A stretch of DNA of 64,000 nt, from positions 1 through 64,000 of IMG/VR virus record IMGVR_UViG_3300022821_000013. One strand, written 5' to 3'. The notes beneath the pieces were generated by a model. It worked only from the letters and a program-made list of their open reading frames with translations. It made no database searches and was not told the origin of the DNA. Shown one piece after another: positions 1-64,000 of the stretch. Each line of letters opens with the position of its first letter. Position 1 is the stretch's first letter. The translations under genes and the position numbers were made by a program. The DNA comes from a virus.

Positions 1-76
1 AATAAACCCATTTATTATTTGAATTGTATATATTTATTTCATCAGTTACATTGATATATAATATTTTAAGTATCAT
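1..76 (-). CDS. 23-aa-repeat family protein, N-terminal part (runs off window start)
   Basis: Reverse strand reads MILKILYINVTDEINIYNSNNKWVY, the same N-terminus as the paralogues at 1122-2512; ATG overlaps the TGA of the previous ORF. Confidence 0.85.
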   Translation of the reverse strand, partial: MILKILYINVTDEINIYNSNNKWVY

Positions 77-573
77 TTCTTAGGTCTGTTATCCGTTATC
101 ATACCATTACTATCTTCATAATAAATTCTATTGTTATTAGAATCAAATTCTTTTTTTACCCAAAATCCATTACTATCTTCATAATAAATTTCAAGACTGT
201 TAGAATCAAATTCGCTTTTTGACCAATATCCATCACTATCTTCATAATAAATTCTATTGTTATTAGAATCATATTCTCTTTTTACCCAATTTCCATCATT
301 ATATTCACAATAAATTTCATTATTATTAGAATCAAATTCGCTTTTTACCCAAAATCCATCATTATCTTCATAATAAATTTCAAGACTGTTAGAATCATAT
401 TCTCTTTTTGACCAATCTCCATTACTATCTTCATAATAAATTCTATTGTTATTAGAATCAAATTCGCTTTTTACCAAATCTCCATTACTATTTTCCCAAT
501 AAATTTCATTATTATTAGAATTGTATATATTTATTTCATCAGTTACATTGATATATAATATTTTAAGTTTCAT
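73..573 (-). CDS. 23-aa tandem repeat protein (WVKxEFDSNNNEIYYEDSNG repeat)
   Basis: ORF 73..600; start moved to MKLKILY at 573 by comparison with paralogues; about 6 repeat units. Confidence 0.85.
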   Translation of the reverse strand: MKLKILYINVTDEINIYNSNNNEIYWENSNGDLVKSEFDSNNNRIYYEDSNGDWSKREYDSNSLEIYYEDNDGFWVKSEFDSNNNEIYCEYNDGNWVKREYDSNNNRIYYEDSDGYWSKSEFDSNSLEIYYEDSNGFWVKKEFDSNNNRIYYEDSNGMITDNRPKK

Positions 574-1063
574 ATCTATCATAATAAACAAACACATCAT
601 TCAAATCATCACTATTTAATACATTAAAATCATCATCTACTTCAATAGTAAATGTTTTTAATGGCATATTTCTATGTTTAATATATTGTGTTGATGATAT
701 TGATTTTCCATTACAAGTAGCAGTACCAGTCCACACACTACCATCTGGATTTAACCATTGTATAGCACTGATATAGTAAAATCTACCATCTTCGGTTTCT
801 CTAAATACATCAGAACGTCTTATATTTTTATTATTATCATTAAATTCATCGTCTTCATACGTTAAAGGTGATATAGGTTCAAAATTAGCTAATTTGTTAA
901 ATATATCAATTACTATTCTTGCTGAATAACCAGAATGTCCTTGTTTACTGAATGTTGTTATTAATTCCATAATTGCATTATACAACATACCATCGTACAT
1001 AGCTTCTTTACTATCTACACCTGCCAAACGTAATTCTTTTTGTGCGTGTTCTATCAATCCCAT
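563..1063 (-). CDS. hypothetical phage protein
   Basis: 166 aa ORF, AAGGG SD-like motif upstream, directly downstream of promoter 1088-1118. Confidence 0.8.
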   Translation of the reverse strand: MGLIEHAQKELRLAGVDSKEAMYDGMLYNAIMELITTFSKQGHSGYSARIVIDIFNKLANFEPISPLTYEDDEFNDNNKNIRRSDVFRETEDGRFYYISAIQWLNPDGSVWTGTATCNGKSISSTQYIKHRNMPLKTFTIEVDDDFNVLNSDDLNDVFVYYDRYET

Positions 1064-1087
1064 TTAATATTCCCTTATTATAATTTA

Positions 1088-1118
1088 CAAACTTACGAAA
1101 AAGAAATGATATATACAA
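1088..1118 (-). promoter_or_regulatory. Bacteroidota-type sigma70 promoter (-33 TTG, -7 TAnnTTTG)
   Basis: Minus strand TTG-N20-TAAGTTTG; the motif recurs 12 times in intergenic gaps. Confidence 0.8.
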
Positions 1119-1121
1119 GTT

Positions 1122-1559
1122 TTATTTTTTAGTTCTACTATCTATTATAGTTCCATCATAATTTTCCCAATAAATTTCATTATTATTAGAATCATATTGG
1201 ATTTTTACCCAAAGTCCATTACTATTTTCACGATAAAGTATATTACCATTAGAATCAAATTCTTTTTTTACCCAAAGTCCACTACTATATTCACAATAAA
1301 GTTCATTGTTATTAGAATCAAATTCTTTTATATAAAAGAATCCATTACTATGTTCACAATAAATTAGATTGTTATTAGAATCGTATTCTTTTTTTACCAA
1401 AAGTCCATCATGATTTTCCCAATAAATTTCATTATTATTAGAATCATATTGGATTTTTACCCAAAGTCCATTACTATTTTCACTATAAACCCATTTATTA
1501 TTTGAATTGTATATATTTATTTCATCAGTTACATTGATATATAATATTTTAAGTTTCAT
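1122..1559 (-). CDS. 23-aa tandem repeat protein
   Basis: MKLKILYINVTDEINIY N-terminus plus repeats. Confidence 0.9.
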   Translation of the reverse strand: MKLKILYINVTDEINIYNSNNKWVYSENSNGLWVKIQYDSNNNEIYWENHDGLLVKKEYDSNNNLIYCEHSNGFFYIKEFDSNNNELYCEYSSGLWVKKEFDSNGNILYRENSNGLWVKIQYDSNNNEIYWENYDGTIIDSRTKK

Positions 1560-1993
1560 TTCTTAGGTCTGTTATCCGTTATCATACCATTACTATCTTC
1601 ATAATAAATTTCATTATTATTAGAATCAAATTCGTTTTTTACCCAAAATCCATCACCATCTTCATAATAAAGTTCATTGTTATTAGAATCAAATTCCTTT
1701 TTTACCCAAAATCTATTACTATCTTCATAATAAATTTCATTATTATTAGAATCAAATTCGTTTTTTACCCAAAATCCATCACCATCTTCATAATAAAGTT
1801 CATTGTTATTAGAATCAAATTCCTTTTTTACCCAAAATCCATCACTATCTTCACAATAAAGTTCATTGTTATTAGAATCAAACTCTCTTTTTATCCAATC
1901 TCCATTACTATTTTCAAAATAAACCCATTTATTATTTGAATTGTATATATTTATTTCATCAGTTACATTGATATATAATATTTTAAGTTTCAT
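1556..1993 (-). CDS. 23-aa tandem repeat protein
   Basis: Same N-terminus and repeats; ATGA overlap with the next paralogue. Confidence 0.9.
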   Translation of the reverse strand: MKLKILYINVTDEINIYNSNNKWVYFENSNGDWIKREFDSNNNELYCEDSDGFWVKKEFDSNNNELYYEDGDGFWVKNEFDSNNNEIYYEDSNRFWVKKEFDSNNNELYYEDGDGFWVKNEFDSNNNEIYYEDSNGMITDNRPKK

Positions 1994-2002
1994 TTTATTT
2001 TA

Positions 2003-2512
2003 TTATTCCTTCTCTTTAATTATTTCTACATCAAATCCAATTAATTCACATATTTCTTTATGAGTTAATCTTTTAACTTCTTTAGGTCTGTTATCTATTA
2101 TAGTTCCATCACTATCTTCATGATAAATTAGATTGTTATTAGAATCAAATTCTCTTTTTGACCAATCTCCATCACTATCTTCATAATAAATTTCATTATT
2201 ATTAGAATCATATTCTTTTATATAAAAGAATCCATTAATATCCTCATGATAAATTTCATTACTATCAGAATCATATTCTCTTTTTACCCAATTTCCATCA
2301 TTATATTCCCAATAAATTTCATTATTATTAGAATCAAATTCGCTTTTTACCCAAAATCCATTACTATCTTCACGATAAATTCGATTATTATTAGAATCAA
2401 ATTCTCTTTTTACCCAAAATTCATCATTATATTCCCAATAAACCCATTTATTATTTGAATTGTATATATTTATTTCATCAGTTACATTGATATATAATAT
2501 TTTAAGTTTCAT
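2003..2512 (-). CDS. 23-aa tandem repeat protein with C-terminal RLTHKEICELIG module
   Basis: Same N-terminus and repeats, plus the tail shared with the 26-28 kb paralogues. Confidence 0.9.
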   Translation of the reverse strand: MKLKILYINVTDEINIYNSNNKWVYWEYNDEFWVKREFDSNNNRIYREDSNGFWVKSEFDSNNNEIYWEYNDGNWVKREYDSDSNEIYHEDINGFFYIKEYDSNNNEIYYEDSDGDWSKREFDSNNNLIYHEDSDGTIIDNRPKEVKRLTHKEICELIGFDVEIIKEKE

Positions 2513-2518
2513 TTTATT

Positions 2519-2707
2519 TTATTTTATAAAATATCGTACTAAATACACACGATTCACAATCGAGAGTTCATTGAGTTCCAAAATCATAATGTTATTTGGA
2601 TAAGAAGATTTATGTGTATTGTATACACGTACAAGCAACTTATCTATTATATTTGATAAATTGTGGTTATTGGTATTGTATATACATTTAAGTTTCATTT
2701 TATACAC
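2519..2707 (-). CDS. hypothetical protein
   Basis: 62 aa ORF tiling between neighbours. Confidence 0.55.
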   Translation of the reverse strand: MYKMKLKCIYNTNNHNLSNIIDKLLVRVYNTHKSSYPNNIMILELNELSIVNRVYLVRYFIK

Positions 2708-2943
2708 TCATGTTTTTGCTTTATGAGTTGTTGTAATTCTACATTCTTTTCTGCAACTATTCGTTTACATTCATTTCGGTATATAGTAGCTTTATCCCAT
2801 ATAGTTTCTTCATATCCGTGCGTTGGAAGCTCATATCTAGTATTTAAAATGGTTTCTAATTCATTTATTACCATTTCACACTCAAATATATCTTTATCAA
2901 TTCCAGTTAATCCGTCATCGATGGTTGAGTAAAATTGTGTCAT
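2695..2943 (-). CDS. hypothetical protein
   Basis: 82 aa ORF directly downstream of promoter 2969-2999. Confidence 0.7.
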   Translation of the reverse strand: MTQFYSTIDDGLTGIDKDIFECEMVINELETILNTRYELPTHGYEETIWDKATIYRNECKRIVAEKNVELQQLIKQKHECIK

Positions 2944-2968
2944 ATTAAATCTAATAATTAATAATATA

Positions 2969-2999
2969 CAAACTTACGAAATTAAATTGATATAAACAA
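2969..2999 (-). promoter_or_regulatory. Bacteroidota-type promoter
   Basis: TTG-N20-TAAGTTTG on minus strand. Confidence 0.8.
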
Positions 3000-3031
3000 A
3001 TTTTATTTTAATGATATGTTAAATTTAAAAG

Positions 3032-3053
3032 TCGAAGTATAGATGTACTTCGA
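3032..3053 (-). terminator. hairpin ending tRNA cluster 1
   Basis: TCGAAGTA-N6-TACTTCGA inverted repeat followed on the minus strand by CTTTT, right after the last tRNA. Confidence 0.55.
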
Positions 3054-3058
3054 AAATG

Positions 3059-3143
3059 CGGAAATAAAAGGAATCGAACCTTCATCTCGTTTTCACGATT
3101 GACTCTTTAGCAAAGAGTTTGCTACACCAATTGCCGTATTTCC
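3059..3143 (-). tRNA. tRNA-Ser(GCT)
   Basis: Acceptor GGAAATA/TATTTCC, anticodon arm ACTCT-TTGCTAA-AGAGT, long variable arm, TTCGATT T-loop, G73; atypical D-arm. Confidence 0.85.
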
Positions 3144-3155
3144 ATTTTTTTAGTG

Positions 3156-3242
3156 TACCGGTAGGAAGATTTGAACTTCCAAGTGTATCTTCGTTTACCC
3201 ACGAGTCTAAATCGCGTGACTTTACCATTTGTCTATACCGGT
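3156..3242 (-). tRNA. tRNA-Leu(TAG)
   Basis: Acceptor ACCGGTA/TACCGGT, loop TTTAGAC, long variable arm, GGAAG-TTCAAAT-CTTCC. Confidence 0.88.
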
Positions 3243-3249
3243 AGATTTG

Positions 3250-3323
3250 TGGACACATATCGGATTTGAACCGATAACCCCCATATTGCAAGTATGGTGC
3301 TTTCCCAATTAAGCTAATGGCCC
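3250..3323 (-). tRNA. tRNA-Ala(TGC)
   Basis: CCATA-CTTGCAA-TATGG anticodon arm, canonical D and T arms; acceptor stem has a bulge. Confidence 0.8.
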
Positions 3324-3329
3324 ATTATT

Positions 3330-3386
3330 GTATGATATATCATTCATATTATATGGATTATATGTTATATGAATGACATATCATAC
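3330..3386. repeat. 20-bp inverted repeat (long hairpin) between tRNA-Gln and tRNA-Ala
   Basis: GTATGATATATCATTCATAT ... ATATGAATGACATATCATAC, one G-U pair on the minus strand. Confidence 0.8.
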
Positions 3387-3391
3387 TAATG

Positions 3392-3463
3392 TTGAGTGGG
3401 GTGGGGTCGAACCACCGAATGTCGGCTTCAAAAACCGATGCCTTACCACTTGGCTACCACCCA
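3392..3463 (-). tRNA. tRNA-Gln(TTG)
   Basis: TAGCCAAGTGGTAAGGC D-arm, TCGGT-TTTTGAA-GCCGA, GGTGG-TTCGACC-CCACC. Confidence 0.88.
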
Positions 3464-3471
3464 ATATATTG

Positions 3472-3544
3472 TACGAATGAATGGATTCGAACCATCACTG
3501 AACGAGGTTTAAACTCGATCCCTCTTCCGTTGGGGTACATTCGC
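3472..3544 (-). tRNA. tRNA-Leu(TAA), short variable loop
   Basis: Acceptor GCGAATG/CATTCGT, loop TTTAAAC, 5-nt variable region, TTCGAAT T-loop. Confidence 0.78.
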
Positions 3545-3553
3545 ATTTTTGTT

Positions 3554-3638
3554 GTAGGTGGTGAGAGATTCGAACTTAGCTATAGTATGAACTAACCAGA
3601 TTTACAGTCTGGCTGGGATCTCCAACTCCCGTACGACG
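3554..3638 (-). pseudogene. degenerate tRNA-Tyr(GTA)
   Basis: Perfect anticodon arm CCAGA-CTGTAAA-TCTGG and TTCGAAT loop, but T-stem and acceptor stem do not pair; boundaries approximate. Confidence 0.65.
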
Positions 3639-3646
3639 CATTAAAG

Positions 3647-3733
3647 AGGAAGTTGGGGCAGTCGAAACCCCATTGCCTTATTAGGGGCTTAGCTGTTTTC
3701 AAAACAGTTTGCTACACCAATTGCTGAACTTCC
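3647..3733 (-). tRNA. tRNA-Ser(TGA)
   Basis: Acceptor GGAAGTT/AACTTCC, loop TTTGAAA, long variable arm; shares the atypical D region GCAATTGGTGTAGCAAACT with Ser(GCT). Confidence 0.82.
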
Positions 3734-3735
3734 AT

Positions 3736-3775
3736 AAAAAGAAAAAATCTCGTCTATTTTATTAGAGGAGATTTT
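3736..3775 (-). terminator. intrinsic terminator of attenuator 1, upstream of tRNA cluster 1
   Basis: AAAATCTC-C-TCTA-ATAAAA-TAGA-C-GAGATTTT followed by TTCTTTTT, immediately 5' of the first tRNA. Confidence 0.8.
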
Positions 3776-3806
3776 ATTTCATATTCATTATATAATTTTA
3801 TTTTAT

Positions 3807-3920
3807 CTAATTAATAACATAAATATCCCCTACCATCGAATCCAGAGCAGTCGCTAACGACCACAATGTGATTGGTTGTAATATACTCGGTTGTTGATAT
3901 GTTATTATTGTATTTTTCAT
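3807..3920 (-). CDS. putative attenuator leader peptide 1 (37 aa, MKNTIITYQQPSILQPITLWSLATALDSMVGDIYVIN)
   Basis: ATG 3920 to TAG 3807 read by hand; contains G-ending codons TCG, GCG, CTG, CCG, GGG; ends ~30 nt before a terminator. Confidence 0.7.
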   Translation of the reverse strand: MKNTIITYQQPSILQPITLWSLATALDSMVGDIYVIN

Positions 3921-3959
3921 CTTATATATAAATAGAGATAAGTTTCTCGTAAATTAATT

Positions 3960-4097
3960 ATATCGATATGTTGGACTCGATACCAACAAAAACGATTCTC
4001 CCACGCACGTCAACCCACATAAAACTTAATCTAATAAGAAGCACTGACTCCTACTTTACTTATGTTAGGCGTGTCTATCTTTCACCAATATCAATAT
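3960..4097 (-). ncRNA. unidentified tRNA-like RNA with D-like and T-like arms and a large central insert
   Basis: Closing stem ATATTGATAT/ATATCGATAT, 5' TGGTGAAAGATAGACACG, 3' GTTGG-TATCGAGT-CCAAC; no ORF; flanked by a 20-bp perfect inverted repeat. Confidence 0.5.
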
Positions 4098-4100
4098 AAA

Positions 4101-4406
4101 TTAATTTACGAGAAACTTTTCTTTATCTAAAGTTGCTAATACCCTATAAAATAAAATCCCATTTTCAGTTTTGAATTGAACCTTAATCGGTCTAATACTT
4201 CTTGTTCCTGTTCTGATGGATTTTGTTACTTGTTCTGTACCATCATTATCTATAAAAGTAAGTTCATATCCCAATTGTTCACCATAGACCATAGAATCTA
4301 AATTAAACTTAGTATCTGTTTCTTCCCAATTACCATATGAAGATATTTCATCTTCCACTGTAGATTCTGTTATGAACCTTTTAAATTTATCGAATTCATT
4401 TGTCAT
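4101..4406 (-). CDS. hypothetical protein
   Basis: 101 aa ORF, ATGA overlap with upstream gene. Confidence 0.75.
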   Translation of the reverse strand: MTNEFDKFKRFITESTVEDEISSYGNWEETDTKFNLDSMVYGEQLGYELTFIDNDGTEQVTKSIRTGTRSIRPIKVQFKTENGILFYRVLATLDKEKFLVN

Positions 4407-5332
4407 TGTACATTCCCTATATATTTAGTGTCTATATGACATCCATCTTGTTCTATATTATCTATGCTTATTATCAATATACTACCGATAACATTAAAAT
4501 AAAACGTAGTATTTTTATTCGTACCTTGTATTTCATATCTAATATTCATATTCTCACTGGTCAACGCTATAGTAGTAGTTGAACCATGAGATTCACAATT
4601 ATAGTCATCATGATCATCTTGTATTTCTATAGTTTCAAATCCTACTAAATGAGATTGCAAGAATTGAATTACTTGTTGAAAATTGATTCTTATATTATCA
4701 ATTAATAAACATGTAGTGTCAGCATCTGGTTTTATATAATCGCTTACTTGTAATTGTTTCGTTTTACCATTATACGACATAAACTTTATATATTCATCGT
4801 TATAATCATCTTTTATTTTTATAGTTCTTATTTGTTTATGCTCATTATACAATTTAGTATTTATATGTGTTTTTATCTTAGTTAATCTATCATTTAAAAC
4901 TTCATATTTAGACACTAAATCATTTAATACAGATAACCATTCTTCAAATTGACTTATGAATTTATCTATATCTTCTATCGTAGAAATGGAAAATGTAATT
5001 GATTGTAATTTGTCAAGTTGTTTCCACTTTGGGAATTTGTAAGAATGATACTCATCATAACAACACCCATAACCGTATCTATTGTGTAGACTTCTAAGTG
5101 GTTTAACTTCGATTGTAATTCGTTCGTCATTATTATTATATGTTACATCTATATCACCAAAATCTTGATAATTACCAATTATACTAAAACCGTCTGTGTT
5201 ATAGCTATTACGTTCCATAGATTCTGTAATTGCATTCCAAAATAGTTTATTATGTGTTTTATTTCTACATAAATCATATAATATAGTTGTTAAACTTATA
5301 GTTTTACTTTCATTCTTCTTCTTCCAGAACAT
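4403..5332 (-). CDS. hypothetical protein
   Basis: 309 aa ORF, no recognised motif. Confidence 0.8.
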   Translation of the reverse strand: MFWKKKNESKTISLTTILYDLCRNKTHNKLFWNAITESMERNSYNTDGFSIIGNYQDFGDIDVTYNNNDERITIEVKPLRSLHNRYGYGCCYDEYHSYKFPKWKQLDKLQSITFSISTIEDIDKFISQFEEWLSVLNDLVSKYEVLNDRLTKIKTHINTKLYNEHKQIRTIKIKDDYNDEYIKFMSYNGKTKQLQVSDYIKPDADTTCLLIDNIRINFQQVIQFLQSHLVGFETIEIQDDHDDYNCESHGSTTTIALTSENMNIRYEIQGTNKNTTFYFNVIGSILIISIDNIEQDGCHIDTKYIGNVQ

Positions 5333-5368
5333 TTTTACTCTCTTTTTTTTAATGTATTCTTAATATGT

Positions 5369-5839
5369 CTATTTAACTAAGTCATCTCTTAATTTAGTTA
5401 AGACCTTTCCTAACAAATTTAAACCTAACCACTGTTCAGGGTCTTGTGCTCTTGGATCATCTTCAAGTAAACCAATACCCCAAATCTTATCACATGGAGA
5501 AGCATCAACTAAAGTTTTATCTTTAGTATCAAGTAATTTATTTAATAATTTTTCGTTTTGTGTGAACTTTGCATGGTTTCCTTTATATACAATTTCTTCA
5601 CATACAACTGACCATTTTTCAGCAATGAAATTTGAAACTTCTCTACCTAGTTTCTTCTGTTGTTTTGGATGTAAAGTATTCATAATCTTTGAAGCAGTTA
5701 ATTCATCACCAAAGAATAAAGCCTTTTGTTGCATCATATACTGTTCTGTACAATTATACATATCACCATCTATTTCAAATTTACAAGGATGCCATTGACT
5801 AAATGGCCCTGACCAGAAAAATTCATAATTCTCATTCAT
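5369..5839 (-). CDS. NADAR family hydrolase (YbiA-like)
   Basis: PFSQWHP, TEQYMMQQKALFFGD, KKLGREV, AKFTQN, ASPCDKIWGIG, GLNLLGKVL motifs. Confidence 0.92.
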   Translation of the reverse strand: MNENYEFFWSGPFSQWHPCKFEIDGDMYNCTEQYMMQQKALFFGDELTASKIMNTLHPKQQKKLGREVSNFIAEKWSVVCEEIVYKGNHAKFTQNEKLLNKLLDTKDKTLVDASPCDKIWGIGLLEDDPRAQDPEQWLGLNLLGKVLTKLRDDLVK

Positions 5840-5875
5840 AATGTTATTTTTTTAATATCGTTTAAAATAATAATA

Positions 5876-5906
5876 CAAACTTACGAAAAAATAATGATAT
5901 AAACAA
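5876..5906 (-). promoter_or_regulatory. Bacteroidota-type promoter
   Basis: TTG-N20-TAAGTTTG. Confidence 0.8.
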
Positions 5907-5909
5907 ATT

Positions 5910-6389
5910 TTATTTTCTATTAGCTATTAAATCAGCTGCACACGTTGCAGCAGGTGCATTTGGTTTTGCAAATACATCAAACCCTAAACTTTTAAGCCAA
6001 CCTACAGCCGCAGGATATGCTATATTAGATTTATATTTAGCTTCTGAATTTAAATCGATATGGATTTCTACAGGTTCTTGTAAAATATCTTGTATTTCTT
6101 CGGCTATACATTTAGATTTCTCTACTTCAGTCCAAAGCATTTCAAATATAGATAATTCTTTTTTATGTTTATCCATAGAATATATTAAATGAGCACCTTT
6201 ATTGTATCCATCAGTTCCATAATAAAACATAGCTATCACGGTAACATAAATAACTTTTTTAGATGCCTTCTTATATTTTGAATCCGATCCAACTGCTATT
6301 TTAGCATCAGGATTCATTTCAATGAATTTCTGAACATGTAAAATCCAATCATCAATTATTTCGTTTGTTTGGAATGTCTTGAAATACAT
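5910..6389 (-). CDS. RNase H-like YkuK (DUF458) family protein
   Basis: IAVGSDS, LWTEVEKS, VEIHIDLN, KPNAPAATCAAD motifs. Confidence 0.85.
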   Translation of the reverse strand: MYFKTFQTNEIIDDWILHVQKFIEMNPDAKIAVGSDSKYKKASKKVIYVTVIAMFYYGTDGYNKGAHLIYSMDKHKKELSIFEMLWTEVEKSKCIAEEIQDILQEPVEIHIDLNSEAKYKSNIAYPAAVGWLKSLGFDVFAKPNAPAATCAADLIANRK

Positions 6390-6407
6390 ATATACCTTAG
6401 TTTAAAG

Positions 6408-6480
6408 AGGTGAATCCCAGATTCGAACTGGGGTAAACGAGTTTGCAATCCGTTGTCTGAAACCACTCGACTAATTCACC
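6408..6480 (-). tRNA. tRNA-Cys(GCA)
   Basis: Acceptor GGTGAAT/ATTCACC, U73, loop TTGCAAA, CCCAG-TTCGAAT-CTGGG. Confidence 0.85.
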
Positions 6481-6493
6481 ATTATTATATTTT

Positions 6494-6566
6494 GTACCCA
6501 AGGTAGGATTCGAACCTTTATCTCCAATTGGAGGTAGGATAATGTTGCCAATTACACCAAATGTAC
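6494..6566 (-). pseudogene. degenerate tRNA-Gly(TCC)-like
   Basis: TGGTGTAATTGGCAACA D-arm, loop CCTCCAA, TTCGAAT; acceptor and T stems only partly paired. Confidence 0.55.
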
Positions 6567-6578
6567 ATTTCTAACGAG

Positions 6579-6652
6579 TTGACCTGGACGGACTTGAACC
6601 GTCGATCTTCGAATTATGAGTTCGCTGCTTTGACCAACTAAGCTACAGATCA
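6579..6652 (-). tRNA. tRNA(CAT), probably Ile2 (lysidine type)
   Basis: Acceptor TGATCTG/CAGGTCA, GCGAA-CTCATAA-TTCGA arm without the initiator GGG/CCC; Ile2 versus elongator Met is an inference. Confidence 0.8.
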
Positions 6653-6659
6653 ATATTTG

Positions 6660-6734
6660 GGTGAATGATGGGCTACGATCCCACGACCTTCGGTTTCACA
6701 GACCGACGCTCTAACCAACTGAGCTACAAACACC
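6660..6734 (-). tRNA. tRNA-His(GTG)
   Basis: G-1:C73, TCGGT-CTGTGAA-ACCGA; non-canonical T-loop ATCGTAG and two acceptor mismatches. Confidence 0.8.
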
Positions 6735-6745
6735 ATAATAAAAAG

Positions 6746-6829
6746 TTGCGGAAGACAGATTCGAACTGTCATTATACTTCTCGTCTCTGGGTTATGAGCC
6801 CAGGATGTTAACCATTACACCATTCCGCA
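6746..6829 (-). tRNA. tRNA-Met(CAT), initiator-like, with expanded variable region
   Basis: CTGGG-CTCATAA-CCCAG (three G-C pairs), acceptor TGCGGAA/TTCCGCA, 16-nt variable region AGACGAGAAGTATAAT. Confidence 0.8.
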
Positions 6830-6837
6830 ATAACTTG

Positions 6838-6910
6838 TGATCTTACAGGAACTCGAATCCTGATTGCAACTTCGAATGAGTTGTGTCCTAACCATTTAGA
6901 CGATAAGACC
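6838..6910 (-). tRNA. tRNA-Glu(TTC), non-canonical anticodon loop
   Basis: Glu-like body (TCGTCTAAATGGTTAGGAC), CAACT-CATTCGA-AGTTG with A33 and G37. Confidence 0.78.
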
Positions 6911-6920
6911 GAATTATAAA

Positions 6921-6958
6921 TAAAAAATCCTTCAGTGTTTTAAGTTGAAGGATTTTTA
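6921..6958 (-). terminator. intrinsic terminator of attenuator 2, upstream of tRNA cluster 2
   Basis: AAAAATCCTTCA-N11-TGAAGGATTTTTT, ~10 nt before tRNA-Glu. Confidence 0.85.
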
Positions 6959-6983
6959 TAAATTTTTAGAAATGAATTTATTA

Positions 6984-7070
6984 TTATGCCCTTCGTACAT
7001 ACACCCCAAACCCACACTCAACGTGTATATTAGGTCTAAAGCTATTCATATGTTTATTATTACGAGTCAT
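6984..7070 (-). CDS. putative attenuator leader peptide 2 (28 aa, MTRNNKHMNSFRPNIHVECGFGVYVRRA)
   Basis: ATG 7070 to TAA 6984 read by hand; codons CAC GAG TGT GGG GGG clustered; ends ~25 nt before the terminator. Confidence 0.7.
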   Translation of the reverse strand: MTRNNKHMNSFRPNIHVECGFGVYVRRA

Positions 7071-7131
7071 TATTATCTTTTTAATTTTACTTCTATTAAT
7101 AAATAGAGATACGTTTTTTGTAAATTAATTA

Positions 7132-9237
7132 TTATTTTATATATTTTGAATTTATAGTTAGAACATCACTTGCTCTAACAACATTTTTATTATCTAACGT
7201 ATCATCCTCATACTCATCCGTAACATATAGCATATCAGCGTTATCAATGTCAAATGTTAATTGTGATGGTGCATAGTACATACTAAATAAGTCTTTTAAT
7301 GTAGTTTTATCAGTTAGATTAACTATAGACCTTAACACATCAGATACATTCACATCATTATTGATAACTGTGTTATGATGCATACCACCATTTCTAAAAT
7401 ATAAATCAGTCCAGATTATCTGTTTAGTTTCAATATCAAAGATAAATGGAACTGCTACCTTAGAATTTCCATCTAATTTCATAGAATACTTAACTGTTTT
7501 AGGATCATAAATCTCATTTGAATTAGGACGTTCTCTTAGCATAAAACCTGCGAAACATTCTTTATGTTCTTTAAATGTTGGGCCACTATAAACATTTATA
7601 TTTAATGTTATATATCTAACTTCTGATTTTACTACTTTATTCATAGTTATATCAATAAATTCAGATGCTCCATTTGGTGCTCGTGTAATATCACCAGAAT
7701 GTACTATTTCTAATTCTTTAATTTTTAATTGTTGAAATGAACAATGAGTTACCATTTCAAATTTATCATTATATAATGTAGCTGACAAATCAATATCTTG
7801 TCCTATCCAATGACAAAACATTCGTAAAGTTATATTTTTATTTTTATCTTCTAAATCAATCTTAGATCCTCTACCATAAGAGAATTGACCTTCCGATACA
7901 CTTCTTTGTTGTGTAGGTAATGTATATTGACTTAATCTTTCATCTATATATACTTTCTTACCTTCTGACGTTCCTTGTAATCTCAATCTTAAATGTGAGT
8001 TTATACAATTTAGATAGTCTTGTACTAATTGCAATTGCCAATCTGTAAATTTCTTAAATTGCACTCTTCTAACTTTAGATGTAGAACCTTTAGGAAATAC
8101 TAATCTACTATCATAACCTTTTAATATAACTTGTAAGTGTCCTTTAGCTTGTAATAATACTCGTGTTGATACTTCTGATATACATTCTTCTAAATTATCA
8201 ATACCTAATTTACCAGAGTTATATCCATCAGAGATATTAATTAAAGTTACTATGTTTCTTACGTATTCACCTGGTTTCTTCATTAGAGAATTAATAGCTG
8301 AATGATAGTCTTTATTTTTTAAAGATTCATTTATAATAGTGCTTAAACTCTCTACATTTTTATTATTTCTAAATGATCTCAATACATCTGAAAATTTGGA
8401 TTGTTTTAGAAATTCACCACAATGTAATGAATGTGTTAATTTAATCCATTTATTTTTATGTCTCTTGAAGTCATCTACGTTAAACACTTTATCAAGTCTA
8501 TTAGTTATTCTACGTCTAAGACTTTTAGATAATGATTTAAACTTGGTATTTTCAGTTAATGATACATCACCACCAGATAGATATGTACAGTAACGTAGTA
8601 TATCAGTTGGTGTTTTGAGTAATTCTAAATTATCAGTATATTCAACTACATAACATAAGTTTTCTTTATATGGAATATTTATAGTATTAATATCATATAT
8701 CTCTCCAAAGTGAGCTATTAATACCTTAACTGATTCCTTATCGAAATCAGATAGAGAATCATTAGTAGATAATAAATCACATAATATTTCTATCATACCA
8801 TTAATATCTATTATACCTATACGTTTGAAGTTTAATACGTCAATATCAGTTTGTCTTGGCTTTTTATCTATATCTGGATAGTATTCGCCTAATGACAAAT
8901 AATGTATTATAGCGTTAAAGTATAGCTCAAATTCAGACATATTATAAACTTCTTCTGGGAAGTTTGGATAAAATGTTTTATATGAACGTGCACCTTTAAA
9001 TTCTTCCAATATAAAAATTATATCAATTAAATTTAAGTTATATCGTAATACAAGTTTAAGTAAATGAGAATCTATCGTATAACCCAAATTATTCAATATT
9101 TGGTTATATGCTATAGTCTCTTTTATTGATTGTTTGTAATTATTAATATCAATATCTTCTAATACTGTAGAAGATGAGTCCATTATGAATATAGATGATC
9201 TATATTTTAATGCTATTTTTAATAGGTCTTTATTCAT
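7132..9237 (-). CDS. Ro/TROVE-like helical protein with C-terminal TerD domain
   Basis: N-terminal YKTFYPNFPEEVYNMSEFELYFNAIIHY, TPTDILRY, KPGEYVR motifs; C-terminal TerD signature DIDLSA...HSGDITRAPNGASEFIDI. TerD domain is well supported; Ro-like N-terminus is from family recall. Confidence 0.75.
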   Translation of the reverse strand: MNKDLLKIALKYRSSIFIMDSSSTVLEDIDINNYKQSIKETIAYNQILNNLGYTIDSHLLKLVLRYNLNLIDIIFILEEFKGARSYKTFYPNFPEEVYNMSEFELYFNAIIHYLSLGEYYPDIDKKPRQTDIDVLNFKRIGIIDINGMIEILCDLLSTNDSLSDFDKESVKVLIAHFGEIYDINTINIPYKENLCYVVEYTDNLELLKTPTDILRYCTYLSGGDVSLTENTKFKSLSKSLRRRITNRLDKVFNVDDFKRHKNKWIKLTHSLHCGEFLKQSKFSDVLRSFRNNKNVESLSTIINESLKNKDYHSAINSLMKKPGEYVRNIVTLINISDGYNSGKLGIDNLEECISEVSTRVLLQAKGHLQVILKGYDSRLVFPKGSTSKVRRVQFKKFTDWQLQLVQDYLNCINSHLRLRLQGTSEGKKVYIDERLSQYTLPTQQRSVSEGQFSYGRGSKIDLEDKNKNITLRMFCHWIGQDIDLSATLYNDKFEMVTHCSFQQLKIKELEIVHSGDITRAPNGASEFIDITMNKVVKSEVRYITLNINVYSGPTFKEHKECFAGFMLRERPNSNEIYDPKTVKYSMKLDGNSKVAVPFIFDIETKQIIWTDLYFRNGGMHHNTVINNDVNVSDVLRSIVNLTDKTTLKDLFSMYYAPSQLTFDIDNADMLYVTDEYEDDTLDNKNVVRASDVLTINSKYIK

Positions 9238-9262
9238 TTAAAGATTTCCTTATTATTAAATA

Positions 9263-9401
9263 TTAAATTGTGATTATGAAATCGTTTTATACTTCTGCTC
9301 TACCAACTGAGCTACTAACCGATTATTACGATTAGGTAGGACTCGAACCTACGACCTGAAGTTCCTTAATGTTAGAAGTATGATTTCATATAGCAATTTA
9401 A
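9263..9401 (-). ncRNA. Y-RNA-like (YrlA-type architecture) tRNA mimic, array unit 4
   Basis: Terminal stem with conserved array motifs encloses a T-arm (GTAGG-TTCGAGT-CCTAC) placed before a D-arm (TAGCTCAGTTGGTAGAGC), i.e. a circularly permuted tRNA with no anticodon loop. Confidence 0.8.
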
Positions 9402-9410
9402 GTAAAAAAT

Positions 9411-9472
9411 GTCTGTAATTGAAATTTCGATTAATATCCAAAATTATAGAAGTATGAAATTTCATAGCAGAC
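9411..9472 (-). ncRNA. short stem-loop ncRNA, array unit 3
   Basis: GTCTG-CTA-TGAAATTTC-ATACTTCTA-loop-CGAAATTTCA-ATTA-CAGAC. Confidence 0.75.
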
Positions 9473-9493
9473 TTAAATTAATTTTAAAAGAAA

Positions 9494-9561
9494 GGGTTGT
9501 AATTATAAAAACGTAGTTTGCGTTTTGTATATTTTAGAAGTATGTTTCTATATAGCAACCC
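9494..9561 (-). ncRNA. short stem-loop ncRNA, array unit 2
   Basis: GGGTTG-CTA-TATAGAAAC-ATACTTCTA-loop-CGTTTTTATA-ATTA-CAACCC. Confidence 0.75.
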
Positions 9562-9568
9562 ATAGTAT

Positions 9569-9644
9569 TATTTGTAATTGATATTTCGTTTCTTGTTATA
9601 TTCATGGTATAGTAGTTTAGAAGTATGAAATATCATAGCAAACA
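9569..9644 (-). ncRNA. short stem-loop ncRNA, array unit 1
   Basis: TGTTTG-CTA-TGATATTTC-ATACTTCTA-loop-CGAAATATCA-ATTA-CAAATA. Confidence 0.75.
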
Positions 9645-9676
9645 GTTTAATTTTTATTTTGTGTCAATTCTTAATA

Positions 9677-9707
9677 CAAACTTACGAAAAAGAAATGACA
9701 TATCCTA
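9677..9707 (-). promoter_or_regulatory. Bacteroidota-type promoter driving the ncRNA array and Ro-like gene
   Basis: TTTCTTTTTCG-TAAGTTTG -7 element; the -33 element is degenerate (TAGG). Confidence 0.75.
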
Positions 9708-9717
9708 ATTTTATTTT

Positions 9718-10614
9718 TTAGTCAAATAACTTATCTATAATTTTAGCTACATAAGTAGAATTAATATCTTCTTTCTTAGAATCTTGTAATATATCTACTA
9801 ACGCATACATATATGCTTGATCAACACCAGTTAATTGTTCAGTTAAGACATTAATATCAGACATATCTATTTCAGATATTTGCCACATTATTTTTAATTG
9901 TTCTCCAGCAGATATTCTCCAACCACGTTCTAAGAACTTCTTAGTTCTAAATATAGATGCTATTGGATATAAACTACCTTTATATACTAAAGTCCTCGAT
10001 AACAAGCATTCTAATGCTTCTGGGTGCAATACCAACGTATCATTATCATAATCATAATAATTCATAGCATGAACAAAATCATAATTACTATGGATAGTTT
10101 GTGGATCACCATAAAATCTAGTTACTAATTGAATCTTATCTGTTAATGTTATAGCATTACTTGATATGAACACAGGTGCATATTTACCATTTTCATCTGT
10201 AACAAAATCACCGAAATCATCAGAATCTGTTTCATTTGTTACGATACCCTTACCACCTCTTGCTTCAATATAAACTCTATCTTCATCTACACCTTTAATA
10301 TTACAAATAGACTTTTCAATTACATTCATAGGAACTTCATCTAATTTATTAGATACTCTAATACTATTTAATTTATTAATGTAATATTTAGCTACTTGTA
10401 TATTGCAATCTTTAGTTTTAAAATATATATCATAATCATTTACTGGATCACCTAATAACATAGATGCTATAGAGCCACCAGTTACGATTGTATTTTTTCT
10501 ACATAATTTTTGTATATTCTCATCATCTATACTATCTATCCAATTAGATACTTTTTTATTTAGTTCCTTTCTGATACCTGATTTCTTTCTACCATATTTA
10601 ATATCTACACTCAT
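9718..10614 (-). CDS. pol-beta superfamily nucleotidyltransferase-like protein
   Basis: TGGSIASMLLGDPVNDYDIYF (GG...DxD) and YDFVHA motifs, reminiscent of the CCA/poly(A) polymerase head. Confidence 0.7.
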   Translation of the reverse strand: MSVDIKYGRKKSGIRKELNKKVSNWIDSIDDENIQKLCRKNTIVTGGSIASMLLGDPVNDYDIYFKTKDCNIQVAKYYINKLNSIRVSNKLDEVPMNVIEKSICNIKGVDEDRVYIEARGGKGIVTNETDSDDFGDFVTDENGKYAPVFISSNAITLTDKIQLVTRFYGDPQTIHSNYDFVHAMNYYDYDNDTLVLHPEALECLLSRTLVYKGSLYPIASIFRTKKFLERGWRISAGEQLKIMWQISEIDMSDINVLTEQLTGVDQAYMYALVDILQDSKKEDINSTYVAKIIDKLFD

Positions 10615-10674
10615 TATATTTACTCTTTTTGTTAATGTTAAAACTTAATTACTTTCTTTCTGAAAGATAATTTA

Positions 10675-10705
10675 CAAACTTACGGAATTATTTATTAACT
10701 TCCAA
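10675..10705 (-). promoter_or_regulatory. Bacteroidota-type promoter
   Basis: TTG-N20-TAAGTTTG. Confidence 0.75.
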
Positions 10706-10708
10706 ATT

Positions 10709-10960
10709 TTATTTTTTGTTAGGTCGATTATCTATTATAGTACCATCATTACGTTCATAATAAATTTCATTACCATTAAAATCAAATTCTTTTTTTGCCC
10801 ATTCACCGTAACTATTTCAATATAAATACAGTCACCTTTAGAATCATATTTATACATTTGCCAATTTTCATTAATATCTTTATGATAAATTACACGATTG
10901 TTAAAATCTCGTACTCTTATAGTATAACCATCTGAATTATTTTAAGTTCTTTAGCTTCAT
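10709..10960 (-). pseudogene. frameshifted 23-aa-repeat family member
   Basis: MKLKNL... then RVIYHKDINENWQMYKYDSKGDCIYIE / GEWAKKEFDFNGNEIYYERNDGTIIDNRPNKK* in different frames; two frameshifts (could be assembly errors). Confidence 0.6.
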
Positions 10961-11480
10961 TTATAATATTATTAATTAACAAATGCATTTCAGTCTCACT
11001 AAACACACGATTGAGTTCAGCAGTAACCCTATCTATATCTTTTCTTTTATGTTCTACCCAGAATTCGTAGATGTCCTCTTTGAAGTTCTCATATTCACTT
11101 GATGATATAACATTATCTACCATCAGTTCCATATCAAGATAACTTAATATAGCACATAGACTGGAATCGTACTTATGTTTAATCTTATTTAATTCCTTTA
11201 GTGTATCATTCTCATCAAATACCAATTCTAACATATTAAATGATAATCTAGATTTATTAATAATATCTTCAAATATAGATTTAGATATTACTGGATCCAT
11301 ACTCGGATTTAACATTGTAATCGTACATTCAATTAATTTATTTAGTAATAACGAATTACATCTAACGTAATACAAAACATTAAGACGTTTGGATTCTTTT
11401 TTTTGTTTCTTAGTTGGTTCTGGTGTATTTCTACAACCACAATTATCATCCTTTTCACCATAATATGAATAGCATGGCAT
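10917..11480 (-). CDS. hypothetical protein
   Basis: 187 aa ORF starting MPC. Confidence 0.75.
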   Translation of the reverse strand: MPCYSYYGEKDDNCGCRNTPEPTKKQKKESKRLNVLYYVRCNSLLLNKLIECTITMLNPSMDPVISKSIFEDIINKSRLSFNMLELVFDENDTLKELNKIKHKYDSSLCAILSYLDMELMVDNVISSSEYENFKEDIYEFWVEHKRKDIDRVTAELNRVFSETEMHLLINNIINEAKELKIIQMVIL

Positions 11481-11483
11481 ATT

Positions 11484-11690
11484 TCACTCCTTAATTAATT
11501 TCCATTTTACATAATTATAAAAAATACGTATATAACTAAATTCATTCCCATAACGCCTATAATAATCTTCGTTTATAGGTTGGAAACTATTATAAAAATT
11601 ATAAGCAAATTTCATATTCACTGTTTGTGGTGGATATAAATCTACCTCTATATGATCATCTCTGAAGTATATAAAGTCATGCTCATCCAT
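11484..11690 (-). CDS. small hypothetical protein, paralogue of the next ORF
   Basis: Shares MDE...FYN.F...YG...Y.RI...YVKWKLI with 11683..11898. Confidence 0.7.
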   Translation of the reverse strand: MDEHDFIYFRDDHIEVDLYPPQTVNMKFAYNFYNSFQPINEDYYRRYGNEFSYIRIFYNYVKWKLIKE

Positions 11691-11898
11691 TAATTAATTT
11701 CCATTTTACGTATGATTCGTATATTCTATTATATTCAATCTGATAGCCATAGATGGAATATGGAACTCTATGATCACCAGTCACCAAAAAATTATAAAAC
11801 ATTATAACTATAGTTCTGTTTGATCTCGGTTCTTGTATTGAATGTATATAAATATAATCCACAACAAAAGCGATGTGTGTGACTACTGGTTCATCCAT
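11683..11898 (-). CDS. small hypothetical protein
   Basis: Tandem paralogue of 11484..11690. Confidence 0.7.
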   Translation of the reverse strand: MDEPVVTHIAFVVDYIYIHSIQEPRSNRTIVIMFYNFLVTGDHRVPYSIYGYQIEYNRIYESYVKWKLING

Positions 11899-12560
11899 TC
11901 ATATAACCTATATGTAGTATAAACATCTTTCTCACAATACTCATATATAAGCTCTATATCACCACCAGATTTGATAAATGGTACTAAATTACCACCATTG
12001 ACTATATCGGTCTTAGGTGTGTCTATATTAGCCTCATAACACGCTTGTTCTAATGATGGTGTTATAACACCACCGAAGTTAGAAGTAAATGTTAATTTTT
12101 GCTTAGTATCATATATATAATGTAAATTCCATGGTTTTTTACCTACTACGTGTAGATATTTAGGTAAATTCTTATATGGAATCCCATTTACCATAGCACG
12201 TCTAATTATAAATGGTAAATCAAATTGTAGTATGTTATGACCTACTATAAAATCTATATAGTTCTCTAGTAATTCATTGAACTGTCCTATTATTTCGGAC
12301 TCTTCACCTTTTAATGTTCCAGTGTGTAATTCCCCATCATTATCATATATAAATGATATACATAATATCTTTGCAAATGTAGGATATAATGACGAAGAAC
12401 TATCCCATAATAGATCGTATCTATTTAATTCATCTTCGTATTCTGGCTTTTTATTTAATTTGTAATTACAAAACCGTTCCCATATAGGTATTAATAGTTC
12501 ATCTTCTTTGTAAGAATCATATATTGGATATGTTTCTATATCAAAATATAAATTGTTCAT
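11883..12560 (-). CDS. DnaQ-like 3'-5' exonuclease (PolB-exo-related)
   Basis: FDIET, GHNILQFDLPFI and YCEKDV Exo I/II/III motifs. Confidence 0.88.
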   Translation of the reverse strand: MNNLYFDIETYPIYDSYKEDELLIPIWERFCNYKLNKKPEYEDELNRYDLLWDSSSSLYPTFAKILCISFIYDNDGELHTGTLKGEESEIIGQFNELLENYIDFIVGHNILQFDLPFIIRRAMVNGIPYKNLPKYLHVVGKKPWNLHYIYDTKQKLTFTSNFGGVITPSLEQACYEANIDTPKTDIVNGGNLVPFIKSGGDIELIYEYCEKDVYTTYRLYEWMNQ

Positions 12561-12585
12561 TGTTTCCTCTGTATTAAAATAATTA

Positions 12586-12616
12586 CAAACTTACGAAAAT
12601 AAATCGATATAAACAA
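12586..12616 (-). promoter_or_regulatory. Bacteroidota-type promoter
   Basis: TTG-N20-TAAGTTTG. Confidence 0.8.
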
Positions 12617-12619
12617 ATT

Positions 12620-13003
12620 TTATTTTTTGTTAGGTCTTTCGTCAAATATAGTTCCATCACTACTTTCAAAATAAATTCCTATATTATTAGAATTATATTC
12701 TTGTTTTACCCAATATCCATCATCAGTTTCCCAATAAACTCGATTGTTATTAGAATCAAATTCCTTTTTTGACCAATATCCATCACTATTTTCATAATAA
12801 ATTTCATTATTATTAGAATCAAATTCGCTTTTTACCCAAAATCCATTACTATCTTCATAATAAATTCTATTGTTATTAGAATCAAATTCGCTTTTTACCC
12901 AAAATCCATTACTATCTTCATAATAAATTTTATTATTATTATTAGAATGGAATATTTGAATAATAGATGTGATTTCATCAATATATAATTTTTTAAGTAT
13001 CAT
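12620..13003 (-). CDS. 23-aa tandem repeat protein (MILKKLYID N-terminus)
   Basis: ORF-track extension MFISIYFRKFVI is translated promoter sequence; true start most likely 13003. Confidence 0.85.
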   Translation of the reverse strand: MILKKLYIDEITSIIQIFHSNNNNKIYYEDSNGFWVKSEFDSNNNRIYYEDSNGFWVKSEFDSNNNEIYYENSDGYWSKKEFDSNNNRVYWETDDGYWVKQEYNSNNIGIYFESSDGTIFDERPNKK

Positions 13004-13008
13004 AATTA

Positions 13009-13039
13009 CAAATTTACGAAAATAAATCGATATAAACAA
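13009..13039 (-). promoter_or_regulatory. Bacteroidota-type promoter, near-identical to 12586-12616
   Basis: TTG-N20-TAAATTTG, 5 nt from the ATG. Confidence 0.75.
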
Positions 13040-13047
13040 ATTTTATT

Positions 13048-13428
13048 TTAGATAGGAGTGTTACGTGGGTAAAATGTTACATTACCATCATTCGTGTTCA
13101 CTGTTGTACCACTAGAATTGATTGATACTATATAACCATCTTTAGTTACATAACCACAAATATCATATGTTTTTGGATCATATATAGTATCTTTATATGG
13201 CCATATCCCAAGTAACCTTAGATCTTCTGGGTTATCAGTGATTACACCACTACGCATTGAATCTACTACTGCATCTTGAAGTGCTTCATTAACACCAGAA
13301 CATATAATTACATTACTCATATCAAAGTTATGTTCTTGACAGAATGCGATTATACTATTTAAGTTGTAATCTGATTGTAATTTGAATTTTACTTTTTCGT
13401 TATTTGATTCATATTCTACGCTTATCAT
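13048..13428 (-). CDS. hypothetical protein
   Basis: 126 aa ORF, translationally coupled. Confidence 0.7.
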   Translation of the reverse strand: MISVEYESNNEKVKFKLQSDYNLNSIIAFCQEHNFDMSNVIICSGVNEALQDAVVDSMRSGVITDNPEDLRLLGIWPYKDTIYDPKTYDICGYVTKDGYIVSINSSGTTVNTNDGNVTFYPRNTPI

Positions 13429-13610
13429 ATATCACCATTTAGTTTTGTAAATAATATTATTTGGTTGGTTTCTTCATCTATATTAAGTCTTGATATATTT
13501 TTATCTTCTCTTGAATTATCATTATTAATTTCCGATGATACTACATCATAAGTATCATAATAGTTATCTGGTAAGTCATTTAGCCATTGTTTTAGTTCAG
13601 TTAACGTCAT
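13425..13610 (-). CDS. hypothetical protein
   Basis: 61 aa ORF MTLTELKQWL, coupled on both sides. Confidence 0.7.
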   Translation of the reverse strand: MTLTELKQWLNDLPDNYYDTYDVVSSEINNDNSREDKNISRLNIDEETNQIILFTKLNGDI

Positions 13611-14800
13611 TACTTCCTTATTATTAGTTCTTTGTTATAATCAGTCATAGACTTTATATCTAATTTTAGATTGCCAATTATAGATTCACCTATAACACCA
13701 GAATCTTGTATTATTGCACTTAACATAGTTATATAACTATAATCTTCTTTTGTGAATGTTCCTACGTCTATAGTTATATTAATATCTGATGTTTCTGTCG
13801 TGTTAAACTTAGCATTTAGATCAAAATCTGTTTCTAATTGACGTTTGTTTATATACTCATTAACTATGTTATTATCTACATTTATATAATCAAACCAAGG
13901 TTCCAATAAATGTAAATAATCTTGTATTTGTGTATCATTCATTAAATTCAGATTGTTAATATTCAATAACTTTCTATAACGTGGATATATTATAGGTTTC
14001 ATATATTCGTCATGAGTTACCATTCTACTCCACTTACGAATGAAATTCCTAGTTGATTTTTGATTTTGCTTTAGCCATTCATCACTTTCGGTTCCAACAT
14101 TTGTTATAGTTGGATTAAATCTACTACCCCTACATGTCATGTGATACACGTATCCATCCCAAGTTTGTATAAACTTAACACCGTTTAATTGGAATCTATC
14201 GAAAATATCCGAATCCTCTTTACTCTGAGGCTTATATAATGGGTCATGGCCATTTATATTCTGAAAATCTTCCTTGTAAAACGCCCACGGAGCAAATATA
14301 CCCTCTGTGACCTTACCTTTATATTCTTTAATTAGTTTAGTGTTGAATTTTAAAAATGATTTTTCATCAAACTCTTCAGTTTCGATACCAAATCCATTTA
14401 ATACCTTTTCTACTCCATCTGGATGTAATGGTGGTTCAATCCGTGTTAATGATACAATAGTACCTTTTTTTATATGTTTCTCAATAGCATCCAATGCTTT
14501 AGGTGCTAAATACATATCAGCATGAAATATAATGGCTATATCATTAGTTGATACATCATTTACCAGTGTATCATATAAAATGGTATGTCCAATTCTATCA
14601 CCAGACTCATTACGTATAGCTTTGAAATTGGGATCATTAGACATTATCTGTTGACACCATTCCCAAGTACCATCATTAGAATTATCGTCAGCAACACATA
14701 TTTCTACGATATGCTTACCTTGATTTTTTCTAATTGATTCATATGACCATTTTAAATATTTTAAATTATTTCGGCTTGGTTGTATAAACGAAATTTCCAT
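13610..14800 (-). CDS. GT2 family glycosyltransferase
   Basis: ISFIQPSRN, VADDNSNDGT, HADMY, INGHDP...KEDSD motifs. Confidence 0.85.
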   Translation of the reverse strand: MEISFIQPSRNNLKYLKWSYESIRKNQGKHIVEICVADDNSNDGTWEWCQQIMSNDPNFKAIRNESGDRIGHTILYDTLVNDVSTNDIAIIFHADMYLAPKALDAIEKHIKKGTIVSLTRIEPPLHPDGVEKVLNGFGIETEEFDEKSFLKFNTKLIKEYKGKVTEGIFAPWAFYKEDFQNINGHDPLYKPQSKEDSDIFDRFQLNGVKFIQTWDGYVYHMTCRGSRFNPTITNVGTESDEWLKQNQKSTRNFIRKWSRMVTHDEYMKPIIYPRYRKLLNINNLNLMNDTQIQDYLHLLEPWFDYINVDNNIVNEYINKRQLETDFDLNAKFNTTETSDINITIDVGTFTKEDYSYITMLSAIIQDSGVIGESIIGNLKLDIKSMTDYNKELIIRK

Positions 14801-15738
14801 TAACCCAATTCCTTAATTACATTATTAAATTTTTCTAAAAATACACTCTCTTTATAATACTTATTATACAACTCTTTCGTTGTTGTAGAACATTCATTAT
14901 AAAAATCATCATCATCTCTTAATCTAATCGCTAATTCTTTTGCTGATTGTATATCACATAATTCAACTGATGTTTCTGGGTGTAATATTCTCTGTGTATC
15001 TAAATAATCATACCCTATACATGGAATCCCTAAATATGAACAATTTAATGCAAACGTTCCAGCTGCAAATGTTCTCATCATATGAACTCCATATTTAACT
15101 TTATTGAGTTCATATATCCATTGATTGAATTCCATATAAGGAAGATATTTAACACTATCAAATCTATCTTCATCTGGTGTTTTTCTACCCATTGATGGTG
15201 CAGTTATGTTAGTTGATATATTATTAGCTACCAATAAAGAATCCATACCACTATACCAAGAACACATATTACCACCTATCATCACACCAGACCGTTCTAT
15301 AGGTCGTGTTAATAATATATTATCCTCTATCATCAATGATTGCAATGTAAATGCTGGTGTATCATACAATCCTTTGTAATACCTAACATCACTTTCATTA
15401 TGACATAATATACCATCAAATTGATTTATAACATTAATATATTCTATCTGGATTGCTAAATTATAATCTTGCCAATAATCATTAGCTCCTTCTTGCATAA
15501 ATAATATTTTCTTTGATATAGACCGTAGATATGAAATTACATCTCTACCAAGTATAGTTTCTATACCATTCTTAGGGAATATACATATAACTATATCATA
15601 TATAATATCTGTTTTATAAAAGAATGGAAAATTATCAGTCTTTATAGCTATAGACCAAGCAACATCAGTTCGTATATTATGTGATGTTCTATCTATTTTC
15701 CCAATATAAGATTTTTCGCTTATTATAGCAATATTCAT
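14800..15738 (-). CDS. putative GT-B fold glycosyltransferase
   Basis: MNIAII start, C-terminal AGTFALNCSYLGIPCIG; cluster context. Confidence 0.6.
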   Translation of the reverse strand: MNIAIISEKSYIGKIDRTSHNIRTDVAWSIAIKTDNFPFFYKTDIIYDIVICIFPKNGIETILGRDVISYLRSISKKILFMQEGANDYWQDYNLAIQIEYINVINQFDGILCHNESDVRYYKGLYDTPAFTLQSLMIEDNILLTRPIERSGVMIGGNMCSWYSGMDSLLVANNISTNITAPSMGRKTPDEDRFDSVKYLPYMEFNQWIYELNKVKYGVHMMRTFAAGTFALNCSYLGIPCIGYDYLDTQRILHPETSVELCDIQSAKELAIRLRDDDDFYNECSTTTKELYNKYYKESVFLEKFNNVIKELG

Positions 15739-15740
15739 AA

Positions 15741-16712
15741 TTATACCTTGTTATCCCAATAATCAACCATTTCATTAACCATAGATTCAAATGTATATGT
15801 TGTATTCCAATTTAATGTTTTCTTTGCTTTACTGCAATCACCACATAAATAATTTAATTCTTCTGGTCTAATATATTTTTCATTCTGAACCACATAATCT
15901 CTATAATCCAATCCAACACGGTTAAATGCTAATTCACATAGATCTCTTACTGAGTGTGCTATTCCAGTTGAAACTACAAAATCATCTGGCACATCATGAT
16001 CTAATATTAATTTCATAGCTCTAACATAATCATAAGAATGACCCCAGTCACGTTTAGAATCTAAGTTGCCTAATTCGAGTTTATCCTGTAGTCCTTTTTT
16101 TATAGATACTGCTGACTTTATTATCTTGTTAGTTACAAAGTTTGAACCTCTACGTGGTGATTCATGATTAAATAAAATTCCATTTGACGCAAATAACTTA
16201 TATGAATTTCTATAATTTCTAACTATTGAGTATGCATATAACTTAGCACATCCATAAGGACTAACTGGTTGCATATGTGTAGTTTCTCTTTGCATCATAT
16301 CATCATCTACTGCATTACCAAACATCTCAGAACTACTAGCTTGGTAGAATTTAGCATTAGGTGCATTAGTTCTATATGCTTCCAATATATTTAATACTCC
16401 AAGTGCATTTGTTTGAGCTGTGTATTCAGGAACATCAAAACTTATTCTTACATGTGATTGTGCAGCCAAATTAAAAATATAATCTGGTTGTATAGTTTTT
16501 ATTAATCGATTCAATCCATTAACATCACTTAAATCACCATAAGAAACCTCTATATCACCATCTAAATGATCTATTCTATTAATTTGATGTTCTGGTGTTG
16601 AATTTCGTCTTGTTATACCATAAACATCAACCCCATTATCTAATAAATGCTCTGACAGATATGACCCATCCTGTCCTGATATACCTGTTATAAACGCTTT
16701 TTTCTTAATCAT
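15741..16712 (-). CDS. gmd: GDP-mannose 4,6-dehydratase
   Basis: ITGISGQDGSYL, NLAAQSHV, QASSSEMFG, SPYGCAK, GILFNHESPRRG, LGNLDSKRDWGH. Confidence 0.97.
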   Translation of the reverse strand: MIKKKAFITGISGQDGSYLSEHLLDNGVDVYGITRRNSTPEHQINRIDHLDGDIEVSYGDLSDVNGLNRLIKTIQPDYIFNLAAQSHVRISFDVPEYTAQTNALGVLNILEAYRTNAPNAKFYQASSSEMFGNAVDDDMMQRETTHMQPVSPYGCAKLYAYSIVRNYRNSYKLFASNGILFNHESPRRGSNFVTNKIIKSAVSIKKGLQDKLELGNLDSKRDWGHSYDYVRAMKLILDHDVPDDFVVSTGIAHSVRDLCELAFNRVGLDYRDYVVQNEKYIRPEELNYLCGDCSKAKKTLNWNTTYTFESMVNEMVDYWDNKV

Positions 16713-17295
16713 TAAAAATCTCCATTGTTGTTAAATCCACCCAATCAGTATACACCCATTTACGTGGTTCAGTATTTTTAGCATCATTTAATTTTTCTAA
16801 TCCCAATTTAGCTGTTTCTGGTGTCATATAATAGTGATAACCAAACACATCAATATTCTGTTCTCTCCATGGTACATTTGGTAATCTACCATCATAAGAC
16901 ATTTTCTTTAATGTATTGTAAGATTCGAAGTCATTAGTTAATATAATTCCACCTCTACCAAGACTAAGGTGTTTTTGATATTGGAAACTTATACACATAT
17001 AAGTTCCATCTATATATGAATTTGGTTTCCATAATACAGCAGAATCTATTATGTTATTATCACCCATATAATAATAATCTTCCCATGATTCATCTCTCCA
17101 TTCAAATGGAATACCTAATTTGTTCCCTAGCATTGGAACTGATAGATATGTTCGTTTTGGAACACTAAATATTGATATATTTTTATATCTCATACATAAC
17201 TCAATACCATGAGTACACGAATCAGTTGCTATTGCATACTTAGATCCAAAGAATTTAGCAATTTCATTTTCAAACTCACTAACTATTTCAAACAT
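16705..17295 (-). CDS. DegT/DnrJ/EryC1/StrS family aminotransferase, compact form
   Basis: FENEIAKFFG, DSCTHGIEL, IIDSA, SFQYQKHLSLGRGG (PLP lysine); only 196 aa. Confidence 0.8.
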   Translation of the reverse strand: MFEIVSEFENEIAKFFGSKYAIATDSCTHGIELCMRYKNISIFSVPKRTYLSVPMLGNKLGIPFEWRDESWEDYYYMGDNNIIDSAVLWKPNSYIDGTYMCISFQYQKHLSLGRGGIILTNDFESYNTLKKMSYDGRLPNVPWREQNIDVFGYHYYMTPETAKLGLEKLNDAKNTEPRKWVYTDWVDLTTMEIFND

Positions 17296-17306
17296 ATAAC
17301 CCCAAC

Positions 17307-17849
17307 TTATATTTTATTACATTCAATATTTAAACTTATCAATGTTCCATTCGATTTATCCATCTTAGGTATGTATGCCTGTGAATGATCATCATAAACC
17401 CCATGATCAGTATCACGCCAATCCCAATAATCAATATTAGTAAATCCATTATTAGATAATAATTCCTGTAGTGAATCATAATCATAAGTTGTTTTGTGGT
17501 ATATAATATCATCACCCATATCCATTCTGCCATATAAAGGGCCTGTAAATGAATCAAGTTTATAATCACCAGTCATATATAACCTACATATAGAGTTAAA
17601 GTCTGGAACTGCAATTCTCAATATACCATTGGGTTTCAATACACGTTTCCACTCAGATAGAATGTTAATAATTGATGTCCTATCAAAATATTCTATAACG
17701 TGTGATGCATATATCAAATCAACACTATTATCTATGAATTCTAGTTTAGTTATATCATTATAATCCAAATGTGAATAATCACCACCATCAATATGAATCC
17801 AATCATCACCAAAATCTCTCCACCCACAACCCATATTTATATTAATCAT
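17307..17849 (-). CDS. SAM-dependent methyltransferase (type 11)
   Basis: INMGCG, IYASHVIEY, RVLKPNGILRIAVPD. Confidence 0.85.
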   Translation of the reverse strand: MININMGCGWRDFGDDWIHIDGGDYSHLDYNDITKLEFIDNSVDLIYASHVIEYFDRTSIINILSEWKRVLKPNGILRIAVPDFNSICRLYMTGDYKLDSFTGPLYGRMDMGDDIIYHKTTYDYDSLQELLSNNGFTNIDYWDWRDTDHGVYDDHSQAYIPKMDKSNGTLISLNIECNKI

Positions 17850-18279
17850 TTATATTATCCTGTATAAATACTTTATCATTATCAACACCAGTATATGGAC
17901 CAGTTTTATATTCTCTAATTAGAGTATCATCCGTCAGTATCTCATATGTATGTCCACCTTGAAATGTAAATGTTGCATCACCCTCACCAATAACATAGGT
18001 ATCTATTAATGAACCATCTGTATCATAAAAGTACGATTTAACTTTACCTCTAACTACACACCAAGATTCTTGTGCTATTACACTCGGTTCCCCATCCTTC
18101 CATATATGTTGATGTGGTCTATATTTTACATCTTTATCTGGCTTTAAGAATGCACATTGTATAAATTCAGATTCTGGACAAATATCAATCCTGTTATAAT
18201 CTGAATTTATATGCATTTCTAAATAATCAACTATATGTAATAATATAGTATCGTCTATACGTGAGTATATTTTAATCAT
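17842..18279 (-). CDS. WbuC-like cupin protein
   Basis: RPHQH, QESWCVVRG, GGHTYE, EYKTGPY. Confidence 0.75.
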   Translation of the reverse strand: MIKIYSRIDDTILLHIVDYLEMHINSDYNRIDICPESEFIQCAFLKPDKDVKYRPHQHIWKDGEPSVIAQESWCVVRGKVKSYFYDTDGSLIDTYVIGEGDATFTFQGGHTYEILTDDTLIREYKTGPYTGVDNDKVFIQDNIND

Positions 18280-18853
18280 AGTTATAATTCCCCTCTAATA
18301 ACAATTTAACATATTCAAACTCAGTTTCATCATGAATATCTATCCAATCAACAACATACAATGTATTATAATTTGATTTTCCAATATGATAACATACTTT
18401 TTTTCGAATTACATGTATATGGCTATTATTAATATAATCGTTATCCATAGTTGATAATTCCCAAATAGCATCATTATATAATAGACGTTCTATACATTCA
18501 TCTATTGTATCGGAAGTCATCTGTGGTGAATTTGCTTGTAATATAACAATAATATCCTCATCATCCAAATCAACACCAATATGTTCTATTGCATGTGTTA
18601 TTGGAACTTGCATCCAAACATCATCATTAGATAATTCTATAGGTCGCCTAACAATCTTACATTTATCACCAACTACAGTCATAATATCATCCGATTCCGT
18701 AGATACATATAAATTATTATGTGATATATATTTACTATTTAATGCAGCATCTATAGTCCAATTGATTAGTGGCTTACCCATTATAGGTAATATGTTTTTA
18801 TTTTTTAATCTCTTAGAACCACCACGTGCAGGTATAATACCAATTATATTCAT
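18272..18853 (-). CDS. neuA: acylneuraminate cytidylyltransferase (CMP-nonulosonate synthetase)
   Basis: IIPARGGSKRLKNKNI, GKPLI, VSTES, RPIEL, LQANSP, IDIHD. Confidence 0.88.
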   Translation of the reverse strand: MNIIGIIPARGGSKRLKNKNILPIMGKPLINWTIDAALNSKYISHNNLYVSTESDDIMTVVGDKCKIVRRPIELSNDDVWMQVPITHAIEHIGVDLDDEDIIVILQANSPQMTSDTIDECIERLLYNDAIWELSTMDNDYINNSHIHVIRKKVCYHIGKSNYNTLYVVDWIDIHDETEFEYVKLLLEGNYNYD

Positions 18854-19599
18854 ATTATATCCTCTATATTTATTTTTGTTGCACCAATATCAATCAATAC
18901 ATTATCATGGATAGAATAAACCTCAATATCATTACGTTTCAATGTATCTATATAATACTTAAATTTATTAATAATATCAGTTGAATTTCTAAATTTATTA
19001 ATGTTTATATTAGCATCAAAATTCAATCTAAAGAAATCATCTATATCTTCATTTATAAATGAATTTATACCATAATAATTATCCATAAGATATTTGGAAT
19101 TCTCCTTTAGTATATCCAATAATACATCATTATTGTTATAAAAGTGTCCTTGTGCTGAGAAATCAAAGCCTACATAAACTATTCGTTTGGCTCCAAGTAT
19201 ATATGCCATATGAGTTGCTGAAAATGCTATCTGTTCTGCACCAACCAACTTAAAATTACTATCTGTTATCTTTGGTAGCCATCCATAATCACCAACTACA
19301 TTTATATTAGTTAATGTAGTTACATCACTATACTCATCACTATCAAAAAAGTTATGTGGTTCTCCCTGAAAAAAACACATATCACCATTTCCAAATTTAT
19401 GTTGCATTGCTGTGTGGTGGAAATGACCAGACATGTAGTAATTCGATTTGATTTTGATGTATGATTGATTTGTTCCTATAGAACAACATGCATTTATTAA
19501 ACTCATATCATATTCACTTAGGTTATTTATACTATAACCACACCCAACGATAACTATAGTTTTACCCCTGTACATATCTTCATATGAACTTAATATCAT
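18850..19599 (-). CDS. Maf/DUF115-like putative nonulosonate transferase
   Basis: GKTIVIVGCGYS, IGTN, AYILGAKRIVYVGFD...HFY. Confidence 0.65.
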   Translation of the reverse strand: MILSSYEDMYRGKTIVIVGCGYSINNLSEYDMSLINACCSIGTNQSYIKIKSNYYMSGHFHHTAMQHKFGNGDMCFFQGEPHNFFDSDEYSDVTTLTNINVVGDYGWLPKITDSNFKLVGAEQIAFSATHMAYILGAKRIVYVGFDFSAQGHFYNNNDVLLDILKENSKYLMDNYYGINSFINEDIDDFFRLNFDANININKFRNSTDIINKFKYYIDTLKRNDIEVYSIHDNVLIDIGATKINIEDII

Positions 19600-21098
19600 T
19601 TAAGCCTCCATAATTCCCATACAAATGGATATGAAAATACAACATCGTGAGTTTTAGATAATTCTGATATTATCTTATGTCGTTTATATACAGGATTATC
19701 ACCGTAATAATGGAATTGTATCAATACATTACCAAACATTGACAATTTATCATTTGATATTAAACTATTCAAAATATCATATTCACCACCTTCAATATTT
19801 AATTTTATTAAGTCTATATGGTTAAGGTGTAAATCATCAATAACATCTATAATATTCATTTGAGATACAGTTTCTAATTCACCTGTTCCCAAAAACACAG
19901 ATGATTTGTTATCTGACACCACCATATCTATATTTTTAGTTGTAGATCCTAATGCAAAATTAAAGAATTTGATATTTTCATTGGATTTAGCATTTGACTT
20001 TGAATATAAATCGCTAACTGGCTCGAAACCATAAGTTTTACAATTATATATCTTATTCATTTCATATGAATATTCCCCATCATAAGAACCAACATCAAAA
20101 ATTATAGATTTATCAGTTATATTATCTATATCATATAACATATTATCACCACCAGACTCGAAAAATAATTTTAACCATTCTGATTGCAGATTGCCATCAA
20201 CATAAGTCCTGATGTCGTTGGTGTTAATATCAATATTGATATTATTATCAATCATCCCTCGCTTTAAAAATACATTCTCAAATATCCAATCTTCCTGTGT
20301 ATCATACAATTTAACGCTTTCTAAATTATCAATTGCATGTGGTAACATATCATTATACAAATCATCACTTAACATTGATAATATATCATCTAATTCATCA
20401 ATAATATTAAATGTTAATATACCATCAACATTAAAGAACTTATCTATTTTATTTGCACCCCAATATATAGGAATAGTCCCAACAGCCATACAATCCAGTA
20501 ATTTCTCTGTGAAATAATAATCACTTTTCGTATTTTCAATGACTATAGAAAATTTATAAGGTGCTAAAATCTCTTCTTTATATTCAAAATCCACACCACA
20601 CCCAGATCCGTAACAATCAACCATGTCAGTTATGTGATTAGCTATTTGATGTCTTAATTTATGACCAGTTGTCATTGTTTTATGTGAGTATATCATAGAA
20701 ACTAATTTACTCTTATCATATATACCATAATTATCATCTAATACCCAACACCCACCAAACGGATAAAATTCAGTATTATCTGGGTATTGATTTAGTAATT
20801 CATCATCATATGTAATTATAAAATCAAATTTATCTATAATCGATTCTATATTATCAAATACCCTATTACCATTAGTCTCTCTGTTCTCTATAATCCAAGC
20901 AACCTTATATTTACTATCAACTTTATCAACTACATCAGATAGTATATATGAATCTGTAAATATAGTAATTGAATCCCATTCATAATTACCCCTATTATAC
21001 TTTATAAACTTGGGAGTTCTATTATCAGTAATTGAGTATATACCACTATCAATTGCAAGATGTTTAAATGCATTATCAAATAAATTTATACCTATCAT
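19596..21098 (-). CDS. GT10 fucosyltransferase-like domain fused to FkbM methyltransferase
   Basis: YKFSIVIEN...YFTEKLLDC...GTIPIYWG (GT10 motif), then FDVGSYDG, FEPV, IKLNIEGGE (FkbM). Confidence 0.85.
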   Translation of the reverse strand: MIGINLFDNAFKHLAIDSGIYSITDNRTPKFIKYNRGNYEWDSITIFTDSYILSDVVDKVDSKYKVAWIIENRETNGNRVFDNIESIIDKFDFIITYDDELLNQYPDNTEFYPFGGCWVLDDNYGIYDKSKLVSMIYSHKTMTTGHKLRHQIANHITDMVDCYGSGCGVDFEYKEEILAPYKFSIVIENTKSDYYFTEKLLDCMAVGTIPIYWGANKIDKFFNVDGILTFNIIDELDDILSMLSDDLYNDMLPHAIDNLESVKLYDTQEDWIFENVFLKRGMIDNNINIDINTNDIRTYVDGNLQSEWLKLFFESGGDNMLYDIDNITDKSIIFDVGSYDGEYSYEMNKIYNCKTYGFEPVSDLYSKSNAKSNENIKFFNFALGSTTKNIDMVVSDNKSSVFLGTGELETVSQMNIIDVIDDLHLNHIDLIKLNIEGGEYDILNSLISNDKLSMFGNVLIQFHYYGDNPVYKRHKIISELSKTHDVVFSYPFVWELWRLK

Positions 21099-21955
21099 AG
21101 TAAATCCGATCTTAATTTTTTGATAGCTATTTGTTCAGAATCCAATACTCTTTTTTCTGATGTTCCAAGTGATGTTTTTACTTGATTTATATATTTTAAA
21201 ATATTCTCAACTCCTTTGTATTCTAATGATGCTGCGTGATCAGTTCCTTTCATTGTTCTACTTAAAGTATAATGCCTTTCTATTATTCTTGATCCTAACA
21301 TATAAGCAGCTATATCTGGTGCTATTCCACTGTGATGACCACTAAAACCAACTCCATCTATTCTTTCCTTATACCTATCACGTAACATAGGAATCACATT
21401 TAAATTTAATTCGTCATCTGGACATGGATATGTACTTGTACATTGCAATACATATTTTTCGTTATGTTTTAATATATTAACTACCATATCAATATCTTCT
21501 ATAGATGACATACCAGATGATATTATAACTGGTAATCCTGTATTTGACGTAGCATCAATTAAATCTATATCGGTTATTCTCTGTGATGCAATTTTTAATC
21601 CAGATATTCCAATATCACATAAAAAATCTAAGCTATTAATATCTGTGTAGCTACTGATAAAATCAAAACCAGCATTCTCTACATAATCTTTTAATTCTAT
21701 AAATTCATCTTTTGATAATTCCAATGCATTTCTATGTTCATAATAAGTCATACCAAATGAATTTGCATTATCATAAATCATATTTTTTTGTTTTTCCGAT
21801 AAACACACATCTATATCTCGCTTTGCAGTTTTAATACATGATATAGGTAATCCTTTAAGTGAATCTACCATTTGCTTTGCAATGTTAATATCACCTTGGT
21901 GATTCTGACCTATCTCAGCAATAAAATATACTGGGTTGTTATTATTTACTTTCAT
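21095..21955 (-). CDS. neuB: N-acetylneuraminate/nonulosonate synthase family protein (no C-terminal SAF domain)
   Basis: IAEIGQNHQGD, KIAS, IISSGMS, LQCTSTYP, GFSGH, IERHYTL, GTDH. Confidence 0.92.
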   Translation of the reverse strand: MKVNNNNPVYFIAEIGQNHQGDINIAKQMVDSLKGLPISCIKTAKRDIDVCLSEKQKNMIYDNANSFGMTYYEHRNALELSKDEFIELKDYVENAGFDFISSYTDINSLDFLCDIGISGLKIASQRITDIDLIDATSNTGLPVIISSGMSSIEDIDMVVNILKHNEKYVLQCTSTYPCPDDELNLNVIPMLRDRYKERIDGVGFSGHHSGIAPDIAAYMLGSRIIERHYTLSRTMKGTDHAASLEYKGVENILKYINQVKTSLGTSEKRVLDSEQIAIKKLRSDLL

Positions 21956-22254
21956 ACTTCCTCTATTATTTTAGTTTTATCATCTACCAATAAATCCCAA
22001 ACTGGTTTGTATTCATTAGATAACCTATTATACTTACAACCCCATTCATTTAACTGGTATATAGTTAACTCTGTCCAATCTATACCTGTACCACTACCCC
22101 TTGCAGTCCAATAAACTATCTCGTTACCACTATCAAATAAATTATTTATTTTATCAATATTAACTTTGTTTGGTATCGCAAATTCATAATTTCGAACTCC
22201 ATCATAAAAACAAATAGTCTCATCTATATCAACATATATTACCATGCAGTCCAA
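21952..22254 (-). CDS. small HAD-superfamily phosphatase
   Basis: VDIDETI, WTARG, KP...VDDK. Confidence 0.8.
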   Translation of the reverse strand: MDCMVIYVDIDETICFYDGVRNYEFAIPNKVNIDKINNLFDSGNEIVYWTARGSGTGIDWTELTIYQLNEWGCKYNRLSNEYKPVWDLLVDDKTKIIEEV

Positions 22255-22994
22255 CCCCCATCAACAACTAGATTGTGACCTGTTACGTATGATGATGCAT
22301 TAGAAAGTAAATATAATAGTGCACCAGCAACTTCATAGTTATAACTTAATCTCCCCATAGGAGATAAATGTGAAAAGTTATCCTCGAATGTGGTTTCATG
22401 GTTATTCCAGACTCCGTGTGGTGTTATCATATTAACTCTTATATTATCTTTAGCCCAGTATGTTGATAGATAATTTGATAATGCCATTATACCACCCTTA
22501 GATGCCGAATATGATGCTGGTGTCTTTAGTGGCTGTGATAAACCATCATATATACTATGGTTTGGAGCTACTACAGAATATGTGGATGCTATATTAATTA
22601 TACTACCACCAGTTTCTTTCATATGAGTTCCAATTATTTTACACATTAAAAATGTACCTTTTAAATTGCAATCCATTACATCATCCCACACATCAGAATC
22701 GTAGTTTTCAAATATATCAAAGAACCCCTGTGGTTTAGACCAATGACAATTAACCAAACCATCAATATGACCATATTTATCAATTACATCATTTGTAAAT
22801 TTCTCGATGTTATTTTTATCAGTAACATCGTTATCAGGAAGATCAAATCCAATTACATTAGCACCAAATTGTTCACATGCTTCTACAAATGCCTTACCTA
22901 TTAATCCATTATGACCAGTTATCACAATAACTTTATTTGTTAAGTCAAATAAAGACTTGAAATCTATCTTGGTTGGATCTGTTGTTCTAATCAT
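22239..22994 (-). CDS. SDR oxidoreductase (PtmA/FlmH-like)
   Basis: ITGHNGLIG, NIASTY, YSASKGG, NIRVN, VTGHNLVVDGG. Confidence 0.88.
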   Translation of the reverse strand: MIRTTDPTKIDFKSLFDLTNKVIVITGHNGLIGKAFVEACEQFGANVIGFDLPDNDVTDKNNIEKFTNDVIDKYGHIDGLVNCHWSKPQGFFDIFENYDSDVWDDVMDCNLKGTFLMCKIIGTHMKETGGSIINIASTYSVVAPNHSIYDGLSQPLKTPASYSASKGGIMALSNYLSTYWAKDNIRVNMITPHGVWNNHETTFEDNFSHLSPMGRLSYNYEVAGALLYLLSNASSYVTGHNLVVDGGWTAW

Positions 22995-23593
22995 AATACC
23001 CCATTATAAATTGGTGTGTTAGTTGAATGTATAGATATATCTCTTATATTAATATTAGTTGGTTGGTTTATTATCCATTCAACCACATCAGAAACGTAAT
23101 CTACATCCATAGTTGGAAAATATCGCTTATCATATAAAGATGGAAACTCAGTCATTACATATCCAAGTTTAATATTAGTAACTTTACATAAAACTTTATC
23201 TTTGTATCCATTCACACAATAATCAATATTAACATCTTTTATAAAATCATCTTGGTTTATCTTATTACGTGGATACTCTTTTAATCTATCTGGATTATCA
23301 TGTTTCATATCACTAGCACAACTACCTATATTGATAATGTGCTTATTATCATATTTCCATAAATCATACATATCAATTAACATCTTTGTTTGATATTCAG
23401 GAGCATATGCATTATTAATGAATACATCACAATCATTTATATATTGTATAACTCCATCATAATTACTTTCTATATTATGTCCATCCGAACTAGACCCACC
23501 AATAACATCATATACATTTAATAATCTATTGTAAATTGCGTGTCCTATACCACGTGATATACCAGAAACGTAAATTTTCATATTTTTACCCAT
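22991..23593 (-). CDS. short SDR-like oxidoreductase
   Basis: VSGISRGIG, FINNAY, IINIGS, YPRNK; start may be at MKIYV. Confidence 0.75.
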   Translation of the reverse strand: MGKNMKIYVSGISRGIGHAIYNRLLNVYDVIGGSSSDGHNIESNYDGVIQYINDCDVFINNAYAPEYQTKMLIDMYDLWKYDNKHIINIGSCASDMKHDNPDRLKEYPRNKINQDDFIKDVNIDYCVNGYKDKVLCKVTNIKLGYVMTEFPSLYDKRYFPTMDVDYVSDVVEWIINQPTNINIRDISIHSTNTPIYNGVL

Positions 23594-24378
23594 TCATTTG
23601 GAATTATATCTTTATAATCTAAGTTTATACTATCTCCAAACCATTTACTTGGAGCTACAACTGTTTTGTCTATATTACCATTCACCCAAGCACCCCACCA
23701 AGAAAATGATGAATTTGCTATTATATTATGTTTGCATAATGACATTAAATATAAGTCAATAATATCATCTTCCATATTAATAAAAACTACATTATCACCA
23801 TTAAAATTACCCATACACCATTCAATATCATCACTGAATATATAAAATGTATGTTCTGGGAATAATGCGAGTGACTTATCATAATAATCAGTTTCGGATA
23901 GTAATATATGTTTATGTTTCAATGCTACATAGTCACCACGTCTAACATGGACAGATACGGAATTTGTAGAGTTTATCAACGTATTGTATTTTTTGTATAT
24001 ATAATCATATATATGATGTGGGATACTATAATAATCTAATATGGCATCTCTATTATGCACAAAATACTTTTCTGATTGGAAATACCCATGCAACTCCATA
24101 TTTGGGATACATTCTATTTTATTATATCCAAATGTTGGTTCTGAGTATGTGCTAGTTACAAAACTCTTATCACCCGATATATCTACATTACTAAATATAT
24201 TATCGGTATAACCACCAAACATATCAGATTGCATATCTGGGAATATAGCTTTGTAATTATAGTCAATTGCTAAGCTAATTATATTAGCCACTTGAAATAA
24301 TTGATTTCCCAACCCAAAGTTATGTGTTCCACCAGGTGTACCTGGTCCAAGTAATCGACATGTAATTAAGTCATTCAT
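23578..24378 (-). CDS. GT11 alpha-1,2-fucosyltransferase family protein
   Basis: GLGNQLFQ, GYFQSEKYF, HVRRGDY, FSDDIEWC, IANSSFSWWGAW. Confidence 0.92.
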   Translation of the reverse strand: MNDLITCRLLGPGTPGGTHNFGLGNQLFQVANIISLAIDYNYKAIFPDMQSDMFGGYTDNIFSNVDISGDKSFVTSTYSEPTFGYNKIECIPNMELHGYFQSEKYFVHNRDAILDYYSIPHHIYDYIYKKYNTLINSTNSVSVHVRRGDYVALKHKHILLSETDYYDKSLALFPEHTFYIFSDDIEWCMGNFNGDNVVFINMEDDIIDLYLMSLCKHNIIANSSFSWWGAWVNGNIDKTVVAPSKWFGDSINLDYKDIIPNEWVKI

Positions 24379-25169
24379 AATCGGTTGTACACCCCTATAT
24401 TATTTCTAACTGATATTTCTACTTCTTTTTGTTTATCGATATACATTGATCCTTCATTTCCCAACCCAACTGTTCTATTTAAAACATATAATATTCTATC
24501 ACTTATGATTATCCTATCAATGCCAGTCATCTCTACCATTGGTAAACATAACACATGGTCAAATATACAATCAAAGTAATCATCAGTATCAATATTAAAT
24601 AAATCAAATTTTAAAACTTTATTTAATAGGTTGAGTTTGTATGTTTTTAAATGTGAGTATGGAAATTGATGTGTTCTATATAAATTATTATCATCTACAT
24701 ACTGGTTGACCCAATTATTCCACCCATGATAATGTCCACCAGTTTCATGGGTTGGGTGCACGATATATTGCCCACACGTCATAAGTGTGTTTTCATTTGA
24801 TATATAAACACCATTTAAATAATCAAGAACGTCATTAGTATGTAACCAATCATCCCCATCAACTTCAACGATAACACATTCATCATCAAAATCATTATCA
24901 TTTATCCAATCCCAAGCATATAAAAATGATTTGCATTGAGAACCGTTATTATTATTATTTAATAATACACATCTATCATTTAAGTTGGAATTAATAATAT
25001 CACATGTATTATCATTAGAATTATCATTTACAATTATATGTATATAATCTGTATATGTTTGTTCTTGTATACTATTCATATTTATAGCAATCCAATCACT
25101 AACATTATATGCAGTGGTTACTATTATAAACTTAATTTTATTTTCCAACACAAAAACACCATAGCCCAT
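24375..25169 (-). CDS. GT2 family glycosyltransferase
   Basis: TTAYN, VNDNSND, VDGDDWL, SHLKT. Confidence 0.82.
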   Translation of the reverse strand: MGYGVFVLENKIKFIIVTTAYNVSDWIAINMNSIQEQTYTDYIHIIVNDNSNDNTCDIINSNLNDRCVLLNNNNNGSQCKSFLYAWDWINDNDFDDECVIVEVDGDDWLHTNDVLDYLNGVYISNENTLMTCGQYIVHPTHETGGHYHGWNNWVNQYVDDNNLYRTHQFPYSHLKTYKLNLLNKVLKFDLFNIDTDDYFDCIFDHVLCLPMVEMTGIDRIIISDRILYVLNRTVGLGNEGSMYIDKQKEVEISVRNNIGVYNRL

Positions 25170-25914
25170 TTGGTGAATAAGGATTCATATGACGATAATT
25201 TTGTTCACTCATAGAACCGACATTAGTTTCATCCCAATTTACAAAATCATTACTAATATAAAATTTTTCGTCATAAATGTTATATTCATTCTCTTGTAGT
25301 AAAGTTTGGATTATATCTCTACGTTGACGATTATAATATCTTAAAAATGGAAATCCATTTTCATCATAATTCATATAACCACCTGTAGGTATAGTTATTA
25401 TAACTCTAGATGCGTCATCATTTAATAAAGAAGACATTTTAAGTATCCCACGCAAATCATGGTTCCATCTTATAAAATCATCATTCATAATTTCAAATGT
25501 ATCATCAGCACCAAACATATTATGATTGCCATATTTCATACCAAAGTGCTCTAATACTGATATGCAAATTACATAATCATAATTATTATCTGGTTCGTAT
25601 GCTACCAAGTCACCATTAATGAAATTGACATTGAGTTTACTATCAACTAAATCTGATAGATAACTATTGGGTTCCAAATCACTTATATCAATACAATCTA
25701 AATTATCAACATTCAAATCTAATGTTTCTGATGTGTATAATGTTACACCTTCTCTACCCTCTCGCTCACCAACTACCAGTACATTTTTATTACTCTTTCT
25801 ATTATCAGAAGCTAATATATTGTACATATAAGATAATTCAGCTATTTTAGATCCCTTAACTACCATTTTATCTGAATAGTCTTTGTTTAAATGCTTACAG
25901 TATAAACCACTCAT
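25138..25914 (-). CDS. methyltransferase-like protein
   Basis: VLVVG, YDYVICISVLEHFG, Rossmann-like pattern. Confidence 0.6.
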   Translation of the reverse strand: MSGLYCKHLNKDYSDKMVVKGSKIAELSYMYNILASDNRKSNKNVLVVGEREGREGVTLYTSETLDLNVDNLDCIDISDLEPNSYLSDLVDSKLNVNFINGDLVAYEPDNNYDYVICISVLEHFGMKYGNHNMFGADDTFEIMNDDFIRWNHDLRGILKMSSLLNDDASRVIITIPTGGYMNYDENGFPFLRYYNRQRRDIIQTLLQENEYNIYDEKFYISNDFVNWDETNVGSMSEQNYRHMNPYSPNGLWCFCVGK

Positions 25915-25917
25915 AGA

Positions 25918-26271
25918 TCAAACTCCATTATAAAAATAATATTGAATGTCCTTTCCTAATTTACCAGCCGCATTATATTCTGCTTGAACACCTATACTAT
26001 TCTGTATTAAACGTGTTCCATCATATTCAGTCATATCAACAACTACTAACTCATCACAATGCTCAATCCAATATAGATCTTGTTCTAACCACCAATTACT
26101 ATCAGTCTGTAGTTTAGGATCTAAATATTCAGCTATAGGGTGTGAGTGTGATATAGGAGAAAATACTATATATCCTCTCTTCATAAAGTCAGCAGCTACT
26201 TCATTAGCAATTCTAAATGATACTTCTGGATTCCAAGAATATGGAATTGATAAATATATTATTTTTTTCAT
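25918..26271 (-). CDS. DUF1937 / nucleoside 2-deoxyribosyltransferase-like protein
   Basis: IYLSIPYS, VFSPISHSH, CDELVV, SIGVQAE. Confidence 0.78.
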   Translation of the reverse strand: MKKIIYLSIPYSWNPEVSFRIANEVAADFMKRGYIVFSPISHSHPIAEYLDPKLQTDSNWWLEQDLYWIEHCDELVVVDMTEYDGTRLIQNSIGVQAEYNAAGKLGKDIQYYFYNGV

Positions 26272-26273
26272 TC

Positions 26274-26663
26274 TTATTCCTTCTCTTTGATTATTTTTAC
26301 ATTATATTCAATTAATTCACATATTTCTTTATGAGTTAATCTTTTAACTTCTTTAGGTCTTTTATCTAGTATAGTTCCATCACTATCTTCATAATAAATT
26401 CTATTGTTATTAGAATCAAATTCGTTTTTTACCCAAAATCCATTACTATCTTCACAATAAATTAGATTGTTATTAGAATCATATTCGATTTTTACCCAAA
26501 ATCCATTACTATCTTCACAATAAATTAGATTGTTATTAGAATCAAATTCGCTTTTTGACCAATCTCCATTACTATATTCACAATAAATTTCATTTCTGTT
26601 TTTATCAAATAATTGTTTTGGAAATTCTTGATTTTTAAGTAATTTTTTTAAAGTCATCTTCAT
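26274..26663 (-). CDS. 23-aa tandem repeat protein (MKMTLKK type, RLTHKE tail)
   Basis: Repeat and shared terminal modules. Confidence 0.9.
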   Translation of the reverse strand: MKMTLKKLLKNQEFPKQLFDKNRNEIYCEYSNGDWSKSEFDSNNNLIYCEDSNGFWVKIEYDSNNNLIYCEDSNGFWVKNEFDSNNNRIYYEDSDGTILDKRPKEVKRLTHKEICELIEYNVKIIKEKE

Positions 26664-26667
26664 TTTA

Positions 26668-27186
26668 TTATTCCTCGTCTTTGATTATTTCTACATCATA
26701 TCCAATTAATTCACATATTTCTTTATGAGTTAATCTTTTAACTTCTTTAGGTCTGTTATCTATTATAATTCCATCACTATCTTCACAATAAATTCTATTA
26801 TTATTAGAATCATATTCCTTTTTTACCCAAAATCCATCACTATTTTCCCAATAAATTCTATTATTATTAGAATCATATTCGCTTTTTACCAAATCTCCAT
26901 TACTATTTTCCCAATAAATTTTATTATTATTAGAATCAAATTCGCTTTTTACCCAAAATCCATTACTATTTTCATAATAAATTTCATTATTATTAGAATC
27001 ATATTCTTTTTTTACCCAAAATCCATCACTATTTTCCCAATAAATTTCATTATTATTAGAATCAAATTCGCTTTTTACCCAACAATCTCCATTACTACTT
27101 TCCCAATAAATTTCATTTCCGTTTTTATCAAATAGTTCCTTCGGAAATTCTTGATTTTTAAGTAATTTTTTTAAAGTCATCTTCAT
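26668..27186 (-). CDS. 23-aa tandem repeat protein
   Basis: Repeat and shared terminal modules. Confidence 0.9.
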   Translation of the reverse strand: MKMTLKKLLKNQEFPKELFDKNGNEIYWESSNGDCWVKSEFDSNNNEIYWENSDGFWVKKEYDSNNNEIYYENSNGFWVKSEFDSNNNKIYWENSNGDLVKSEYDSNNNRIYWENSDGFWVKKEYDSNNNRIYCEDSDGIIIDNRPKEVKRLTHKEICELIGYDVEIIKDEE

Positions 27187-27191
27187 TTTAT

Positions 27192-27455
27192 TTATTCTTT
27201 TTCTTTGATTATTTCTACATTATATCCAATTAATTCACATATTTCTTTATGAGTTAATCTTTTTGTTTCTTTAGGTATGTTATCATATATAGTACCATTA
27301 CTATTTTCACAATAAATTTCATTATTATTAGAATCAAATTCTTTTATATAAAAGAATCCATTACTATTTTCATAATAAATTCTATTGTTATTAGAATCAT
27401 ATAGCACTATAGGATTATGAATTACAGTATCAATATGTAATTTTTTAAGTATCAT
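27192..27455 (-). CDS. 23-aa tandem repeat protein (MILKK type, short)
   Basis: About 2 repeats plus RLTHKE tail. Confidence 0.88.
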   Translation of the reverse strand: MILKKLHIDTVIHNPIVLYDSNNNRIYYENSNGFFYIKEFDSNNNEIYCENSNGTIYDNIPKETKRLTHKEICELIGYNVEIIKEKE

Positions 27456-27964
27456 TTTTTAGGTCTTTTACCTCGTATAATTCCATTACTATCTTCATAA
27501 TAAATTCTATTGTTATTAGAATCAAATTCTCTTTTTACCCAAAATCCATCACTATCTTCACAATAAAGTTCATTGTTATTAGAATCAAACTCTCTTTTTA
27601 TCCAATCTCCATTACTATTTTCAAAATAAATACAATTATCATTAGAATCAAATTCTTTTATATAAAATAATCCATTACTATTTTCCCAATAAATTTCATT
27701 ATTATTAGAATCAAACTCTCTTTTTACCCAACAATCTCCATTACTATCTTCCCAATAAATACAATTATCATTAGAATCAAATTCCTTTTTTACCCAAAAT
27801 CCATCACTATTTTCCCAATAAATTATATTATTATTAGAATCAAATTCTCTTTTTACCCAACAATCTCCATTAATATTTTCCCAATAAATTTGATTTCTGT
27901 TTTTATCAAATAGTTCCTTCGGAAATTCTTGATTTTTAAGTAATTTTTTTAAAGTCATCTTCAT
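27452..27964 (-). CDS. 23-aa tandem repeat protein (no tail)
   Basis: MKMTLKK N-terminus, ends RPKK. Confidence 0.9.
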   Translation of the reverse strand: MKMTLKKLLKNQEFPKELFDKNRNQIYWENINGDCWVKREFDSNNNIIYWENSDGFWVKKEFDSNDNCIYWEDSNGDCWVKREFDSNNNEIYWENSNGLFYIKEFDSNDNCIYFENSNGDWIKREFDSNNNELYCEDSDGFWVKREFDSNNNRIYYEDSNGIIRGKRPKK

Positions 27965-27969
27965 TTTAT

Positions 27970-28374
27970 TTATTCTTTTTCTTTGATTATTTCTACATTA
28001 TATCCAATTAATTCACATATTTCTTTATGAGTTAATCTTTTTGTTTCTTTAGGTCTTTTACCTCGTATAATTCCATCACTATTTTCATAATAAATTTCAA
28101 GACTGTTAGAATCATATTCTCTTTTTGACCAATCTCCATCACTATCTTCATAATAAATTAGATTGTTATTAGAATCATATTCTCTTTTTACCCAAATTCC
28201 ATTACTATTTTCAAAATAAATTTCATCATTATTAGAATCATATTCGCTTTTTACCCAAAATCCATTACTATTTTCCCAATAAATTTGATTTCTGTTTTTA
28301 TCAAATAGTTTCTTCGGAAATTCTTGATTTTTAAGTAATTTTTTTAAAGTCATTTTCATTCTTATCATCTTCAT
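27970..28374 (-). CDS. 23-aa tandem repeat protein
   Basis: Repeat and shared terminal modules; start may be at the internal MKMT. Confidence 0.88.
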   Translation of the reverse strand: MKMIRMKMTLKKLLKNQEFPKKLFDKNRNQIYWENSNGFWVKSEYDSNNDEIYFENSNGIWVKREYDSNNNLIYYEDSDGDWSKREYDSNSLEIYYENSDGIIRGKRPKETKRLTHKEICELIGYNVEIIKEKE

Positions 28375-28376
28375 TC

Positions 28377-28571
28377 TTATTCCTCATTTAAATTTAAACG
28401 TCTCTCAAATTCATCAGTATCAAAAATATTATCCAAATCTATAAAATAGACATACGTTGTATCTTGTCCTTGAATGTATATAATAGGTTCAAGTTGTGAT
28501 TTAACTATATTGATATACTTTGTTCTCGTATACGTATAACCACTAAGCCAACCCATACTATACATGAGCAT
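28377..28571 (-). CDS. hypothetical protein (may start further upstream)
   Basis: Short ORF with hydrophobic N-terminus. Confidence 0.55.
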   Translation of the reverse strand: MLMYSMGWLSGYTYTRTKYINIVKSQLEPIIYIQGQDTTYVYFIDLDNIFDTDEFERRLNLNEE

Positions 28572-28623
28572 ACAAAGTAATATAACTCCAAGTCATGTAC
28601 AGTTAAATTTATTCATTTTTTAT

Positions 28624-28893
28624 TTACTTCTTTAATTTTAAGTATTTTTTATTGTTCTGTGTATTTTTCTTCTGAAACTTAACTTCGTGTTGTTTAGTTG
28701 GTTCATACATAACTTCACTATCATACATACGAGTTACTCTAAAGAAACCATCATCTTTTAAATTAAACTCATCACATACTACTTTAGCACTATCAAAGTT
28801 ATCATCTGTAGCTACACGTCGCCACATAGTAATTGTTCTACCTAATACAAATTTTAAACTTCTTGGGTGTTCTGTTCGTTCAACAAAAAACAT
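28624..28893 (-). CDS. hypothetical protein
   Basis: 89 aa ORF downstream of promoter. Confidence 0.7.
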   Translation of the reverse strand: MFFVERTEHPRSLKFVLGRTITMWRRVATDDNFDSAKVVCDEFNLKDDGFFRVTRMYDSEVMYEPTKQHEVKFQKKNTQNNKKYLKLKK

Positions 28894-28921
28894 ATATTTT
28901 CTATCTCTAATTAATAATATA

Positions 28922-28952
28922 CAAACTTACGAAAAAGAAATTACATTTCCAA
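28922..28952 (-). promoter_or_regulatory. Bacteroidota-type promoter overlapping the 3' end of the upstream CDS
   Basis: TTG-N20-TAAGTTTG; the TTG is the Leu codon of ...NLEM*. Confidence 0.8.
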
Positions 28953-29771
28953 ATTTATTTTTTTGATATTGCAATTCATAATATCAGATTTGACTGGTTG
29001 CCAAAACTCTTCTATACCATCAAATGTATATACGTTATATTGTGAGAATCGTGATGAATCTTTATCTACTAATCTACGTTCTCCGTGATATAGTGATGGT
29101 GACATTATCAATGCTGAAATTCTGTTGGTTTTAAATGGTTTTACCATTAAAGAATTAAATCTACTAATATCCATTATATATTTGTTATATAATCTCATTC
29201 TTTCGATACTATCTTCCATATAAGGAATTGCAAAATCTTCAAATGTATATTTATTCAAAAGATGTGATTTAGGTGAAAACTTAACAGTTCCATTACTTAA
29301 ATCTGTATCTTCTAATGCTATAAATACTTTACATATATGATTTGTTGATGTAGTGTTCAAATGTAATAATTGATTGTGTATCGCTTTAGTTTCACCTAAA
29401 AACGTATTCATAGTATGAAATGGTTTAGGTTTCTTAGCGAATAAATACTCTATTGTATTTAATATAGTTGTATTATACAATAATTCTTCTGATAAAGAAT
29501 TAGTCTTAAAATAATCATAAACTGTATTTTTATAACCATATGAATAATATGGAGATTCTAAGTTTACATCACCAGTTATTATTGACTTTTGTAATTGAGA
29601 TTCAAATTCATCAATGAATAATTGATCTATATCCAAATCAATTTTTAGAAATCCAAATCTATGAAAAAATAATATATCTTTTAAATGGTTCTTATCAAAT
29701 TCATTTCTAATAGGATATAGATACATTGGTAGATTTGGCATTTCCGACATAGGCAATGGGAAATCTATCAT
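28941..29771 (-). CDS. PhyH-like 2OG-Fe(II) oxygenase fold protein, degenerate metal motif
   Basis: FHRFGFLKI, VFIALEDTDLSNGTVKFSPKSH, LYHG...SR; HNQ where HxD is expected. Confidence 0.7.
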   Translation of the reverse strand: MIDFPLPMSEMPNLPMYLYPIRNEFDKNHLKDILFFHRFGFLKIDLDIDQLFIDEFESQLQKSIITGDVNLESPYYSYGYKNTVYDYFKTNSLSEELLYNTTILNTIEYLFAKKPKPFHTMNTFLGETKAIHNQLLHLNTTSTNHICKVFIALEDTDLSNGTVKFSPKSHLLNKYTFEDFAIPYMEDSIERMRLYNKYIMDISRFNSLMVKPFKTNRISALIMSPSLYHGERRLVDKDSSRFSQYNVYTFDGIEEFWQPVKSDIMNCNIKKINLEM

Positions 29772-30394
29772 ATAGAGTTATAAAGGTTATTCTGTTTAAC
29801 TTGTTTATCTAAATCTTTAATATGTATAAGTTCATAACCAGAATCGCTTGGTAATTTTGAATATTTATCAAATCCAACTATAGTTTCGTGAACTGCACCT
29901 TGCCATTTAATTTTATCTGTATTCTTATATAATCTAGCTTGGTAATCTGGATAATTTATATATCCATTCAAATCTATCTGCCATCTCATTTTTTTAATAT
30001 AATCTTCTGTTATACCATTAACTATATTAATTCTTGGTAAATAGAATAAATCTATATCTGAGTATTGAGTTAAAAAATCCTTTATAATATCAGGAAAATA
30101 CTCATTTATATATTCATCTGAATCTATATTAAATATATAATCACCAGAACATTTAGAATTTAAAAAATTCTTTTGGTGTGCAAAATCTCTATTTAAAGGA
30201 TTTTCATATACTTTGATTTGATCTGATGTTGATGTATATTCAAAACATAAATCTATAATATCACGTGTAGTATTACCTTGATCTTGTACTATGACTATTT
30301 CATCATTAGATTGTATAGATTTTAATAATAAATCAACTAAAAACTTAAATTCTTTATATTCATTACATACTAAAATTGCGTATGATATTTTCAT
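29768..30394 (-). CDS. GT2 family glycosyltransferase
   Basis: MKISYAI, DFAHQKN, IFNIDSDE, PDYQARLY, VHE. Confidence 0.88.
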   Translation of the reverse strand: MKISYAILVCNEYKEFKFLVDLLLKSIQSNDEIVIVQDQGNTTRDIIDLCFEYTSTSDQIKVYENPLNRDFAHQKNFLNSKCSGDYIFNIDSDEYINEYFPDIIKDFLTQYSDIDLFYLPRINIVNGITEDYIKKMRWQIDLNGYINYPDYQARLYKNTDKIKWQGAVHETIVGFDKYSKLPSDSGYELIHIKDLDKQVKQNNLYNSI

Positions 30395-30395
30395 A

Positions 30396-31235
30396 TTATT
30401 TCTTTTTCTTTATATTTTTCATTTTATCAGAATATAGGAAATCTGACTGTTTCTTTATATAATCTCTATCATCTTGGTATTGTTCCATCATACTATTAAT
30501 TGTATCATCATCCGTTCTACCAGAACGCATAGAGTTTATTATTTCGTCCTTTAATTCCATAGAAGTCTTCATTCTATGTGTTATATCGGCTTTAACATAT
30601 TCTTCTTTTGTTTCTGGAATACCATTATAATCAATACCTTTAAATTTATGAGCTTGTAAATAATCTCTCTGTGCTTGGCTCATCTCTACATATTGATCTA
30701 TAGTTATAGTATTTGGATTACCTGGATCAACACCCAATCCATATAAAAATCTATATTGTATTTCTTCTGGAAAATTATAATCTATCAATTGATAATAATT
30801 AAAATTCTTTATTATCATCCGTCTATATGCTTTAGGCTTCTTATCAGTAACATATTCACGTATAACACCATCATAATAACGTCTAGATGATAAATCCATT
30901 TTTAATTTTGGTATATCAAGTATAGTGTGCTTCTGCTCATAATATATATATTTCAATCCATATTTGTCTGCTATATCATCAAATGAACTTACATCAAATG
31001 CGTCTAAATTTAATGCATGGACATAACCATCATAATTCTTATTAAGAACTAATAATAAATATTCATGTGGTTGATCTAAACCCTTACGTTGATATTCTTT
31101 GCTTGATGGGGTATAGTTACCAATGATAACCATACCTTTTTCAAGTCTATTATGAACTATAGGAGTTTTACGTAAAATCCTATCACGATGTTGTAAGTTT
31201 TTAAAATGTCGTATATCTTTATATGACTTAGCCAT
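30396..31235 (-). CDS. hypothetical phage protein
   Basis: 279 aa ORF. Confidence 0.8.
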   Translation of the reverse strand: MAKSYKDIRHFKNLQHRDRILRKTPIVHNRLEKGMVIIGNYTPSSKEYQRKGLDQPHEYLLLVLNKNYDGYVHALNLDAFDVSSFDDIADKYGLKYIYYEQKHTILDIPKLKMDLSSRRYYDGVIREYVTDKKPKAYRRMIIKNFNYYQLIDYNFPEEIQYRFLYGLGVDPGNPNTITIDQYVEMSQAQRDYLQAHKFKGIDYNGIPETKEEYVKADITHRMKTSMELKDEIINSMRSGRTDDDTINSMMEQYQDDRDYIKKQSDFLYSDKMKNIKKKK

Positions 31236-32550
31236 TAGACTTTACTTTATTTAATTTAGGTAATTCTATCTTTTTCAATTTAGGTAATTCCATCTTAACT
31301 TCAGTTGGTATATCAGGAATATATCTATCTAATATCTGCTCAAACTTCACTTGCATTTTATCCAATGAGAAGTTATTTCTAATTGCATTCATACCAGATT
31401 TGGCGTTTTTAGATAATTTAAGTTCATTAGTATGTTTATAATGCAAAAACATAACTTGCTTAAAATGTTCATAATCAGGTTCAAACCAATGTGATTCTGG
31501 TATTAATACATCTTCCCAAACAGCAGATTGGTGTATTTTCTCTAATTTACCAGGTAACATATGATGGTCTTTTTTATTTAGAAAATCTAAATGTCCAGAC
31601 CAACCACTTGCAATTACAGGTTTACCTATAGATGCAAATTCCAACATAGGTCTACCATAACCCTCACCCCTAGTTAGATTTACCATTGCTGATACTTTCT
31701 TGTGATTATACAATGAAACCATTTCTTTTTTGCTTAATTCACCATGTAATAAGTAAATATTTGGAATTTTACTTTTATCGGTAAATATAGATTGAATCTT
31801 GTTGATTTTTTCAACTACCATATCTCTATCTGTTATAGATAATGTTCCAACTGATGTTTTCAATATTAATGCTGGTTTAGCTCCTTCAGTATTATAGAAT
31901 GTTTCTATAAATGATTTTACTAACATACCAGTATTCTTGCGATCTTGACCTAAATCACCATTTAACCAATGACCAACATATAAATATGCAAACTCTTCAT
32001 CTATATTGTCTAATATATTAGCTATACTTGGTTCTACAGGAGTCTTCTTATTAATTAATTTAGTATCAACACCCTCAAATAAAACCTCACATGGTCTCAT
32101 AAGTTCAAGTTGACCAGTTCGATTACCATTATTATCTTTAATTTCATATTTAGAAACTTCAAATACATCTTTGCTATGTTTAGATGGAACTATAACTAAA
32201 TCCATTTGATTACAACCCTCAATCCACTTAGCAGATGATAGGTTTGTTTCTATTCCAGCTGTAATACCAATATTGTATTTTCCTAACCTTTTAAATAATG
32301 ATGGAACTGTAACCTGCATAAATATATCAGGTGCTTCAGTAACTTTAACTGCTATTCTATCAATAATACTTATATCATCAGGATCATTAGTATCTAATGC
32401 ACCCATAGGAGTTGAACCCCAACGTGTAGGTAATATTGTAATATCATATTTGTCCATATTAATCAATGATACTGCTAAATCACGTGCGTGATGTCCGTAT
32501 CCTGATAGGGTATCGACTGGCCCTTCAAAATATAATTTTAATTTTGACAT
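31228..32550 (-). CDS. GT4-like glycosyltransferase
   Basis: TLSGYG, DRKN, RGEGYGRPMLEFASIGKPVIASGWSGHLDF. Confidence 0.88.
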   Translation of the reverse strand: MSKLKLYFEGPVDTLSGYGHHARDLAVSLINMDKYDITILPTRWGSTPMGALDTNDPDDISIIDRIAVKVTEAPDIFMQVTVPSLFKRLGKYNIGITAGIETNLSSAKWIEGCNQMDLVIVPSKHSKDVFEVSKYEIKDNNGNRTGQLELMRPCEVLFEGVDTKLINKKTPVEPSIANILDNIDEEFAYLYVGHWLNGDLGQDRKNTGMLVKSFIETFYNTEGAKPALILKTSVGTLSITDRDMVVEKINKIQSIFTDKSKIPNIYLLHGELSKKEMVSLYNHKKVSAMVNLTRGEGYGRPMLEFASIGKPVIASGWSGHLDFLNKKDHHMLPGKLEKIHQSAVWEDVLIPESHWFEPDYEHFKQVMFLHYKHTNELKLSKNAKSGMNAIRNNFSLDKMQVKFEQILDRYIPDIPTEVKMELPKLKKIELPKLNKVKSNG

Positions 32551-32934
32551 TTATAATTCCTTTAAGAAGTTTTCTGGTATTTCTTTTTTATCACTAAATT
32601 TTCTAACTTTATCTATTTCGGCAACTACATTATCATCCGAATCTGTTATAATCCACATAATAGTATTTTTTCCAAACTCTAACTCATATTGTAAATCAAC
32701 TATTTCAAACTCGTAACGTATAGTTCCGTATGTAGTTGGGATTATATTATGAACTGATATATTATTATATACTTCTTCTGGAAATAACTCTATAAAATTA
32801 ACTAAACAATTTATAGATTCTATACATGGTGCAGGAGAACCCATACAATCAAAGTTATAATGTAATTCTTTAATTCTATAAACCTTCTTAATAAGTTTAT
32901 TCTTCTCTATCTTATTTTGATTGATCATATACAA
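32551..32934 (-). CDS. hypothetical protein
   Basis: 127 aa ORF. Confidence 0.7.
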   Translation of the reverse strand: MYMINQNKIEKNKLIKKVYRIKELHYNFDCMGSPAPCIESINCLVNFIELFPEEVYNNISVHNIIPTTYGTIRYEFEIVDLQYELEFGKNTIMWIITDSDDNVVAEIDKVRKFSDKKEIPENFLKEL

Positions 32935-33862
32935 TTTTAGATGATTTGTTTTTAAATTGATCTATTTTAACATTCTCAAATGAAAACGTATCTACATCAG
33001 CCATATAGCCAACGAAGTCAGAATGTAATGTATCTATACATTTAATCATTCTGTTACACATATTCTTAGAAGTCATACCAGTTCTAACATCTAAACAATA
33101 TTCTCTGGCTAATCGACCACGTCTATCACGTTCTTCTTTACCCATATCATATACTTTCTTTAGTGCATCAGCTACATCATTAGTAGAACAATAATCTTCG
33201 TATATATATGGTGTTGGTGGTGATCCAACCATAGTTCTTATTTTTGGATATACTGGTAATACCCACTCACCATGTGTAGTATATTTACCATCAGCATTAG
33301 TCATCCAATCAGAGTTATAGTAACTTTCGTCAATTAACACGTCGTTTTCATCTCTAAAGCCCATTTGATCTTGTAGCCCACCAGTAACATTTCCAATTAT
33401 CATAGTACCAGCCATCATAGACTCGTGACTACTCAAACCCCAACCCTCAGCAAATGATATATTTAATGTTACATCTGATATATTATATAATCGGTTCATA
33501 GTTTTAGTATCTACTTTCTTAGGTGAAAATGCAACTTTATAATCAGGACATAATGCCTCAATTACAGCTGGTAGATCAGTACCATTATTATCAATTGGAT
33601 CTGTATGTAATATCAATACACATTTATCAGCTTTATCTTTTGGTAACATATCACAGAACATCTTATAAGCTAATATAACATCGGATGGTCTTTTTCTTCT
33701 TATATTTCTATTAGACCAAAACACAGTAAATTCAGCATTTGTTCGTTGTATATGGTCATTCTTAAACTTTAAAAATTCTTCATCATCTTCCTCAATAGGA
33801 AAATAATAATCTTCATTTATACCATGTGGTATATAGGATAAATACCTATTATAATCTATCAT
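32912..33862 (-). CDS. GT4-like glycosyltransferase, C-terminal half
   Basis: YIPHGIN, NRNIRRK, AEGWGLSSHESMMAG, TGGLQDQ. Confidence 0.85.
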   Translation of the reverse strand: MIDYNRYLSYIPHGINEDYYFPIEEDDEEFLKFKNDHIQRTNAEFTVFWSNRNIRRKRPSDVILAYKMFCDMLPKDKADKCVLILHTDPIDNNGTDLPAVIEALCPDYKVAFSPKKVDTKTMNRLYNISDVTLNISFAEGWGLSSHESMMAGTMIIGNVTGGLQDQMGFRDENDVLIDESYYNSDWMTNADGKYTTHGEWVLPVYPKIRTMVGSPPTPYIYEDYCSTNDVADALKKVYDMGKEERDRRGRLAREYCLDVRTGMTSKNMCNRMIKCIDTLHSDFVGYMADVDTFSFENVKIDQFKNKSSKIVYDQSK

Positions 33863-33873
33863 CGTTAACCTTA

Positions 33874-34494
33874 TTATTTATGATCTATTGTTCTAAATTG
33901 CTCATCTCTAAGTACATCTTGATTTAAGGCATATGTTTGTTTTGATATACCAATTAATAAATCACATGACTTATACGCACTTTTATTCCACATTGGAGAT
34001 GGTGAATCATCCCAAATATTATAATATATTAATGGGATACCTTTTGATCTTATCTCATGTTCCATCATATATAACCAACCCCATTGTCTAGGATCCGTAA
34101 AGTGAAATATCATATCTGGTTTCTCATATGTCATAACTTCTAATAGAATATCTCTATTGCCATATCCATTATTACAATATATATTAAAATATGAATCTTC
34201 AACTCCTGTTTCCTTTTCAATAGAATCACTAAGTAATATTTTTTTACCTTTCTCTGGGTGATTTAACCCAGCTCCAATCTGTGACCAATTATAACGATGA
34301 ATAGTTCCTAAAACTATCTCTTTACTTTGAGTTGCAACACCACTAAAATACCTAACATCATCAGATAATAATAATATCTTCTTACGCTTATCAGGTGCTA
34401 ATACTTCGGTTCCATTTCTATCATCACCAACTTTAAATCTTATATGATCCTTGTTGGTTGGTTGTATAGGCTTTAACTTTGGTAATTCTACCAT
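33874..34494 (-). CDS. GT4-like glycosyltransferase, N-terminal half
   Basis: KILLLSDD...SGVA, EKPD...FTDPR, YYNIWDD, CDLLIGISKQT. Confidence 0.82.
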   Translation of the reverse strand: MVELPKLKPIQPTNKDHIRFKVGDDRNGTEVLAPDKRKKILLLSDDVRYFSGVATQSKEIVLGTIHRYNWSQIGAGLNHPEKGKKILLSDSIEKETGVEDSYFNIYCNNGYGNRDILLEVMTYEKPDMIFHFTDPRQWGWLYMMEHEIRSKGIPLIYYNIWDDSPSPMWNKSAYKSCDLLIGISKQTYALNQDVLRDEQFRTIDHK

Positions 34495-34760
34495 TAGTTA
34501 CCTCTTGATTTTCTTGTAGTTGTTTTAGAAGTCTTTTTAGATTCAGATTTGATAGTTTCTTCGGTTTTCAAATCTAATTCATCTTGAATACCTTGTTCGA
34601 TTTCTTCTTCTAATTCAGCTTGGATGTATTCTTCCAATGAATCAGTTGTAATAGTAGCTTCCTCTTGAATAGGAGTTTCAACTTTAACTTCTTCTACTAT
34701 CTCTATCGTTTCTGGTTCAACTCTTACTGGTGGAGTTGATTTTATAGCTCTATGTGCCAT
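34494..34760 (-). CDS. acidic low-complexity hypothetical protein
   Basis: 88 aa, Glu-rich with basic tail. Confidence 0.7.
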   Translation of the reverse strand: MAHRAIKSTPPVRVEPETIEIVEEVKVETPIQEEATITTDSLEEYIQAELEEEIEQGIQDELDLKTEETIKSESKKTSKTTTRKSRGN

Positions 34761-34820
34761 GCTCAGTTTCCTGTTTAAATTAAAAAATTCAAAGATAAAT
34801 ATAAACTAATTTTACAAGAA

Positions 34821-35783
34821 TTAACTTCGGTTGGTTTTTGTGCAATATTCATCTGTATTATAAGGACAATAATTGCAATTAAAATTATTACGTCCAGTTT
34901 TTTTATCGAATGTCTTATCATATAAATAACTTCCATTACCGTCGAATCCACCTTCCAAGAAATCAGTTATTATCTTTTTAGATTTATTGATTGTTACATT
35001 TCCATGTGGAACATCAACCTTTTGTATATAACTAACTTTAACTGGAAAATCAACTGTCTCTGGATCTAATACCTTTCGTTTCAAAACATAAAAAACTGTT
35101 TTTATTTGTTCTAATGGTATATTCATTATATGAGAAAAGAATGTTCTATATAATATTAATTGGGTTCTAATCACATCATCTTTCTTTTTATAGTCATTCC
35201 AAGATTTAGTAGCTGTCTTTAAATCTATTATTAGATATTCTTTTGTTTTCTTATCTTGTAGGACAATATCTAGTTTTTGTAATATAGCAACACCATAATC
35301 CTCTAATAGAGTATATATTGGAAATTCTATAGCAAATAACTTATATGTTTTTGTAGAAAAATACTTTAGTCTATTGGTTTTTAACCAATCTAATATTCTC
35401 ACACCATCATTATAGAATTCAGCCATATCATCACGTGATATATCCATATCAACTTTTTCATTAATATCATTCTCTTGATATATCTCAACCATATAATGAT
35501 GTAATAACTCGTTAAGATTTATAGCATCAGCTTCTTTAACCGATACATTAAATATATAATGTAAATACATCTGTATTGTCTGGTGCATTGCAGTACCAAA
35601 TAACAGATGTATATTATATTTATCTATTCTATTCTTATCAATATATCTAAGTTTCCATTTATTAGGACAAGCAGTATACATCTGTATCTGACTGAATGAT
35701 ATTAATGGTGTGTCCTTTAGAAGTATTGGTTCTGGTTTATATGTTATATCATCGAACTTTGGTAGTGTTTTTATAAAACTCAT
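34821..35783 (-). CDS. PD-(D/E)XK nuclease (RecB/Cas4-like)
   Basis: ISFSQ...CP, FGTAMH, LDIV...IIDLKT, C-terminal CNYCPY...C. Confidence 0.85.
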   Translation of the reverse strand: MSFIKTLPKFDDITYKPEPILLKDTPLISFSQIQMYTACPNKWKLRYIDKNRIDKYNIHLLFGTAMHQTIQMYLHYIFNVSVKEADAINLNELLHHYMVEIYQENDINEKVDMDISRDDMAEFYNDGVRILDWLKTNRLKYFSTKTYKLFAIEFPIYTLLEDYGVAILQKLDIVLQDKKTKEYLIIDLKTATKSWNDYKKKDDVIRTQLILYRTFFSHIMNIPLEQIKTVFYVLKRKVLDPETVDFPVKVSYIQKVDVPHGNVTINKSKKIITDFLEGGFDGNGSYLYDKTFDKKTGRNNFNCNYCPYNTDEYCTKTNRS

Positions 35784-35891
35784 ATGCTAAATCAAATGTT
35801 TTAAATTGTTTAAATTTAATAATAATATCTCGGTCGTATATATCAATTACCCACATCTTAGTTGATGATGAGTATATAGGGAATTTGTATC

Positions 35892-36446
35892 TTATTCGTC
35901 TATCCATTCTTTAACCAATTGTTTAGCTTTTGTTTCTAATCCTATATAATCACTATCGTTAAGTATGATATGGTCAAATTCAGAGTAACTTCTATCTAAA
36001 TCCACTTCTGATTGGTGTTGGTCATCTGGTATAGAATAACCTTCATAACTAGCATCAATACGTACTACGATACCACCTAATCTCTTAATTGCATCAAGCT
36101 CACCCTTAAATCTAACATCAGTTATTATCCAATTACTATGATCATTATAAGTTGACATTAAAGATTTAATCCAAATATCATTATCGAAGTTATCTCTCAA
36201 ACTTTCAGTTCCTAATATCTGTAACATTTGACGAACACTCATACCCCAATCTTCTAAGTAATAAGGTTTGTAGTTATCATCAAAAAAATAATATTCTGGT
36301 AATCCAGTTATAATACCACATATTCGTTTTAAATTATTAGCAAATGATTTAGTTTCATACTTTTCATATAAACTACGCTGTAGTATTTTAGCAAACGTAT
36401 CCTTTCCAGATCGTTTCTTACCTGATATACCTATTAATTTGTTCAT
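35892..36446 (-). CDS. deoxynucleoside monophosphate kinase
   Basis: GISGKKRSGKDT, RQMLQILGTE, ITDVRF, HQSE. Confidence 0.9.
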   Translation of the reverse strand: MNKLIGISGKKRSGKDTFAKILQRSLYEKYETKSFANNLKRICGIITGLPEYYFFDDNYKPYYLEDWGMSVRQMLQILGTESLRDNFDNDIWIKSLMSTYNDHSNWIITDVRFKGELDAIKRLGGIVVRIDASYEGYSIPDDQHQSEVDLDRSYSEFDHIILNDSDYIGLETKAKQLVKEWIDE

Positions 36447-36895
36447 ATAGTTCCTATTTTTTTAATTATTTTTTTATATTCTTTATTATCTAAATTTGAT
36501 TCCGATATAATATGAATTAACTCGTCTTTTCCATCCTGTATATCAATTAACATATTATAATATGAAAGTGCAATTCTACCATTACAATTATAATAATTCA
36601 TTATAGATTTTATTATAATATCAATATCTTTATCAGATTTGGTATTAGATTTTATAAGTTTATTATATCCTAATTTACGTGGTAATACAAGTTGCATTAG
36701 TTTATACTGTTGTTCTGTATCAAGATATAGATTAGATACTATCTGTAGTGTATTGATAGTATCTAAATATTCAATATCCATTGATATTAATCTATTAACA
36801 ATATAAAATGGAAACGTAGCCATTTCATGACTATCTATATCATCAAAGTTAGTTTTATAAGTTGTTAGATGTTTTATCGCTGTGTTTATATCCAT
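36443..36895 (-). CDS. clamp loader small subunit (T4 gp62-like)
   Basis: FYIVNRLISM...INTLQ...QYK; adjacent to the RFC-like gene. Confidence 0.65.
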   Translation of the reverse strand: MDINTAIKHLTTYKTNFDDIDSHEMATFPFYIVNRLISMDIEYLDTINTLQIVSNLYLDTEQQYKLMQLVLPRKLGYNKLIKSNTKSDKDIDIIIKSIMNYYNCNGRIALSYYNMLIDIQDGKDELIHIISESNLDNKEYKKIIKKIGTI

Positions 36896-36896
36896 A

Positions 36897-37130
36897 TTAC
36901 AGTTTAGGCATTAACTCTTCAAGTATTTCACCACATTTAGAGCAACAGAATACATCTATTGGGATGAACTGATCTGTTGGTTGTCCTGTTAATATAGCGG
37001 ACGCTCTACGTATAATCATTTTAGTTTCAAATACATCATAATCACATGATTTACAATGTACTTCTGTTGTCTTAGTTATATCTAATCTTGGTTGTTGCAT
37101 TTGCTGATTGTTAGCTCCTACTAAATCCAT
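36897..37130 (-). CDS. zinc-ribbon hypothetical protein
   Basis: CKSC...CSKCG. Confidence 0.75.
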   Translation of the reverse strand: MDLVGANNQQMQQPRLDITKTTEVHCKSCDYDVFETKMIIRRASAILTGQPTDQFIPIDVFCCSKCGEILEELMPKL

Positions 37131-37131
37131 A

Positions 37132-38073
37132 TTATCCTTTTGTTAAAATTGATGAGAACATACTCATTATATTTATTTCTTTATCTAAAGAGAAATAATC
37201 TTGATATTGATATTGACCTATCAATATTATATTTGACATCATATCACCTGGTAGTGATTCGATGTTAGTTGATATATATTTGTATATATCATTAAAATTA
37301 GTTATTCTTTCGTCAGCTATAAATTGACGAATAGATTTTATTTTTTCAGTATTAGACTTTGTAGACTTCATAATTGTTAATAATATATTAAGTTCATCTT
37401 TAGTCTTTTTATTCTTATTATTAAGTTTATATTCTCCAGATATACATTTACTCTGTAACTCATTATACATAGATCTCATATCTGGATATGAATTATTAAT
37501 TATATCAACTATACCATTAATTATATCTGGATTTTCAGAATCGTATTTTATTGATTCATTATCCATAACATACATTAATCTAGCCATTATATCTTCTTTT
37601 GGAGTATCAACAATATCATATAATTTACATCTTGATTTTATAGATGGTAATATTCTATCCGAATAATTACAAGTTAATAAAAATCTAGAACTATCACTAT
37701 ATGTTTCTATTATATAGTTTAATGATTCTTGTTGTTTAATTGGTACTCTATGAAACTCTTCAAGTAATATTATTTTTAAGTCTTTCTCTGGAACAGATTG
37801 ACAGAAAGGTAATATTTGGTTTCTTATAGCATCCATATTCATACTTTCATTTGTACTAATAATTAAACTTTCGGCATCCAACTCATTTATTAACATTTTT
37901 GCTAATGCGGTCTTACCGATACCAGGTGTACCACATAATAACATATGTGGTATATCCTTGTGTTCAATCATATCACTTATATCTTGCTTGAAGTCATCAG
38001 AACAAACATAATCATTTATTGTGCGTGGTCTATACTTTTCAGCCCATATTTTTGTGTTATCTCTAAATATCAT
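37132..38073 (-). CDS. clamp loader large subunit (T4 gp44/RFC-like)
   Basis: WAEKYRP, GTPGIGKT, IILLEE, FLLTCNY, SRC, PDMR. Confidence 0.92.
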   Translation of the reverse strand: MIFRDNTKIWAEKYRPRTINDYVCSDDFKQDISDMIEHKDIPHMLLCGTPGIGKTALAKMLINELDAESLIISTNESMNMDAIRNQILPFCQSVPEKDLKIILLEEFHRVPIKQQESLNYIIETYSDSSRFLLTCNYSDRILPSIKSRCKLYDIVDTPKEDIMARLMYVMDNESIKYDSENPDIINGIVDIINNSYPDMRSMYNELQSKCISGEYKLNNKNKKTKDELNILLTIMKSTKSNTEKIKSIRQFIADERITNFNDIYKYISTNIESLPGDMMSNIILIGQYQYQDYFSLDKEINIMSMFSSILTKG

Positions 38074-39464
38074 TTATCTTCTAATATAATTGGTGTATAT
38101 AAAGTTCTACCACGTTTACTATCAATAACAAATAGATTTTGTGATGGTGGTTCATACTCAGCCTTGATACTTACTGCGTATGGGTTATACCCTATCAAAC
38201 AACCATTTAATATAAATCCCTTACCAATTAATGATTGGTGGAAGTGACCGAATACATCTAAATCGGCTCTAATAGATCTATTCCAAGCTGCAATAGCTTT
38301 GTTAATTGGAATAGTTGGTCCACCAACACCACCACCATATCTCATAAAGTGTCCATGATGAAAACGTGTTATAGTTCCATATATATCTAATATAGTATGA
38401 TAACTTCGTTGTGCGTGGAATGTAACCATCTTATTAGATTTATAATGTTGTTCTAATACATAATACATATATTGTTCTAATGAATGCCCCAATTCAGTTG
38501 ATATTCTTTGTTGTTTAGTCATTCTACCATGATTACCAGTAGAAGATACAATCTCAATAGGCAATCCAGTATTAGCAAGTATATAGTCTATAGCACCTGC
38601 AATTCTATTTTGTACTTCTATTATAGCTTCGGTTGGCATTAATGAATTTGATTCCATTAAATCATCATGAATATCACCAGTTATAAAGTCACCACCTAAA
38701 TGGATAATTATTTTTTTGGTTTTATAAGGAACCTTAATCATATCAACCATTCTACCTGTATCATGCATAAGACAATTAATACGTTTCTCTGCTATACCAA
38801 GATTAAACTCATTTAATCCATTTACAGAATGATAATGTACTGTTTCTTCTATGTGCCAATCAGACCATTGCAATACAATTGCTGATTCACTACCCTTTAT
38901 AATATTAGGAGTTGATTTGATTATTTTAGGTGTAAAGTTGTTAGATAGAGTATCTACCATTTTAGATTCAACTTTTAATTCTTCAATTTCACTTAATGCA
39001 CGTTTATACTTTTCATTTAATAGTTTATTCTCTCTATCTTTATTTCTAAGTTTTATATCTACACCAGTATCAATTACAACCGTAGTGTTATCTTGTATAC
39101 CTTCATCGATTTCATAATCGTTAAATATATCATCTAACTCTAACTCTGAATCATCAATATCAATGATCTTGTTATTAATACACCAATTCTTAACTACTGT
39201 ATAGGAAAGCCCATATTTAGTAGCTACTGATTGTATATCATTTGACTGTTGAGCTTCAGATATAACTTTGTTTTTAAATTTATCGGAATAATCACTAACT
39301 AGTTTGGGTCTATCTAAAAAACCCAAATCACATCTGGTTTCCCAATTTGGTATTGTGTGATCACCACCAATACCATATTTCTGTTTTAGTTCTTTATAAC
39401 TTGCACCTGCACGTCTTTCAGCAACTATCCGTTTCTTAGCTTTATTAGAATATTTCTTAGCCAT
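38070..39464 (-). CDS. HTH-repeat plus calcineurin-like metallophosphoesterase
   Basis: Two transposase-like HTHs (YSNKAKK.., YSDKFKNK..) then SDWH, GGDF, GNHG, HHGH, GHFH. Confidence 0.82.
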   Translation of the reverse strand: MAKKYSNKAKKRIVAERRAGASYKELKQKYGIGGDHTIPNWETRCDLGFLDRPKLVSDYSDKFKNKVISEAQQSNDIQSVATKYGLSYTVVKNWCINNKIIDIDDSELELDDIFNDYEIDEGIQDNTTVVIDTGVDIKLRNKDRENKLLNEKYKRALSEIEELKVESKMVDTLSNNFTPKIIKSTPNIIKGSESAIVLQWSDWHIEETVHYHSVNGLNEFNLGIAEKRINCLMHDTGRMVDMIKVPYKTKKIIIHLGGDFITGDIHDDLMESNSLMPTEAIIEVQNRIAGAIDYILANTGLPIEIVSSTGNHGRMTKQQRISTELGHSLEQYMYYVLEQHYKSNKMVTFHAQRSYHTILDIYGTITRFHHGHFMRYGGGVGGPTIPINKAIAAWNRSIRADLDVFGHFHQSLIGKGFILNGCLIGYNPYAVSIKAEYEPPSQNLFVIDSKRGRTLYTPIILEDK

Positions 39465-39479
39465 TAAAATGCCTTTTGT

Positions 39480-40268
39480 TTATTTATTAATTTTTAAAGG
39501 TGTCAATACATATTTTGCGTGTATATCAGAGTTTTCAAAATCAAAGAATAATGCTGACATAGGAATATCATTTGATTGTGTTGCAATTGCATAATCTAAA
39601 ATTACATCATCTGTTATTGATTTTCCCTGTTCCAATATCTTTAATAGATATATAGGGTCATAAACATCAACATGATTATTCTTCTTTGGTACATTTGTAT
39701 CTATAAATTCACAATCTAATCTCAACTCTACATTACCAGATAGATTTTCACCTTCAAATTTCAGAATATTATATTCATCTCCATCTGAATTTGCAATTCT
39801 AACCGAAGTTGGCTTGAATATAGATATTAATTTAGAGTATGAATTAATAAAGTCATTGTTTAAATGACATGTTAATGTTGGAACTGGAATATTAACAATA
39901 TCTCTAACGTCTTCATATTCTGAATTGCATCTAAATGATATTTTTCTTTTTGTGTCATTAGCATGTAAATATAATGGAATCCCATTATGATTGCCTTCAA
40001 CCTTAAAGTTTATATCATCTTCCATTATAGATAGAGTTTTCTTCAATTCATCTGCATTTTTTAAAATAACACCACCAGTCTCACCATTTATAAATGGATG
40101 TTTGAATATAGTTGTAGTTTTAAACTGTGTATGTGTTGGTGGTTGCATAGTAACTTTAACTCTGCTATCATCGTAATTCAACTTAAATGATAAATGTTGT
40201 TCATTTATCTTACCTAATAAAAAGGTATCTATGTATTTGACAAATACATCTCTCTTAACTGACATCAT
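39480..40268 (-). CDS. probable sliding clamp (gp45-like)
   Basis: 262 aa, between PolB and clamp loaders, C-terminal KYVL; mostly positional inference. Confidence 0.55.
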   Translation of the reverse strand: MMSVKRDVFVKYIDTFLLGKINEQHLSFKLNYDDSRVKVTMQPPTHTQFKTTTIFKHPFINGETGGVILKNADELKKTLSIMEDDINFKVEGNHNGIPLYLHANDTKRKISFRCNSEYEDVRDIVNIPVPTLTCHLNNDFINSYSKLISIFKPTSVRIANSDGDEYNILKFEGENLSGNVELRLDCEFIDTNVPKKNNHVDVYDPIYLLKILEQGKSITDDVILDYAIATQSNDIPMSALFFDFENSDIHAKYVLTPLKINK

Positions 40269-40587
40269 CCCTCCAAGGGTTAATAAAAATTTGATAAATT
40301 ATATTCTTCTTCTTTTCTTTTTCTGTTTTCTTTATTACGTCAATTTCTTTTGGTTCAACTTTCTTATTTACAAATAACTCATGTTTGGATATTCTATCTT
40401 TGGTAGTATTAAAAGATTTTTCTTCTAATTCTATACCAATAAAATTTCTATTTAGATTAGCACATACTATACCAGTTGTACCAATACCATAAGGTGGGTC
40501 GGTAACTACTGCATCAACTGAATTATCATTTAAAACCTTTAAAACTTTAAGACTATCGCCTTGTAACAATGTGTGTGTATTACTCAT
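40255..40587 (-). pseudogene. internally deleted N4/N6 DNA methyltransferase remnant
   Basis: GDSLKVL...VVTDPPYG joined directly to GTTG...NRNFIGIE; TRD and DPFxG motif missing. Confidence 0.8.
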
Positions 40588-40616
40588 TAATTTCCATTAT
40601 TACCTATATTATATTA

Positions 40617-40647
40617 CAAACTTACGAAAAAGAAATTACATTACCAA
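40617..40647 (-). promoter_or_regulatory. Bacteroidota-type promoter
   Basis: TTG-N20-TAAGTTTG. Confidence 0.8.
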
Positions 40648-40650
40648 ATT

Positions 40651-43398
40651 TTAATAAAAATCATTACAATTTACATTATCAGTTGGTAATCTCCAATTAG
40701 CCGTATCATATATAGCTGATAGCTTATTACTTAACTCACTATCGTATATCTTCTCTATATTAATATATGTTTTTATAAACTCCATAATCTTAGGGTATGG
40801 TGTCTCCATAGGATAACCAATAATACTAAGGTTAAATGGATTATGTTTTAAATATACATATTTAATCTTATCACCTTGTTTTATAGCTTGATACTTAAAA
40901 TCAGCATCGAAGAACTTCAATAATCTATTATACCCCAAAGCAGCCTTAACTGGTGCAGTAGCACCTTTTTGAAACACATATATAGTTTTGTCCAACTCTG
41001 GATCATCATATTGATCTAACGTCTTAACAGATGATATTTTCGATATATATTCTAGATCATCAGCAGTTATAGAGTTCATCAAATCAATTATTAGTTTATC
41101 ACATTTAGGTTTATCATTTTCAATTAACATTATATTCAATAACGTAGATAAATGGTCTTGGAATTTAACTGGAAATGAAGATCTAACAACTTCAATACCT
41201 TTAAAGTCAATTGGATTGGCTAAATCACGTTTTCCCTCACTATCAACTACATATTGTGCATATCTCTTCTTACCTAACCATAAACCACGTCTAGTTATTT
41301 TCTCACGGTTAAACTTCAATCTATTATTATTAGAATGTAATGCTGATTTTGAGAATATCTCTAATGAATCATTTATAGAATTACAATAATCTTCTGCTAT
41401 ATCTGATAATTTATCTAAGTCTTCTTCTTTGTATTCTGATGGGTGAAATGGTAGATAACTTGAATCGGTATCATTATAGATAATAACATCATCAAATGGT
41501 AAGTCGTGTTTTACAGAGTATAGTTTGTTGAATACATACGATGCATATTTAATAATATCTCTACCAGTAGATGTTACTGCACTTGCATTCTCCAAGTCAT
41601 AAAATCTAAATGTTTCTAATCCTAACACACCATATATAGAGTTTAATAGGATTTTTTGTACTAATTGTAATTTATCATAATATCGTTCCATATCATAATC
41701 ACCGTCTTTTCTACAAGACTTCATCTTATCTTTATAATCTAAACGTTTATCAAACCAATCAGATAATATTTCTGGTATTAGACCTATTTTATCAGTAGAA
41801 TACATCATACCATTAGAAGCTATAGTATATTTATTTTCTAATATAAACTCTATAAATTCATCTTTAGTAACTTCAAATACTTCTTTATTTAGATTTTCAA
41901 GTCTAAGTATAGTATCATCATTTATATAACCAAAGTCATAATTAATCTTATCAAAATCAACATCACCATCAACAAAGCGTGATATATACTTCATCAGATT
42001 GACTTCTTCCCAATTCAATATCTTACCTGCTTTAGTTTCAGGAGATATATTCAACGTTATAATGATAGATGGGTATAATGACTGTAAATCTATAGAGAAT
42101 AACCATTCATATATATTAGTCTCTGGTAATCTAACGTATGCACCCTCAAATGCTAATTTTATTTCTACGTTCTCTTTGAATGGTTTGGTTATATGTTTAT
42201 TTAGATAAAATACACCATCTTCATAGTTATGATATTCATATACATCTGCTTTCTTAACTCTAAATACCTTTAATAAGCCATTAGTTGGTATTCTATGTCT
42301 TACAGCATCACAATCTACATGTAACTCATTAAGTCCTATTGTATGAGCTTTATTAGATGTTATATTCATACGTGGTTTCTTATTAGGTGCTATTATGGAT
42401 TTTCTATCCATATAACTCATAATAGCACCTTCGATAACAGATGATGAATGTTTGAATTGTTGATATGGTATATGTGATATATGACATATTCTACGTGTCA
42501 ACTCCACAAAGTCCAACTTAGCATCTAACTCTTTTATTAACTTAACATCGACTAAGTTATACTCTATGAATTTTTCAATGTCTTCTCTGAATAACGTATC
42601 TAAACTACCCTCATAATCTATCTTACCATGACCTAATTCATGTTTAGATACATAGTCTAGTTTATAACTTGGTAACTCTGAATAGTTATAGTTCTTATAT
42701 ACAATCATATAGTCTAATGACGCTAAACCTGCTATATCAACATACTTATTTCTTTCGCTATATTTAACTATACCTATAGGACTTAATTTCTTTACCCAAT
42801 TATACCCTAATATATTTTTAATTCTAAAATATAGGTATCTAATATCAAAGTTATCACTGTTCCAACCTAATATTATATGTGGGCTTATTTCAGACATTTT
42901 ATTTATAAACGCCTTTAATAGATTAACATCATTATTATAAGATGTAACAATTACATTAGCTTCTTTATCATACGAATGTTTATGTTCTGACACTACAAAT
43001 ACATAATATATATCTGATGTCTGGTCGTACAACGCAATTGACGTTATATAATTATTGGCTTCTTCCGTTATCAACTGACCAGATACCATTTCAACCTCTA
43101 TATCGACAATAACTGTCTTTATATTAGTTGATACATCATCACTAAAATTATACAATTTAATTAATTGGTCTATATCAGGTGATAGATCCACTTGTAGATA
43201 ATCATCCGAATTTCCATTGTAAGTTTTGGATGTTACAACTGGATGATCACTAAACAGATATTTCAATTCTGTTTCTTCTTTTGGATCCTTAGCTAATCTA
43301 AAAAATTCGGAATCACGTTCAAAAGATACATATCCTTCAGTGTCATCCCATAAATGATATAGATTTTCCTTTCTATCAAAGTATATAGATTGGTACAT
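40651..43398 (-). CDS. family B DNA polymerase (T4 gp43-like)
   Basis: DIEV, GWNSDNFD, YNLVD, DLQSLYPSII, KILLNSIYG, YNDTDS, KKRY. Confidence 0.96.
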   Translation of the reverse strand: MYQSIYFDRKENLYHLWDDTEGYVSFERDSEFFRLAKDPKEETELKYLFSDHPVVTSKTYNGNSDDYLQVDLSPDIDQLIKLYNFSDDVSTNIKTVIVDIEVEMVSGQLITEEANNYITSIALYDQTSDIYYVFVVSEHKHSYDKEANVIVTSYNNDVNLLKAFINKMSEISPHIILGWNSDNFDIRYLYFRIKNILGYNWVKKLSPIGIVKYSERNKYVDIAGLASLDYMIVYKNYNYSELPSYKLDYVSKHELGHGKIDYEGSLDTLFREDIEKFIEYNLVDVKLIKELDAKLDFVELTRRICHISHIPYQQFKHSSSVIEGAIMSYMDRKSIIAPNKKPRMNITSNKAHTIGLNELHVDCDAVRHRIPTNGLLKVFRVKKADVYEYHNYEDGVFYLNKHITKPFKENVEIKLAFEGAYVRLPETNIYEWLFSIDLQSLYPSIIITLNISPETKAGKILNWEEVNLMKYISRFVDGDVDFDKINYDFGYINDDTILRLENLNKEVFEVTKDEFIEFILENKYTIASNGMMYSTDKIGLIPEILSDWFDKRLDYKDKMKSCRKDGDYDMERYYDKLQLVQKILLNSIYGVLGLETFRFYDLENASAVTSTGRDIIKYASYVFNKLYSVKHDLPFDDVIIYNDTDSSYLPFHPSEYKEEDLDKLSDIAEDYCNSINDSLEIFSKSALHSNNNRLKFNREKITRRGLWLGKKRYAQYVVDSEGKRDLANPIDFKGIEVVRSSFPVKFQDHLSTLLNIMLIENDKPKCDKLIIDLMNSITADDLEYISKISSVKTLDQYDDPELDKTIYVFQKGATAPVKAALGYNRLLKFFDADFKYQAIKQGDKIKYVYLKHNPFNLSIIGYPMETPYPKIMEFIKTYINIEKIYDSELSNKLSAIYDTANWRLPTDNVNCNDFY

Positions 43399-43464
43399 TT
43401 ATTGTATTTGTATTTGTATTGAATGTCATATATGATATGACTTAAAAACTAAAAAAACTAAAAA

Positions 43465-43893
43465 TTAAGATCCAGTAGAACCAAATCCACCATCACCACG
43501 TTCGCTATTAGATAATTCATCTACTTCGATTAAATTAATATCTTCTAACTTCTCAATTATCAATTGAGCTACTCTATCACCAACACCATATACATCGTAT
43601 GGTGGGTAGGCATTTGTGTATTTAAACATTACGAATATCTCACCTGTATAACCACAATCTATTATACCAGTTGAATTAGCTAACATCAAATCAGTCTTTG
43701 ATATTGAACTTCTTGGATATATTTTACCAACATAACCTTCTGGTATTTCAATTGACAACCCAGTACCACATTTAATACCTATATTAGTATCAATTACTGA
43801 TGTTGCAACCATATCAAACCCAGCATCTGTTTTATGTGCTTTGGTTGGTATTTGTGCGTATTCATTTAATCGTTTAAATTTAACATTTAACAT
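43465..43893 (-). CDS. dut: trimeric dUTPase
   Basis: AGFD, PRSS, GIIDCGYTGE, GDRVAQL, RGDGGFGSTG. Confidence 0.96.
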   Translation of the reverse strand: MLNVKFKRLNEYAQIPTKAHKTDAGFDMVATSVIDTNIGIKCGTGLSIEIPEGYVGKIYPRSSISKTDLMLANSTGIIDCGYTGEIFVMFKYTNAYPPYDVYGVGDRVAQLIIEKLEDINLIEVDELSNSERGDGGFGSTGS

Positions 43894-43986
43894 TTGAACC
43901 TTAGAATTAAATTAAAAATCAAGAATCACTACTATATATTAATAGTGATTCCGTTACTTTTTCTCCACATGGAAGATAAGCTAAAA

Positions 43987-44187
43987 CTACTTAACTGAAA
44001 AATTAACATCATGTTTTTTCATTTGGTCTATTTTGACTGGAGTTAAATATTGAACTATTGCTCCAACAACAAGCTCTGTTTCTGGATCAACTATAAAATT
44101 TATAGTCTTGTTATCAGATTCGTCCTTAACTGACACTGTAAGTTTGATGCCATTTATAGCACCTAACAATTCATAAATAATTTCCAT
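43987..44187 (-). CDS. hypothetical protein
   Basis: 66 aa ORF with AAGGT upstream. Confidence 0.65.
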   Translation of the reverse strand: MEIIYELLGAINGIKLTVSVKDESDNKTINFIVDPETELVVGAIVQYLTPVKIDQMKKHDVNFSVK

Positions 44188-44204
44188 TATTACCTTTTAT
44201 TTAA

Positions 44205-44234
44205 AATGGGTAGTGGATTAAAATACTACCCATT
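44205..44234 (-). terminator. hairpin terminator after the secreted protein gene
   Basis: AATGGGTAGT-N10-ACTACCCATT. Confidence 0.7.
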
Positions 44235-44241
44235 ATTTTAT

Positions 44242-45798
44242 TTACATTGTAAATTTATAAACTGATGTTGTACCATCAAATTCAATTATAATCATAAAAT
44301 ACATACCACTATTATAACCTGATATGTCTATAGTTGGTTGTACAGAGTTACCACTAACTTCATATACGACCTGTCCTATATAATTAGCTATATATAGATG
44401 TGATACTGTTCTTGGATTATCAATAGTAATTATACCATTGCTAATAGAACTATATACACTTATATCTTGAATATTATTTTTATCTTCTATTTCAACACTT
44501 AAAGGTATATCCTTAATTAAAGTAACCAATATATTAACTGTATCTGGCTTAACGCTCTTTAAGCTATCAATAACAATAGCCATATCATCAATTACTTTAT
44601 ATAAACTATCTTCTTTACATTCATCTATAATAGTAACTAAACCAGTTTCAACATTCAATTCCGTATATACATCATCAGTAACAAATTTGAACTTTAACGT
44701 TGAATCCATTGGATTAACTGTATATTTGTAATTAGTTTGTAATTGCCAATTAGTATTTATTTTGGTAAATGTTTCTGATGAATTACGCTGAACATATACA
44801 TATACATATCTAAAGTTAGTAGAATACGCCCAAGCAAACTCTATAACATCAGTAACTTTATATATACTTCCGATTGGACCAACTTCAAACCACTTGTATT
44901 GACTTTTGATTGTAACTTCATTTAACTTATAGCCCCACTCAGTATAAAACTCTAATAATATAGTTTCATCTATACCAATTGAAGTTGTATATTCATATAC
45001 AGATTGGTTATAAGGTATAATACCATACTCAACACCATCTTTATAAACTACTATATGCGTATATTCTGATATTCTATTTGAGTTAATTAATAATTGTACT
45101 TTCTGACCATCTTTATAAGTTGATAGTTCAACTTCATTCTTATTGATTACATATAACTCTGCATTTACAAACGTAGCATTTTGTGTCTTTGCTATTGCAT
45201 AATTAATACCGTCATAAGCAAGTCTAAATTTAACATCTTGCATAGCAAATTCATTATGAACTGCTATAGTTTTAGATGCTACATCAACATCACCCAATCC
45301 AGTCCATGTACCTGATGCTAATTTATATTGTAGTTCTAATCTACTTGGAACTGTACTAATATCAATATCCCAAGTTAAATAGAATATATCATCATACCAA
45401 ATAGTATCTATGTTATTGAATGTACCTGATGCATAAATGACATTTATATCTACATCTGTAACGTCAGTTGGTAATATTGAGAATGTTCCAGAATTTCTAT
45501 TTCCTGTGTGTATTCCAAGTTTACCATTTGAAATTAATCTATCGGGTATATATTCTACCGATATAGTATTTGAGTTTCCCCAACCAAATGTATTAGATAT
45601 TTTAGTCCATGTATTAGATGCTACATCTAACTCAGAAATATAAAAATCTGTTGGTGTGTTTGTTTCAATTACTTCTAATTGATATTCAACATCATAAAAA
45701 TATTCCGATTTATTCGCTGTTTGTTGCTCGAACGTTTGTTCTGCATTTACATTGGTAGCGATTACCAGTAATAATGATAATATTAATTTGTTTATCAT
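44242..45798 (-). CDS. secreted beta-rich protein with T9SS type A C-terminal sorting domain
   Basis: Signal peptide MINKLILSLLLVIATNVNA; C-terminal GIITI...IANYIGQVV...TIDISGYNSGMYFM...KF. Confidence 0.8.
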   Translation of the reverse strand: MINKLILSLLLVIATNVNAEQTFEQQTANKSEYFYDVEYQLEVIETNTPTDFYISELDVASNTWTKISNTFGWGNSNTISVEYIPDRLISNGKLGIHTGNRNSGTFSILPTDVTDVDINVIYASGTFNNIDTIWYDDIFYLTWDIDISTVPSRLELQYKLASGTWTGLGDVDVASKTIAVHNEFAMQDVKFRLAYDGINYAIAKTQNATFVNAELYVINKNEVELSTYKDGQKVQLLINSNRISEYTHIVVYKDGVEYGIIPYNQSVYEYTTSIGIDETILLEFYTEWGYKLNEVTIKSQYKWFEVGPIGSIYKVTDVIEFAWAYSTNFRYVYVYVQRNSSETFTKINTNWQLQTNYKYTVNPMDSTLKFKFVTDDVYTELNVETGLVTIIDECKEDSLYKVIDDMAIVIDSLKSVKPDTVNILVTLIKDIPLSVEIEDKNNIQDISVYSSISNGIITIDNPRTVSHLYIANYIGQVVYEVSGNSVQPTIDISGYNSGMYFMIIIEFDGTTSVYKFTM

Positions 45799-46026
45799 AA
45801 CTAACCTAAAAATTTAACAACTATAAATAAATATAAGTTAAAATTTTAATTCCTTTAAATAAAGCCGAGTTTTAAGTCGGCTAATTTATAATTAATCTTT
45901 CTTAATATTAAAAAACCTAAGTTTCCACCTTTTATTTTCGTATTGTGCTCCATAAATACCAAAAAGATATTCATCTGCATTCATCATAATCGCCATTTAC
46001 ACCATCCTAATATTCATCAATAGATT

Positions 46027-46341
46027 TCATAGCCGCCTTTGTCTTATAGTTCTATTTTCAATTTCTTCTAAAAACTCATCTGGTAATCTAGGAATTTCAG
46101 ACCAATATAAAATATCTTGTCCGAAGTATGTGGATGGTCCAAAAGTCTTCCAGTTGTAATCCCTCTTGTTATTACTTTCATTTTTAGCTTTATTCCGCCA
46201 CATAATAACTGACCTATGATACATATCTTCAGGATACTCCCAATTATCTCCGTGATACCATCCAATAACACATTTACCAAATTCTGGTAAACTGTCAGAT
46301 GTACGATTCCATTTAAACTCACGTGTTTTTTGACTAAACAT
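46027..46341 (-). CDS. DUF551-like hypothetical protein
   Basis: WNRTSDSLPE...WSEIPRLP pattern. Confidence 0.6.
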   Translation of the reverse strand: MFSQKTREFKWNRTSDSLPEFGKCVIGWYHGDNWEYPEDMYHRSVIMWRNKAKNESNNKRDYNWKTFGPSTYFGQDILYWSEIPRLPDEFLEEIENRTIRQRRL

Positions 46342-46394
46342 TTAGTCTCCTGTAATTAATTAATATTAAATACTACATGTATTTATTTATTTTA

Positions 46395-46425
46395 CAAACT
46401 TACAAAAAAGAAATTACTATTCCAA
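46395..46425 (-). promoter_or_regulatory. Bacteroidota-type promoter
   Basis: TTG-N20-TAAGTTTG. Confidence 0.78.
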
Positions 46426-46584
46426 ATTATTTATTTCCATAGTATCATATTTTAATTTTACATTGATACCTGAACCACCAGTAAAATAATCACTAATATC
46501 AAAATCATGATCAGACATAATAATATATACTATATCTAATATAACGTATTTACGATATACAATAGTTTCATACACAACACCTAC

Positions 46585-46809
46585 CTAATTTAGACGTGTT
46601 ACAGTTATATCATGTACATTTCTATCAGTACCAAATGTGTTTATTAAGAACACATCAACATTATCCTCTATAGAATTATATAAGTTAACTTCTAACGTTT
46701 TATCCTTTACTGACGTTAGAGCAACTCTACATATATCATATTCTGGTATTTCATTATACCATTTAGTCACTACACAGCTCAAATCTTTATCTTTGAATAT
46801 TCCAAACAT
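46585..46809 (-). CDS. hypothetical protein
   Basis: 74 aa ORF on the coding strand. Confidence 0.55.
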   Translation of the reverse strand: MFGIFKDKDLSCVVTKWYNEIPEYDICRVALTSVKDKTLEVNLYNSIEDNVDVFLINTFGTDRNVHDITVTRLN

Positions 46810-46830
46810 AATCTTATACCCACTTATTAA

Positions 46831-48249
46831 TTATAAAATAAAATCTTTTTTTGAATCATCGAAATTCTCATCAGTTGCGAAAGTTATAGATTGTCTTTCT
46901 GATAACTTGCTATATATTGATGACACTGTTGTCTTCTTACTTTTTAATAAAACATCATCTTCTATTTTTAATTTGTCCATTAACACCTTAACATTTTTAG
47001 ATGTAACATAACCAAATTTAAAATTACCTATCAATCTACCTTCTCTTAGAATAGCTTTATCTATATCAAATTTATCAGTATTAAATGTTAATATCATTTG
47101 TATCTTCAAAGCACTATTTAATATACCATCAGTTGAGTTTAATAGATTGGATATACCATTTGATACATTACCATTATCTCTACTTAATAATATCGATTCT
47201 GCCTCTTCGACGATTAATAATATATTCTCCTTTACGTCCTTATTCTGAGCTGATAGCTCAGTTAGAAAGCCAATAAACGAAGGATCAGTTAAGTTATTAA
47301 TCATATTAGGCTGTACAAATATAACACATTTATTATCTAATCTACGTAACATATGCTTTATACAATAAGACTTACCAGAACCAGGTACACCGTGAAATAA
47401 CACGATTCCTTTAGTTGATGTTCTTATATTAGAAACTAAACTTTCATATCTATCTTCAAACCCATCACCATAATGAATATCCAAATCTTCAAATTTATCA
47501 TTTATATAATCTAATTTTATAGATTTCAATGTAAATCCAGAATGTGTTGTGCTTATTAAATTAACATATTCAGTCTTATTGATAATATCATTATATGATA
47601 TAGTTGCTTTGGAAAAATACCCTATTATAGAATTATATACATCTATAGAATCTTGTATTTTATCTGCACCATAAGGATTTATATCTAAAGTAATTGAACC
47701 TATATAAGAATCATTTAATGTTTCTGAATCGTAATCATCATCGTAATATATATCATCGTCATCTGTATCAACTTGATATTTAGTATCATCATTTAAACCC
47801 ATTATATTAATTGTTAATATACAAGGCAAACCATTTAATGTATACTTAAAGTCTAAATATAAATCTCTATTTATTTTACCACGCATCCCTATCAATGAGA
47901 AACCAAGTGATAATATTTCATCTAATACAGAATCGTCGTATTTGTGAACTACTCGTTTTTTACTTTTAAAACTATTATTTAAAATGGAAGTTATATCAAT
48001 TGTTATTGGTGTATTAAGACCACCAGAAGTTATGAACCTACGTTTTATCAATGTAGAATTAGAGTTAGTATCATAATCCAACGTAACAATAGCATTAGCA
48101 TCGTCATCACGTGACAATTTATTAGTTATATCTATTTTTGATATTAATTTAAGAATACTCTTATACATTCTATTAGTTAATATATTATTATGTATTGTAT
48201 TAGAGTTTATTTTTTCTATACTACTATTAGTTCCATTTGATATTAACAT
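46831..48249 (-). CDS. AAA+ ATPase
   Basis: GIVLFHGVPGSGKS, LLIVEEAE, LLNSTDG, IDKAILREGR. Confidence 0.9.
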   Translation of the reverse strand: MLISNGTNSSIEKINSNTIHNNILTNRMYKSILKLISKIDITNKLSRDDDANAIVTLDYDTNSNSTLIKRRFITSGGLNTPITIDITSILNNSFKSKKRVVHKYDDSVLDEILSLGFSLIGMRGKINRDLYLDFKYTLNGLPCILTINIMGLNDDTKYQVDTDDDDIYYDDDYDSETLNDSYIGSITLDINPYGADKIQDSIDVYNSIIGYFSKATISYNDIINKTEYVNLISTTHSGFTLKSIKLDYINDKFEDLDIHYGDGFEDRYESLVSNIRTSTKGIVLFHGVPGSGKSYCIKHMLRRLDNKCVIFVQPNMINNLTDPSFIGFLTELSAQNKDVKENILLIVEEAESILLSRDNGNVSNGISNLLNSTDGILNSALKIQMILTFNTDKFDIDKAILREGRLIGNFKFGYVTSKNVKVLMDKLKIEDDVLLKSKKTTVSSIYSKLSERQSITFATDENFDDSKKDFIL

Positions 48250-48303
48250 CGATCACCTTATTATTAATTAAAAATAATAGAGAGTGTTTCCACTCTCATT
48301 AAA

Positions 48304-51300
48304 TCACCCACATTTACTAGAGCCACAATCTAAACAAGTAAGACACCCATCCTGATATGCTAAATTTGTGGATTTGCATTCGGAACATTCATGCCCAGTT
48401 ACAACTTCCAAATCATTTATATATCGTTTAAGTATACGTTTAACACCTGATTTCCATGATGTTATAATATCACCATCTAAATTAAGACCATCTAATAAAT
48501 CAACCACATATTTGATTGGCATACCATGCCTTAAAATAGCACTTACAATTCTACTAACATCATCGAATTCCTTAATCCCATACATTTTCAAATCAATAGT
48601 TGTAATTCTATCATCACCCTTCATATATATAAATATATATTCTGATTTACCGTTTATTTTGGTTCGTTCAATCCAACCATTAGTAACATTATTAAGATTA
48701 AAATCTATATTATCAACTGGAATGGTAAATAGTTCGTATGGCTTATCATTATATAATCCAACAAAACCAAACCATTTAGTACCATTAGATGTAAAATGAA
48801 TAACATCACAATTTATTGTTTTGGGTCGTTTTGGTGCTTTAGTATCTTCAAATAAATCAATTTTAGTATCATTATTTGAAATTAAAACTCCACTACGAGA
48901 TCCATCTCTATATATAGTACACCCCTTACATCCACTTTCCCAAGCAGTCAAATATATTTTATCAACTGTATCCTCATCAATATCATTTGGTAAATTAACC
49001 GTTACTGATATTGAGTGATCTACCCATTTCTGTATTTCACCTTGCATCTTAACTTTCTCCACCCAATTAACATCATTTGATGTTGCTTTATAATATGGAG
49101 ACATAGATATTATAATATTAATCGTATTTTCATCTAAACCTACAAGATATTCTTTACATTGATTATAATCCCATGATTCACTTATAACATCATTAGTTAT
49201 ATTAGAACGTATGTCATTCTGATTGTAAAAGAACCAATCTATGAATTTATGGTGAAATACATTAAATTCCATCCATTTATCACCTAATTCATCTACAAAA
49301 TCAACACGTGTATTTCTATCAGTTGGATTTATTTTTCTTCGTCTTCTATATGAAACTAAAAACACAGGTTCAACCCCAGATGAAGTCTGTGTCATCATTG
49401 ATACAGTTCCAGTTGGAGCAATAGTTAGTAACCCAATATTACGTCTTCCATATTTCAATAAGTCATCTTTTATAGATGGGTCAGATTCTAATATCCTATT
49501 TATAAATGGATTGTCTTTCTCTATATCCCAATCCCATATTGGAAAATTACCTCTATCTTTTGCTAATTGAACTGATTCCCTGAATACATTTATAGCATAA
49601 CGTTTATGAACTTCTACTGAAAATTCAGTAGCAGGTGGAGTTCCATATATTAATCCCATAGCAGCTAACATATCACCTTCACCAGTAACACCTATACCAG
49701 TTCGCCTACCCATCTCACATTTATATTTAATTTTAGTCCATAAATCAATTTCAGTTTGCTTGGTATTAATATCTTCAGGGTCTAAATTTATTTTTTCTAA
49801 TATAGAATCAATTTTTTCTAATTCCAAATCAACTATATTATCCATTATTCTCATAATATATTTAGAATGTTCATCGAATAATTCCCAATCAAATTCAGCG
49901 TGTTTTGTAAATGGATTTTTAACGTAACTATATAAATTTAAAGCAGTTAATCTACAACTATCATATGGAGGTAAAACAATTTCACCACATTGGGCAGTGA
50001 ATACACCTATCATATTATTATGTCCAATTGAATTTTCTTTTATATCAGTTATAAATGCCAATGTATGATTATCATCAACAGTTATATTATATACATCTTC
50101 ATAACCATATATCTCTACAGATTTTACTTTGTGGTTATAATCAATGGATTTATATTTTAATTCTTTATATGTTTTAAATGGTGAATTAGGTCCAAATCTA
50201 AATGGAATATTATTTGTTTTACATCGTTCCTCCCACTCTACTTTGAGTGGGGTTCTATCCAATTCAAATTTCAAATCAGAATATATCTTAATTTGTAAGT
50301 CTTTATGTTTAATTTTAGTATCACTTGCTTGTCTACGAAGACCATTTAAATTAGAGTTATCTGGTTTAGACCATGAATTCAAAGTAGAACATTTACGTGA
50401 ACAAAATGTAGACTCTTTTGCATCATACGTAGTGTGGAATTCAGAGTTGCAATTTTCACATTTTTTATTAATGTAAACCTTACCTGTATCTATAAATACA
50501 TCCAAATTCAAATCCATACCTTTATGTAATGTTTTAACTACTCTAGGATCAACATCATTATATTCACCAAATCCAAGTTTATTTGCTGCCCACACTGATA
50601 AATCGTTTAAATCATACCCTAAAGTATCAACTCTCCATTTTGATAATGACTGTGGTATACCTTTCGATTTAGCAAATGTTGACCATTCCTTATAAGAAAA
50701 TCTTCTTCTGAGTGTACTCGTTAAATCCAACGCATATTCTTTAATGTCTTCATTTGTAAATCCAGAGTATTTTCCATTCTTTTCTCCTTGTGTATCATTA
50801 TCAGCATGATACTTGGCATGTTCTCTGAATGTCATAATCTCTAGATTATCAGGTGAATTATTTAATCCATTATAATCTTTATGATGTACAACCAAGCCAC
50901 CATTAACCCAACCATTAACCTTATTTGCATTGTATTTTTCAGACCATAATTCTGGATTGTTATATTTAGCAATTAACTTATGCTCAAATAATTTATCAAT
51001 CGTAGAATCTTTGGTATTAGTATTAATTCTATAATATGGATTAGTATTATTCTTTGATATGCGTTCTGAACGTTTAGTAAACCTCATTAAACTATCACCA
51101 CATTTCAAATCCTTAGCCTCTATTTTAGTACCATCATATAATAAAAATTTATGATTTGTAGTTGTCTTAATAGATGAGCCATCATCAAGTGTTATTTTTA
51201 GAATTTGTCTATCATTAACAGTTAGTCTTGGATTCCTACCCATTTTAATATCTACTTTCCCAGTGATTGGATCTACACTATAAACAGGAACATCTTCTCC

Positions 51301-52353
51301 AATCTCAGCTAATTCTCGTATAGGAACACTATTTCTACCATCTGCAACCGCAACTAATGTATCCCCAGTCACACATGGATTTGTACTTACATCTCCAAAA
51401 CCATATTCTTTATAACAATTACCAATTGATTCAGATAACATTTTATCCCAAAACATTACTCCTGGTTCTGCACTATTCCAAGCATTATGAATTATTTTAG
51501 ACCATATATCCCTTGCTATTATTTTATTTCTTAATTCAGTCCCATCATTATATTTAAAAACTAAATCATAACATATTTTATTCTCTAATTCATCAAGTTT
51601 AGTCTGTTCTGAATCAGTTATATCTAATTTATCACGTAACGTTTTATATAAATCTACATCTTCTTGGTTTGTTCGTTTGACAATAAACATAAATTCATCT
51701 AACATTTTAACTGATACATTAGCACCAGTTACCTTACCACTTTCCATTTTAGCATCTATAAAATCACCTACATCTGGATGCGAAACCAAAATAGATAGCA
51801 TAAGTGCACCTCTCCTACCATCTTGACCAACTTCCCTTGTAGAATTTGAATATCGTTCCATAAATGGAACTACACCTGTGGATGTTTTAGCTGAATTGTT
51901 CACAGGGCTATGTTTGGGTCTTATATGAGATAAATCATGACCAACCCCAGCTCTCCTCTTCATTAGATGTACTTGTTCTTCATCTATTTTAAGTATAGAT
52001 CCATATGAATCTTCATCATTACCAATAACAAAGCAATTACTTATACTTATAGTTTGTAAATCATTTCCTATGCCAAACATAGGACTTCCTTGTGGGATTA
52101 TATATTTAAATCTATCAAATAAATTGAAATAAAAAGCTGAATCCTTCGCATTTGGATATTTATTATCGATTCTAGAAATTTCATCCGATAACCTCCAATG
52201 CATATTTTCTGGATTTAACTCATAATAAATATTATCTTTATTCAATGAATATTTCGAAATCCAAGTTGTGGCTGAAATATCTTCATTGTTAAAATAGTTT
52301 TTTGTACTTTCTAATAAATCATCGTATGAATATGTATTCTGACTTATATCCAT
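48304..52353 (-). CDS. nrdJ: class II (B12-dependent) ribonucleotide reductase with intein
   Basis: SNCFV, QDGRRGALM, AEPG, TNP[intein]CGE, TIAPTGT, KGCTIYRDGSR, C-terminal TSCPD-like domain and Zn ribbon; no small subunit adjacent. Confidence 0.93.
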   Translation of the reverse strand: MDISQNTYSYDDLLESTKNYFNNEDISATTWISKYSLNKDNIYYELNPENMHWRLSDEISRIDNKYPNAKDSAFYFNLFDRFKYIIPQGSPMFGIGNDLQTISISNCFVIGNDEDSYGSILKIDEEQVHLMKRRAGVGHDLSHIRPKHSPVNNSAKTSTGVVPFMERYSNSTREVGQDGRRGALMLSILVSHPDVGDFIDAKMESGKVTGANVSVKMLDEFMFIVKRTNQEDVDLYKTLRDKLDITDSEQTKLDELENKICYDLVFKYNDGTELRNKIIARDIWSKIIHNAWNSAEPGVMFWDKMLSESIGNCYKEYGFGDVSTNPCVTGDTLVAVADGRNSVPIRELAEIGEDVPVYSVDPITGKVDIKMGRNPRLTVNDRQILKITLDDGSSIKTTTNHKFLLYDGTKIEAKDLKCGDSLMRFTKRSERISKNNTNPYYRINTNTKDSTIDKLFEHKLIAKYNNPELWSEKYNANKVNGWVNGGLVVHHKDYNGLNNSPDNLEIMTFREHAKYHADNDTQGEKNGKYSGFTNEDIKEYALDLTSTLRRRFSYKEWSTFAKSKGIPQSLSKWRVDTLGYDLNDLSVWAANKLGFGEYNDVDPRVVKTLHKGMDLNLDVFIDTGKVYINKKCENCNSEFHTTYDAKESTFCSRKCSTLNSWSKPDNSNLNGLRRQASDTKIKHKDLQIKIYSDLKFELDRTPLKVEWEERCKTNNIPFRFGPNSPFKTYKELKYKSIDYNHKVKSVEIYGYEDVYNITVDDNHTLAFITDIKENSIGHNNMIGVFTAQCGEIVLPPYDSCRLTALNLYSYVKNPFTKHAEFDWELFDEHSKYIMRIMDNIVDLELEKIDSILEKINLDPEDINTKQTEIDLWTKIKYKCEMGRRTGIGVTGEGDMLAAMGLIYGTPPATEFSVEVHKRYAINVFRESVQLAKDRGNFPIWDWDIEKDNPFINRILESDPSIKDDLLKYGRRNIGLLTIAPTGTVSMMTQTSSGVEPVFLVSYRRRRKINPTDRNTRVDFVDELGDKWMEFNVFHHKFIDWFFYNQNDIRSNITNDVISESWDYNQCKEYLVGLDENTINIIISMSPYYKATSNDVNWVEKVKMQGEIQKWVDHSISVTVNLPNDIDEDTVDKIYLTAWESGCKGCTIYRDGSRSGVLISNNDTKIDLFEDTKAPKRPKTINCDVIHFTSNGTKWFGFVGLYNDKPYELFTIPVDNIDFNLNNVTNGWIERTKINGKSEYIFIYMKGDDRITTIDLKMYGIKEFDDVSRIVSAILRHGMPIKYVVDLLDGLNLDGDIITSWKSGVKRILKRYINDLEVVTGHECSECKSTNLAYQDGCLTCLDCGSSKCG
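49990..51375 (-). mobile_element. 462-aa intein with HNH endonuclease, Gln-terminated
   Basis: Begins CVTGDTLVAV, block B TTNHKF, HNH VHHKDYNGLNNSPDNLEIM, block F VYNITVDDNH, ends FTAQ/CGE. Confidence 0.92.
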
Positions 52354-52412
52354 TAATTAACCTCTAAATTTTAAAATTATACTTATCGTGGATAGATAAA
52401 TATAGTCAAATT

Positions 52413-53783
52413 TCAATAACGTGCAGAATGTTTTATTTTATCATTAAATGTAGTTCTTGCATTCCGTTTTAAGTTGTTTAATTTCGTAGTTTCATTATTA
52501 ATATCAGCTTCTCCTGTTGAATTTATCAATCCATTTTCAAGAACAAAATCAAAATCTACTAAGAATTTATCCTTACCAAATCTATTTTTGATATTCCATA
52601 ATCTACCTACTTCTTCTTCTTCTTCATTTCTATTCCAAGAAAATACAATATCACATATATCAATCTTACCAATATGCTCCTTAACATGGTATTCTTTGAT
52701 TACATCTGATTTCATACCTTCTCTGTTTGATTGCGTCACTATAACAACAGGAATATCATAATCCGTAGCTATAGCCTTACACCCTTTATATATAGCATCC
52801 AAATTAACAGCTTCACCATTACTAGTTAGTAAATCTGGATAATCTAATATTACTATATTAGGTTTTATGTTCTTTTGAATTTTAGTTTCTATGTTGGAAC
52901 GTATCATAGCTATTGTAGCTTGTCCAGGTGAATAATATGTTAAGTCAATATTACCCTTTATAGATTGAATTGTATTGATGAATTGTATTTTATTCTCATC
53001 TTCATCTGGTAATCGCATTATAGCCTCTATCTCTGAATCTTCTAATGTAGTTGTTATAATATCATATCTACGACCAACATAGTCAGTTGATAACTCTAAC
53101 GTATAATGAGCAACTCTATATCCATTCATAGACGCATATTGACCTATATCACATAATAACCAAGATTTACCTCTACCAGACGCACCTATAAACATAGTTA
53201 ATGAACCAGATGGTAAACCACCCTTTATTTTATCATTTACATGTTTCCAACGTGTTGGTATAGATGATAATTTGTCTTCTTTATATCTATTATGTATATC
53301 TTCTTTATAATCGACATCATCATCATTTATATTACCAGCTACCATAGCTTTACCTATGATATTGAATATCTCTTCGAATTTTTTCTCTTCTAATAAATCA
53401 GCTGATTTCCATAATGCAAGTGTCATGTTAGCATTAACACAAAATTTTAATGTATCATCTTTGATATATTGTAAGTCTGGAGCTGTATAATATTCTTTTA
53501 TTGATAATATTGATTTTTTTACTTGCGTCTTAAATTGTTCATTTTCTTCTTTATTTAATTCATTGGCTAAAAATGATATATTTGGTATATTTTTATACTT
53601 CTCATAATAACCATTTATTAATTTTAATACCCATTGTAATGAATCACTATCCAAATAATTATATTTTAGTATAGGTAACACCTTCTTAGCATATGATGCA
53701 TCAGTTAATATAGATGATATTATCTTCTCTTGAAATTCAAGATCATATTCTAGTTTAAGTGTTAATTCATTTTGTTCAGACAT
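52413..53783 (-). CDS. DnaB-like replicative helicase (gp41-like)
   Basis: GASGRGKS, HYTLEL, VILDYPDL, TQSNR, KNRFG; start set at MSEQ after AAGGAG. Confidence 0.9.
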   Translation of the reverse strand: MSEQNELTLKLEYDLEFQEKIISSILTDASYAKKVLPILKYNYLDSDSLQWVLKLINGYYEKYKNIPNISFLANELNKEENEQFKTQVKKSILSIKEYYTAPDLQYIKDDTLKFCVNANMTLALWKSADLLEEKKFEEIFNIIGKAMVAGNINDDDVDYKEDIHNRYKEDKLSSIPTRWKHVNDKIKGGLPSGSLTMFIGASGRGKSWLLCDIGQYASMNGYRVAHYTLELSTDYVGRRYDIITTTLEDSEIEAIMRLPDEDENKIQFINTIQSIKGNIDLTYYSPGQATIAMIRSNIETKIQKNIKPNIVILDYPDLLTSNGEAVNLDAIYKGCKAIATDYDIPVVIVTQSNREGMKSDVIKEYHVKEHIGKIDICDIVFSWNRNEEEEEVGRLWNIKNRFGKDKFLVDFDFVLENGLINSTGEADINNETTKLNNLKRNARTTFNDKIKHSARY

Positions 53784-53813
53784 ACATCTCCTTGTTCGCA
53801 ATTATTATAATTA

Positions 53814-53844
53814 CAAACTTACACAATAATATTTAAAAATGCAA
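53814..53844 (-). promoter_or_regulatory. Bacteroidota-type promoter
   Basis: TTG-N20-TAAGTTTG. Confidence 0.75.
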
Positions 53845-53847
53845 ATT

Positions 53848-54897
53848 TTATTTTTTAGATAGTATAGAATCTAATCTTACGAATGATCTATTTATCCAAT
53901 TGTCGAATTGAAAGAATGATTTTGTCACTCCATCATTTATAATTAGTTCTCTAAGTTTAGTAGAGTTAAGTCGATTACTATATTTTATTTCTGTGAATAG
54001 GTTTCTTATCGTCATAACAGACTTAACATCTATTATTGGTTCCGATAAATCCATCATATCCAAGTTACGCTCAAATAAATCCAAACTATTATTCATTTTA
54101 TTAAATGTTTTATCATCTAAATTAGTAGCAAATTCCTCTATTCCAACTCTATTAGGGCTTTTAAGGAATGAAAATGATTTTTTCATAGTTTCTTTTCCTA
54201 TACCTTTAACTCCTTTTAAATTATCAGATATATCACCTATTATAGCTTTATAATAAACAAAGTTTTTAGGTGTACAATTGAATGTATTTATAACATGTTC
54301 TTTATTTATAAGAATCTTGGTAGTTGGATTAAAAACATTACATTTATCAGGTTCTATCAATTGATAAAAATCTTGATCTGTAGATACAATAACACATTTT
54401 TTATATTCTAACTTCGTTGCTATATATGCAATCGTATCGTCAGCTTCTATATTATCAATTGAGATTATAGTAACTGGTAAATTATATAGATAATCTATTA
54501 ATCGTTTAAATTGTAGTATCATTGATTCTTCTTCATCAACACCCTCAGACGTTTCCTCTCGATTGTAGCGTTTTATTTTGCCTCTGTTAGCTTTATACCC
54601 AGAATACATCTTCTTACGTCTGTTAGAGCCACCAACACCATCAAAGACTATAACTACTCTTGATGGTGCTAAGGTTCTAATCATATATTCTAAAGATATT
54701 AAGAATCCCACATACCCACCTACATAATAACCATTATCATTTATCTGTGATGCCTTTATAAAACACGCTTTGTATCTATTGGTACCATCTAATATAAGAA
54801 CATTGTCATTTAATTCAGTTGATATGTCAAGTCCGTTAGGTAATAATATATCTTTAATCGTCATCAATACCTTTCTGATATGATACGGTTTCGTCAT
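53848..54897 (-). CDS. 5'-3' exonuclease / flap endonuclease (T4 RNase H-like)
   Basis: LILDG, VFDG, YKANR, EADD, STDQD, GDISDNLKGVKGIG; true start probably at MTIKD. Confidence 0.92.
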   Translation of the reverse strand: MTKPYHIRKVLMTIKDILLPNGLDISTELNDNVLILDGTNRYKACFIKASQINDNGYYVGGYVGFLISLEYMIRTLAPSRVVIVFDGVGGSNRRKKMYSGYKANRGKIKRYNREETSEGVDEEESMILQFKRLIDYLYNLPVTIISIDNIEADDTIAYIATKLEYKKCVIVSTDQDFYQLIEPDKCNVFNPTTKILINKEHVINTFNCTPKNFVYYKAIIGDISDNLKGVKGIGKETMKKSFSFLKSPNRVGIEEFATNLDDKTFNKMNNSLDLFERNLDMMDLSEPIIDVKSVMTIRNLFTEIKYSNRLNSTKLRELIINDGVTKSFFQFDNWINRSFVRLDSILSKK

Positions 54898-56020
54898 TCT
54901 CTACATCAGGTGCAGTCTTGTTAGTATAAGCCATAATATATCTATCAGCTATCTTATCCTTTAGTTCATCTAATAGACCATTTTCACCAGTGAATATATC
55001 AGTAAAGTCTTTTTTCTGGAATCGAATCTCTTCACCAGAATTGGATTTGTAATCATAATAAGCTCCAGCCGATTTAACTATCTTATATGCTTTAGCTACT
55101 TTAAGAATAGAACCAACTTCATCAATACCAGACATAAAGTATAAATCAAATAATTCTGTTTTTTCAGGTGGACCAAGTCTATTTTTCTTAATAGAAAACT
55201 TAACATTTTTACCTATCTTTTGTTCTAAACCATATTTATCAGTTTGTTTTAAAGTTCCAATTGTCTGTAACCTAACTTTTACTGATGAATGGAAGTCGAT
55301 TGCTTTACCACCACTAGTTATATACTTATCTTGTCCTGGCATAGCACCTATATTAACTCTAAGTTGGTTGGTAGCTATAAAAGTTATTACTTCTCTACCA
55401 AATACATTAGTTAGTTTACGCATAGCTTTAGATAATATAATTGGTTTTGATGTTGCATATCCCTCTTTTCCAAATCCAGATGATAACTCTTCTGGTGTGG
55501 ATGCCCCCATAACACTATCAAGTATTATAACAACTGGTATATCCTTGTCTCTAGATCTTATATCAACTATAACAGTTTCTATAATATCAAAAATAGTTTC
55601 TAAATCATCTTGTTCTATATGCAACCAATTTTTATTAAAATCAATACCACATACCTTACCAAAATATTCTGGTAAGAAAGAGTGTTCTGTATCTATATAG
55701 ATAGCCATCCCACCCATTGCTTGTACCGACGCTAATATATGAGCTGATAATAGAGTTTTACCTGATTGTTCTAATCCTGTAAGTTCTATTATTCTACCAG
55801 CTGGCATACCACCATATCTATTATTTGAAATTGCAAGATCAAGAATAAAATTACCAGTTGATATATAATATGGAACAGTTCCACTATCTAAGAAGTCATC
55901 TGGTAGTTTGTACGCTACATCATAACCAAGTTTTTTACTGAACTTGGTGTTGAGACTGTCAGCTAATACGGATCCAAGATCTGGCATTTCCATAATTTCT
56001 TTTTCTTTCTTCTTTGCCAT
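54854..56020 (-). CDS. RecA/UvsX-like recombinase
   Basis: ISTG..LD, GLEQSGKT, YIDTE, ILDSV, NQLR, SGGKAIDFHSS, KNRLGPP. Confidence 0.93.
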   Translation of the reverse strand: MAKKKEKEIMEMPDLGSVLADSLNTKFSKKLGYDVAYKLPDDFLDSGTVPYYISTGNFILDLAISNNRYGGMPAGRIIELTGLEQSGKTLLSAHILASVQAMGGMAIYIDTEHSFLPEYFGKVCGIDFNKNWLHIEQDDLETIFDIIETVIVDIRSRDKDIPVVIILDSVMGASTPEELSSGFGKEGYATSKPIILSKAMRKLTNVFGREVITFIATNQLRVNIGAMPGQDKYITSGGKAIDFHSSVKVRLQTIGTLKQTDKYGLEQKIGKNVKFSIKKNRLGPPEKTELFDLYFMSGIDEVGSILKVAKAYKIVKSAGAYYDYKSNSGEEIRFQKKDFTDIFTGENGLLDELKDKIADRYIMAYTNKTAPDVENDETVSYQKGIDDD

Positions 56021-56023
56021 ATA

Positions 56024-56920
56024 TTACTTGTTCTTATTAAATAATGCCTTAAAATTAGCATTGTCTGTTTTAGGTTTTACATCTTCAGTTTTTGGTTTTG
56101 GTTCTTCGGTTTTTTCTTTGGTTGTAACCACAACTGGTTTTATAACTGGTTTCTCAACTTCTTCGATTTCTGTTTTTGGTTCTGGTTCAGATGTTACTTC
56201 TGAGTTATCAGATGTTTCCTCAGATAGATAACAATCTAATATTCTTAATAACTCTGCTTCCGATTCATATTGAAAATTGTCTTTTAATGATGGTTGGTTC
56301 ATTATTAATTCAATATCATCTTCCGTAAGTTGAGTCACTTTTTGTTTAAGTAATATAGTTGTTGTATTGTCACTATTCATTTTAACATTTAACGCATGCC
56401 CATTATCTGGATCTAAAATATCACCTAATTCATCTGGTTCAGCCAAAAATGCACAAATCTGTTTGAATGTTCCGTATGGATAAGACCATAATTTTAACTC
56501 ATTACCTGCACTTGTTTCATGTAAAACAAATGAGAAATATCTAGATTTTCCCTCTAATGGTTGTAAGAAGTTCTTAACTTGTTCATCATCTAAATTATCA
56601 GCATATTGAGTTCTTAATTCAAAGAACATAGTGATAATTGGATCTGGTTCTCCAAATGTCATAGGAGATACAATTTTCTTAAAGTTACCTTGAAAATAAT
56701 CTTTTAATGGAAAATGTTGTTTAACCTCTATAATTGGGTATCCATTTTCAACTGCAATTCCTATATCATTACCCTCTGTAAACGGAACTAATTTAACCGT
56801 TTGGCTTTTTTCTTTTGATGGTTTGAAGTAGCTAATTTTGTTCTTTTTAGAACCACCACCACTTAGTCTATTTCTGATCAATGCTGGATCAACATTGAAT
56901 TTTAATCCTGGTGTACTCAT
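56024..56920 (-). CDS. ssDNA-binding protein (gp32-like)
   Basis: FKP, SPMTFGEPDPI, KLWSY, GDILDPDNG, acidic tail; replication-module position. Confidence 0.72.
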   Translation of the reverse strand: MSTPGLKFNVDPALIRNRLSGGGSKKNKISYFKPSKEKSQTVKLVPFTEGNDIGIAVENGYPIIEVKQHFPLKDYFQGNFKKIVSPMTFGEPDPIITMFFELRTQYADNLDDEQVKNFLQPLEGKSRYFSFVLHETSAGNELKLWSYPYGTFKQICAFLAEPDELGDILDPDNGHALNVKMNSDNTTTILLKQKVTQLTEDDIELIMNQPSLKDNFQYESEAELLRILDCYLSEETSDNSEVTSEPEPKTEIEEVEKPVIKPVVVTTKEKTEEPKPKTEDVKPKTDNANFKALFNKNK

Positions 56921-56935
56921 CGTAACGCCTTTATT

Positions 56936-58135
56936 TTAATTTAAAAAATACAAATTTTGATAATCATTTCCAACTTTTATAGTTGTATTATAAATACAAG
57001 ATATTAATTTATTTATATCATGTAATAAATCTTCACCATCATTTAAATCATAATCAAATAAGAAACTATCATATGTATATAATATTAATTTTGTATTACT
57101 ATATTGTAGTCTCTTTATTATATTATTCATTATAATCGCATTATGCTCTGATTCAAATGATTGTATAAAATAATTAAATAGTTTCTTTGGTGTTGGGTTA
57201 TCTATATATTCTATATAAATCTTTCGTTTAAAGAAAAATGTAGTTATATATCCATCCATAACAAAGGAAGTATATAATTGTCTAATATATTTATTCATTT
57301 TATTTGTGAACGTGTTATCTATATCATGCTCACCGTATAAAATCTTAAAATTTATTTTTTTTGATTGTTCATACTGTTCGTCAGTCAAAACATCAGTATT
57401 AAAATATTCAATTCCTAAATTATAATGTATATTGTCATTATAATCATAATCATAGCCAATTAAATCTGATATTATCTTCATATGAAATGATACATAGTCA
57501 AATTGTATTAATTTACCATTATCAAATCTAGATTTGATTTTATTACGTTCTCCGTTCTTCTTAGATATAGCCATCAAATTCATATTATCAATTACATTAC
57601 TAGGTCTTCCAGCAACGTTATAATATGTCATATTAGAATATATTATATCTTCATTATACAAAATACCACTATTATTTATATGATGTATAACGTTATTAAT
57701 TGTATCATGATATTCTATAAAATCATTAGTTATATCATTAAATTTTATATATGATATAGCATCAAGTATCTTATTTTCTATAATATAAATCGGAATTAAA
57801 TAATAACATTCATCACCATAAAATAACTTGTCTTTTTTGAATATATCATCTATACTCAATGTATTGGCATAATTATAATATACATATGTATTTAAATCTA
57901 TAAAAATATTATTTACTTCTGATTTGTATTCATATTTAATAATATATTTACATTTAAAATCTGAGATATTGAATTTAATATTATAATCTATGTGATTAAC
58001 ACCTATTAAATATATAGAACTATCATCTAAATTATATAAACATACAAACGCATTATCTATAAAAAAATACAATACAAATTTATCATGTAAATCGTTTATA
58101 CAATTTACATATTCATCTTGACTACAAATTATCAT
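56936..58135 (-). CDS. minimal family A DNA polymerase-like protein
   Basis: GRPSN, motif A QFDYVSFH, motif B SKKINFKILYG, FNYFIQS, motif C YTYDSFLFD. Confidence 0.8.
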   Translation of the reverse strand: MIICSQDEYVNCINDLHDKFVLYFFIDNAFVCLYNLDDSSIYLIGVNHIDYNIKFNISDFKCKYIIKYEYKSEVNNIFIDLNTYVYYNYANTLSIDDIFKKDKLFYGDECYYLIPIYIIENKILDAISYIKFNDITNDFIEYHDTINNVIHHINNSGILYNEDIIYSNMTYYNVAGRPSNVIDNMNLMAISKKNGERNKIKSRFDNGKLIQFDYVSFHMKIISDLIGYDYDYNDNIHYNLGIEYFNTDVLTDEQYEQSKKINFKILYGEHDIDNTFTNKMNKYIRQLYTSFVMDGYITTFFFKRKIYIEYIDNPTPKKLFNYFIQSFESEHNAIIMNNIIKRLQYSNTKLILYTYDSFLFDYDLNDGEDLLHDINKLISCIYNTTIKVGNDYQNLYFLN

Positions 58136-58734
58136 TATCTATAAAATTGTAATAAATTACTTAAATATGATGTTATACCATTAAAATCAAGTTCTGTATT
58201 AATTAATACACGTTTATTGGTTTCATACACACCACTTTCCAATCTAACACCATTAGAATTAAATTTATCATGTTTTATACCTGATATTTTCCATTTCAAT
58301 GTAGTTAATTTATGAATTACACTATAAAAATTACTTGTATTATTATTCAATATATTATAATCAGTTTCAGATATTTCAGATATTGGTGCTGATATATCGT
58401 TTCTGCGTTTCATAAAATATCTATTAATATATCCAATATTATAATCATCGTCATCTGGAAATGGTGAATATGGACTAATAGATATATTATCGTAATATGA
58501 ATCAAACATACCATTACTAGCATTTCTATATTCAATTATAGAATTATCCAATTGTGATAATAATTTAACGGATCTACCACCTATGTATGATGGTAATGAA
58601 TATAGCTCACCAGTTACATATCTATGATACCAACCAATATATTCTTCGGTTGATGAATCATAAATTAATTCACCGCCTCTGGTATAAAGACCTTTTTCAA
58701 TTTCATTGTCCGAGTAGGATAATCTGTTTCTCAT
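58135..58734 (-). CDS. hypothetical protein, probably virion/baseplate-associated
   Basis: LYTRGGE..YIGWYH, YINRYF, WKISG; adjacent to the tail module. Confidence 0.6.
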   Translation of the reverse strand: MRNRLSYSDNEIEKGLYTRGGELIYDSSTEEYIGWYHRYVTGELYSLPSYIGGRSVKLLSQLDNSIIEYRNASNGMFDSYYDNISISPYSPFPDDDDYNIGYINRYFMKRRNDISAPISEISETDYNILNNNTSNFYSVIHKLTTLKWKISGIKHDKFNSNGVRLESGVYETNKRVLINTELDFNGITSYLSNLLQFYR

Positions 58735-58768
58735 ATAATATTCATCTATTATGTTAAATAATAATATA

Positions 58769-58799
58769 CAAACTTAACTAAAAGAAATTACATTACCAA
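58769..58799 (-). promoter_or_regulatory. Bacteroidota-type promoter
   Basis: TTG-N20-TAAGTTTG. Confidence 0.75.
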
Positions 58800-58802
58800 A
58801 TT

Positions 58803-61025
58803 TTATTTTTTGACAAGCATATTACCACGACATTGAGTTTCCAATGTTGTAGTCCAATCATGAGGTGTTATCTTATGATCAACTTTAGTAAGTATAAATA
58901 TAACTTTTGCTTTACCGTCTTCATTGTAATATCTACTTGGCATACCATCCACCTCAATTACATTGCCAAATCTAAATCCACTTATACCATCAATAGTTAT
59001 AGTTAGTTCCAATGGATATATAGTTTGTGCTAAATATGAATTATATTGGTGTAATGTTGTGTTTTCTGGTGGAGTCTCTCTATATTCTTTAAGAGTATTA
59101 TACAATCCAAGTATAGATGTGCGAGTAACACCAATTTTACCCATAATATGTTTTGCATGTCGTAAGAAATATAATGCTTTTTTACGTCTATTATTAATGT
59201 CATCTGCTAATTTTTTATCATCCTTAATTGCATCTGAGTATAAACTTCCCAATATAGCTCCAGATTCACCTGTTACATCGTTCATATTAAATCTACCTTC
59301 AACATACAATGCGTTTGCCATGGAATTCGGAACATTCAGATTAAAATTTATAGATCTAACTATAGGTTTAGTATCATCGTGAGTGCTAAATCGCAATGGC
59401 TTCAATCCACCATGTTGTGTATAAGTAAAATTCAAATCAATTAGATTATACCAAGAAATATATTTACCATTATCACCAATTATTTCTTCCATTATAAAAC
59501 CAAGTTTATAAAGTCCACCTGATGCATATGATATTTTATCAAAAATTATAGTAAATAAATTAAAAATTGTTTTTTCCTGAGTATTATTTATATCTGATAT
59601 TGATTCTAATATATCCAATACAAAATCAGTCGATATTAATATTTCACCTAAATTACAAAAATCAGGTGTATCAACCCTTTGGAATTGAGTATTAAATGTA
59701 CCACCAGATTTGTCCTTACCTCTGTACATTCTAAAATACCCATTATCATATCCAGCCGAACGACCCGGAACTTTATGTAATGGTTTATTTGGATGTAAGT
59801 TATAATGTGCAGAATTATATGTATCCGACTCATCTATACCACCGTTAAAAAATATAGTGTCTGGTATACAAGATACAACCTCTTTATCGTATATAGATAT
59901 GCTCCTAACACCATAAGGAAATTTATATTGCTCTTCTAAATCTATTCTATTACCATTTCCATTCTTCCAAGCACCATAATTAGCTGACATATATACACGT
60001 TTCTCATCTGGACCTATCCCGAATCTATCAGATCTAGCCGCAACTGCATTCGTATAATAATATATTAAATCCGAGAGTCCTATATAAACTGTCCATGTAG
60101 GAAGCAATGCTTCTGGATAAGATTCTAATGAATATAATTCATTATCCATATTAACTGTATCATTTGATTTTGGTTTGGATTTTGGATATTTTATAGGTAA
60201 TGATCTAGCTGCATATCTAAGTTCAGTATTATCTATAGTTTTGGTTTCATTTGAACTTAGAAAATTACCACCCACATTACCTATATCAGCAATATCAATT
60301 ATTATTTTTTCAGATAAACCCCTTGCATATGCAATTGTAATGTTAGTATCACTTACTAATCTAGGGTGTTCACTTTGATTCATTTTAGCATCAACGACTT
60401 TAGATGATGCATTTGCTGATATACCTGATAGGAAATAACCTTCACCGACAGTTTGTAATTTTATAGACCAAGTTAGATCATCATTCATTTCCACATTAAA
60501 GTTATAAGTTATACCTTTATATGTATCTTGTGATGGGTCTAAATTTTTTTTATGTATTTTATTTGTAGTTGCTTTCTCAGAAGTTCTACCAACAGCCCAA
60601 CCATATTTTATTTGTATATCACTACCTGGCTTTATAATGTCTTTCTCGAACTTCTCTAGTTGATCTAACGTAAATACTCTAAAACTTATATCGGCTCTTT
60701 GTAACGCACCCCAAGTACCTTGATTTGATATAGTAACATCTTCTAATATAGGTTCTTTTGGTATAGGATAATCTGACTGATACATATCAATAAATCTATT
60801 ATCATCACGACCAAAACCAAGTATAGGTTTATCACCTGGTTGTTTAGTTTTCTTATCTACATAGTAAACTTCACACCAAGATTGCTTTGCTGCTTCCCAA
60901 TCAAATTTAGTACCATATACACCACGTGTATTATGACCATATATCCTAGAACGTTCATTTATTTCAGCTCGGACATCTGGATGCACTTCATTGTATATCG
61001 GATTATAATCTATTTGTAATGCCAT
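58803..61025 (-). CDS. putative baseplate hub / tail protein
   Basis: IKYGW N-terminal and LTITIDGISGFRFGN...KVDHKI...WTTTLET C-terminal beta motifs typical of hub proteins. Confidence 0.65.
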   Translation of the reverse strand: MALQIDYNPIYNEVHPDVRAEINERSRIYGHNTRGVYGTKFDWEAAKQSWCEVYYVDKKTKQPGDKPILGFGRDDNRFIDMYQSDYPIPKEPILEDVTISNQGTWGALQRADISFRVFTLDQLEKFEKDIIKPGSDIQIKYGWAVGRTSEKATTNKIHKKNLDPSQDTYKGITYNFNVEMNDDLTWSIKLQTVGEGYFLSGISANASSKVVDAKMNQSEHPRLVSDTNITIAYARGLSEKIIIDIADIGNVGGNFLSSNETKTIDNTELRYAARSLPIKYPKSKPKSNDTVNMDNELYSLESYPEALLPTWTVYIGLSDLIYYYTNAVAARSDRFGIGPDEKRVYMSANYGAWKNGNGNRIDLEEQYKFPYGVRSISIYDKEVVSCIPDTIFFNGGIDESDTYNSAHYNLHPNKPLHKVPGRSAGYDNGYFRMYRGKDKSGGTFNTQFQRVDTPDFCNLGEILISTDFVLDILESISDINNTQEKTIFNLFTIIFDKISYASGGLYKLGFIMEEIIGDNGKYISWYNLIDLNFTYTQHGGLKPLRFSTHDDTKPIVRSINFNLNVPNSMANALYVEGRFNMNDVTGESGAILGSLYSDAIKDDKKLADDINNRRKKALYFLRHAKHIMGKIGVTRTSILGLYNTLKEYRETPPENTTLHQYNSYLAQTIYPLELTITIDGISGFRFGNVIEVDGMPSRYYNEDGKAKVIFILTKVDHKITPHDWTTTLETQCRGNMLVKK

Positions 61026-61363
61026 TATCTATTCGCTTTGTTAAAGTTTCTAATTTTTTCAGATGGATTGCTATACTTAGGTGGTATTCTTAGTTTAGTG
61101 TTTGGTTCTAATGCATACGACGTTGGTAATAAACTATTAGCTAACGCAATATACCACCATAACGTAGTATCATTATAATACTCATCAGCTATCAAATCCA
61201 ATCTATCACCGATTCTGGTGATTATATATATATCATTTAAACTTGACATTGGATATGGATATATATAATGATCTAATTTTCTTACATTTTTTAAATCAGT
61301 ATCACCATGTCGTTTATAATCTATATTAACTATATCTGTATCATCATATCTTCTATTTGACAT
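61025..61363 (-). CDS. LysM-like baseplate wedge protein (gp53/tail X-like)
   Basis: GDRLDLIADEYYNDTTLWWYIALAN...LRIP. Confidence 0.85.
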   Translation of the reverse strand: MSNRRYDDTDIVNIDYKRHGDTDLKNVRKLDHYIYPYPMSSLNDIYIITRIGDRLDLIADEYYNDTTLWWYIALANSLLPTSYALEPNTKLRIPPKYSNPSEKIRNFNKANR

Positions 61364-61372
61364 TTAATTACC

Positions 61373-64000
61373 TTAATTTACGGATTGATTTTCAGTTAAA
61401 ATTCCAACTGTACCATTGTCCCATTTTGGATTTGATGGTAATACACCATCTTTATACATTGTAACTGTTACAACACGTTGACCTTTAGATTTTTCACCAT
61501 AACCAACAGAACGCATATCACTACCAAATGCAATTGAAGCTAATATTTGATTTGTTCTATTTGCATCACTAACACTACCACCAGCCTTAAAGTTAGATAC
61601 GACTCCAGCCTTAATATTGGATGCTCGCCTAAATGATAATTTGTAATTATATTCATCTGGTCCGCTTGGTGATGCATGACCCTCTATATCAAATTTAGCT
61701 TTTGGATTTTTTAACTTCTGGTCTATTATATAATTAGTAACATTTATAACCTCACTCGATTTTTTAGGTGTATCTACATTATCATCAAAATCAATATTAA
61801 ATGTGTATATAACTGGTTCTGGTTTTTCTTCTTCCACAACTGGTTCTGGTTTTTCTTCTTCCACAACTGGTTCTGGTTTTTCTTCTTCCACAACTGGTTC
61901 TTCTGTATATACATCACCAACATAATCATAAATTCTACCCATTTTCCTAGGTTTGTAATTCCCAATTATAGTGTAATTCATATCAACCCTAACACCCATT
62001 GGTAATTCTAATATATCATTATCAGATGATTCTTGATATAAATTTTTTATTTCCCAGTTATCTTCTCTAAATGTATATGTTAAATTAGTTATGAAACCTG
62101 GTACTTGCCAGTATAAATCACCTAATGTCAATCTTAATAGTGGCCCCCACATACGTTTATCTTTATATACAGGAGCTAACATAGAAGCTAAATAGTTTAT
62201 TTTCTCATATATAACTTGCATTTCAACTCTGGAAAATGCATGCATATCAAAACTCAATGTCAAATTTCTATCATACGATTTATAAATATAAACTGGATCA
62301 GCTCTACCTATTAATCCATAAGAATCCCAATTAGCATTATGATTTTCAACTACACTATTTAAGAATGCTCTCATTACGATAGCGTGATAACCTAAATTAC
62401 TTTTGTGTTTTGGATCTGATTGTTCAGTTTGAATATCTATCGTATCATCAGATTCTTCTTTTGTATCACCAAATACAGATGGTTCTATATCTATCTCATT
62501 CTTATCTAATAACGTACCACGTGAATCATATTGCTTATCAAACATAAGCCCTGCACAAGTAATAAAGAATTTTATATAATCTCTTGATCCTTGATTGTAT
62601 ATCTCCGATGCATCTTGACTTAAAATATTTGATTTTTCACTTGCATCTACAGTTTTAGAGAAGTCTCTAACCTTAATCATATTAATTTTATCTTCTCTAT
62701 AAGTTCTCATTCTAGGATCAGACCTATCTATACCTGGTAATCCCTCTTGACCCCAACCATATTTCATAATATTTGAATTGTCATAAGTGTTAACTATATT
62801 AGGATCGTAATTATAATTAAAGAACTTAGAATCTTTAGTATCTGTACTTGCTGATATGACATATCTATAGTCTTCTAATTCTTTTGGGTTATATGCTGGA
62901 TCTCTATTATATCCAAAAAAATCATATCCTGTAGTTGCATATGCACCTAATGATTGATCCATTGGTTTTAATCCATCTAAATATTTACCCTCTCGATTAT
63001 AACTCTCTTCTAATAAATTATCAGTATTATTATGAGTCTTATTAGCTATAAACGTATTTATTAAATGATTATTGTGATCTACATCACCATATTTTAAAAA
63101 TTTAGATATTAATGATTTATTTTTAGTTAACTCTTCAAATGGATCACCATTATGCTCATCTAATAATTTAGTAGCTGTACTGTTAGGTACACGTGTTCCA
63201 TTAGCAGATGAATAATATTGAAAGTAAGGTGAATAATATTGATATAATCTACTATCTTCTGTTTCTGATATTGAATATCTACGTATTAACGTAGCTCCTA
63301 TACCAAATATACTCTGTGCACCAGTAGATCTAGATGATATTTTATTTATAATATCACCAACATACGAATCTTTTCCTGTTGCAATCCAAGTTATTAAATT
63401 TGATATTTTAGATAGAGTTTTATCATATACATCACTAGCATTTAAATATGAATCTCTAACTGAATAGTGGTGTGGGAATAATTCTTTTGTTAACATTAAC
63501 AATCTATTATCTGTTCCTTGTTCACCTATAACTAATGACGTATCAACCTGTGATAGATTTTTACCTTGACTCGTCACATTCCTTTTATTTACTATATATT
63601 CGTAATTTTTATGCTTTTCAAATGGAAGTTCCAATCCATGCCTTTGAATTCTCATTCCACCTGAAGATAGAATAGTTGATAATGGATTGTATATCTGTGT
63701 TGATCTAATATTAAATATATTTTCTATCAAACCAAATCCATCCGATGGTGTCTCAACCGTAGAGTTCATCAATTGCATTCCAACTTGCCTAATAGTATTT
63801 AGTATTCCTTTTGCAGAACCCATATACTTTGTTATTCTATAAGCATGTGTCGCTGAACGGTCGATATACGGTGATAAACGTTCGTATAGGTAAGATTTGT
63901 CAAACCCATATCTATTTGGCTCACCATCAAGCTGAATACCACGTAGAATGTATGGTTGTTGCATCCAATCGTTTTGATGTGATGTATCTCTAAGATTAAA
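61373..64000 (-). CDS. putative tail tube initiator/baseplate protein with C-terminal OmpA-like domain (5' end beyond window)
   Basis: Frame open to the window edge; MRAFL..WDSYGLIGRADPVYIYKSYDR..RLTLGD tube-like motifs; IEGHASPSGPDEYNYKLSFRRA OmpA-C motif. Confidence 0.7.
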   Translation of the reverse strand, partial: FNLRDTSHQNDWMQQPYILRGIQLDGEPNRYGFDKSYLYERLSPYIDRSATHAYRITKYMGSAKGILNTIRQVGMQLMNSTVETPSDGFGLIENIFNIRSTQIYNPLSTILSSGGMRIQRHGLELPFEKHKNYEYIVNKRNVTSQGKNLSQVDTSLVIGEQGTDNRLLMLTKELFPHHYSVRDSYLNASDVYDKTLSKISNLITWIATGKDSYVGDIINKISSRSTGAQSIFGIGATLIRRYSISETEDSRLYQYYSPYFQYYSSANGTRVPNSTATKLLDEHNGDPFEELTKNKSLISKFLKYGDVDHNNHLINTFIANKTHNNTDNLLEESYNREGKYLDGLKPMDQSLGAYATTGYDFFGYNRDPAYNPKELEDYRYVISASTDTKDSKFFNYNYDPNIVNTYDNSNIMKYGWGQEGLPGIDRSDPRMRTYREDKINMIKVRDFSKTVDASEKSNILSQDASEIYNQGSRDYIKFFITCAGLMFDKQYDSRGTLLDKNEIDIEPSVFGDTKEESDDTIDIQTEQSDPKHKSNLGYHAIVMRAFLNSVVENHNANWDSYGLIGRADPVYIYKSYDRNLTLSFDMHAFSRVEMQVIYEKINYLASMLAPVYKDKRMWGPLLRLTLGDLYWQVPGFITNLTYTFREDNWEIKNLYQESSDNDILELPMGVRVDMNYTIIGNYKPRKMGRIYDYVGDVYTEEPVVEEEKPEPVVEEEKPEPVVEEEKPEPVIYTFNIDFDDNVDTPKKSSEVINVTNYIIDQKLKNPKAKFDIEGHASPSGPDEYNYKLSFRRASNIKAGVVSNFKAGGSVSDANRTNQILASIAFGSDMRSVGYGEKSKGQRVVTVTMYKDGVLPSNPKWDNGTVGILTENQSVN
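61811..61901. repeat. 27-bp perfect tandem repeat x3.3 encoding PEPVVEEEK linker
   Basis: AACTGGTTCTGGTTTTTCTTCTTCCAC repeated. Confidence 0.95.

Follow-up and report, generated by a model that had tools for sequence, protein, structure and literature searches.

Two tRNA gene clusters of an uncultured salt-lake phage (record of 93 kb, G+C 27%) are preceded by the same series of elements, in the order promoter, short ORF, terminator, tRNAs. We propose that each leader is a ribosome-mediated attenuator of the phage's tRNA genes, one per cluster, which would report the supply of the cluster's own tRNAs. We regard this reading as evenly poised between right and wrong. Coordinates refer to the window, the whole stretch of 64,000 nucleotides that was analysed (positions 1 to 64,000 of IMG/VR record IMGVR_UViG_3300022821_000013).

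In minus-strand order, cluster 1 consists of the shared motif, a 37-codon ORF, a hairpin with a U-run and the tRNA genes. An earlier note on this DNA had listed a promoter-like motif, the 37-codon ORF (3920-3807) and a terminator (3775-3736), and each of these is present on the minus strand as claimed. The elements of the two leaders are as follows.

3902..3961, minus strand: shared 60-nt motif of cluster 1, 78% identical to 7132-7073
3807..3920, minus strand: short ORF 1, candidate leader peptide of 37 codons plus TAG, reading MKNTIITYQQPSILQPITLWSLATALDSMVGDIYVIN
3821..3830, minus strand: candidate antiterminator 5' strand of leader 1, GGGGAUAUUU, codons 31-34 of short ORF 1
3745..3775, minus strand: terminator hairpin 1, core UCUCCUC/GACGAGA with flanking A and U runs, then UUUUUUCUUUUU
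3734..3747, minus strand: U-run of terminator 1, read directly from the sequence, abutting the first tRNA
7073..7132, minus strand: second copy of the shared motif, before cluster 2, with box CTATTTAT at 7106-7099
6984..7070, minus strand: short ORF 2, 28 codons, MTRNNKHMNSFRPNIHVECGFGVYVRRA
6989..6994, minus strand: candidate antiterminator 5' strand of leader 2, GAAGGG
6923..6957, minus strand: terminator hairpin 2, then UUUUUUAUUUAUA; dG -11.8 kcal/mol, z -5.7

The motif is real and specific: counting those of both clusters, the entire 93-kb record holds only three copies, against 0.01 expected in the window. In the cluster 1 copy the phage's late-type promoter box, CTATTTAT (3935-3928), forms the end of the motif, 7 nt ahead of the ATG of short ORF 1. 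The 37- and 28-codon ORFs start 7 and 28 nt past the box, and they are the sole ATG-started ORFs of at least 25 codons in their leaders; leader 2 also has an overlapping 25-codon GTG frame. Intergenic DNA shows a 34-fold enrichment for the box (T[AC]TATTTAT). Leaderless translation is plausible, because in three large late genes the ATG sits 4-6 nt past the same box. The promoters of this genome are Bacteroidota-type and phage-specific boxes, the host-type pattern being TTTG-N19-TAAGTTTG, and a sigma-70 promoter scan was uninformative (26 sites versus 33.5 expected).

The sequence shows the elements themselves, the order in which they stand, the codon match and, in silico, the competing pairings; from these we infer where transcription starts, that the ORFs are translated, that ribosomes stall on them and that stalling affects termination. 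Transcription would begin at the phage promoter within the shared motif, giving an mRNA on which short ORF 1 is leaderless or nearly so and short ORF 2 has an A-rich leader of ~22 nt. A fast ribosome would reach the end of the ORF and occupy the G-rich stretch by the stop codon. With this stretch occupied the weak U-tailed hairpin would form, and most transcripts would stop just before the first tRNA. When a tRNA encoded in the same cluster runs short, the ribosome would stall in the ORF body (codons 8-28, or 7-22 in leader 2); the G-rich stretch would be free to pair with the pyrimidine core of the terminator 5' arm, and RNA polymerase would enter the tRNA genes. The outcome would be negative feedback on tRNA supply, independent for each cluster. 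Cleavage of host tRNAs by anticodon nucleases, named earlier as the trigger, is speculation to which nothing in the sequence speaks, and plain feedback on tRNA supply fits as well.

The tRNA genes and the elements around them are listed below, all on the minus strand.

3646..3733, minus strand: tRNA-Ser(TGA), found by ARAGORN at relaxed threshold only
3554..3639, minus strand: degenerate tRNA-Tyr(GTA)-like sequence, found by ARAGORN at 80% threshold only
3544-3471, minus strand: tRNA-Leu(TAA), ARAGORN and Rfam
3463-3391, minus strand: tRNA-Gln(TTG), ARAGORN and Rfam
3323-3251, minus strand: tRNA-Ala(TGC), ARAGORN and Rfam
3242-3155, minus strand: tRNA-Leu(TAG), ARAGORN and Rfam
3143-3058, minus strand: tRNA-Ser(GCT), ARAGORN and Rfam
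3032..3053, minus strand: hairpin closing the tRNA unit of cluster 1; dG -8.6 kcal/mol, z -5.8
3009-2966, minus strand: host-type promoter for the next gene past cluster 1, following the closing hairpin
6407..6910, minus strand: tRNA cluster 2, with Glu(TTC), Met(CAT), His(GTG), Met(CAT), an odd stretch and Cys(GCA)

Seven tRNAs had been claimed for cluster 1. Five of them (Leu-TAA, Gln, Ala, Leu-TAG and Ser-GCT) are solid, being found by ARAGORN at default settings and by Rfam. Ser(TGA) needs the relaxed threshold, though it folds into a good cloverleaf: the acceptor stem has 7 bp, the T arm is well formed and the variable arm is long. Over the 5' half it shares 81% identity with Ser(GCT). 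The Tyr(GTA)-like sequence is structurally defective. It is probably a decayed gene, since the acceptor stem carries two C.C mismatches and the T stem is nearly unpaired; Rfam gave no match to it at E<=1. In cluster 2 the odd tRNA-like stretch lies at ~6570-6490, ahead of Cys(GCA), and the cluster is followed by a YkuK-like gene without a promoter of its own. A 'Gly(TCC)' in this cluster received no credible ARAGORN call even at a 60% threshold.

The codon content of short ORF 1 had been described as matching every downstream anticodon. On recounting, the list agrees: TCG and TAT twice each, TTA twice, TTG, CAA three times, GCG, GCT, CTG and AGT, with His, Glu and Cys absent. Short ORF 2 has two His codons as well as Met, Glu and Cys, and lacks Leu and Gln. 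As a measure of chance we used windows of this phage's own genes, with strict or lenient wobble. All seven cluster-1 anticodons are covered in 1.7% (strict) to 4.7% (lenient) of such windows, and the five solid ones in 6.2%. Coverage is complete in both leaders, with 7/7 for short ORF 1 (p 0.017-0.062) and 4/4 for short ORF 2 (p 0.03-0.04). Full coverage of both together has p about 0.002, or about 0.014 when Fisher-combined; the codon and pairing statistics, from p 0.002 to 0.1, are modest, concern two leaders, were themselves picked post hoc and are mutually non-independent. Every solid anticodon is covered by the ORF that precedes its cluster, and each ORF has few codons for the other cluster (cross odds-ratio p 0.006-0.014). 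The match is confined to the real frame: the other frames of ORF 1 reach 5/7 and 4/7 and contain stops.

Matching codons concentrate in the body of each ORF, ahead of the strand that would form the antiterminator; in short ORF 1 the body (codons 8-28) has 13 codons that cluster-1 tRNAs read. Scan-corrected p values for this clustered enrichment are 0.03 for ORF 1, or 0.007 when Tyr is left out, and 0.10 for ORF 2. Overall enrichment in ORF 1 is weak: 14 of its 36 codons match where 27% would be expected, giving p about 0.08-0.09 with two codon-usage nulls and p 0.38 with small ORFs as the reference. The described match is better than chance, though modestly so, and holds in the real frame only.

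The short ORFs could also be real small proteins with terminators of their own, lying next to tRNAs without regulatory meaning. The product of ORF 1 would then be hydrophobic, with 37 residues, and that of ORF 2 basic, with 28. Small genes normally have such a layout, in which a promoter and the ORF are followed by a terminator, here 26-31 nt past the stop codon, and a hydrophobic peptide such as that of ORF 1, with its stretch ILQPITLWSLATAL, would be rich in Leu/Ser/Ala and poor in Glu whatever its role. Neither peptide matches a PHROGs family, however, and coverage retains p values of 0.03 (ORF 1) and 0.04 (ORF 2) even under a small-ORF null. Also, the tRNA genes of both clusters start 1-12 nt past the U-runs, which leaves no space for the promoter kinds seen in this genome, so the tRNAs would still need read-through. 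We consider this explanation quite improbable.

Returning to the attenuator reading, terminator hairpin 1 has a dG of -10.9 kcal/mol (z -3.8), none of 200 shuffles folds equally well, and it is present in the minimum-energy fold of the entire leader. Hairpin 2 was called on the plus strand by the terminator scan because it is symmetric. The stems are short enough (~7 bp plus A-U pairs) for a 6-bp duplex to compete with them on fairly even terms. Such a competitor is found in both leaders, where nascent-RNA folds pair a G-rich stretch near the ORF end with the terminator 5' arm. The pairing that had been pointed out for leader 1 is seen in the minimum-energy fold of the RNA ending before the terminator 3' arm, with GGGGAUAUUU paired to 3775-3765; the mean pairing probability of the 5' arm in the nascent RNA is 0.68. 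This duplex (-8.9 kcal/mol) has p 0.022 versus genome windows and 0.11 versus local shuffles. In leader 2, GAAGGG pairs with UCCUUC of the terminator-2 5' arm with a probability of 0.8-0.99, and its complement has p 0.046 versus genome windows. Measured by local dinucleotide shuffles the antiterminators miss significance, with p 0.06-0.27 for pairing probability and about 0.10 for duplex energy, which counts against the model.

Folds with the ribosome placed at different positions separate the two leaders. A ribosome on the leader 2 stop codon covers GAAGGG and abolishes the pairing. A ribosome parked on the leader 1 stop codon would just miss the GGGG core, which is 18-21 nt ahead of that codon. 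With a stall modelled at codon 12, 20 or 24 of leader 1, or at codon 20 of leader 2, the G-rich pairing is kept; at codon 12 of leader 2 the terminator arm pairs with a different upstream stretch. The geometry needed for control by the ribosome suits leader 2 well and leader 1 less than perfectly. The trp/his-type geometry that the earlier note had taken as established is supported in form by the order of promoter, ORF, terminator and tRNAs, seen twice, and by the antiterminator pairing predicted in both folds, but one tRNA is defective and the competition between terminator and antiterminator is qualified by p ~0.1 against local shuffles and by the GGGG core that escapes the ribosome on the leader 1 stop codon.

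A point against the attenuator model is that the hairpins could merely end upstream operons that start at host-type promoters. They would then be plain or factor-controlled terminators, ending early or middle operons as well as the short transcript of the motif promoter, with the short ORFs incidental. The tRNAs would be obtained from leaky read-through, or by means of a phage factor that makes RNA polymerase terminator-resistant. In lambda, a 194-nt transcript from pR' halts at tR' until Q acts. Here the distance from motif box to terminator is ~170-180 nt in both leaders, and a unit of ~175 nt ends at the terminator. Host-type promoters (TTTG-N19-TAAGTTTG) drive operons into both hairpins with no other terminator between, and termination may be no more than partial, as the stems are weak and their loops large. 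The motif spacer is conserved at 14/17 positions and recurs nearly intact, within a near-identical motif, ahead of a protein gene on the unrelated metagenome contig L089; both features suggest a factor-binding site. A metagenome scan gave 11 motif matches including L089, none of them adjoining tRNAs. The promoter spacer and terminated unit of a lambda Q-type module are thus present, but no candidate antiterminator gene was identified, though without a systematic search. The explanation also does not account for the coverage of own-cluster anticodons, the avoidance of the other cluster's codons, the frame specificity, or the G-rich complements of the terminator arms. We hold it to be unlikely, although deserving of serious weight.

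The tRNA clusters might instead have start sites of their own that bypass the hairpins, with late transcription beginning at the tRNA itself. The leader 2 U-run continues into TTATTTATAA (6923-6914), which ends 5-6 nt before tRNA-Glu and closely resembles the late box T[AC/T]TATTTAT; in three late genes this box lies 4-6 nt before the ATG. This resemblance may be chance, as it concerns a U-run in a 27% G+C genome. Leader 1 has no such box (the run there reads TTCTTTTTAT), and the codon match would be left unexplained. Start sites of this kind seem very improbable to us.

IMG/VR scans with the neighbouring 309-aa and 701-aa proteins and the motif gave no close relatives, nor did the metagenomes, and the phage collection gave tRNA-level matches only, or proteins with identities of up to 31%. 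For the 701-aa protein the nearest homologue shows 41% identity; the identical protein occurs on five contigs, the longest of 134,590 bp. Contigs from four salt-lake DNA runs match the window over long pieces without differences, and the reads are clonal. Differing letters fall in tRNA genes on short unlike contigs, and the four runs gave no usable sequence variants. No RNA run turned up among the sequencing runs with this sequence. For generality we sampled 78 loci of other large phages with a TerD/Ro-like protein, comprising 288 tRNA clusters. A hairpin with a T-run lies just upstream of 23 of these 288, and the nearest or best upstream short ORFs match the tRNA sets no better than permuted pairs do. 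An unbiased test of this match, on 35 (p 0.43 and 0.07) and then 170 clusters (p 0.2) of other large phages, gave no general signal and speaks against the model.

A comparable design is found in phiCbK-like Caulobacter phages (phiCbK, CcrSC, CcrBL10, CcrPW, CcrColossus) and Brevundimonas phage Kikimora. There a 31-32-codon ORF lies ~6 nt past a TTGACA-N17-TAGGGT promoter and contains a run of ~15 codons solely from Tyr, Arg, Gln, Phe, Val, Ile and Asn; a terminator and a Phe/Tyr-Val-Ile-Val-Gln-Asn-Arg tRNA block follow. The order of the body codons is shuffled between genera. Judged from these sequences, the tRNA-sensing design of phiCbK-like phages looks real; we found no paper on the leader ORFs of this group (Dolichocephalovirinae). 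The leaders described here share with it a promoter, a leaderless or near-leaderless ORF of 28-45 codons, a terminator 25-31 nt past the stop and a tRNA block. The ORFs are likewise built of a head of 4-7 codons, a body of the block's amino acids and a tail able to pair with the terminator. The phiCbK-like body is almost pure (~15 consecutive matches) and conserved across five or six genera, whereas body purity is 62% here; this much lower purity of the ORFs counts against the model. Their promoters are of the sigma-70 type as opposed to the phage late-type box in our case, and the two sets of leaders share no sequence similarity. Conservation of the same design across phiCbK-like genera makes the attenuation mechanism credible. 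The wider proposition, that phages regulate their own tRNA genes via leader-peptide attenuation and that the present phage, with a Bacteroidota-type host, has two separately tuned sensors under one promoter motif, independent of the phiCbK-like instances, falls in our view just short of an even chance.

Leader-peptide attenuators are known from amino-acid operons (trpL, hisL, leuL, pheL, and the multivalent thrL and ilvL). These share with our leaders, as modelled, a promoter-close short ORF with the codons to be sensed, a terminator before the regulated genes, and an alternative pairing that takes the terminator 5' arm when the ribosome lags; as in ilv and thr, several codon kinds would be sensed together. 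The regulated genes, however, are biosynthetic enzymes there and tRNAs here; what our loop would monitor is accordingly the supply of tRNAs and not of amino acids. Also, the codons to be sensed are scattered (13/21) instead of forming tandem runs, and the setting is a phage with a Bacteroidota-type host. Region 1:2 pairing is absent, and lack of any translation would consequently give read-through, unlike in trp, which counts against the model. T-boxes are likewise transcription attenuators that read tRNA status, but no ribosome takes part in them: uncharged tRNA binds straight to the T-box, and the genes controlled are synthetase and amino-acid ones. An Rfam cmscan of 2500-7500 at E<=1 gave tRNAs and chance matches only, with no T-box, riboswitch or leader family.

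Mycobacterial leaderless polycysteine short ORFs are stalling sensors that act at the level of translation, via an unmasked ribosome-binding site (Canestrari et al., bioRxiv 10.1101/834739). They resemble the case proposed here as leaderless short ORFs serving as ribosome-stalling sensors for downstream operon genes, but differ in acting on translation, in sensing one amino acid and in controlling protein-coding genes. In Anabaena PCC 7120, the supernumerary tRNA array of the trn operon is mostly silent and is induced upon impaired translation (PMC8421152); going by the title of a further paper, it is controlled by the transcriptional repressor TrcR (PMC10272220). That array is cellular and plasmid-borne and, as far as this title tells, under a repressor protein, whereas we propose a leader ORF and terminator in a phage.

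No paper that we found describes this kind of control for tRNA genes. Their expression is usually viewed as constitutive, or as set by the growth rate. The reasons for phage tRNAs and the timing of their expression are debated, the main ideas being codon compensation and escape from tRNA-cleaving defences. If true, our model would be a new use of attenuation, in which the leader ORF senses the decoding of just those codons that the downstream tRNAs read. Phages would in this way correct their own tRNA supply, and the leader would provide a compact, programmable sensor for the availability of specific tRNAs. The model predicts that a shortage in decoding Ser, Leu, Gln or Ala opens leader 1, and a shortage for His, Glu, Cys or Met leader 2.

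A further element lies upstream of leader 1.

4085..4129, plus strand: inverted copy of the motif's upstream part, arms 90% complementary to 3973-3929

In a minus-strand transcript 4085-4129 pairs with 3973-3929 in a stem of ~45 bp, and the fold of 4135-3920 reaches -60.5 kcal/mol (z -5.5).

Both leaders, that is the short ORF and terminator preceding each of the two tRNA clusters, stand about an even chance of controlling the tRNA genes by ribosome-mediated attenuation. The features that an earlier note had listed for leader 1 were all found, on the minus strand. ORF 1 (3920-3807, 37 codons) has exactly the codons named and lacks His, Glu and Cys. Its intrinsic terminator consists of a hairpin at 3775-3745 (dG -10.9 kcal/mol, z -3.8) followed by UUUUUUCUUUUU, and the tRNA genes begin one base past the U-run. 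Five of the seven tRNAs reported in cluster 1 are firm (ARAGORN and Rfam agree), but Ser(TGA) is called at a relaxed threshold only, yet with a good cloverleaf fold, and 'Tyr(GTA)' requires an 80% threshold. The latter is probably a decayed gene, because its acceptor stem is mismatched and its T stem almost absent. Between tRNA-Gln and tRNA-Ala in this cluster lies a 25-bp hairpin (3330-3386, 88% complementary) without a U-run, for which Rfam yields just a chance miRNA match.

Cluster 2 has the same layout, with its own short ORF and U-run hairpin followed by tRNA-Glu:

7070-6984, minus strand: ORF 2, 28 codons
6957-6923, minus strand: leader-2 hairpin with U-run, z -5.7

Further into cluster 2, the first CAT tRNA (6745-6829, 85 nt) has an extra arm of approximately 14 nt and an anticodon stem with three G:C pairs at its base. 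A tRNA-like stretch at 6490-6570 carries the palindromic CTCCAATTGGAG in the place of the anticodon arm and gave no credible tRNA call.

Three nulls were used for the codon match (random codons at phage usage, windows of real genes and other small ORFs), with statistics that overlap and were selected once the pattern had already been seen; all seven cluster-1 anticodons are covered in between 1.7% (under strict wobble) and 6.5% of null cases, and the five solid ones in 6.2%. For cluster 2, 3-4% of null sets of 27 codons include every one of the four canonical specificities (Glu, Met, His, Cys), and both ORFs reach full coverage jointly in about 0.2% (Fisher's combination approximately 0.014). 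Of random pairs, 0.6-1.4% attain the odds ratio of own- versus other-cluster codons over both ORFs. The matching codons are concentrated: 13 lie within codons 8-28 of ORF 1 (scan-corrected p 0.03, falling to 0.007 if Tyr is left out) and five within codons 7-19 of ORF 2 (p 0.10). The match is absent from the remaining two reading frames of the ORF DNA. The proposed correspondence between a leader and its own tRNAs is therefore above chance and not trivial, although every figure is modest. That the ORFs encode small proteins without a regulatory role is improbable. We also consider it rather unlikely that the ORFs are incidental and the hairpins ordinary or factor-controlled terminators, which stop both the operons upstream and a short promoter-proximal transcript; lambda pR'-tR' with Q provides a model for such a factor-controlled terminator.

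The switch itself was analyzed by folding the RNA before the terminator 3' arm. In these folds the 5' arm of leader 1 pairs with GGGGAUAUUU (3830-3821), as the earlier note had proposed, and that of leader 2 with GAAGGG (6994-6989). Equally good complements are rare in random 72-nt genome windows (p 0.022 and 0.046, respectively) but not in shuffles of the G-rich leader (about 0.1). The terminator stems are short (approximately 7 bp plus A-U pairs), so the 6-bp competitor is, as modelled, comparable in strength. With the ribosome represented as an unpaired block of 30 nt, stalls in leader 1 (codon 12, 20 or 24) and a stall at leader-2 codon 20 keep the G-rich antiterminator pairing; with a stall at leader-2 codon 12, the arm finds its partner in another upstream stretch. 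A ribosome on the leader-2 stop codon removes the antiterminator and leaves the terminator able to form. The fit is imperfect for leader 1: there a ribosome on the stop codon shields the A-U part of the helix alone and leaves the GGGG core just beyond its edge.

The window is the opening 64 kb of an IMG/VR virus record that is 93,250 bp long (completeness 48% according to CheckV); the G+C content of the window is approximately 27% and its long ORFs are on the minus strand. Identical sequence is present in several salt-lake metagenome runs; none of the runs listed is an RNA run. Gene upstream regions of the record show two promoter classes. TTTG-N19-TAAGTTTG, of the Bacteroidota host type, forms the first; its core, GTAAGTTTGTA, is present 11 times and in intergenic positions only. 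In the whole record, 11 intergenic copies written as AAAATTTG-N19-CGTAAGTTTGTA precede early/middle genes:

2966-3009, 5873-5916, 1063, 10614, 12560, 28893 and 40587: examples of the Bacteroidota-type promoter

The second is a phage box, T[AC]TATTTAT, also written TATATTTAT(A), which is enriched 34-fold between genes and mostly stands before structural genes, with some ATGs only 4-6 nt downstream. Three large genes (starts 88306, 77569 and 66133) have this short spacing, and their mRNAs are therefore probably leaderless. The U-run of the leader-2 terminator runs into a near match to this late box, TTATTTATAA (6914-6923), ending 5-6 nt upstream of tRNA-Glu; that transcription initiates at tRNA-Glu from this look-alike is very improbable. 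Elsewhere in the window, matches to HNH endonucleases sit between the reductase parts of the ribonucleotide reductase large subunit (gene at 48304-52353, 1349 aa), around residues 427-657, which suggests an intein or inserted homing endonuclease.

The 'promoter-like motif' reported before ORF 1 exists and is more specific than had been stated: 60 nt (3961-3902) share 78% identity with 7132-7073 before cluster 2, and the whole record holds only three copies. A late-type box forms the end of the motif, 7 nt upstream of the ORF 1 ATG, a spacing equal to that in the probably leaderless late genes. The third copy is inverted (approximately 4085-4129) and in a read-through transcript is predicted to pair with the leader-1 copy over about 45 bp (-60.5 kcal/mol, z -5.5). 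This inverted repeat (3929-3973 / 4085-4129), which has no counterpart at leader 2, contains the upstream half of the motif and flanks approximately 110 nt of higher G+C content. One possible role is as an RNase III-type processing site freeing the leader-1 transcript from upstream mRNA; another is as a paired protein-binding site. A near-identical motif, TTTACGAAAAACTTGTCTCTATTTAT, lies on the unrelated metagenome contig Ga0102917_1004464 (positions 1621-1646, 33% G+C), directly after a terminator and 32 nt upstream of a protein gene, so the motif may be a promoter type common to a wider phage group.

In its working the proposed device would resemble the multivalent ilv and thr leaders, with three differences: its targets would be tRNA genes, the codons to be sensed lie scattered and 1:2 pairing is absent. 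It would share leaderlessness with the mycobacterial polycysteine short ORFs, and its purpose, though not its mechanism, with the inducible Anabaena tRNA array. It is neither a T-box nor any Rfam leader. No publication describing such control of tRNA genes was found, and as far as we could find the device, a proposed variant on known attenuation, is not in print. RNA-related neighbouring genes aside, the sequence gives no support for the anticodon-nuclease trigger suggested earlier; feedback from tRNA supply during late, A+T-rich translation would fit just as well.

Scans of IMG/VR, metagenomes and GenBank phages revealed no relatives of this phage, and four runs carry identical sequence only. 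The neighbouring 701-aa TerD/Ro-like protein (7132-9237) has 877 homologues, with a best identity of 41%, itself excepted. Across 78 IMG/VR loci from other large phages encoding a TerD/Ro-like protein, this protein lies within or adjoining tRNA gene regions in most of the phages. The leader layout is uncommon in these phages (23 of 288 tRNA clusters), and the expected co-variation of codons and tRNA sets failed to appear, upstream short ORFs scoring no better than permuted pairs. Phage tRNA clusters do not in general have a codon-matched leader.

Comparable leaders are present in phiCbK-like phages (L083-L088):

L083:2741-2878 and 4540-4640, and L084-L088: short leader ORFs with the amino acids of the tRNA block, and a terminator before the block

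In phiCbK a 32-codon ORF, MSKTYRQFVRQIQVVRNIRAGRSRMADEGFRD, has its ATG 6 nt downstream of a TTGACA-N17-TAGGGT promoter and a strong terminator 25 nt past its stop codon, behind which lie tRNAs for Phe, Val, Ile, Ile, Val, Gln and Gln. In a second leader, the 45-codon gp083, each of the ten anticodons of its own block is matched. GenBank annotates gp083 and the terminators but not the 32-codon ORF, and no publication describing these leaders was found. ORFs of the 32-codon type are retained in CcrSC, CcrBL10, CcrPW, CcrColossus and Brevundimonas phage Kikimora (for example MMTYRNNVQQIRVRQFN... and MMTYRQNVQNIRVVRFYRAGRS...). All of them contain a stretch of approximately 15 codons using only Tyr, Arg, Gln, Phe, Val, Ile and Asn, the amino acids of these phages' tRNA blocks (Asn, Arg and Tyr tRNAs included), in an order that varies among genera. 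Conserved composition with unconserved order is what a sensing leader should show. Compared with these leaders the ORFs of the present phage are much less pure; by analogy, the phiCbK-like leaders raise the prior for the same device at the present locus.

Follow-up and report, generated by a model that had tools for sequence, protein, structure and literature searches.

Two tRNA arrays of an AT-rich phage lie behind late-type promoters, mini-ORFs and terminator hairpins: a candidate translation-coupled attenuator

The phage genome possesses two tRNA arrays, and each of them is preceded by the same succession of promoter, mini-ORF and terminator. This architecture is real and not a product of chance at both arrays. 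The unit of promoter, mini-ORF and terminator was found at two of two tRNA arrays, and the 93-kb record contains no other instance of it. The most secure inference from the sequence is that the hairpins gate both arrays behind late-type promoters. For array 2 and the RNaseH-like gene which follows it, gating by a translation-coupled transcription attenuator is our tentative reading, and it could well be right. Codon-specific sensing, in which each array would be switched on by the shortage of exactly its own encoded tRNAs, is a more doubtful proposal. The analysed stretch, called the window here, comprises the initial 64,000 nucleotides of an IMG/VR virus record of 93 kb. Its G+C content is 28%, and the minus strand holds nearly all genes. 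The features of both arrays are listed in Table 1, where all coordinates of array-2 elements refer to the minus strand.

Table 1. Positions of the elements of both tRNA units in the window.
Feature	Position	Strand	Remarks
Shared 33-nt motif, copy before leader 2	7131-7099	-	The 701-aa Ro/TerD-like gene has its stop codon just upstream; motif begins 1 base past it
Leader-2 ORF	7070-6984	-	28 codons (MTRNNKHMNSFRPNIHVECGFGVYVRRA) + TAA; ATG 23 nt past promoter box
Internal leader-2 hairpin (predicted)	7042-7003	-	Over codons 10-22, including ATA CAC GTT GAG TGT GGG; in MFE and centroid folds
GAAGGG, 5' strand of candidate antiterminator	6994-6989	-	Ends 2 nt before leader-2 stop codon
Terminator 2	6957-6917	-	A/U-rich hairpin with UCCUUC/GAAGGA core, then U-run; ends ~7 nt before tRNA-Glu (6916-6911 between)
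tRNA array 2, whole	6910-6407	-	Glu, CAT 85-nt, His, CAT 75-nt, decayed spacer, Cys
tRNA-Glu(TTC)	6910-6837	-	
85-nt CAT tRNA	6829-6745	-	
tRNA-His(GTG)	6733-6659	-	
75-nt CAT tRNA	6652-6578	-	
Decayed tRNA-like spacer (probable)	6577-6481	-	Former 'Gly(TCC)'
tRNA-Cys(GCA)	6480-6407	-	
RNaseH_like (PF04308) gene	6389-5910	-	159 aa; starts 18 nt past tRNA-Cys
Shared 33-nt motif and late-type promoter, copy before leader 1	3960-3928	-	
Leader-1 ORF	3920-3807	-	37 codons; ATG directly abuts promoter box
Leader-1 terminator hairpin, then U-run	3775-3744	-	-9.7 kcal/mol
tRNA array 1	3733-3058	-	Ser(TGA), Tyr(GTA), Leu(TAA), Gln, Ala, Leu(TAG), Ser(GCT); Ser(TGA) and Tyr(GTA) at relaxed threshold only

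In a self-search, the region 7131-7066 was found to be similar to 3961-3901. The 33-nt motif shared by the two regions occurs, in degenerate form, exactly twice in the 93-kb record, one copy per leader, with a chance expectation of 0; the exact motif was absent from the viral and metagenome contigs searched. Reading of all intergenic regions distinguished a second promoter-like class before structural genes, which has the core TATTTAT followed a few bases on by ATAAG or ATAG. The 3' half of the 33-nt motif corresponds to this late-type box, with the core CTATTTAT..ATAG and the top-scoring window from 7113. A weight matrix for the late box was trained on nine boxes upstream of structural genes, with the tRNA leaders left out. 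It gave 13.1 bits at 7113 and 17.8 bits at 3942, and only 16 sites in 186 kb (both strands) scored above 12 bits, both leader motifs among them. In a near relative (PolB 64% identical), a very similar late-type box precedes a long gene, at 22 nt from its ATG, and the Shine-Dalgarno site of this gene is poor. Since the structural-gene matrix picks both leader motifs and a similar box precedes the long gene of the relative, the motif is read as a putative late-type phage promoter, and this assignment does not depend on the leaders. Before the box, a further 20 conserved nt (7131-7112 and 3960-3941) are common only to the promoters of the two tRNA arrays, and a third copy, in inverted orientation, is situated at 4098-4130. 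A reading of the motif as a sigma-70 promoter of TTTACA-N17-TATTAA type was dropped once the two promoter classes of the phage itself emerged.

A promoter between terminator and tRNAs had been named in the initial annotation of this DNA as a finding that would speak against attenuation of array 2. It was looked for at both arrays in the interval from the hairpin to the first tRNA, and none of late, early Bacteroidota-type or sigma-70-type class was found there, the best late-box scores being -3.4 and -5.2. Because no recognisable promoter lies between the hairpin and the tRNAs, all recognisable transcription into the arrays crosses the hairpin. The putative late-type promoter before both leaders and the lack of a recognisable promoter past the hairpin are new in the present analysis. 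Transcripts crossing the hairpin may come from the late promoter or from genes further upstream. A possible second late promoter at tRNA-Glu, made up of the terminator U-run and TATTTATAAT, was rejected, as its matrix score was -3.4 and about 2,500 sites score equally.

Six tRNAs had been claimed for array 2. Those for Glu, His and Cys and the two with CAT anticodon were retained, the name 'Ile2' for one of the CAT tRNAs being an assumption, while the claimed Gly(TCC) was lost. At its position ARAGORN made no call even under relaxed settings, Rfam detected no tRNA at E<=1, and the fold was not distinguished from shuffles (z -0.5). This stretch is probably a decayed tRNA in which the GGTTCGAATCC T-loop is kept. 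Neither promoter nor terminator was found between tRNA-Cys and the RNaseH_like gene, and the next early promoter is situated at 5907. As the 18-nt gap after tRNA-Cys contains neither element, the RNaseH_like gene is probably part of the gated unit. Megablast and blastn searches against the phage collection gave matches of generic tRNA similarity only, and single-protein locus searches with the RNaseH-like and Ro/TerD-like proteins returned nothing close.

The terminator hairpin before array 2 was confirmed at 6957-6923. It is composed of 12 bp, of which 3 are G-C pairs, around an 11-nt loop, folds at -11.3 kcal/mol and is followed by UUUUUUAUUUAU. The other terminators of the phage fold at -10.7 to -18.2 kcal/mol, placing this one among the weakest. 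The GAAGGG element near the end of the leader-2 ORF had been proposed to pair with UCCUUC (6952-6947) of the 5' arm. Such a pairing is predicted in the nascent-RNA fold with a probability of about 0.98, but the antiterminator is weak and within chance: its 6 bp stabilise the nascent RNA by -4.2 kcal/mol against -11.3 kcal/mol for the terminator, and 19% of shuffles reach as much. Regarding its placement, GAAGGG would be hidden under a ribosome that has reached the stop codon, and a ribosome stalled at codons 15-19 would leave it free. For the region 6911-7131, a 19.6-bit chance match on the opposite strand was the only Rfam match at E<=1, and a T-box riboswitch or other known RNA family was rejected on this basis.

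As described in the initial annotation, an ORF of 28 codons precedes terminator 2. This ATG-initiated frame lies between the late-type box and the terminator, and its TAA is followed by two further in-frame TAA codons. In shuffles of the AT-rich leader, an ORF of such length arose with P of about 0.05 for leader 2 and about 0.015-0.02 for leader 1, and both values hold with local composition preserved. The joint chance of two ORFs filling the promoter-to-terminator interval is ~1e-3. No Shine-Dalgarno site was found at the leader-1 or leader-2 ORF, although most phage genes, late ones included, have stronger, GAGG-like ones. Upstream of the leader-2 ATG only an A-rich region is present, and the anti-Shine-Dalgarno duplex of this ORF is -0.9 kcal/mol compared to a gene median of -4.0. 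As the ATG of leader 1 adjoins the promoter box, this ORF, if translated, would be read as a leaderless message. The two peptides are mutually unrelated and gave no tblastn match in the phage collection. Leader 2 as a whole folds at z = -2.2 versus shuffles, and the value for both leaders is about -2.2.

The codon list given earlier for leader 2 is correct: two ATG and one CAT, then ATA CAC GTT GAG TGT GGG TTT GGG, with no Leu or Gln codon. The claim that these codons mirror array 2 is statistically weak, and not significant, for leader 2 by itself. With one of the six claimed tRNAs undetectable, 6 of 27 codons match the array where 4.6 are expected (P=0.31), and counting the unsupported Gly raises this to 8 of 27 (P=0.12). 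The best-window scan gave P 0.06-0.07 with the strict set and 0.015-0.023 with Gly. The matched codons of the strict set are located at codons 15-19 (ATA CAC GTT GAG TGT), and 19-21 of the 27 codons have no tRNA in array 2. Coverage of all tRNA classes by the codons is reached in 8-18% of open frames with the base composition of leader 2 and in 2% when compared against genome codon usage or other small ORFs. In the +1 frame of leader 2, codons for each of the six classes in the array-2 set are likewise present. The codon, ORF-length and pairing statistics were all computed on the data that prompted the idea.

The two leaders were then compared with each other. The best-window codon match of leader 1 to its own array had P 0.01-0.02. 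In a partition test, the leader codons were fixed and all possible allocations of the 11-13 tRNA classes to the two arrays were compared. The real allocation ranked in the top 1-4% by matched codons (P 0.01-0.04) and in the top 1.2% by classes covered, and P was ~0.9 for both leaders when the codon sets were swapped. The initial annotation had described the leaders as unrelated in sequence with a shared logic. That view is borne out for the architecture and for the better fit of each leader to its own array, but not for the pairing, in which the two leaders have no common geometry. The pairing strand ends 2 nt before the stop codon in leader 2 and lies 18-23 nt before it in leader 1, where the alternative pairing amounts to -2.2 kcal/mol and is equalled by 39% of shuffles.

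On the attenuation reading, RNA would start at the late-type promoter, and its first ~170 nt would contain the 28-codon ORF and then the terminator, with ~7 nt left to the first tRNA. When ribosomes read the ORF fast to its stop, the ribosome would lie over GAAGGG, UCCUUC would be free, the hairpin would form and transcription would end. If the ribosome lags or stalls, or translation fails in general, GAAGGG would pair with UCCUUC during synthesis of the 3' arm, and more polymerases would continue into the tRNA genes. Here we infer that the leader-2 ORF is translated, that the hairpin terminates transcription, that the GAAGGG pairing competes in time with the terminator and that the codons for Ile(ATA), His, Glu and Cys are the sensing sites. 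That the two unrelated peptides serve as separate gauges of two codon sets belongs to the tRNA-shortage part of this reading, and like that part it appears rather unlikely.

The near relative is syntenic with the window from 11.9 to 45.8 kb. Its 56-kb fragment contains no tRNA gene and none of the ORFs from 0-11.8 kb of the window, and for this reason the island of tRNA, Ro-like and NADAR genes looks like an accessory block. No relative of the Ro/TerD-like gene above 41% identity was found among 5.8 billion proteins or in IMG/VR. An identical Ro/TerD-like protein was observed on five contigs. In more distant phages, the Ro/TerD-like gene is often separated from a tRNA by a plain hairpin that leaves no space for an ORF. 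The upstream 200 nt of about 60 tRNA arrays of distant Ro/TerD-like relatives, inspected by eye, revealed no consistent mini-ORF with terminator, a result of little bearing on the present lineage. The DNA runs which contain the window are salt-lake metagenomes. At 6981-7150, four DNA runs gave only low-depth fragments, identical to the window, with no usable microdiversity.

The early promoter pattern TTTG-N20-TAAGTTTG, a Bacteroidota promoter pattern, precedes at least 11 phage genes in the intergenic reading, and this class is kept in the only near relative. One phage gene weakly matches a sorting domain of type IX secretion. Together, the sorting-domain match and the occurrence of TTTG-N20-TAAGTTTG before at least 11 genes make a Bacteroidota-type host likely.

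The arrangement can also be explained by a constitutively leaky terminator, in which a fixed fraction of transcripts from the strong late promoter and upstream genes passes the hairpin and sets the tRNA dosage, the ORFs and codon matches being incidental. A hairpin among the weakest of the phage fits well with this, as do the codon and antiterminator statistics of leader 2, which are within chance, the lack of a Shine-Dalgarno site at the leader ORF and the plain hairpins without room for an ORF in distant relatives. However, it leaves the two interval-filling ORFs to a joint chance of ~1e-3 and does not account for the better own-array fit of each leader (P 0.01-0.04), and we regard it as somewhat improbable. 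The leaders may instead be separate small late genes or small RNAs of a moron-like unit, with the tRNAs transcribed by residual read-through or from an unrecognised promoter. Promoter, ORF of 28 aa or 37 aa and terminator indeed form a complete stand-alone transcription unit; the 23-nt spacing from box to ATG in leader 2 is that of real late genes and of the long gene in the relative, ORFs of these lengths would rarely arise by chance, and both leaders fold better than shuffles. Such units are found only before the two tRNA arrays, however, and encode unrelated peptides with no match in the phage collection. Both ORFs also lack the GAGG-like sites carried by most phage genes, and the tRNAs would then be left with no promoter. 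This explanation is unlikely.

In the late unit PR'-tR' of phage lambda, the antitermination protein Q is loaded at the promoter, and Q at PR'-tR' and TRAP/PyrR-type proteins are analogues for factor-dependent control. The present units resemble PR'-tR' in that, within ~200 nt of a late promoter, polymerases meet an intrinsic terminator which has to be overcome for downstream expression, but no Q-like factor or site was identified in the phage and the terminator is found only on the tRNA units. Passage of polymerases over the hairpin by a phage late protein or RNA-binding factor, with translation uninvolved, is very unlikely: a terminator close behind a late-class promoter and the extra 20 nt, which could be a protein site, are in its favour, but no candidate factor was identified, the other late promoters of the phage have no terminator behind them and the open frames are left unexplained.

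The attenuation reading of array 2 finds its models in the leader-peptide attenuators of amino-acid operons such as trpL, hisL and pheL and the multivalent thrL and ilvL. As in trpL-type attenuators, a promoter-proximal mini-ORF and an intrinsic terminator precede the regulated genes, and the 5' strand of the predicted alternative pairing is situated at the end of the ORF, where a terminating ribosome would have its footprint. Unlike them, the phage unit would regulate tRNAs and an RNaseH-like gene instead of biosynthetic enzymes, and leader 2 shows single codons for 4-5 tRNAs and no tandem runs of regulatory codons. Its antiterminator is also much weaker than the terminator, and the Shine-Dalgarno site is lacking.

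A comparable arrangement is present in Caulobacter phage phiCbK. In its GenBank record, gp083, a 45-aa CDS, and a predicted terminator are annotated immediately ahead of a Pro-Pro-Lys-Lys-Leu-Leu-Leu-Ser-Ser block. A 32-codon ORF that lacks annotation precedes another annotated terminator and a Phe-Val-Ile-Ile-Val-Gln-Gln block. Both phages share the order of promoter, mini-ORF, terminator and tRNA block, with more than one unit per genome and different codons in each. The phiCbK leaders are far richer in the amino acids of their own block. With the same scan statistic, the two of them give a corrected P of ~2e-4 per leader compared to 0.01-0.07 for the present leaders, which are thus about 100 times weaker examples. 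The phages also differ in host phylum, G+C content and promoter type and have no sequence similarity. The scores of the phiCbK leaders make the attenuator class credible.

No published account of attenuation of tRNA genes, leader-peptide type included, was found in the literature search. The closest published case is the trn tRNA operon of Anabaena PCC 7120, an accessory tRNA array which likewise answers to translational stress and is silent until translation is impaired (PMC8421152, PMC10272220). It differs in being controlled at the promoter by the repressor TrcR, which acts on direct repeats over the -10 box, and no leader ORF or terminator is reported for it (PMC8421152, PMC10272220). Phage tRNAs are known to help in escape from tRNA-cleaving host defences (PMC10264068, PMC11555353, PMC11464382).

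At ~230 bp, and with two unrelated, swappable leaders, the locus is compact enough to serve as a test object. To our knowledge, the control of phage tRNA genes is almost unstudied. Even if the codon match is due to chance, both tRNA arrays would still be wired behind a late promoter and a terminator. If attenuation is true, decoding speed would feed back directly on tRNA supply, and a mechanism known from textbooks would gain a new class of target genes. The occurrence in an AT-rich phage of Bacteroidota type beside a Caulobacter phage would point to independent use by convergence. On the more doubtful reading of codon-specific sensing, the leaders would form a tRNA-pool sensor out of the classic attenuation mechanism, which is not described in print for tRNA genes, and the phage would replace tRNAs only upon failure of the host pool, for example after cleavage by a host anticodon nuclease.

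Two sharply different promoter classes, early and late, were found across the whole record. The early box is a nearly invariant element of about 50 nt with the pattern TTTG-N20-TAAGTTTG, and this class is also kept in the only near relative, the 64%-PolB relative. The late box, TATTTAT..ATAAG, is situated ahead of the structural genes (69-93 kb) and of a T9SS-tailed gene at 45.8 kb.

A third copy of the leader motif, the 33-nt late-type promoter motif found ahead of both leader ORFs, is found in inverted orientation at 4098-4130 (plus strand); it carries four mismatches and overlaps the stop codon of a 101-aa ORF. This copy and 3960-3940 make up an inverted repeat, perfect over about 20 nt, whose arms enclose 137 nt. 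The enclosed segment contains a 28-codon GTG ORF (4044-3958) which is preceded by AGGAG.

Between the stop codon of leader 1, the ORF before tRNA array 1, and its terminator, an indel pair at 3789-3800 was observed in one contig in each of three salt-lake runs, with depths up to 31. The presence of these contigs in three runs suggests that a related variant of leader 1 is present in the lake. Leader 2, the ORF before tRNA array 2, closes with three in-frame TAA codons in a row (6978-6986, minus strand), which may be due to chance in an AT-rich genome.

Both tRNA arrays contain a spacer. As the array 1 spacer is near-palindromic, AT-rich and includes a sigma-70-like ATGATA-N16-TATAAT match on the minus strand, it may represent a hairpin or a promoter inside the array. 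The array 2 spacer probably represents a decayed tRNA gene, because no tRNA is detectable in it despite the T-loop. It also holds the single TAnnTTTG match of array 2, at 6565, and the upstream TTTG is absent there. In initiator tRNAs the foot of the anticodon stem typically carries three G-C pairs in a row. The association of such an initiator-type stem with a long variable arm in one CAT tRNA of array 2 is an unusual combination.

Features of the tRNA arrays, promoter examples and the intein-bearing gene
Feature	Position	Strand	Remark
Promoter-class examples	58800, 53845, 46426, 40648, 28953, 13040, 12617, 10706, 5907, 3000	-	
AT-rich near-palindromic spacer, 67 nt	3324-3390	-	interrupts tRNA array 1 at the Gln/Ala boundary
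Ribonucleotide reductase large subunit	48304-52353	-	split by intein with HNH endonuclease domain
85-nt tRNA, CAT anticodon	6745-6829	-	long variable arm; three consecutive G-C pairs at foot of anticodon stem
97-nt spacer within tRNA array 2	6481-6577	-	GGTTCGAATCC T-loop retained

Just upstream of the 701-aa Ro/TerD-like gene, Rfam gave a match below threshold to YrlA, a Y RNA-like family, at 9293-9360 on the minus strand (37.9 bits, E 2e-5). The position of this candidate beside the gene is compatible with a phage Ro/Y-RNA module. None of the ORFs at 0-11.8 kb of the window, including the NADAR, RNaseH-like and Ro/TerD-like genes neighbouring the tRNA arrays, was matched in the 56-kb fragment of the 64%-PolB relative, and no tRNA gene was found in that fragment, which is otherwise collinear with the window from 11.9 to 45.8 kb. 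The block at about 3000-11800 of the window looks like an accessory island.

What the first reader, a model, noticed from the sequence alone, without database searches (positions are those of the whole stretch)
9263..9707. Array of four co-varying structured ncRNA units upstream of a Ro-like/TerD gene
Seen: four tandem units share the fold stem1-(TG)CTA-stem2-CATACTTCTA-variable-CG-stem2'-AT(T/C)A(CA)-stem1'. Stem sequences differ in each unit but stay complementary (TGATATTTC/GAAATATCA, TATAGAAAC/GTTTTTATA, TGAAATTTC/GAAATTTCA, TATGAAATC/GATTTCATA), while the internal-loop and ATACTTCTA motifs are almost invariant. Three units have short unrelated loops (about 17-29 nt); the fourth carries a tRNA-like domain. 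The array lies between a promoter and the 701-aa gene. Established: Ro60/Rsr proteins bind the terminal stem of adjacent Y RNAs, whose other end is an effector module. Inference: a phage-encoded RNP with one protein and several interchangeable RNAs, where the variable loops could be guides, decoys or adaptors. The conserved motif is not the canonical Ro60-binding helix.
Basis: partly seen in the sequence, partly recalled or inferred. Interest (0 to 1): 0.88.

Follow-up and report, generated by a model that had tools for sequence, protein, structure and literature searches.

The report
Y-RNA-like stalk RNAs with TerD-fold partner
Four small structured RNAs, one carrying an inside-out tRNA mimic, sit in front of a 701-residue phage protein; the same RNA-protein pair recurs in every complete related locus examined in phages and bacteria, which suggests an apparently undescribed RNA-protein particle that resembles the Ro60/Y-RNA particle.

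Summary
On the minus strand at 9266-9643 lie four tandem units. Each has a 5-bp outer stem, a CUA/AUUA internal loop, a 9-bp covarying stem and the invariant motif AUACUUCUA, followed by a variable apical part. Unit 4 carries a T-arm, closed acceptor-like hairpin and D-arm module. This module matches Rfam YrlA below threshold (38 bits against 69).

A covariance model built from short units found 125 copies in 54 loci. Of these, 122 are on the gene's strand and all lie beside a homologue of the 701-aa protein. Whole-genome scans of four cultured phages and five bacteria gave hits only at that gene. The stems pair in 93% of cells, against 62% in shuffles.

The protein has no Pfam domain and no profile similarity to TROVE. 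Its C-terminal part has a TerD fold (Z 13.4). Its helical N-terminal part resembles Ro60 only weakly, though Ro60/TROVE was the best broad match in the VIA PDB and BFVD libraries. No other gene is conserved nearby. Five bacterial genomes that carry the pair have no TROVE protein.

My best reading is an RNA-protein particle that works like Ro60/Y RNA. It is not a demonstrable member of that family. Binding and expression were not tested. This scan reached the same reading earlier on two other genomes.

The parts
9677..9684 (-). Candidate promoter -7 box TAAGTTTG (Bacteroidota type, TAnnTTTG), 34 nt upstream of unit 1
   Evidence: 11 of the 12 TAAGTTTG copies in the window lie on the coding (minus) strand, several of them in intergenic gaps. 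The general pattern is only mildly enriched (127 found against 101 expected). This is suggestive, not shown.
9570..9643 (-). Stalk RNA unit 1: outer stem, CUA loop, 9-bp stem, AUACUUCUA, 30-nt apical part with a possible 4-bp UUCU/AGAA helix
   Evidence: The R1 model scores it at 52.1 bits, E 4e-12.
9495..9560 (-). Stalk RNA unit 2 (22-nt apical part; one G-U pair in the 9-bp stem)
   Evidence: The R1 model scores it at 57.0 bits, E 1.5e-13.
9411..9472 (-). Stalk RNA unit 3 (18-nt apical part)
   Evidence: (fold z -5.1). The R1 model scores it at 52.8 bits, E 2.6e-12.
9266..9398 (-). Stalk RNA unit 4: the same stalk, with an 89-nt apical module
   Evidence: R1 aligns only its 5' part (15.9 bits) because of the long insert.
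9293..9360 (-). Circularly permuted tRNA-like module of unit 4: anticodon-stem 3' strand, variable loop, T-arm, 7-bp closed acceptor-like hairpin, D-arm, anticodon-stem 5' strand
   Evidence: Rfam YrlA RF02553 matches at 37.9 bits against a gathering score of 69, covering model positions 23-85 of 114. ARAGORN calls no tRNA here.
7132..9237 (-). 701-aa partner protein (P0001). It belongs to a large family with no Pfam domain and is related to NCBIfam NF041916.
   Evidence: 2443 representatives at 50% identity; E 1.7e-83, 281 bits, below the cut-off of 600.
7903..9237 (-). N-terminal alpha-helical solenoid (residues 1-445), rich in conserved Arg, Lys and His
   Evidence: AF2 models. VIA alignment to Ro60 of Thermus phage phiLo gives Z 8.7 over 253 residues, and to D. 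radiodurans Rsr Z 7.6 over 262 residues. A BFVD TROVE protein is the first match outside the family. No sequence similarity to TROVE was found.
7333..7857 (-). TerD-fold beta-sandwich (residues about 461-635) with conserved acidic motifs (DIDLS, HSGD, GASEFID)
   Evidence: VIA: 2qz7_B Z 13.4 and 2kxt Z 12.1. Foldseek: 3ibz E 8e-6. Invariant columns are listed.
6407..6910 (-). Downstream row of five tRNA genes on the same strand (context; not conserved in the bacterial loci)
   Evidence: tRNA genes flank the module in 17 of 26 phage loci but in only 3 of 30 bacterial loci.

Best explanation
The four units are genes for small non-coding 'stalk' RNAs. They are probably transcribed with the 701-aa gene as one precursor and then cut apart. 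Together with that protein they form a ribonucleoprotein built on the same plan as Ro60/Y RNA. The protein recognises the invariant stalk: the G-C pairs closing the outer stem, the CUA/AUUA internal loop, the closing C-G pair of the 9-bp stem, and the single-stranded (A/U)U(A/C)CUUCUA tract. The variable apical modules point outwards and act as interchangeable adaptors. The tRNA-shaped module of unit 4 would recruit, or compete for, tRNA-binding factors. Shown here: the RNA architecture, its covariation, and the exclusive genomic linkage between the RNA and the protein across phages and bacteria. Inferred: physical binding, processing into discrete RNAs, and the adaptor role. The phage setting, inside tRNA gene rows, suggests a role in tRNA or RNA surveillance, or in countering host attacks on tRNA. 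That last step is speculation.
For: (1) The structure is real. RNAalifold predicts both helices independently. In 124 distinct copies, 93.1% of cells pair, against 61.7% in shuffles and 38-51% when the partner is slid. There are 605 double-change cells against 177 in shuffles, and 13 of 15 pairs covary. (2) The linkage is exclusive. There are 125 R1 hits in 54 loci, 122 of them on the gene's strand and the other 3 divergent, all within about 2.5 kb of the gene. Whole-record scans of four cultured phages (812 kb) and five bacterial genomes (about 32 Mb) hit only beside the homologue. Listeria phage A511, which lacks the gene, has no hit. The window's own 93-kb record has only these four units. 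(3) No other protein-coding neighbour is conserved across 55 loci. The RNA is therefore the protein's only constant companion. (4) The units lie upstream, downstream or divergent, in 1 to 8 copies, with unrelated apical parts. That fits trans-acting RNAs better than a 5' leader. (5) Roughly a third of loci contain a permuted tRNA-like module of YrlA type. All eight such units tested score 36-47 bits on Rfam YrlA. (6) Five bacterial genomes that carry the pair encode no Pfam TROVE protein. The YrlA-like RNAs there cannot belong to a canonical Rsr. (7) The protein's helical domain has many invariant Arg, Lys and His residues. Its only broad structural matches are Ro60/TROVE proteins. [quoted passage not shown]
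Against: There is no expression or binding data. No RNA-seq run holding this DNA is on record. Seed units were picked with a scanner that required pairing, and the 125-copy alignment was fitted to the model, so the pair counts lean towards the structure. The location-based controls do not share this bias. The protein has no recognised RNA-binding domain by sequence. Resemblance to Ro60 is within the range that helical repeats can reach by chance (notes). Foldseek against PDB with the N-terminal model did not list Ro60. In the window the array abuts the ribosome-binding region of the ORF with no terminator, so a cis role cannot be excluded. The apical loops show no recognisable target.
Confidence: 0.58

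Rival explanations
1. Cis-acting leader. The stalks are operator sites in the 5' untranslated region of the protein's own mRNA. The protein binds them to regulate its own translation or stability, as ribosomal-protein leaders do. There would be no free RNA species.
For: In the window and in most loci the array lies directly upstream on the same strand. It ends 28 nt before the start codon and no terminator lies between. Strict co-occurrence with the gene is also what a leader would show.
Against: In several loci the units lie downstream of the gene (L001, L009, L010, L015, L023, L024, Weasels2) or on the opposite strand (L049-L051). Copy number runs from 1 to 8. Apical parts are unrelated and often are complete tRNA mimics, which a simple operator does not need. 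In L034 the units lie 1.4-1.7 kb upstream.
Confidence: 0.1
2. Decoys or substrates. The RNAs, above all the tRNA-shaped one, are baits for host tRNA-directed enzymes such as anticodon nucleases, modification enzymes or RNase P. The protein protects, loads or recycles them. It would not use them as adaptors.
For: In phages the module sits within tRNA gene rows (17 of 26 loci). The D- and T-arms of unit 4 are nearly identical over about 20 nt to genuine tRNAs in the same salt-lake metagenomes (tables 5c and 8). The closed acceptor-like stem has 7 bp, the length at which M. smegmatis YrlA becomes an RNase P substrate (PMC4201824).
Against: The tRNA-like module is missing from about two thirds of loci. 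Most units have only short AU-rich hairpins. The pair is also common in bacterial loci that mostly have no tRNA genes nearby, so a purely anti-defence decoy role would not explain those. The mimic has no anticodon loop, which is the usual target of anticodon nucleases.
Confidence: 0.13
3. Guide RNAs. The variable apical loops base-pair with target RNAs or DNA and direct the protein to them. This was one of the first reader's options.
For: The constant scaffold with a variable insert, repeated in tandem, resembles guide-RNA systems in outline.
Against: The longest complement of each loop in the 93-kb phage record is 11-14 nt, no better than shuffled loops (fraction of shuffles at least as good: 0.11-0.81). 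Many loops fold into small AU-rich hairpins or tRNA-like bodies rather than open single strands. The protein has no recognisable nuclease domain.
Confidence: 0.05
4. A canonical Ro60/Rsr-YrlA system that has diverged beyond sequence recognition. The protein would be a true TROVE homologue whose vWA domain was replaced by TerD, and the RNAs would be true YrlA descendants. This differs from the best explanation in ancestry, not in mechanism.
For: Ro60/TROVE proteins are the only structures that align over most of the helical domain (253-329 residues). A phage TROVE protein is the first non-family match in BFVD (probability 1.00, E 0.016). The tRNA-like module has the same permuted order as YrlA and hits its Rfam model. 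The gene layout parallels rsr loci (PMC4201824).
Against: hhalign of a 34-member family alignment against 28 TROVE proteins gives probability 0.13. No member hits Pfam TROVE at E up to 1. The Rsr-binding motif GNCGAAN0-1G is absent and is replaced by a different conserved stalk. Z-scores of 6-9 are within the chance range for helical repeats.
Confidence: 0.3

Closest known systems
YrlA-type bacterial and phage Y RNAs with Ro60/Rsr (Rfam RF02553; Chen et al. 2014, PMC4201824)
   Same: Several small RNAs are encoded within 2 kb of one protein gene, mostly upstream on the same strand. Each has a long stem formed by its 5' and 3' ends, with conserved internal-loop features. One RNA per locus often carries a tRNA mimic in the order T-arm, acceptor-like hairpin, D-arm, and others are short hairpins like YrlB or Yrn2. 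The system occurs in both bacteria and phages.
   Different: The partner protein has no TROVE or vWA domain by sequence and ends in a TerD fold. The stalk lacks GNCGAAN0-1G. It has GG-CUA, a 9-bp stem and (A/U)U(A/C)CUUCUA instead. Units score 36-47 bits against a gathering score of 69. The tRNA-like module is optional, present in about a third of loci. Copy number reaches eight.
Ro60/TROVE proteins (Pfam PF05731 plus vWA; PDB 1yvp, 2nvo, 9l5y)
   Same: The N-terminal domain is a helical repeat of similar size. Ro60/TROVE is the best broad structural match in the VIA PDB and BFVD libraries (and a weak rank-29 match in Foldseek PDB), and it is followed by a metal-binding C-terminal domain.
   Different: No sequence or profile similarity was found. 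The C-terminal domain is a TerD beta-sandwich, not vWA. The protein is about 170 residues longer. Whether it forms a ring could not be checked.
TerD family tellurite-resistance proteins (PDB 2qz7, 2kxt, 3ibz)
   Same: The beta-sandwich fold is shared (Z 12-13), and conserved acidic residues lie at motifs like those that bind calcium in TerD.
   Different: The Pfam TerD model does not match. The domain is fused to a 445-residue solenoid. There is no Ter operon context. No link between TerD proteins and RNA turned up in the paper searches run here.
NCBIfam NF041916, MXAN_6230/SCO0854 family RING domain-containing proteins
   Same: Clear sequence homology (E 1.7e-83) covers the solenoid and TerD regions. 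The ESM Atlas gives TM 0.83 for residues 1-450.
   Different: The window protein lacks the RING domain and scores 281 bits against a cut-off of 600. No function is published for that family. Whether its members have stalk RNAs was not tested.
Abundant unannotated RNAs near the tRNA genes of Listeria phage CKA15, with CKA15_055 as an HHpred Rsr-like protein (PMC12282133)
   Same: It is a large phage in which highly transcribed non-coding regions next to tRNA genes lie upstream of a putative Ro-like RNA-binding protein. The authors proposed these are Y RNAs.
   Different: CKA15_055 is about 57 kDa and was not found by tblastn with this family. The related phage A511 has no R1 hit. It is therefore a parallel case and not the same family.

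Membership tests
YrlA / bacterial Y RNA (Rfam RF02553) | Score at or above Rfam's gathering threshold (69 bits) | tested here: not met
   Unit 4 scores 37.9 bits and units 1-3 give no match. Eight tRNA-like units from other loci score 36-47 bits.
YrlA / bacterial Y RNA (Rfam RF02553) | tRNA-like module in the order T-arm, acceptor-like hairpin, D-arm | tested here: met
   Unit 4 aligns to model positions 23-85 with high posterior probability. Units 1-3 lack the module, as YrlB-type RNAs do.
YrlA / bacterial Y RNA (Rfam RF02553) | GNCGAAN0-1G motif near the 5' end, the proposed Rsr contact (PMC4201824) | tested here: not met
   The 5' strands read (G/U)UGCUAU followed by the stem and AUACUUCUA. 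No G-N-CGAA occurs on the 5' side of any unit. The Rfam alignment omits the stalk.
YrlA / bacterial Y RNA (Rfam RF02553) | Encoded next to a Ro60/Rsr (TROVE) gene | tested here: not met
   The neighbouring protein has no TROVE match. No TROVE is found in the 93-kb record or in five bacterial carrier genomes.
YrlA / bacterial Y RNA (Rfam RF02553) | Bound and stabilised by the neighbouring protein | not testable with these tools
   This needs RIP, EMSA or Northern blots in a deletion strain.
Ro60 / TROVE protein | Pfam TROVE (PF05731) match or profile-level homology | tested here: not met
   No hit for P0001 or for 33 homologues at E up to 1. hhalign of A1 against the TROVE alignment A5 gives probability 0.13. 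The A1 profile finds no Ro60 among PDB sequences.
Ro60 / TROVE protein | Toroidal HEAT-like repeat fold | tested here: inconclusive
   VIA gives 9l5y_B Z 8.7 over 253 residues at 4.7 A, 2nvo_A Z 7.6 over 262 residues, and 1yvp_A Z 6.1 over 329 residues. A BFVD TROVE protein ranks 5th with probability 1.00. Foldseek against PDB with the N-terminal model does not list Ro60. Ring closure could not be checked.
Ro60 / TROVE protein | C-terminal vWA domain | tested here: not met
   The C-terminal domain has a TerD beta-sandwich fold. Genuine TROVE proteins carry PF25045 or PF13519.
TerD family | TerD beta-sandwich fold | tested here: met
   2qz7_B Z 13.4 (149 residues aligned, 2.4 A), 2kxt Z 12.1, and 3ibz Foldseek E 8e-6.
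TerD family | Pfam TerD (PF02342) sequence match | tested here: not met
   No match for any of 34 members at E up to 1. One homologue is named a TerD family protein by NCBI.
NCBIfam NF041916 (MXAN_6230/SCO0854 RING family) | Score above the curated cut-off and presence of the RING domain | tested here: not met
   The score is 281 bits against a cut-off of 600. The best stretch covers profile positions 381-729 of 842, and the RING domain is not listed for any member. The protein is homologous to the family but not a member.
Stalk RNA plus ~690-aa solenoid-TerD protein (family defined in this scan, model R1) | Outer stem, C(U/C)A loop, 9-10 bp stem, CUUCUA tract, next to a homologue of the protein | tested here: met
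   Units 1-3 score 52-57 bits on R1 and unit 4 fits by the pattern scanner. The protein is 30-41% identical to the family.

The most novel reading that the evidence does not exclude
This is a widespread, previously undescribed two-component ribonucleoprotein. It consists of a solenoid-plus-TerD protein with a set of modular stalk RNAs, some carrying inside-out tRNA bodies. It arose independently of Ro60/Y RNA or split from it so long ago that only the architecture remains. It is used by bacteria, and by large phages inside their tRNA gene rows, to survey or manipulate tRNA-related RNA metabolism.
Probability: 0.4. Interest if true: 0.9.

Novelty: new variant of a known kind. Interest (0 to 1): 0.8.

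Why it matters
Ro60/Y RNA is one of the few RNA-protein particles shared by animals and bacteria, and its bacterial role is still poorly understood. A second particle with the same modular logic but a partner protein unrelated by sequence would show that a protein with interchangeable stalk RNAs, including a tRNA mimic, is a recurring solution and not a one-off. The partner family is large (more than 2400 representatives at 50% identity). It would also give a function to that large unannotated protein family and explain unannotated gaps in many phage genomes. It offers tractable systems as well: Xanthomonas phage XacN1, Lactobacillus phage LpeD, Rhodococcus phage Weasels2, Rhodobacter phage RcXuper and several marine gammaproteobacterial isolates. 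Those systems could be used to ask what a tRNA-shaped adaptor does. In phages, the position inside tRNA rows links it to the current question of how phages protect translation from host attacks on tRNA.

Tried and rejected
- **Sequence searches with P0001:** Pfam, PHROGs and PDB sequence searches gave nothing informative. Only PHROG 33734 of unknown function matched.
- **TROVE homology:** Profile-profile comparison with 28 genuine TROVE proteins was negative.
- **Foldseek against PDB with the N-terminal model:** No significant match.
- **Conserved neighbours:** An all-against-all BLAST of ORFs from 55 loci found none. The only other large clusters are antisense shadows of the gene itself.
- **Nucleotidyltransferases:** Those annotated near the gene in XacN1 and RcXuper are not similar to the window's upstream ORF.
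- **Guide hypothesis:** The apical loops have no excess complementarity to the 93-kb phage record. The host genome is unknown, so it could not be searched.
- **Expression:** No RNA holder is listed among public runs.
- **Contigs of four DNA runs laid on the region:** These showed only identical copies of the phage and cross-matches of unrelated tRNAs to the D- and T-arms. There was no strain variation to exploit.
- **Promoter and terminator scan:** The sigma-70 promoter scan was not above shuffles and found no terminator.
- **Listeria phage A511:** It was tested as a possible link to the CKA15 transcriptome paper and has no R1 hit.
- **Rfam at gathering threshold on 18 related loci:** Only tRNAs and one GOLLD RNA were found.
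- **Literature searches:** Searches linking TerD, TROVE, Y RNA, SCO0854 or MXAN_6230 found no description of this pair.
- **Aliikangiella genome scan:** It gave no hit because only 150 of 3692 candidates were scored. Its locus does carry units.
Full report
**What is there**

The window's genes in this region run on the minus strand. Read on that strand, the 380 bases between the stop of ORF 9718-10614 and the start of the 701-aa ORF (7132-9237) contain four tandem units:
- unit 1, 9570-9643
- unit 2, 9495-9560
- unit 3, 9411-9472
- unit 4, 9266-9398

Each unit has the following parts in order:
- a 5-bp outer stem
- a 5' CUA
- a 9-nt arm beginning with U and ending with C
- the invariant AUACUUCUA
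- a variable part
- the complementary 9-nt arm
- AUUA (AUCA in unit 4)
- the outer stem's 3' arm

The outer stems are GUUUG/CAAAU, GGUUG/CAACC, GUCUG/CAGAC and AAUUG/CAAUU. Single-sequence folding recovers both helices in units 1, 3 and 4; the fold of unit 2 splits the inner stem (z -2.7 to -5.1). The variable parts are 30, 22, 18 and 89 nt long.

In unit 4 the variable part is a tRNA body written inside-out. It runs from an anticodon-stem 3' strand and variable loop, through the T-arm and a 7-bp acceptor-like stem closed by a loop, to the D-arm and the anticodon-stem 5' strand. Rfam's YrlA model aligns exactly this module (positions 23-85 of 114) at 37.9 bits. That is below the gathering score of 69, and the stalk is not aligned. 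ARAGORN and Rfam's tRNA model do not call it a tRNA.

**Is it more than chance, and does it recur?**

The 701-aa protein (P0001) has more than 870 relatives of about 690 aa in the 90% clusters and 2443 representatives at 50% identity. None carries a Pfam domain.

I fetched 28 viral and 30 bacterial loci encoding relatives. A simple motif search, followed by a pattern scanner, showed the same architecture next to the gene in most of them. The family consensus is:
- an outer stem ending in GG
- C(U/C)A
- a 9-10 bp stem closed by C-G and U-A
- UCCUUCUA
- a variable part
- A-rich bases, then YAG
- the 3' arm
- (C/A)U(U/C)U
- CC, starting the outer stem's 3' arm

The window's AUACUUCUA is a variant that is also seen in L012.

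I aligned 18 short units (A4). RNAalifold predicted the two helices without guidance. I then built a covariance model, R1. R1 finds 125 copies at E of 1e-3 or better in 54 sources totalling 463 kb. Of these, 122 are on the gene's strand and three are divergent. All lie within about 2.5 kb of the gene, and every locus with intact flanks has at least one.

On the 124 distinct copies, 93.1% of cells pair, against 61.7% in shuffles and 38-51% when partners are slid. There are 605 double-change cells against 177 in shuffles, and 13 of 15 pairs show compensatory change. These counts lean towards the structure. The seeds were picked with a pairing filter and the alignment was fitted to the model.

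The location controls do not share this bias:
- Four cultured phage genomes (812 kb) gave eight hits, all beside the distant homologue (22-26% identity) and in unannotated gaps.
- Five bacterial genomes of 4.5-9.3 Mb gave eight hits, all at the gene.
- Listeria phage A511, which lacks the gene, gave none.
- The window's own 93-kb record has only these four units.

**What is the protein?**

AlphaFold2 with a 34-sequence alignment gives a confident model (pLDDT 83.5, pTM 0.81). It has a helical solenoid (residues 1-445), a beta-sandwich (about 461-635) and a small C-terminal domain.

The beta-sandwich is a TerD fold (2qz7_B Z 13.4, 2kxt Z 12.1, 3ibz Foldseek E 8e-6). The family's invariant acidic motifs lie in it.

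For the solenoid, the only structures that align over most of the domain are Ro60 proteins:
- Thermus phage phiLo Ro60: Z 8.7, 253 residues
- D. radiodurans Rsr: Z 7.6, 262 residues
- Xenopus Ro60: Z 6.1, 329 residues with the full model

Generic repeat proteins align only about 90-105 residues. In the viral structure library, the first match after four family members is a phage TROVE protein (probability 1.00, E 0.016).

Against this, Foldseek on PDB does not list Ro60 for the N-terminal model, and Z-scores of this size are within the chance range for helical repeats. Sequence tests are also negative. There is no Pfam TROVE or TerD hit for any of 34 members, no Ro60 among PDB sequences with the family profile, and hhalign against 28 genuine TROVE proteins gives probability 0.13.

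NCBIfam shows clear homology to the uncharacterised MXAN_6230/SCO0854 RING family, below its cut-off and without the RING. The ESM Atlas agrees.

The TerD label therefore holds at fold level. The Ro-like label is a reasonable analogy and a possible remote homology, but membership is not demonstrated.

**Context**

No other protein-coding gene is conserved around the module in 55 loci. In phages the module usually sits among tRNA genes on the same strand (17 of 26 loci). In bacteria it almost never does (3 of 30). About a third of loci contain a permuted tRNA-like unit. All eight tested hit Rfam YrlA at 36-47 bits. Five bacterial carriers have no TROVE protein anywhere in their genomes. These YrlA-like RNAs are therefore not partners of a canonical Rsr.

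In the window, the array ends 28 nt before the start codon with no terminator. A Bacteroidota-type -7 box, TAAGTTTG, lies 34 nt before unit 1. This octamer occurs 12 times in the window and 11 of those are on the coding strand. Co-transcription with the gene, followed by processing, is therefore likely but not shown.

**How it most likely works**

The evidence fits a ribonucleoprotein in which the protein binds the invariant stalk and the variable apical parts act as exchangeable modules. This is the logic established for Ro60 and Y RNAs, where one RNA per species is tRNA-like and others are short hairpins (PMC4201824).

What is shown is the structure, the covariation and the exclusive linkage. 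Binding, processing and the adaptor role are inferred. A function in tRNA or RNA surveillance, or in countering host attacks on tRNA, is speculation based on the phage context.

I considered four rivals:
- **An autoregulatory 5' leader.** This is weakened by downstream and divergent copies, by multiple copies, and by elaborate apical modules.
- **Decoys for host tRNA enzymes.** This is possible for the tRNA-like unit. It does not explain the short units or the bacterial loci.
- **Guide RNAs.** The loops show no complementarity signal.
- **A canonical Ro60-YrlA system diverged beyond recognition.** This differs from the best explanation only in ancestry.

**Novelty**

The RNA is not in Rfam 15. 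It gives no gathering-level hit in the window or in 18 related loci. Its tRNA-like members fall below the YrlA threshold. Literature searches found no description of the pair.

The nearest published case is Listeria phage CKA15. It has abundant unannotated RNAs near its tRNA genes and an HHpred Rsr-like protein (PMC12282133). That is a different protein and, judged by A511, a different RNA.

This scan reached the same reading earlier on two other genomes (e1-3475769 and e1-5341767). My analysis was done before I saw those notes, and it agrees with them.

I class the finding as a new variant of a known kind, namely Y-RNA-like particles. There is a substantial chance that it is an independent invention.

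Noticed in passing
L011:5684-6150: A full-length GOLLD RNA (Rfam RF02032, 184.7 bits) with an embedded tRNA lies about 700 nt downstream of the family gene in one viral contig. That contig therefore carries stalk RNAs, tRNAs and GOLLD side by side.
   Followed up: no
L007:2601-2729: One stalk unit carries a tRNA-like body in the normal order (D-arm before T-arm) and not the permuted one. ARAGORN calls it a tRNA of undetermined type with a two-base anticodon. Both orientations of the tRNA graft therefore exist on the same stalk.
   Followed up: partly
window 1088, 2969, 5876, 9677, 10675, 12586, 28922, 40617, 46395, 53814, 58769 (minus strand): The octamer TAAGTTTG occurs 12 times and 11 of those are on the coding strand, several in short intergenic gaps. 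It looks like this phage's version of the Bacteroidota -7 promoter box.
   Followed up: partly
P0001 residues about 290-637; NCBIfam NF041916: The family is homologous to the MXAN_6230/SCO0854 RING-domain proteins of Actinomycetota and Myxococcota. A version fused to a RING finger therefore exists in model organisms. Whether those genes have stalk RNAs was not checked.
   Followed up: no
L009:6193-6269, L011:2091-2169 and 5747-5821, L024:454-542, L030:6115-6185: Several related phage contigs carry suppressor-type tRNAs (anticodons CUA or UUA) next to the module. This hints that these phages may read stop codons as sense codons.
   Followed up: no
window 9296-9315 and 9334-9358: The D-arm and T-arm of the mimic match, over about 20 nt with 0-2 differences, many ordinary tRNA genes on unrelated contigs of the same salt-lake metagenomes. 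The mimic keeps generic tRNA arms and not phage-specific ones.
   Followed up: partly
window 9372-9390 and 9293-9300: In unit 4, the 3' GAAGU next to the D-arm can pair with either of two partners. One is the proximal ACUUC just before the variable loop, which gives the tRNA-like fold used by the Rfam alignment. The other is the conserved AUACUUCU motif, which gives the 8-bp helix chosen by the energy fold. Two alternative conformations are therefore possible.
   Followed up: partly
The window's upstream ORF is not detectably similar to either annotated nucleotidyltransferase, so this is not a conserved third component.
   Followed up: yes
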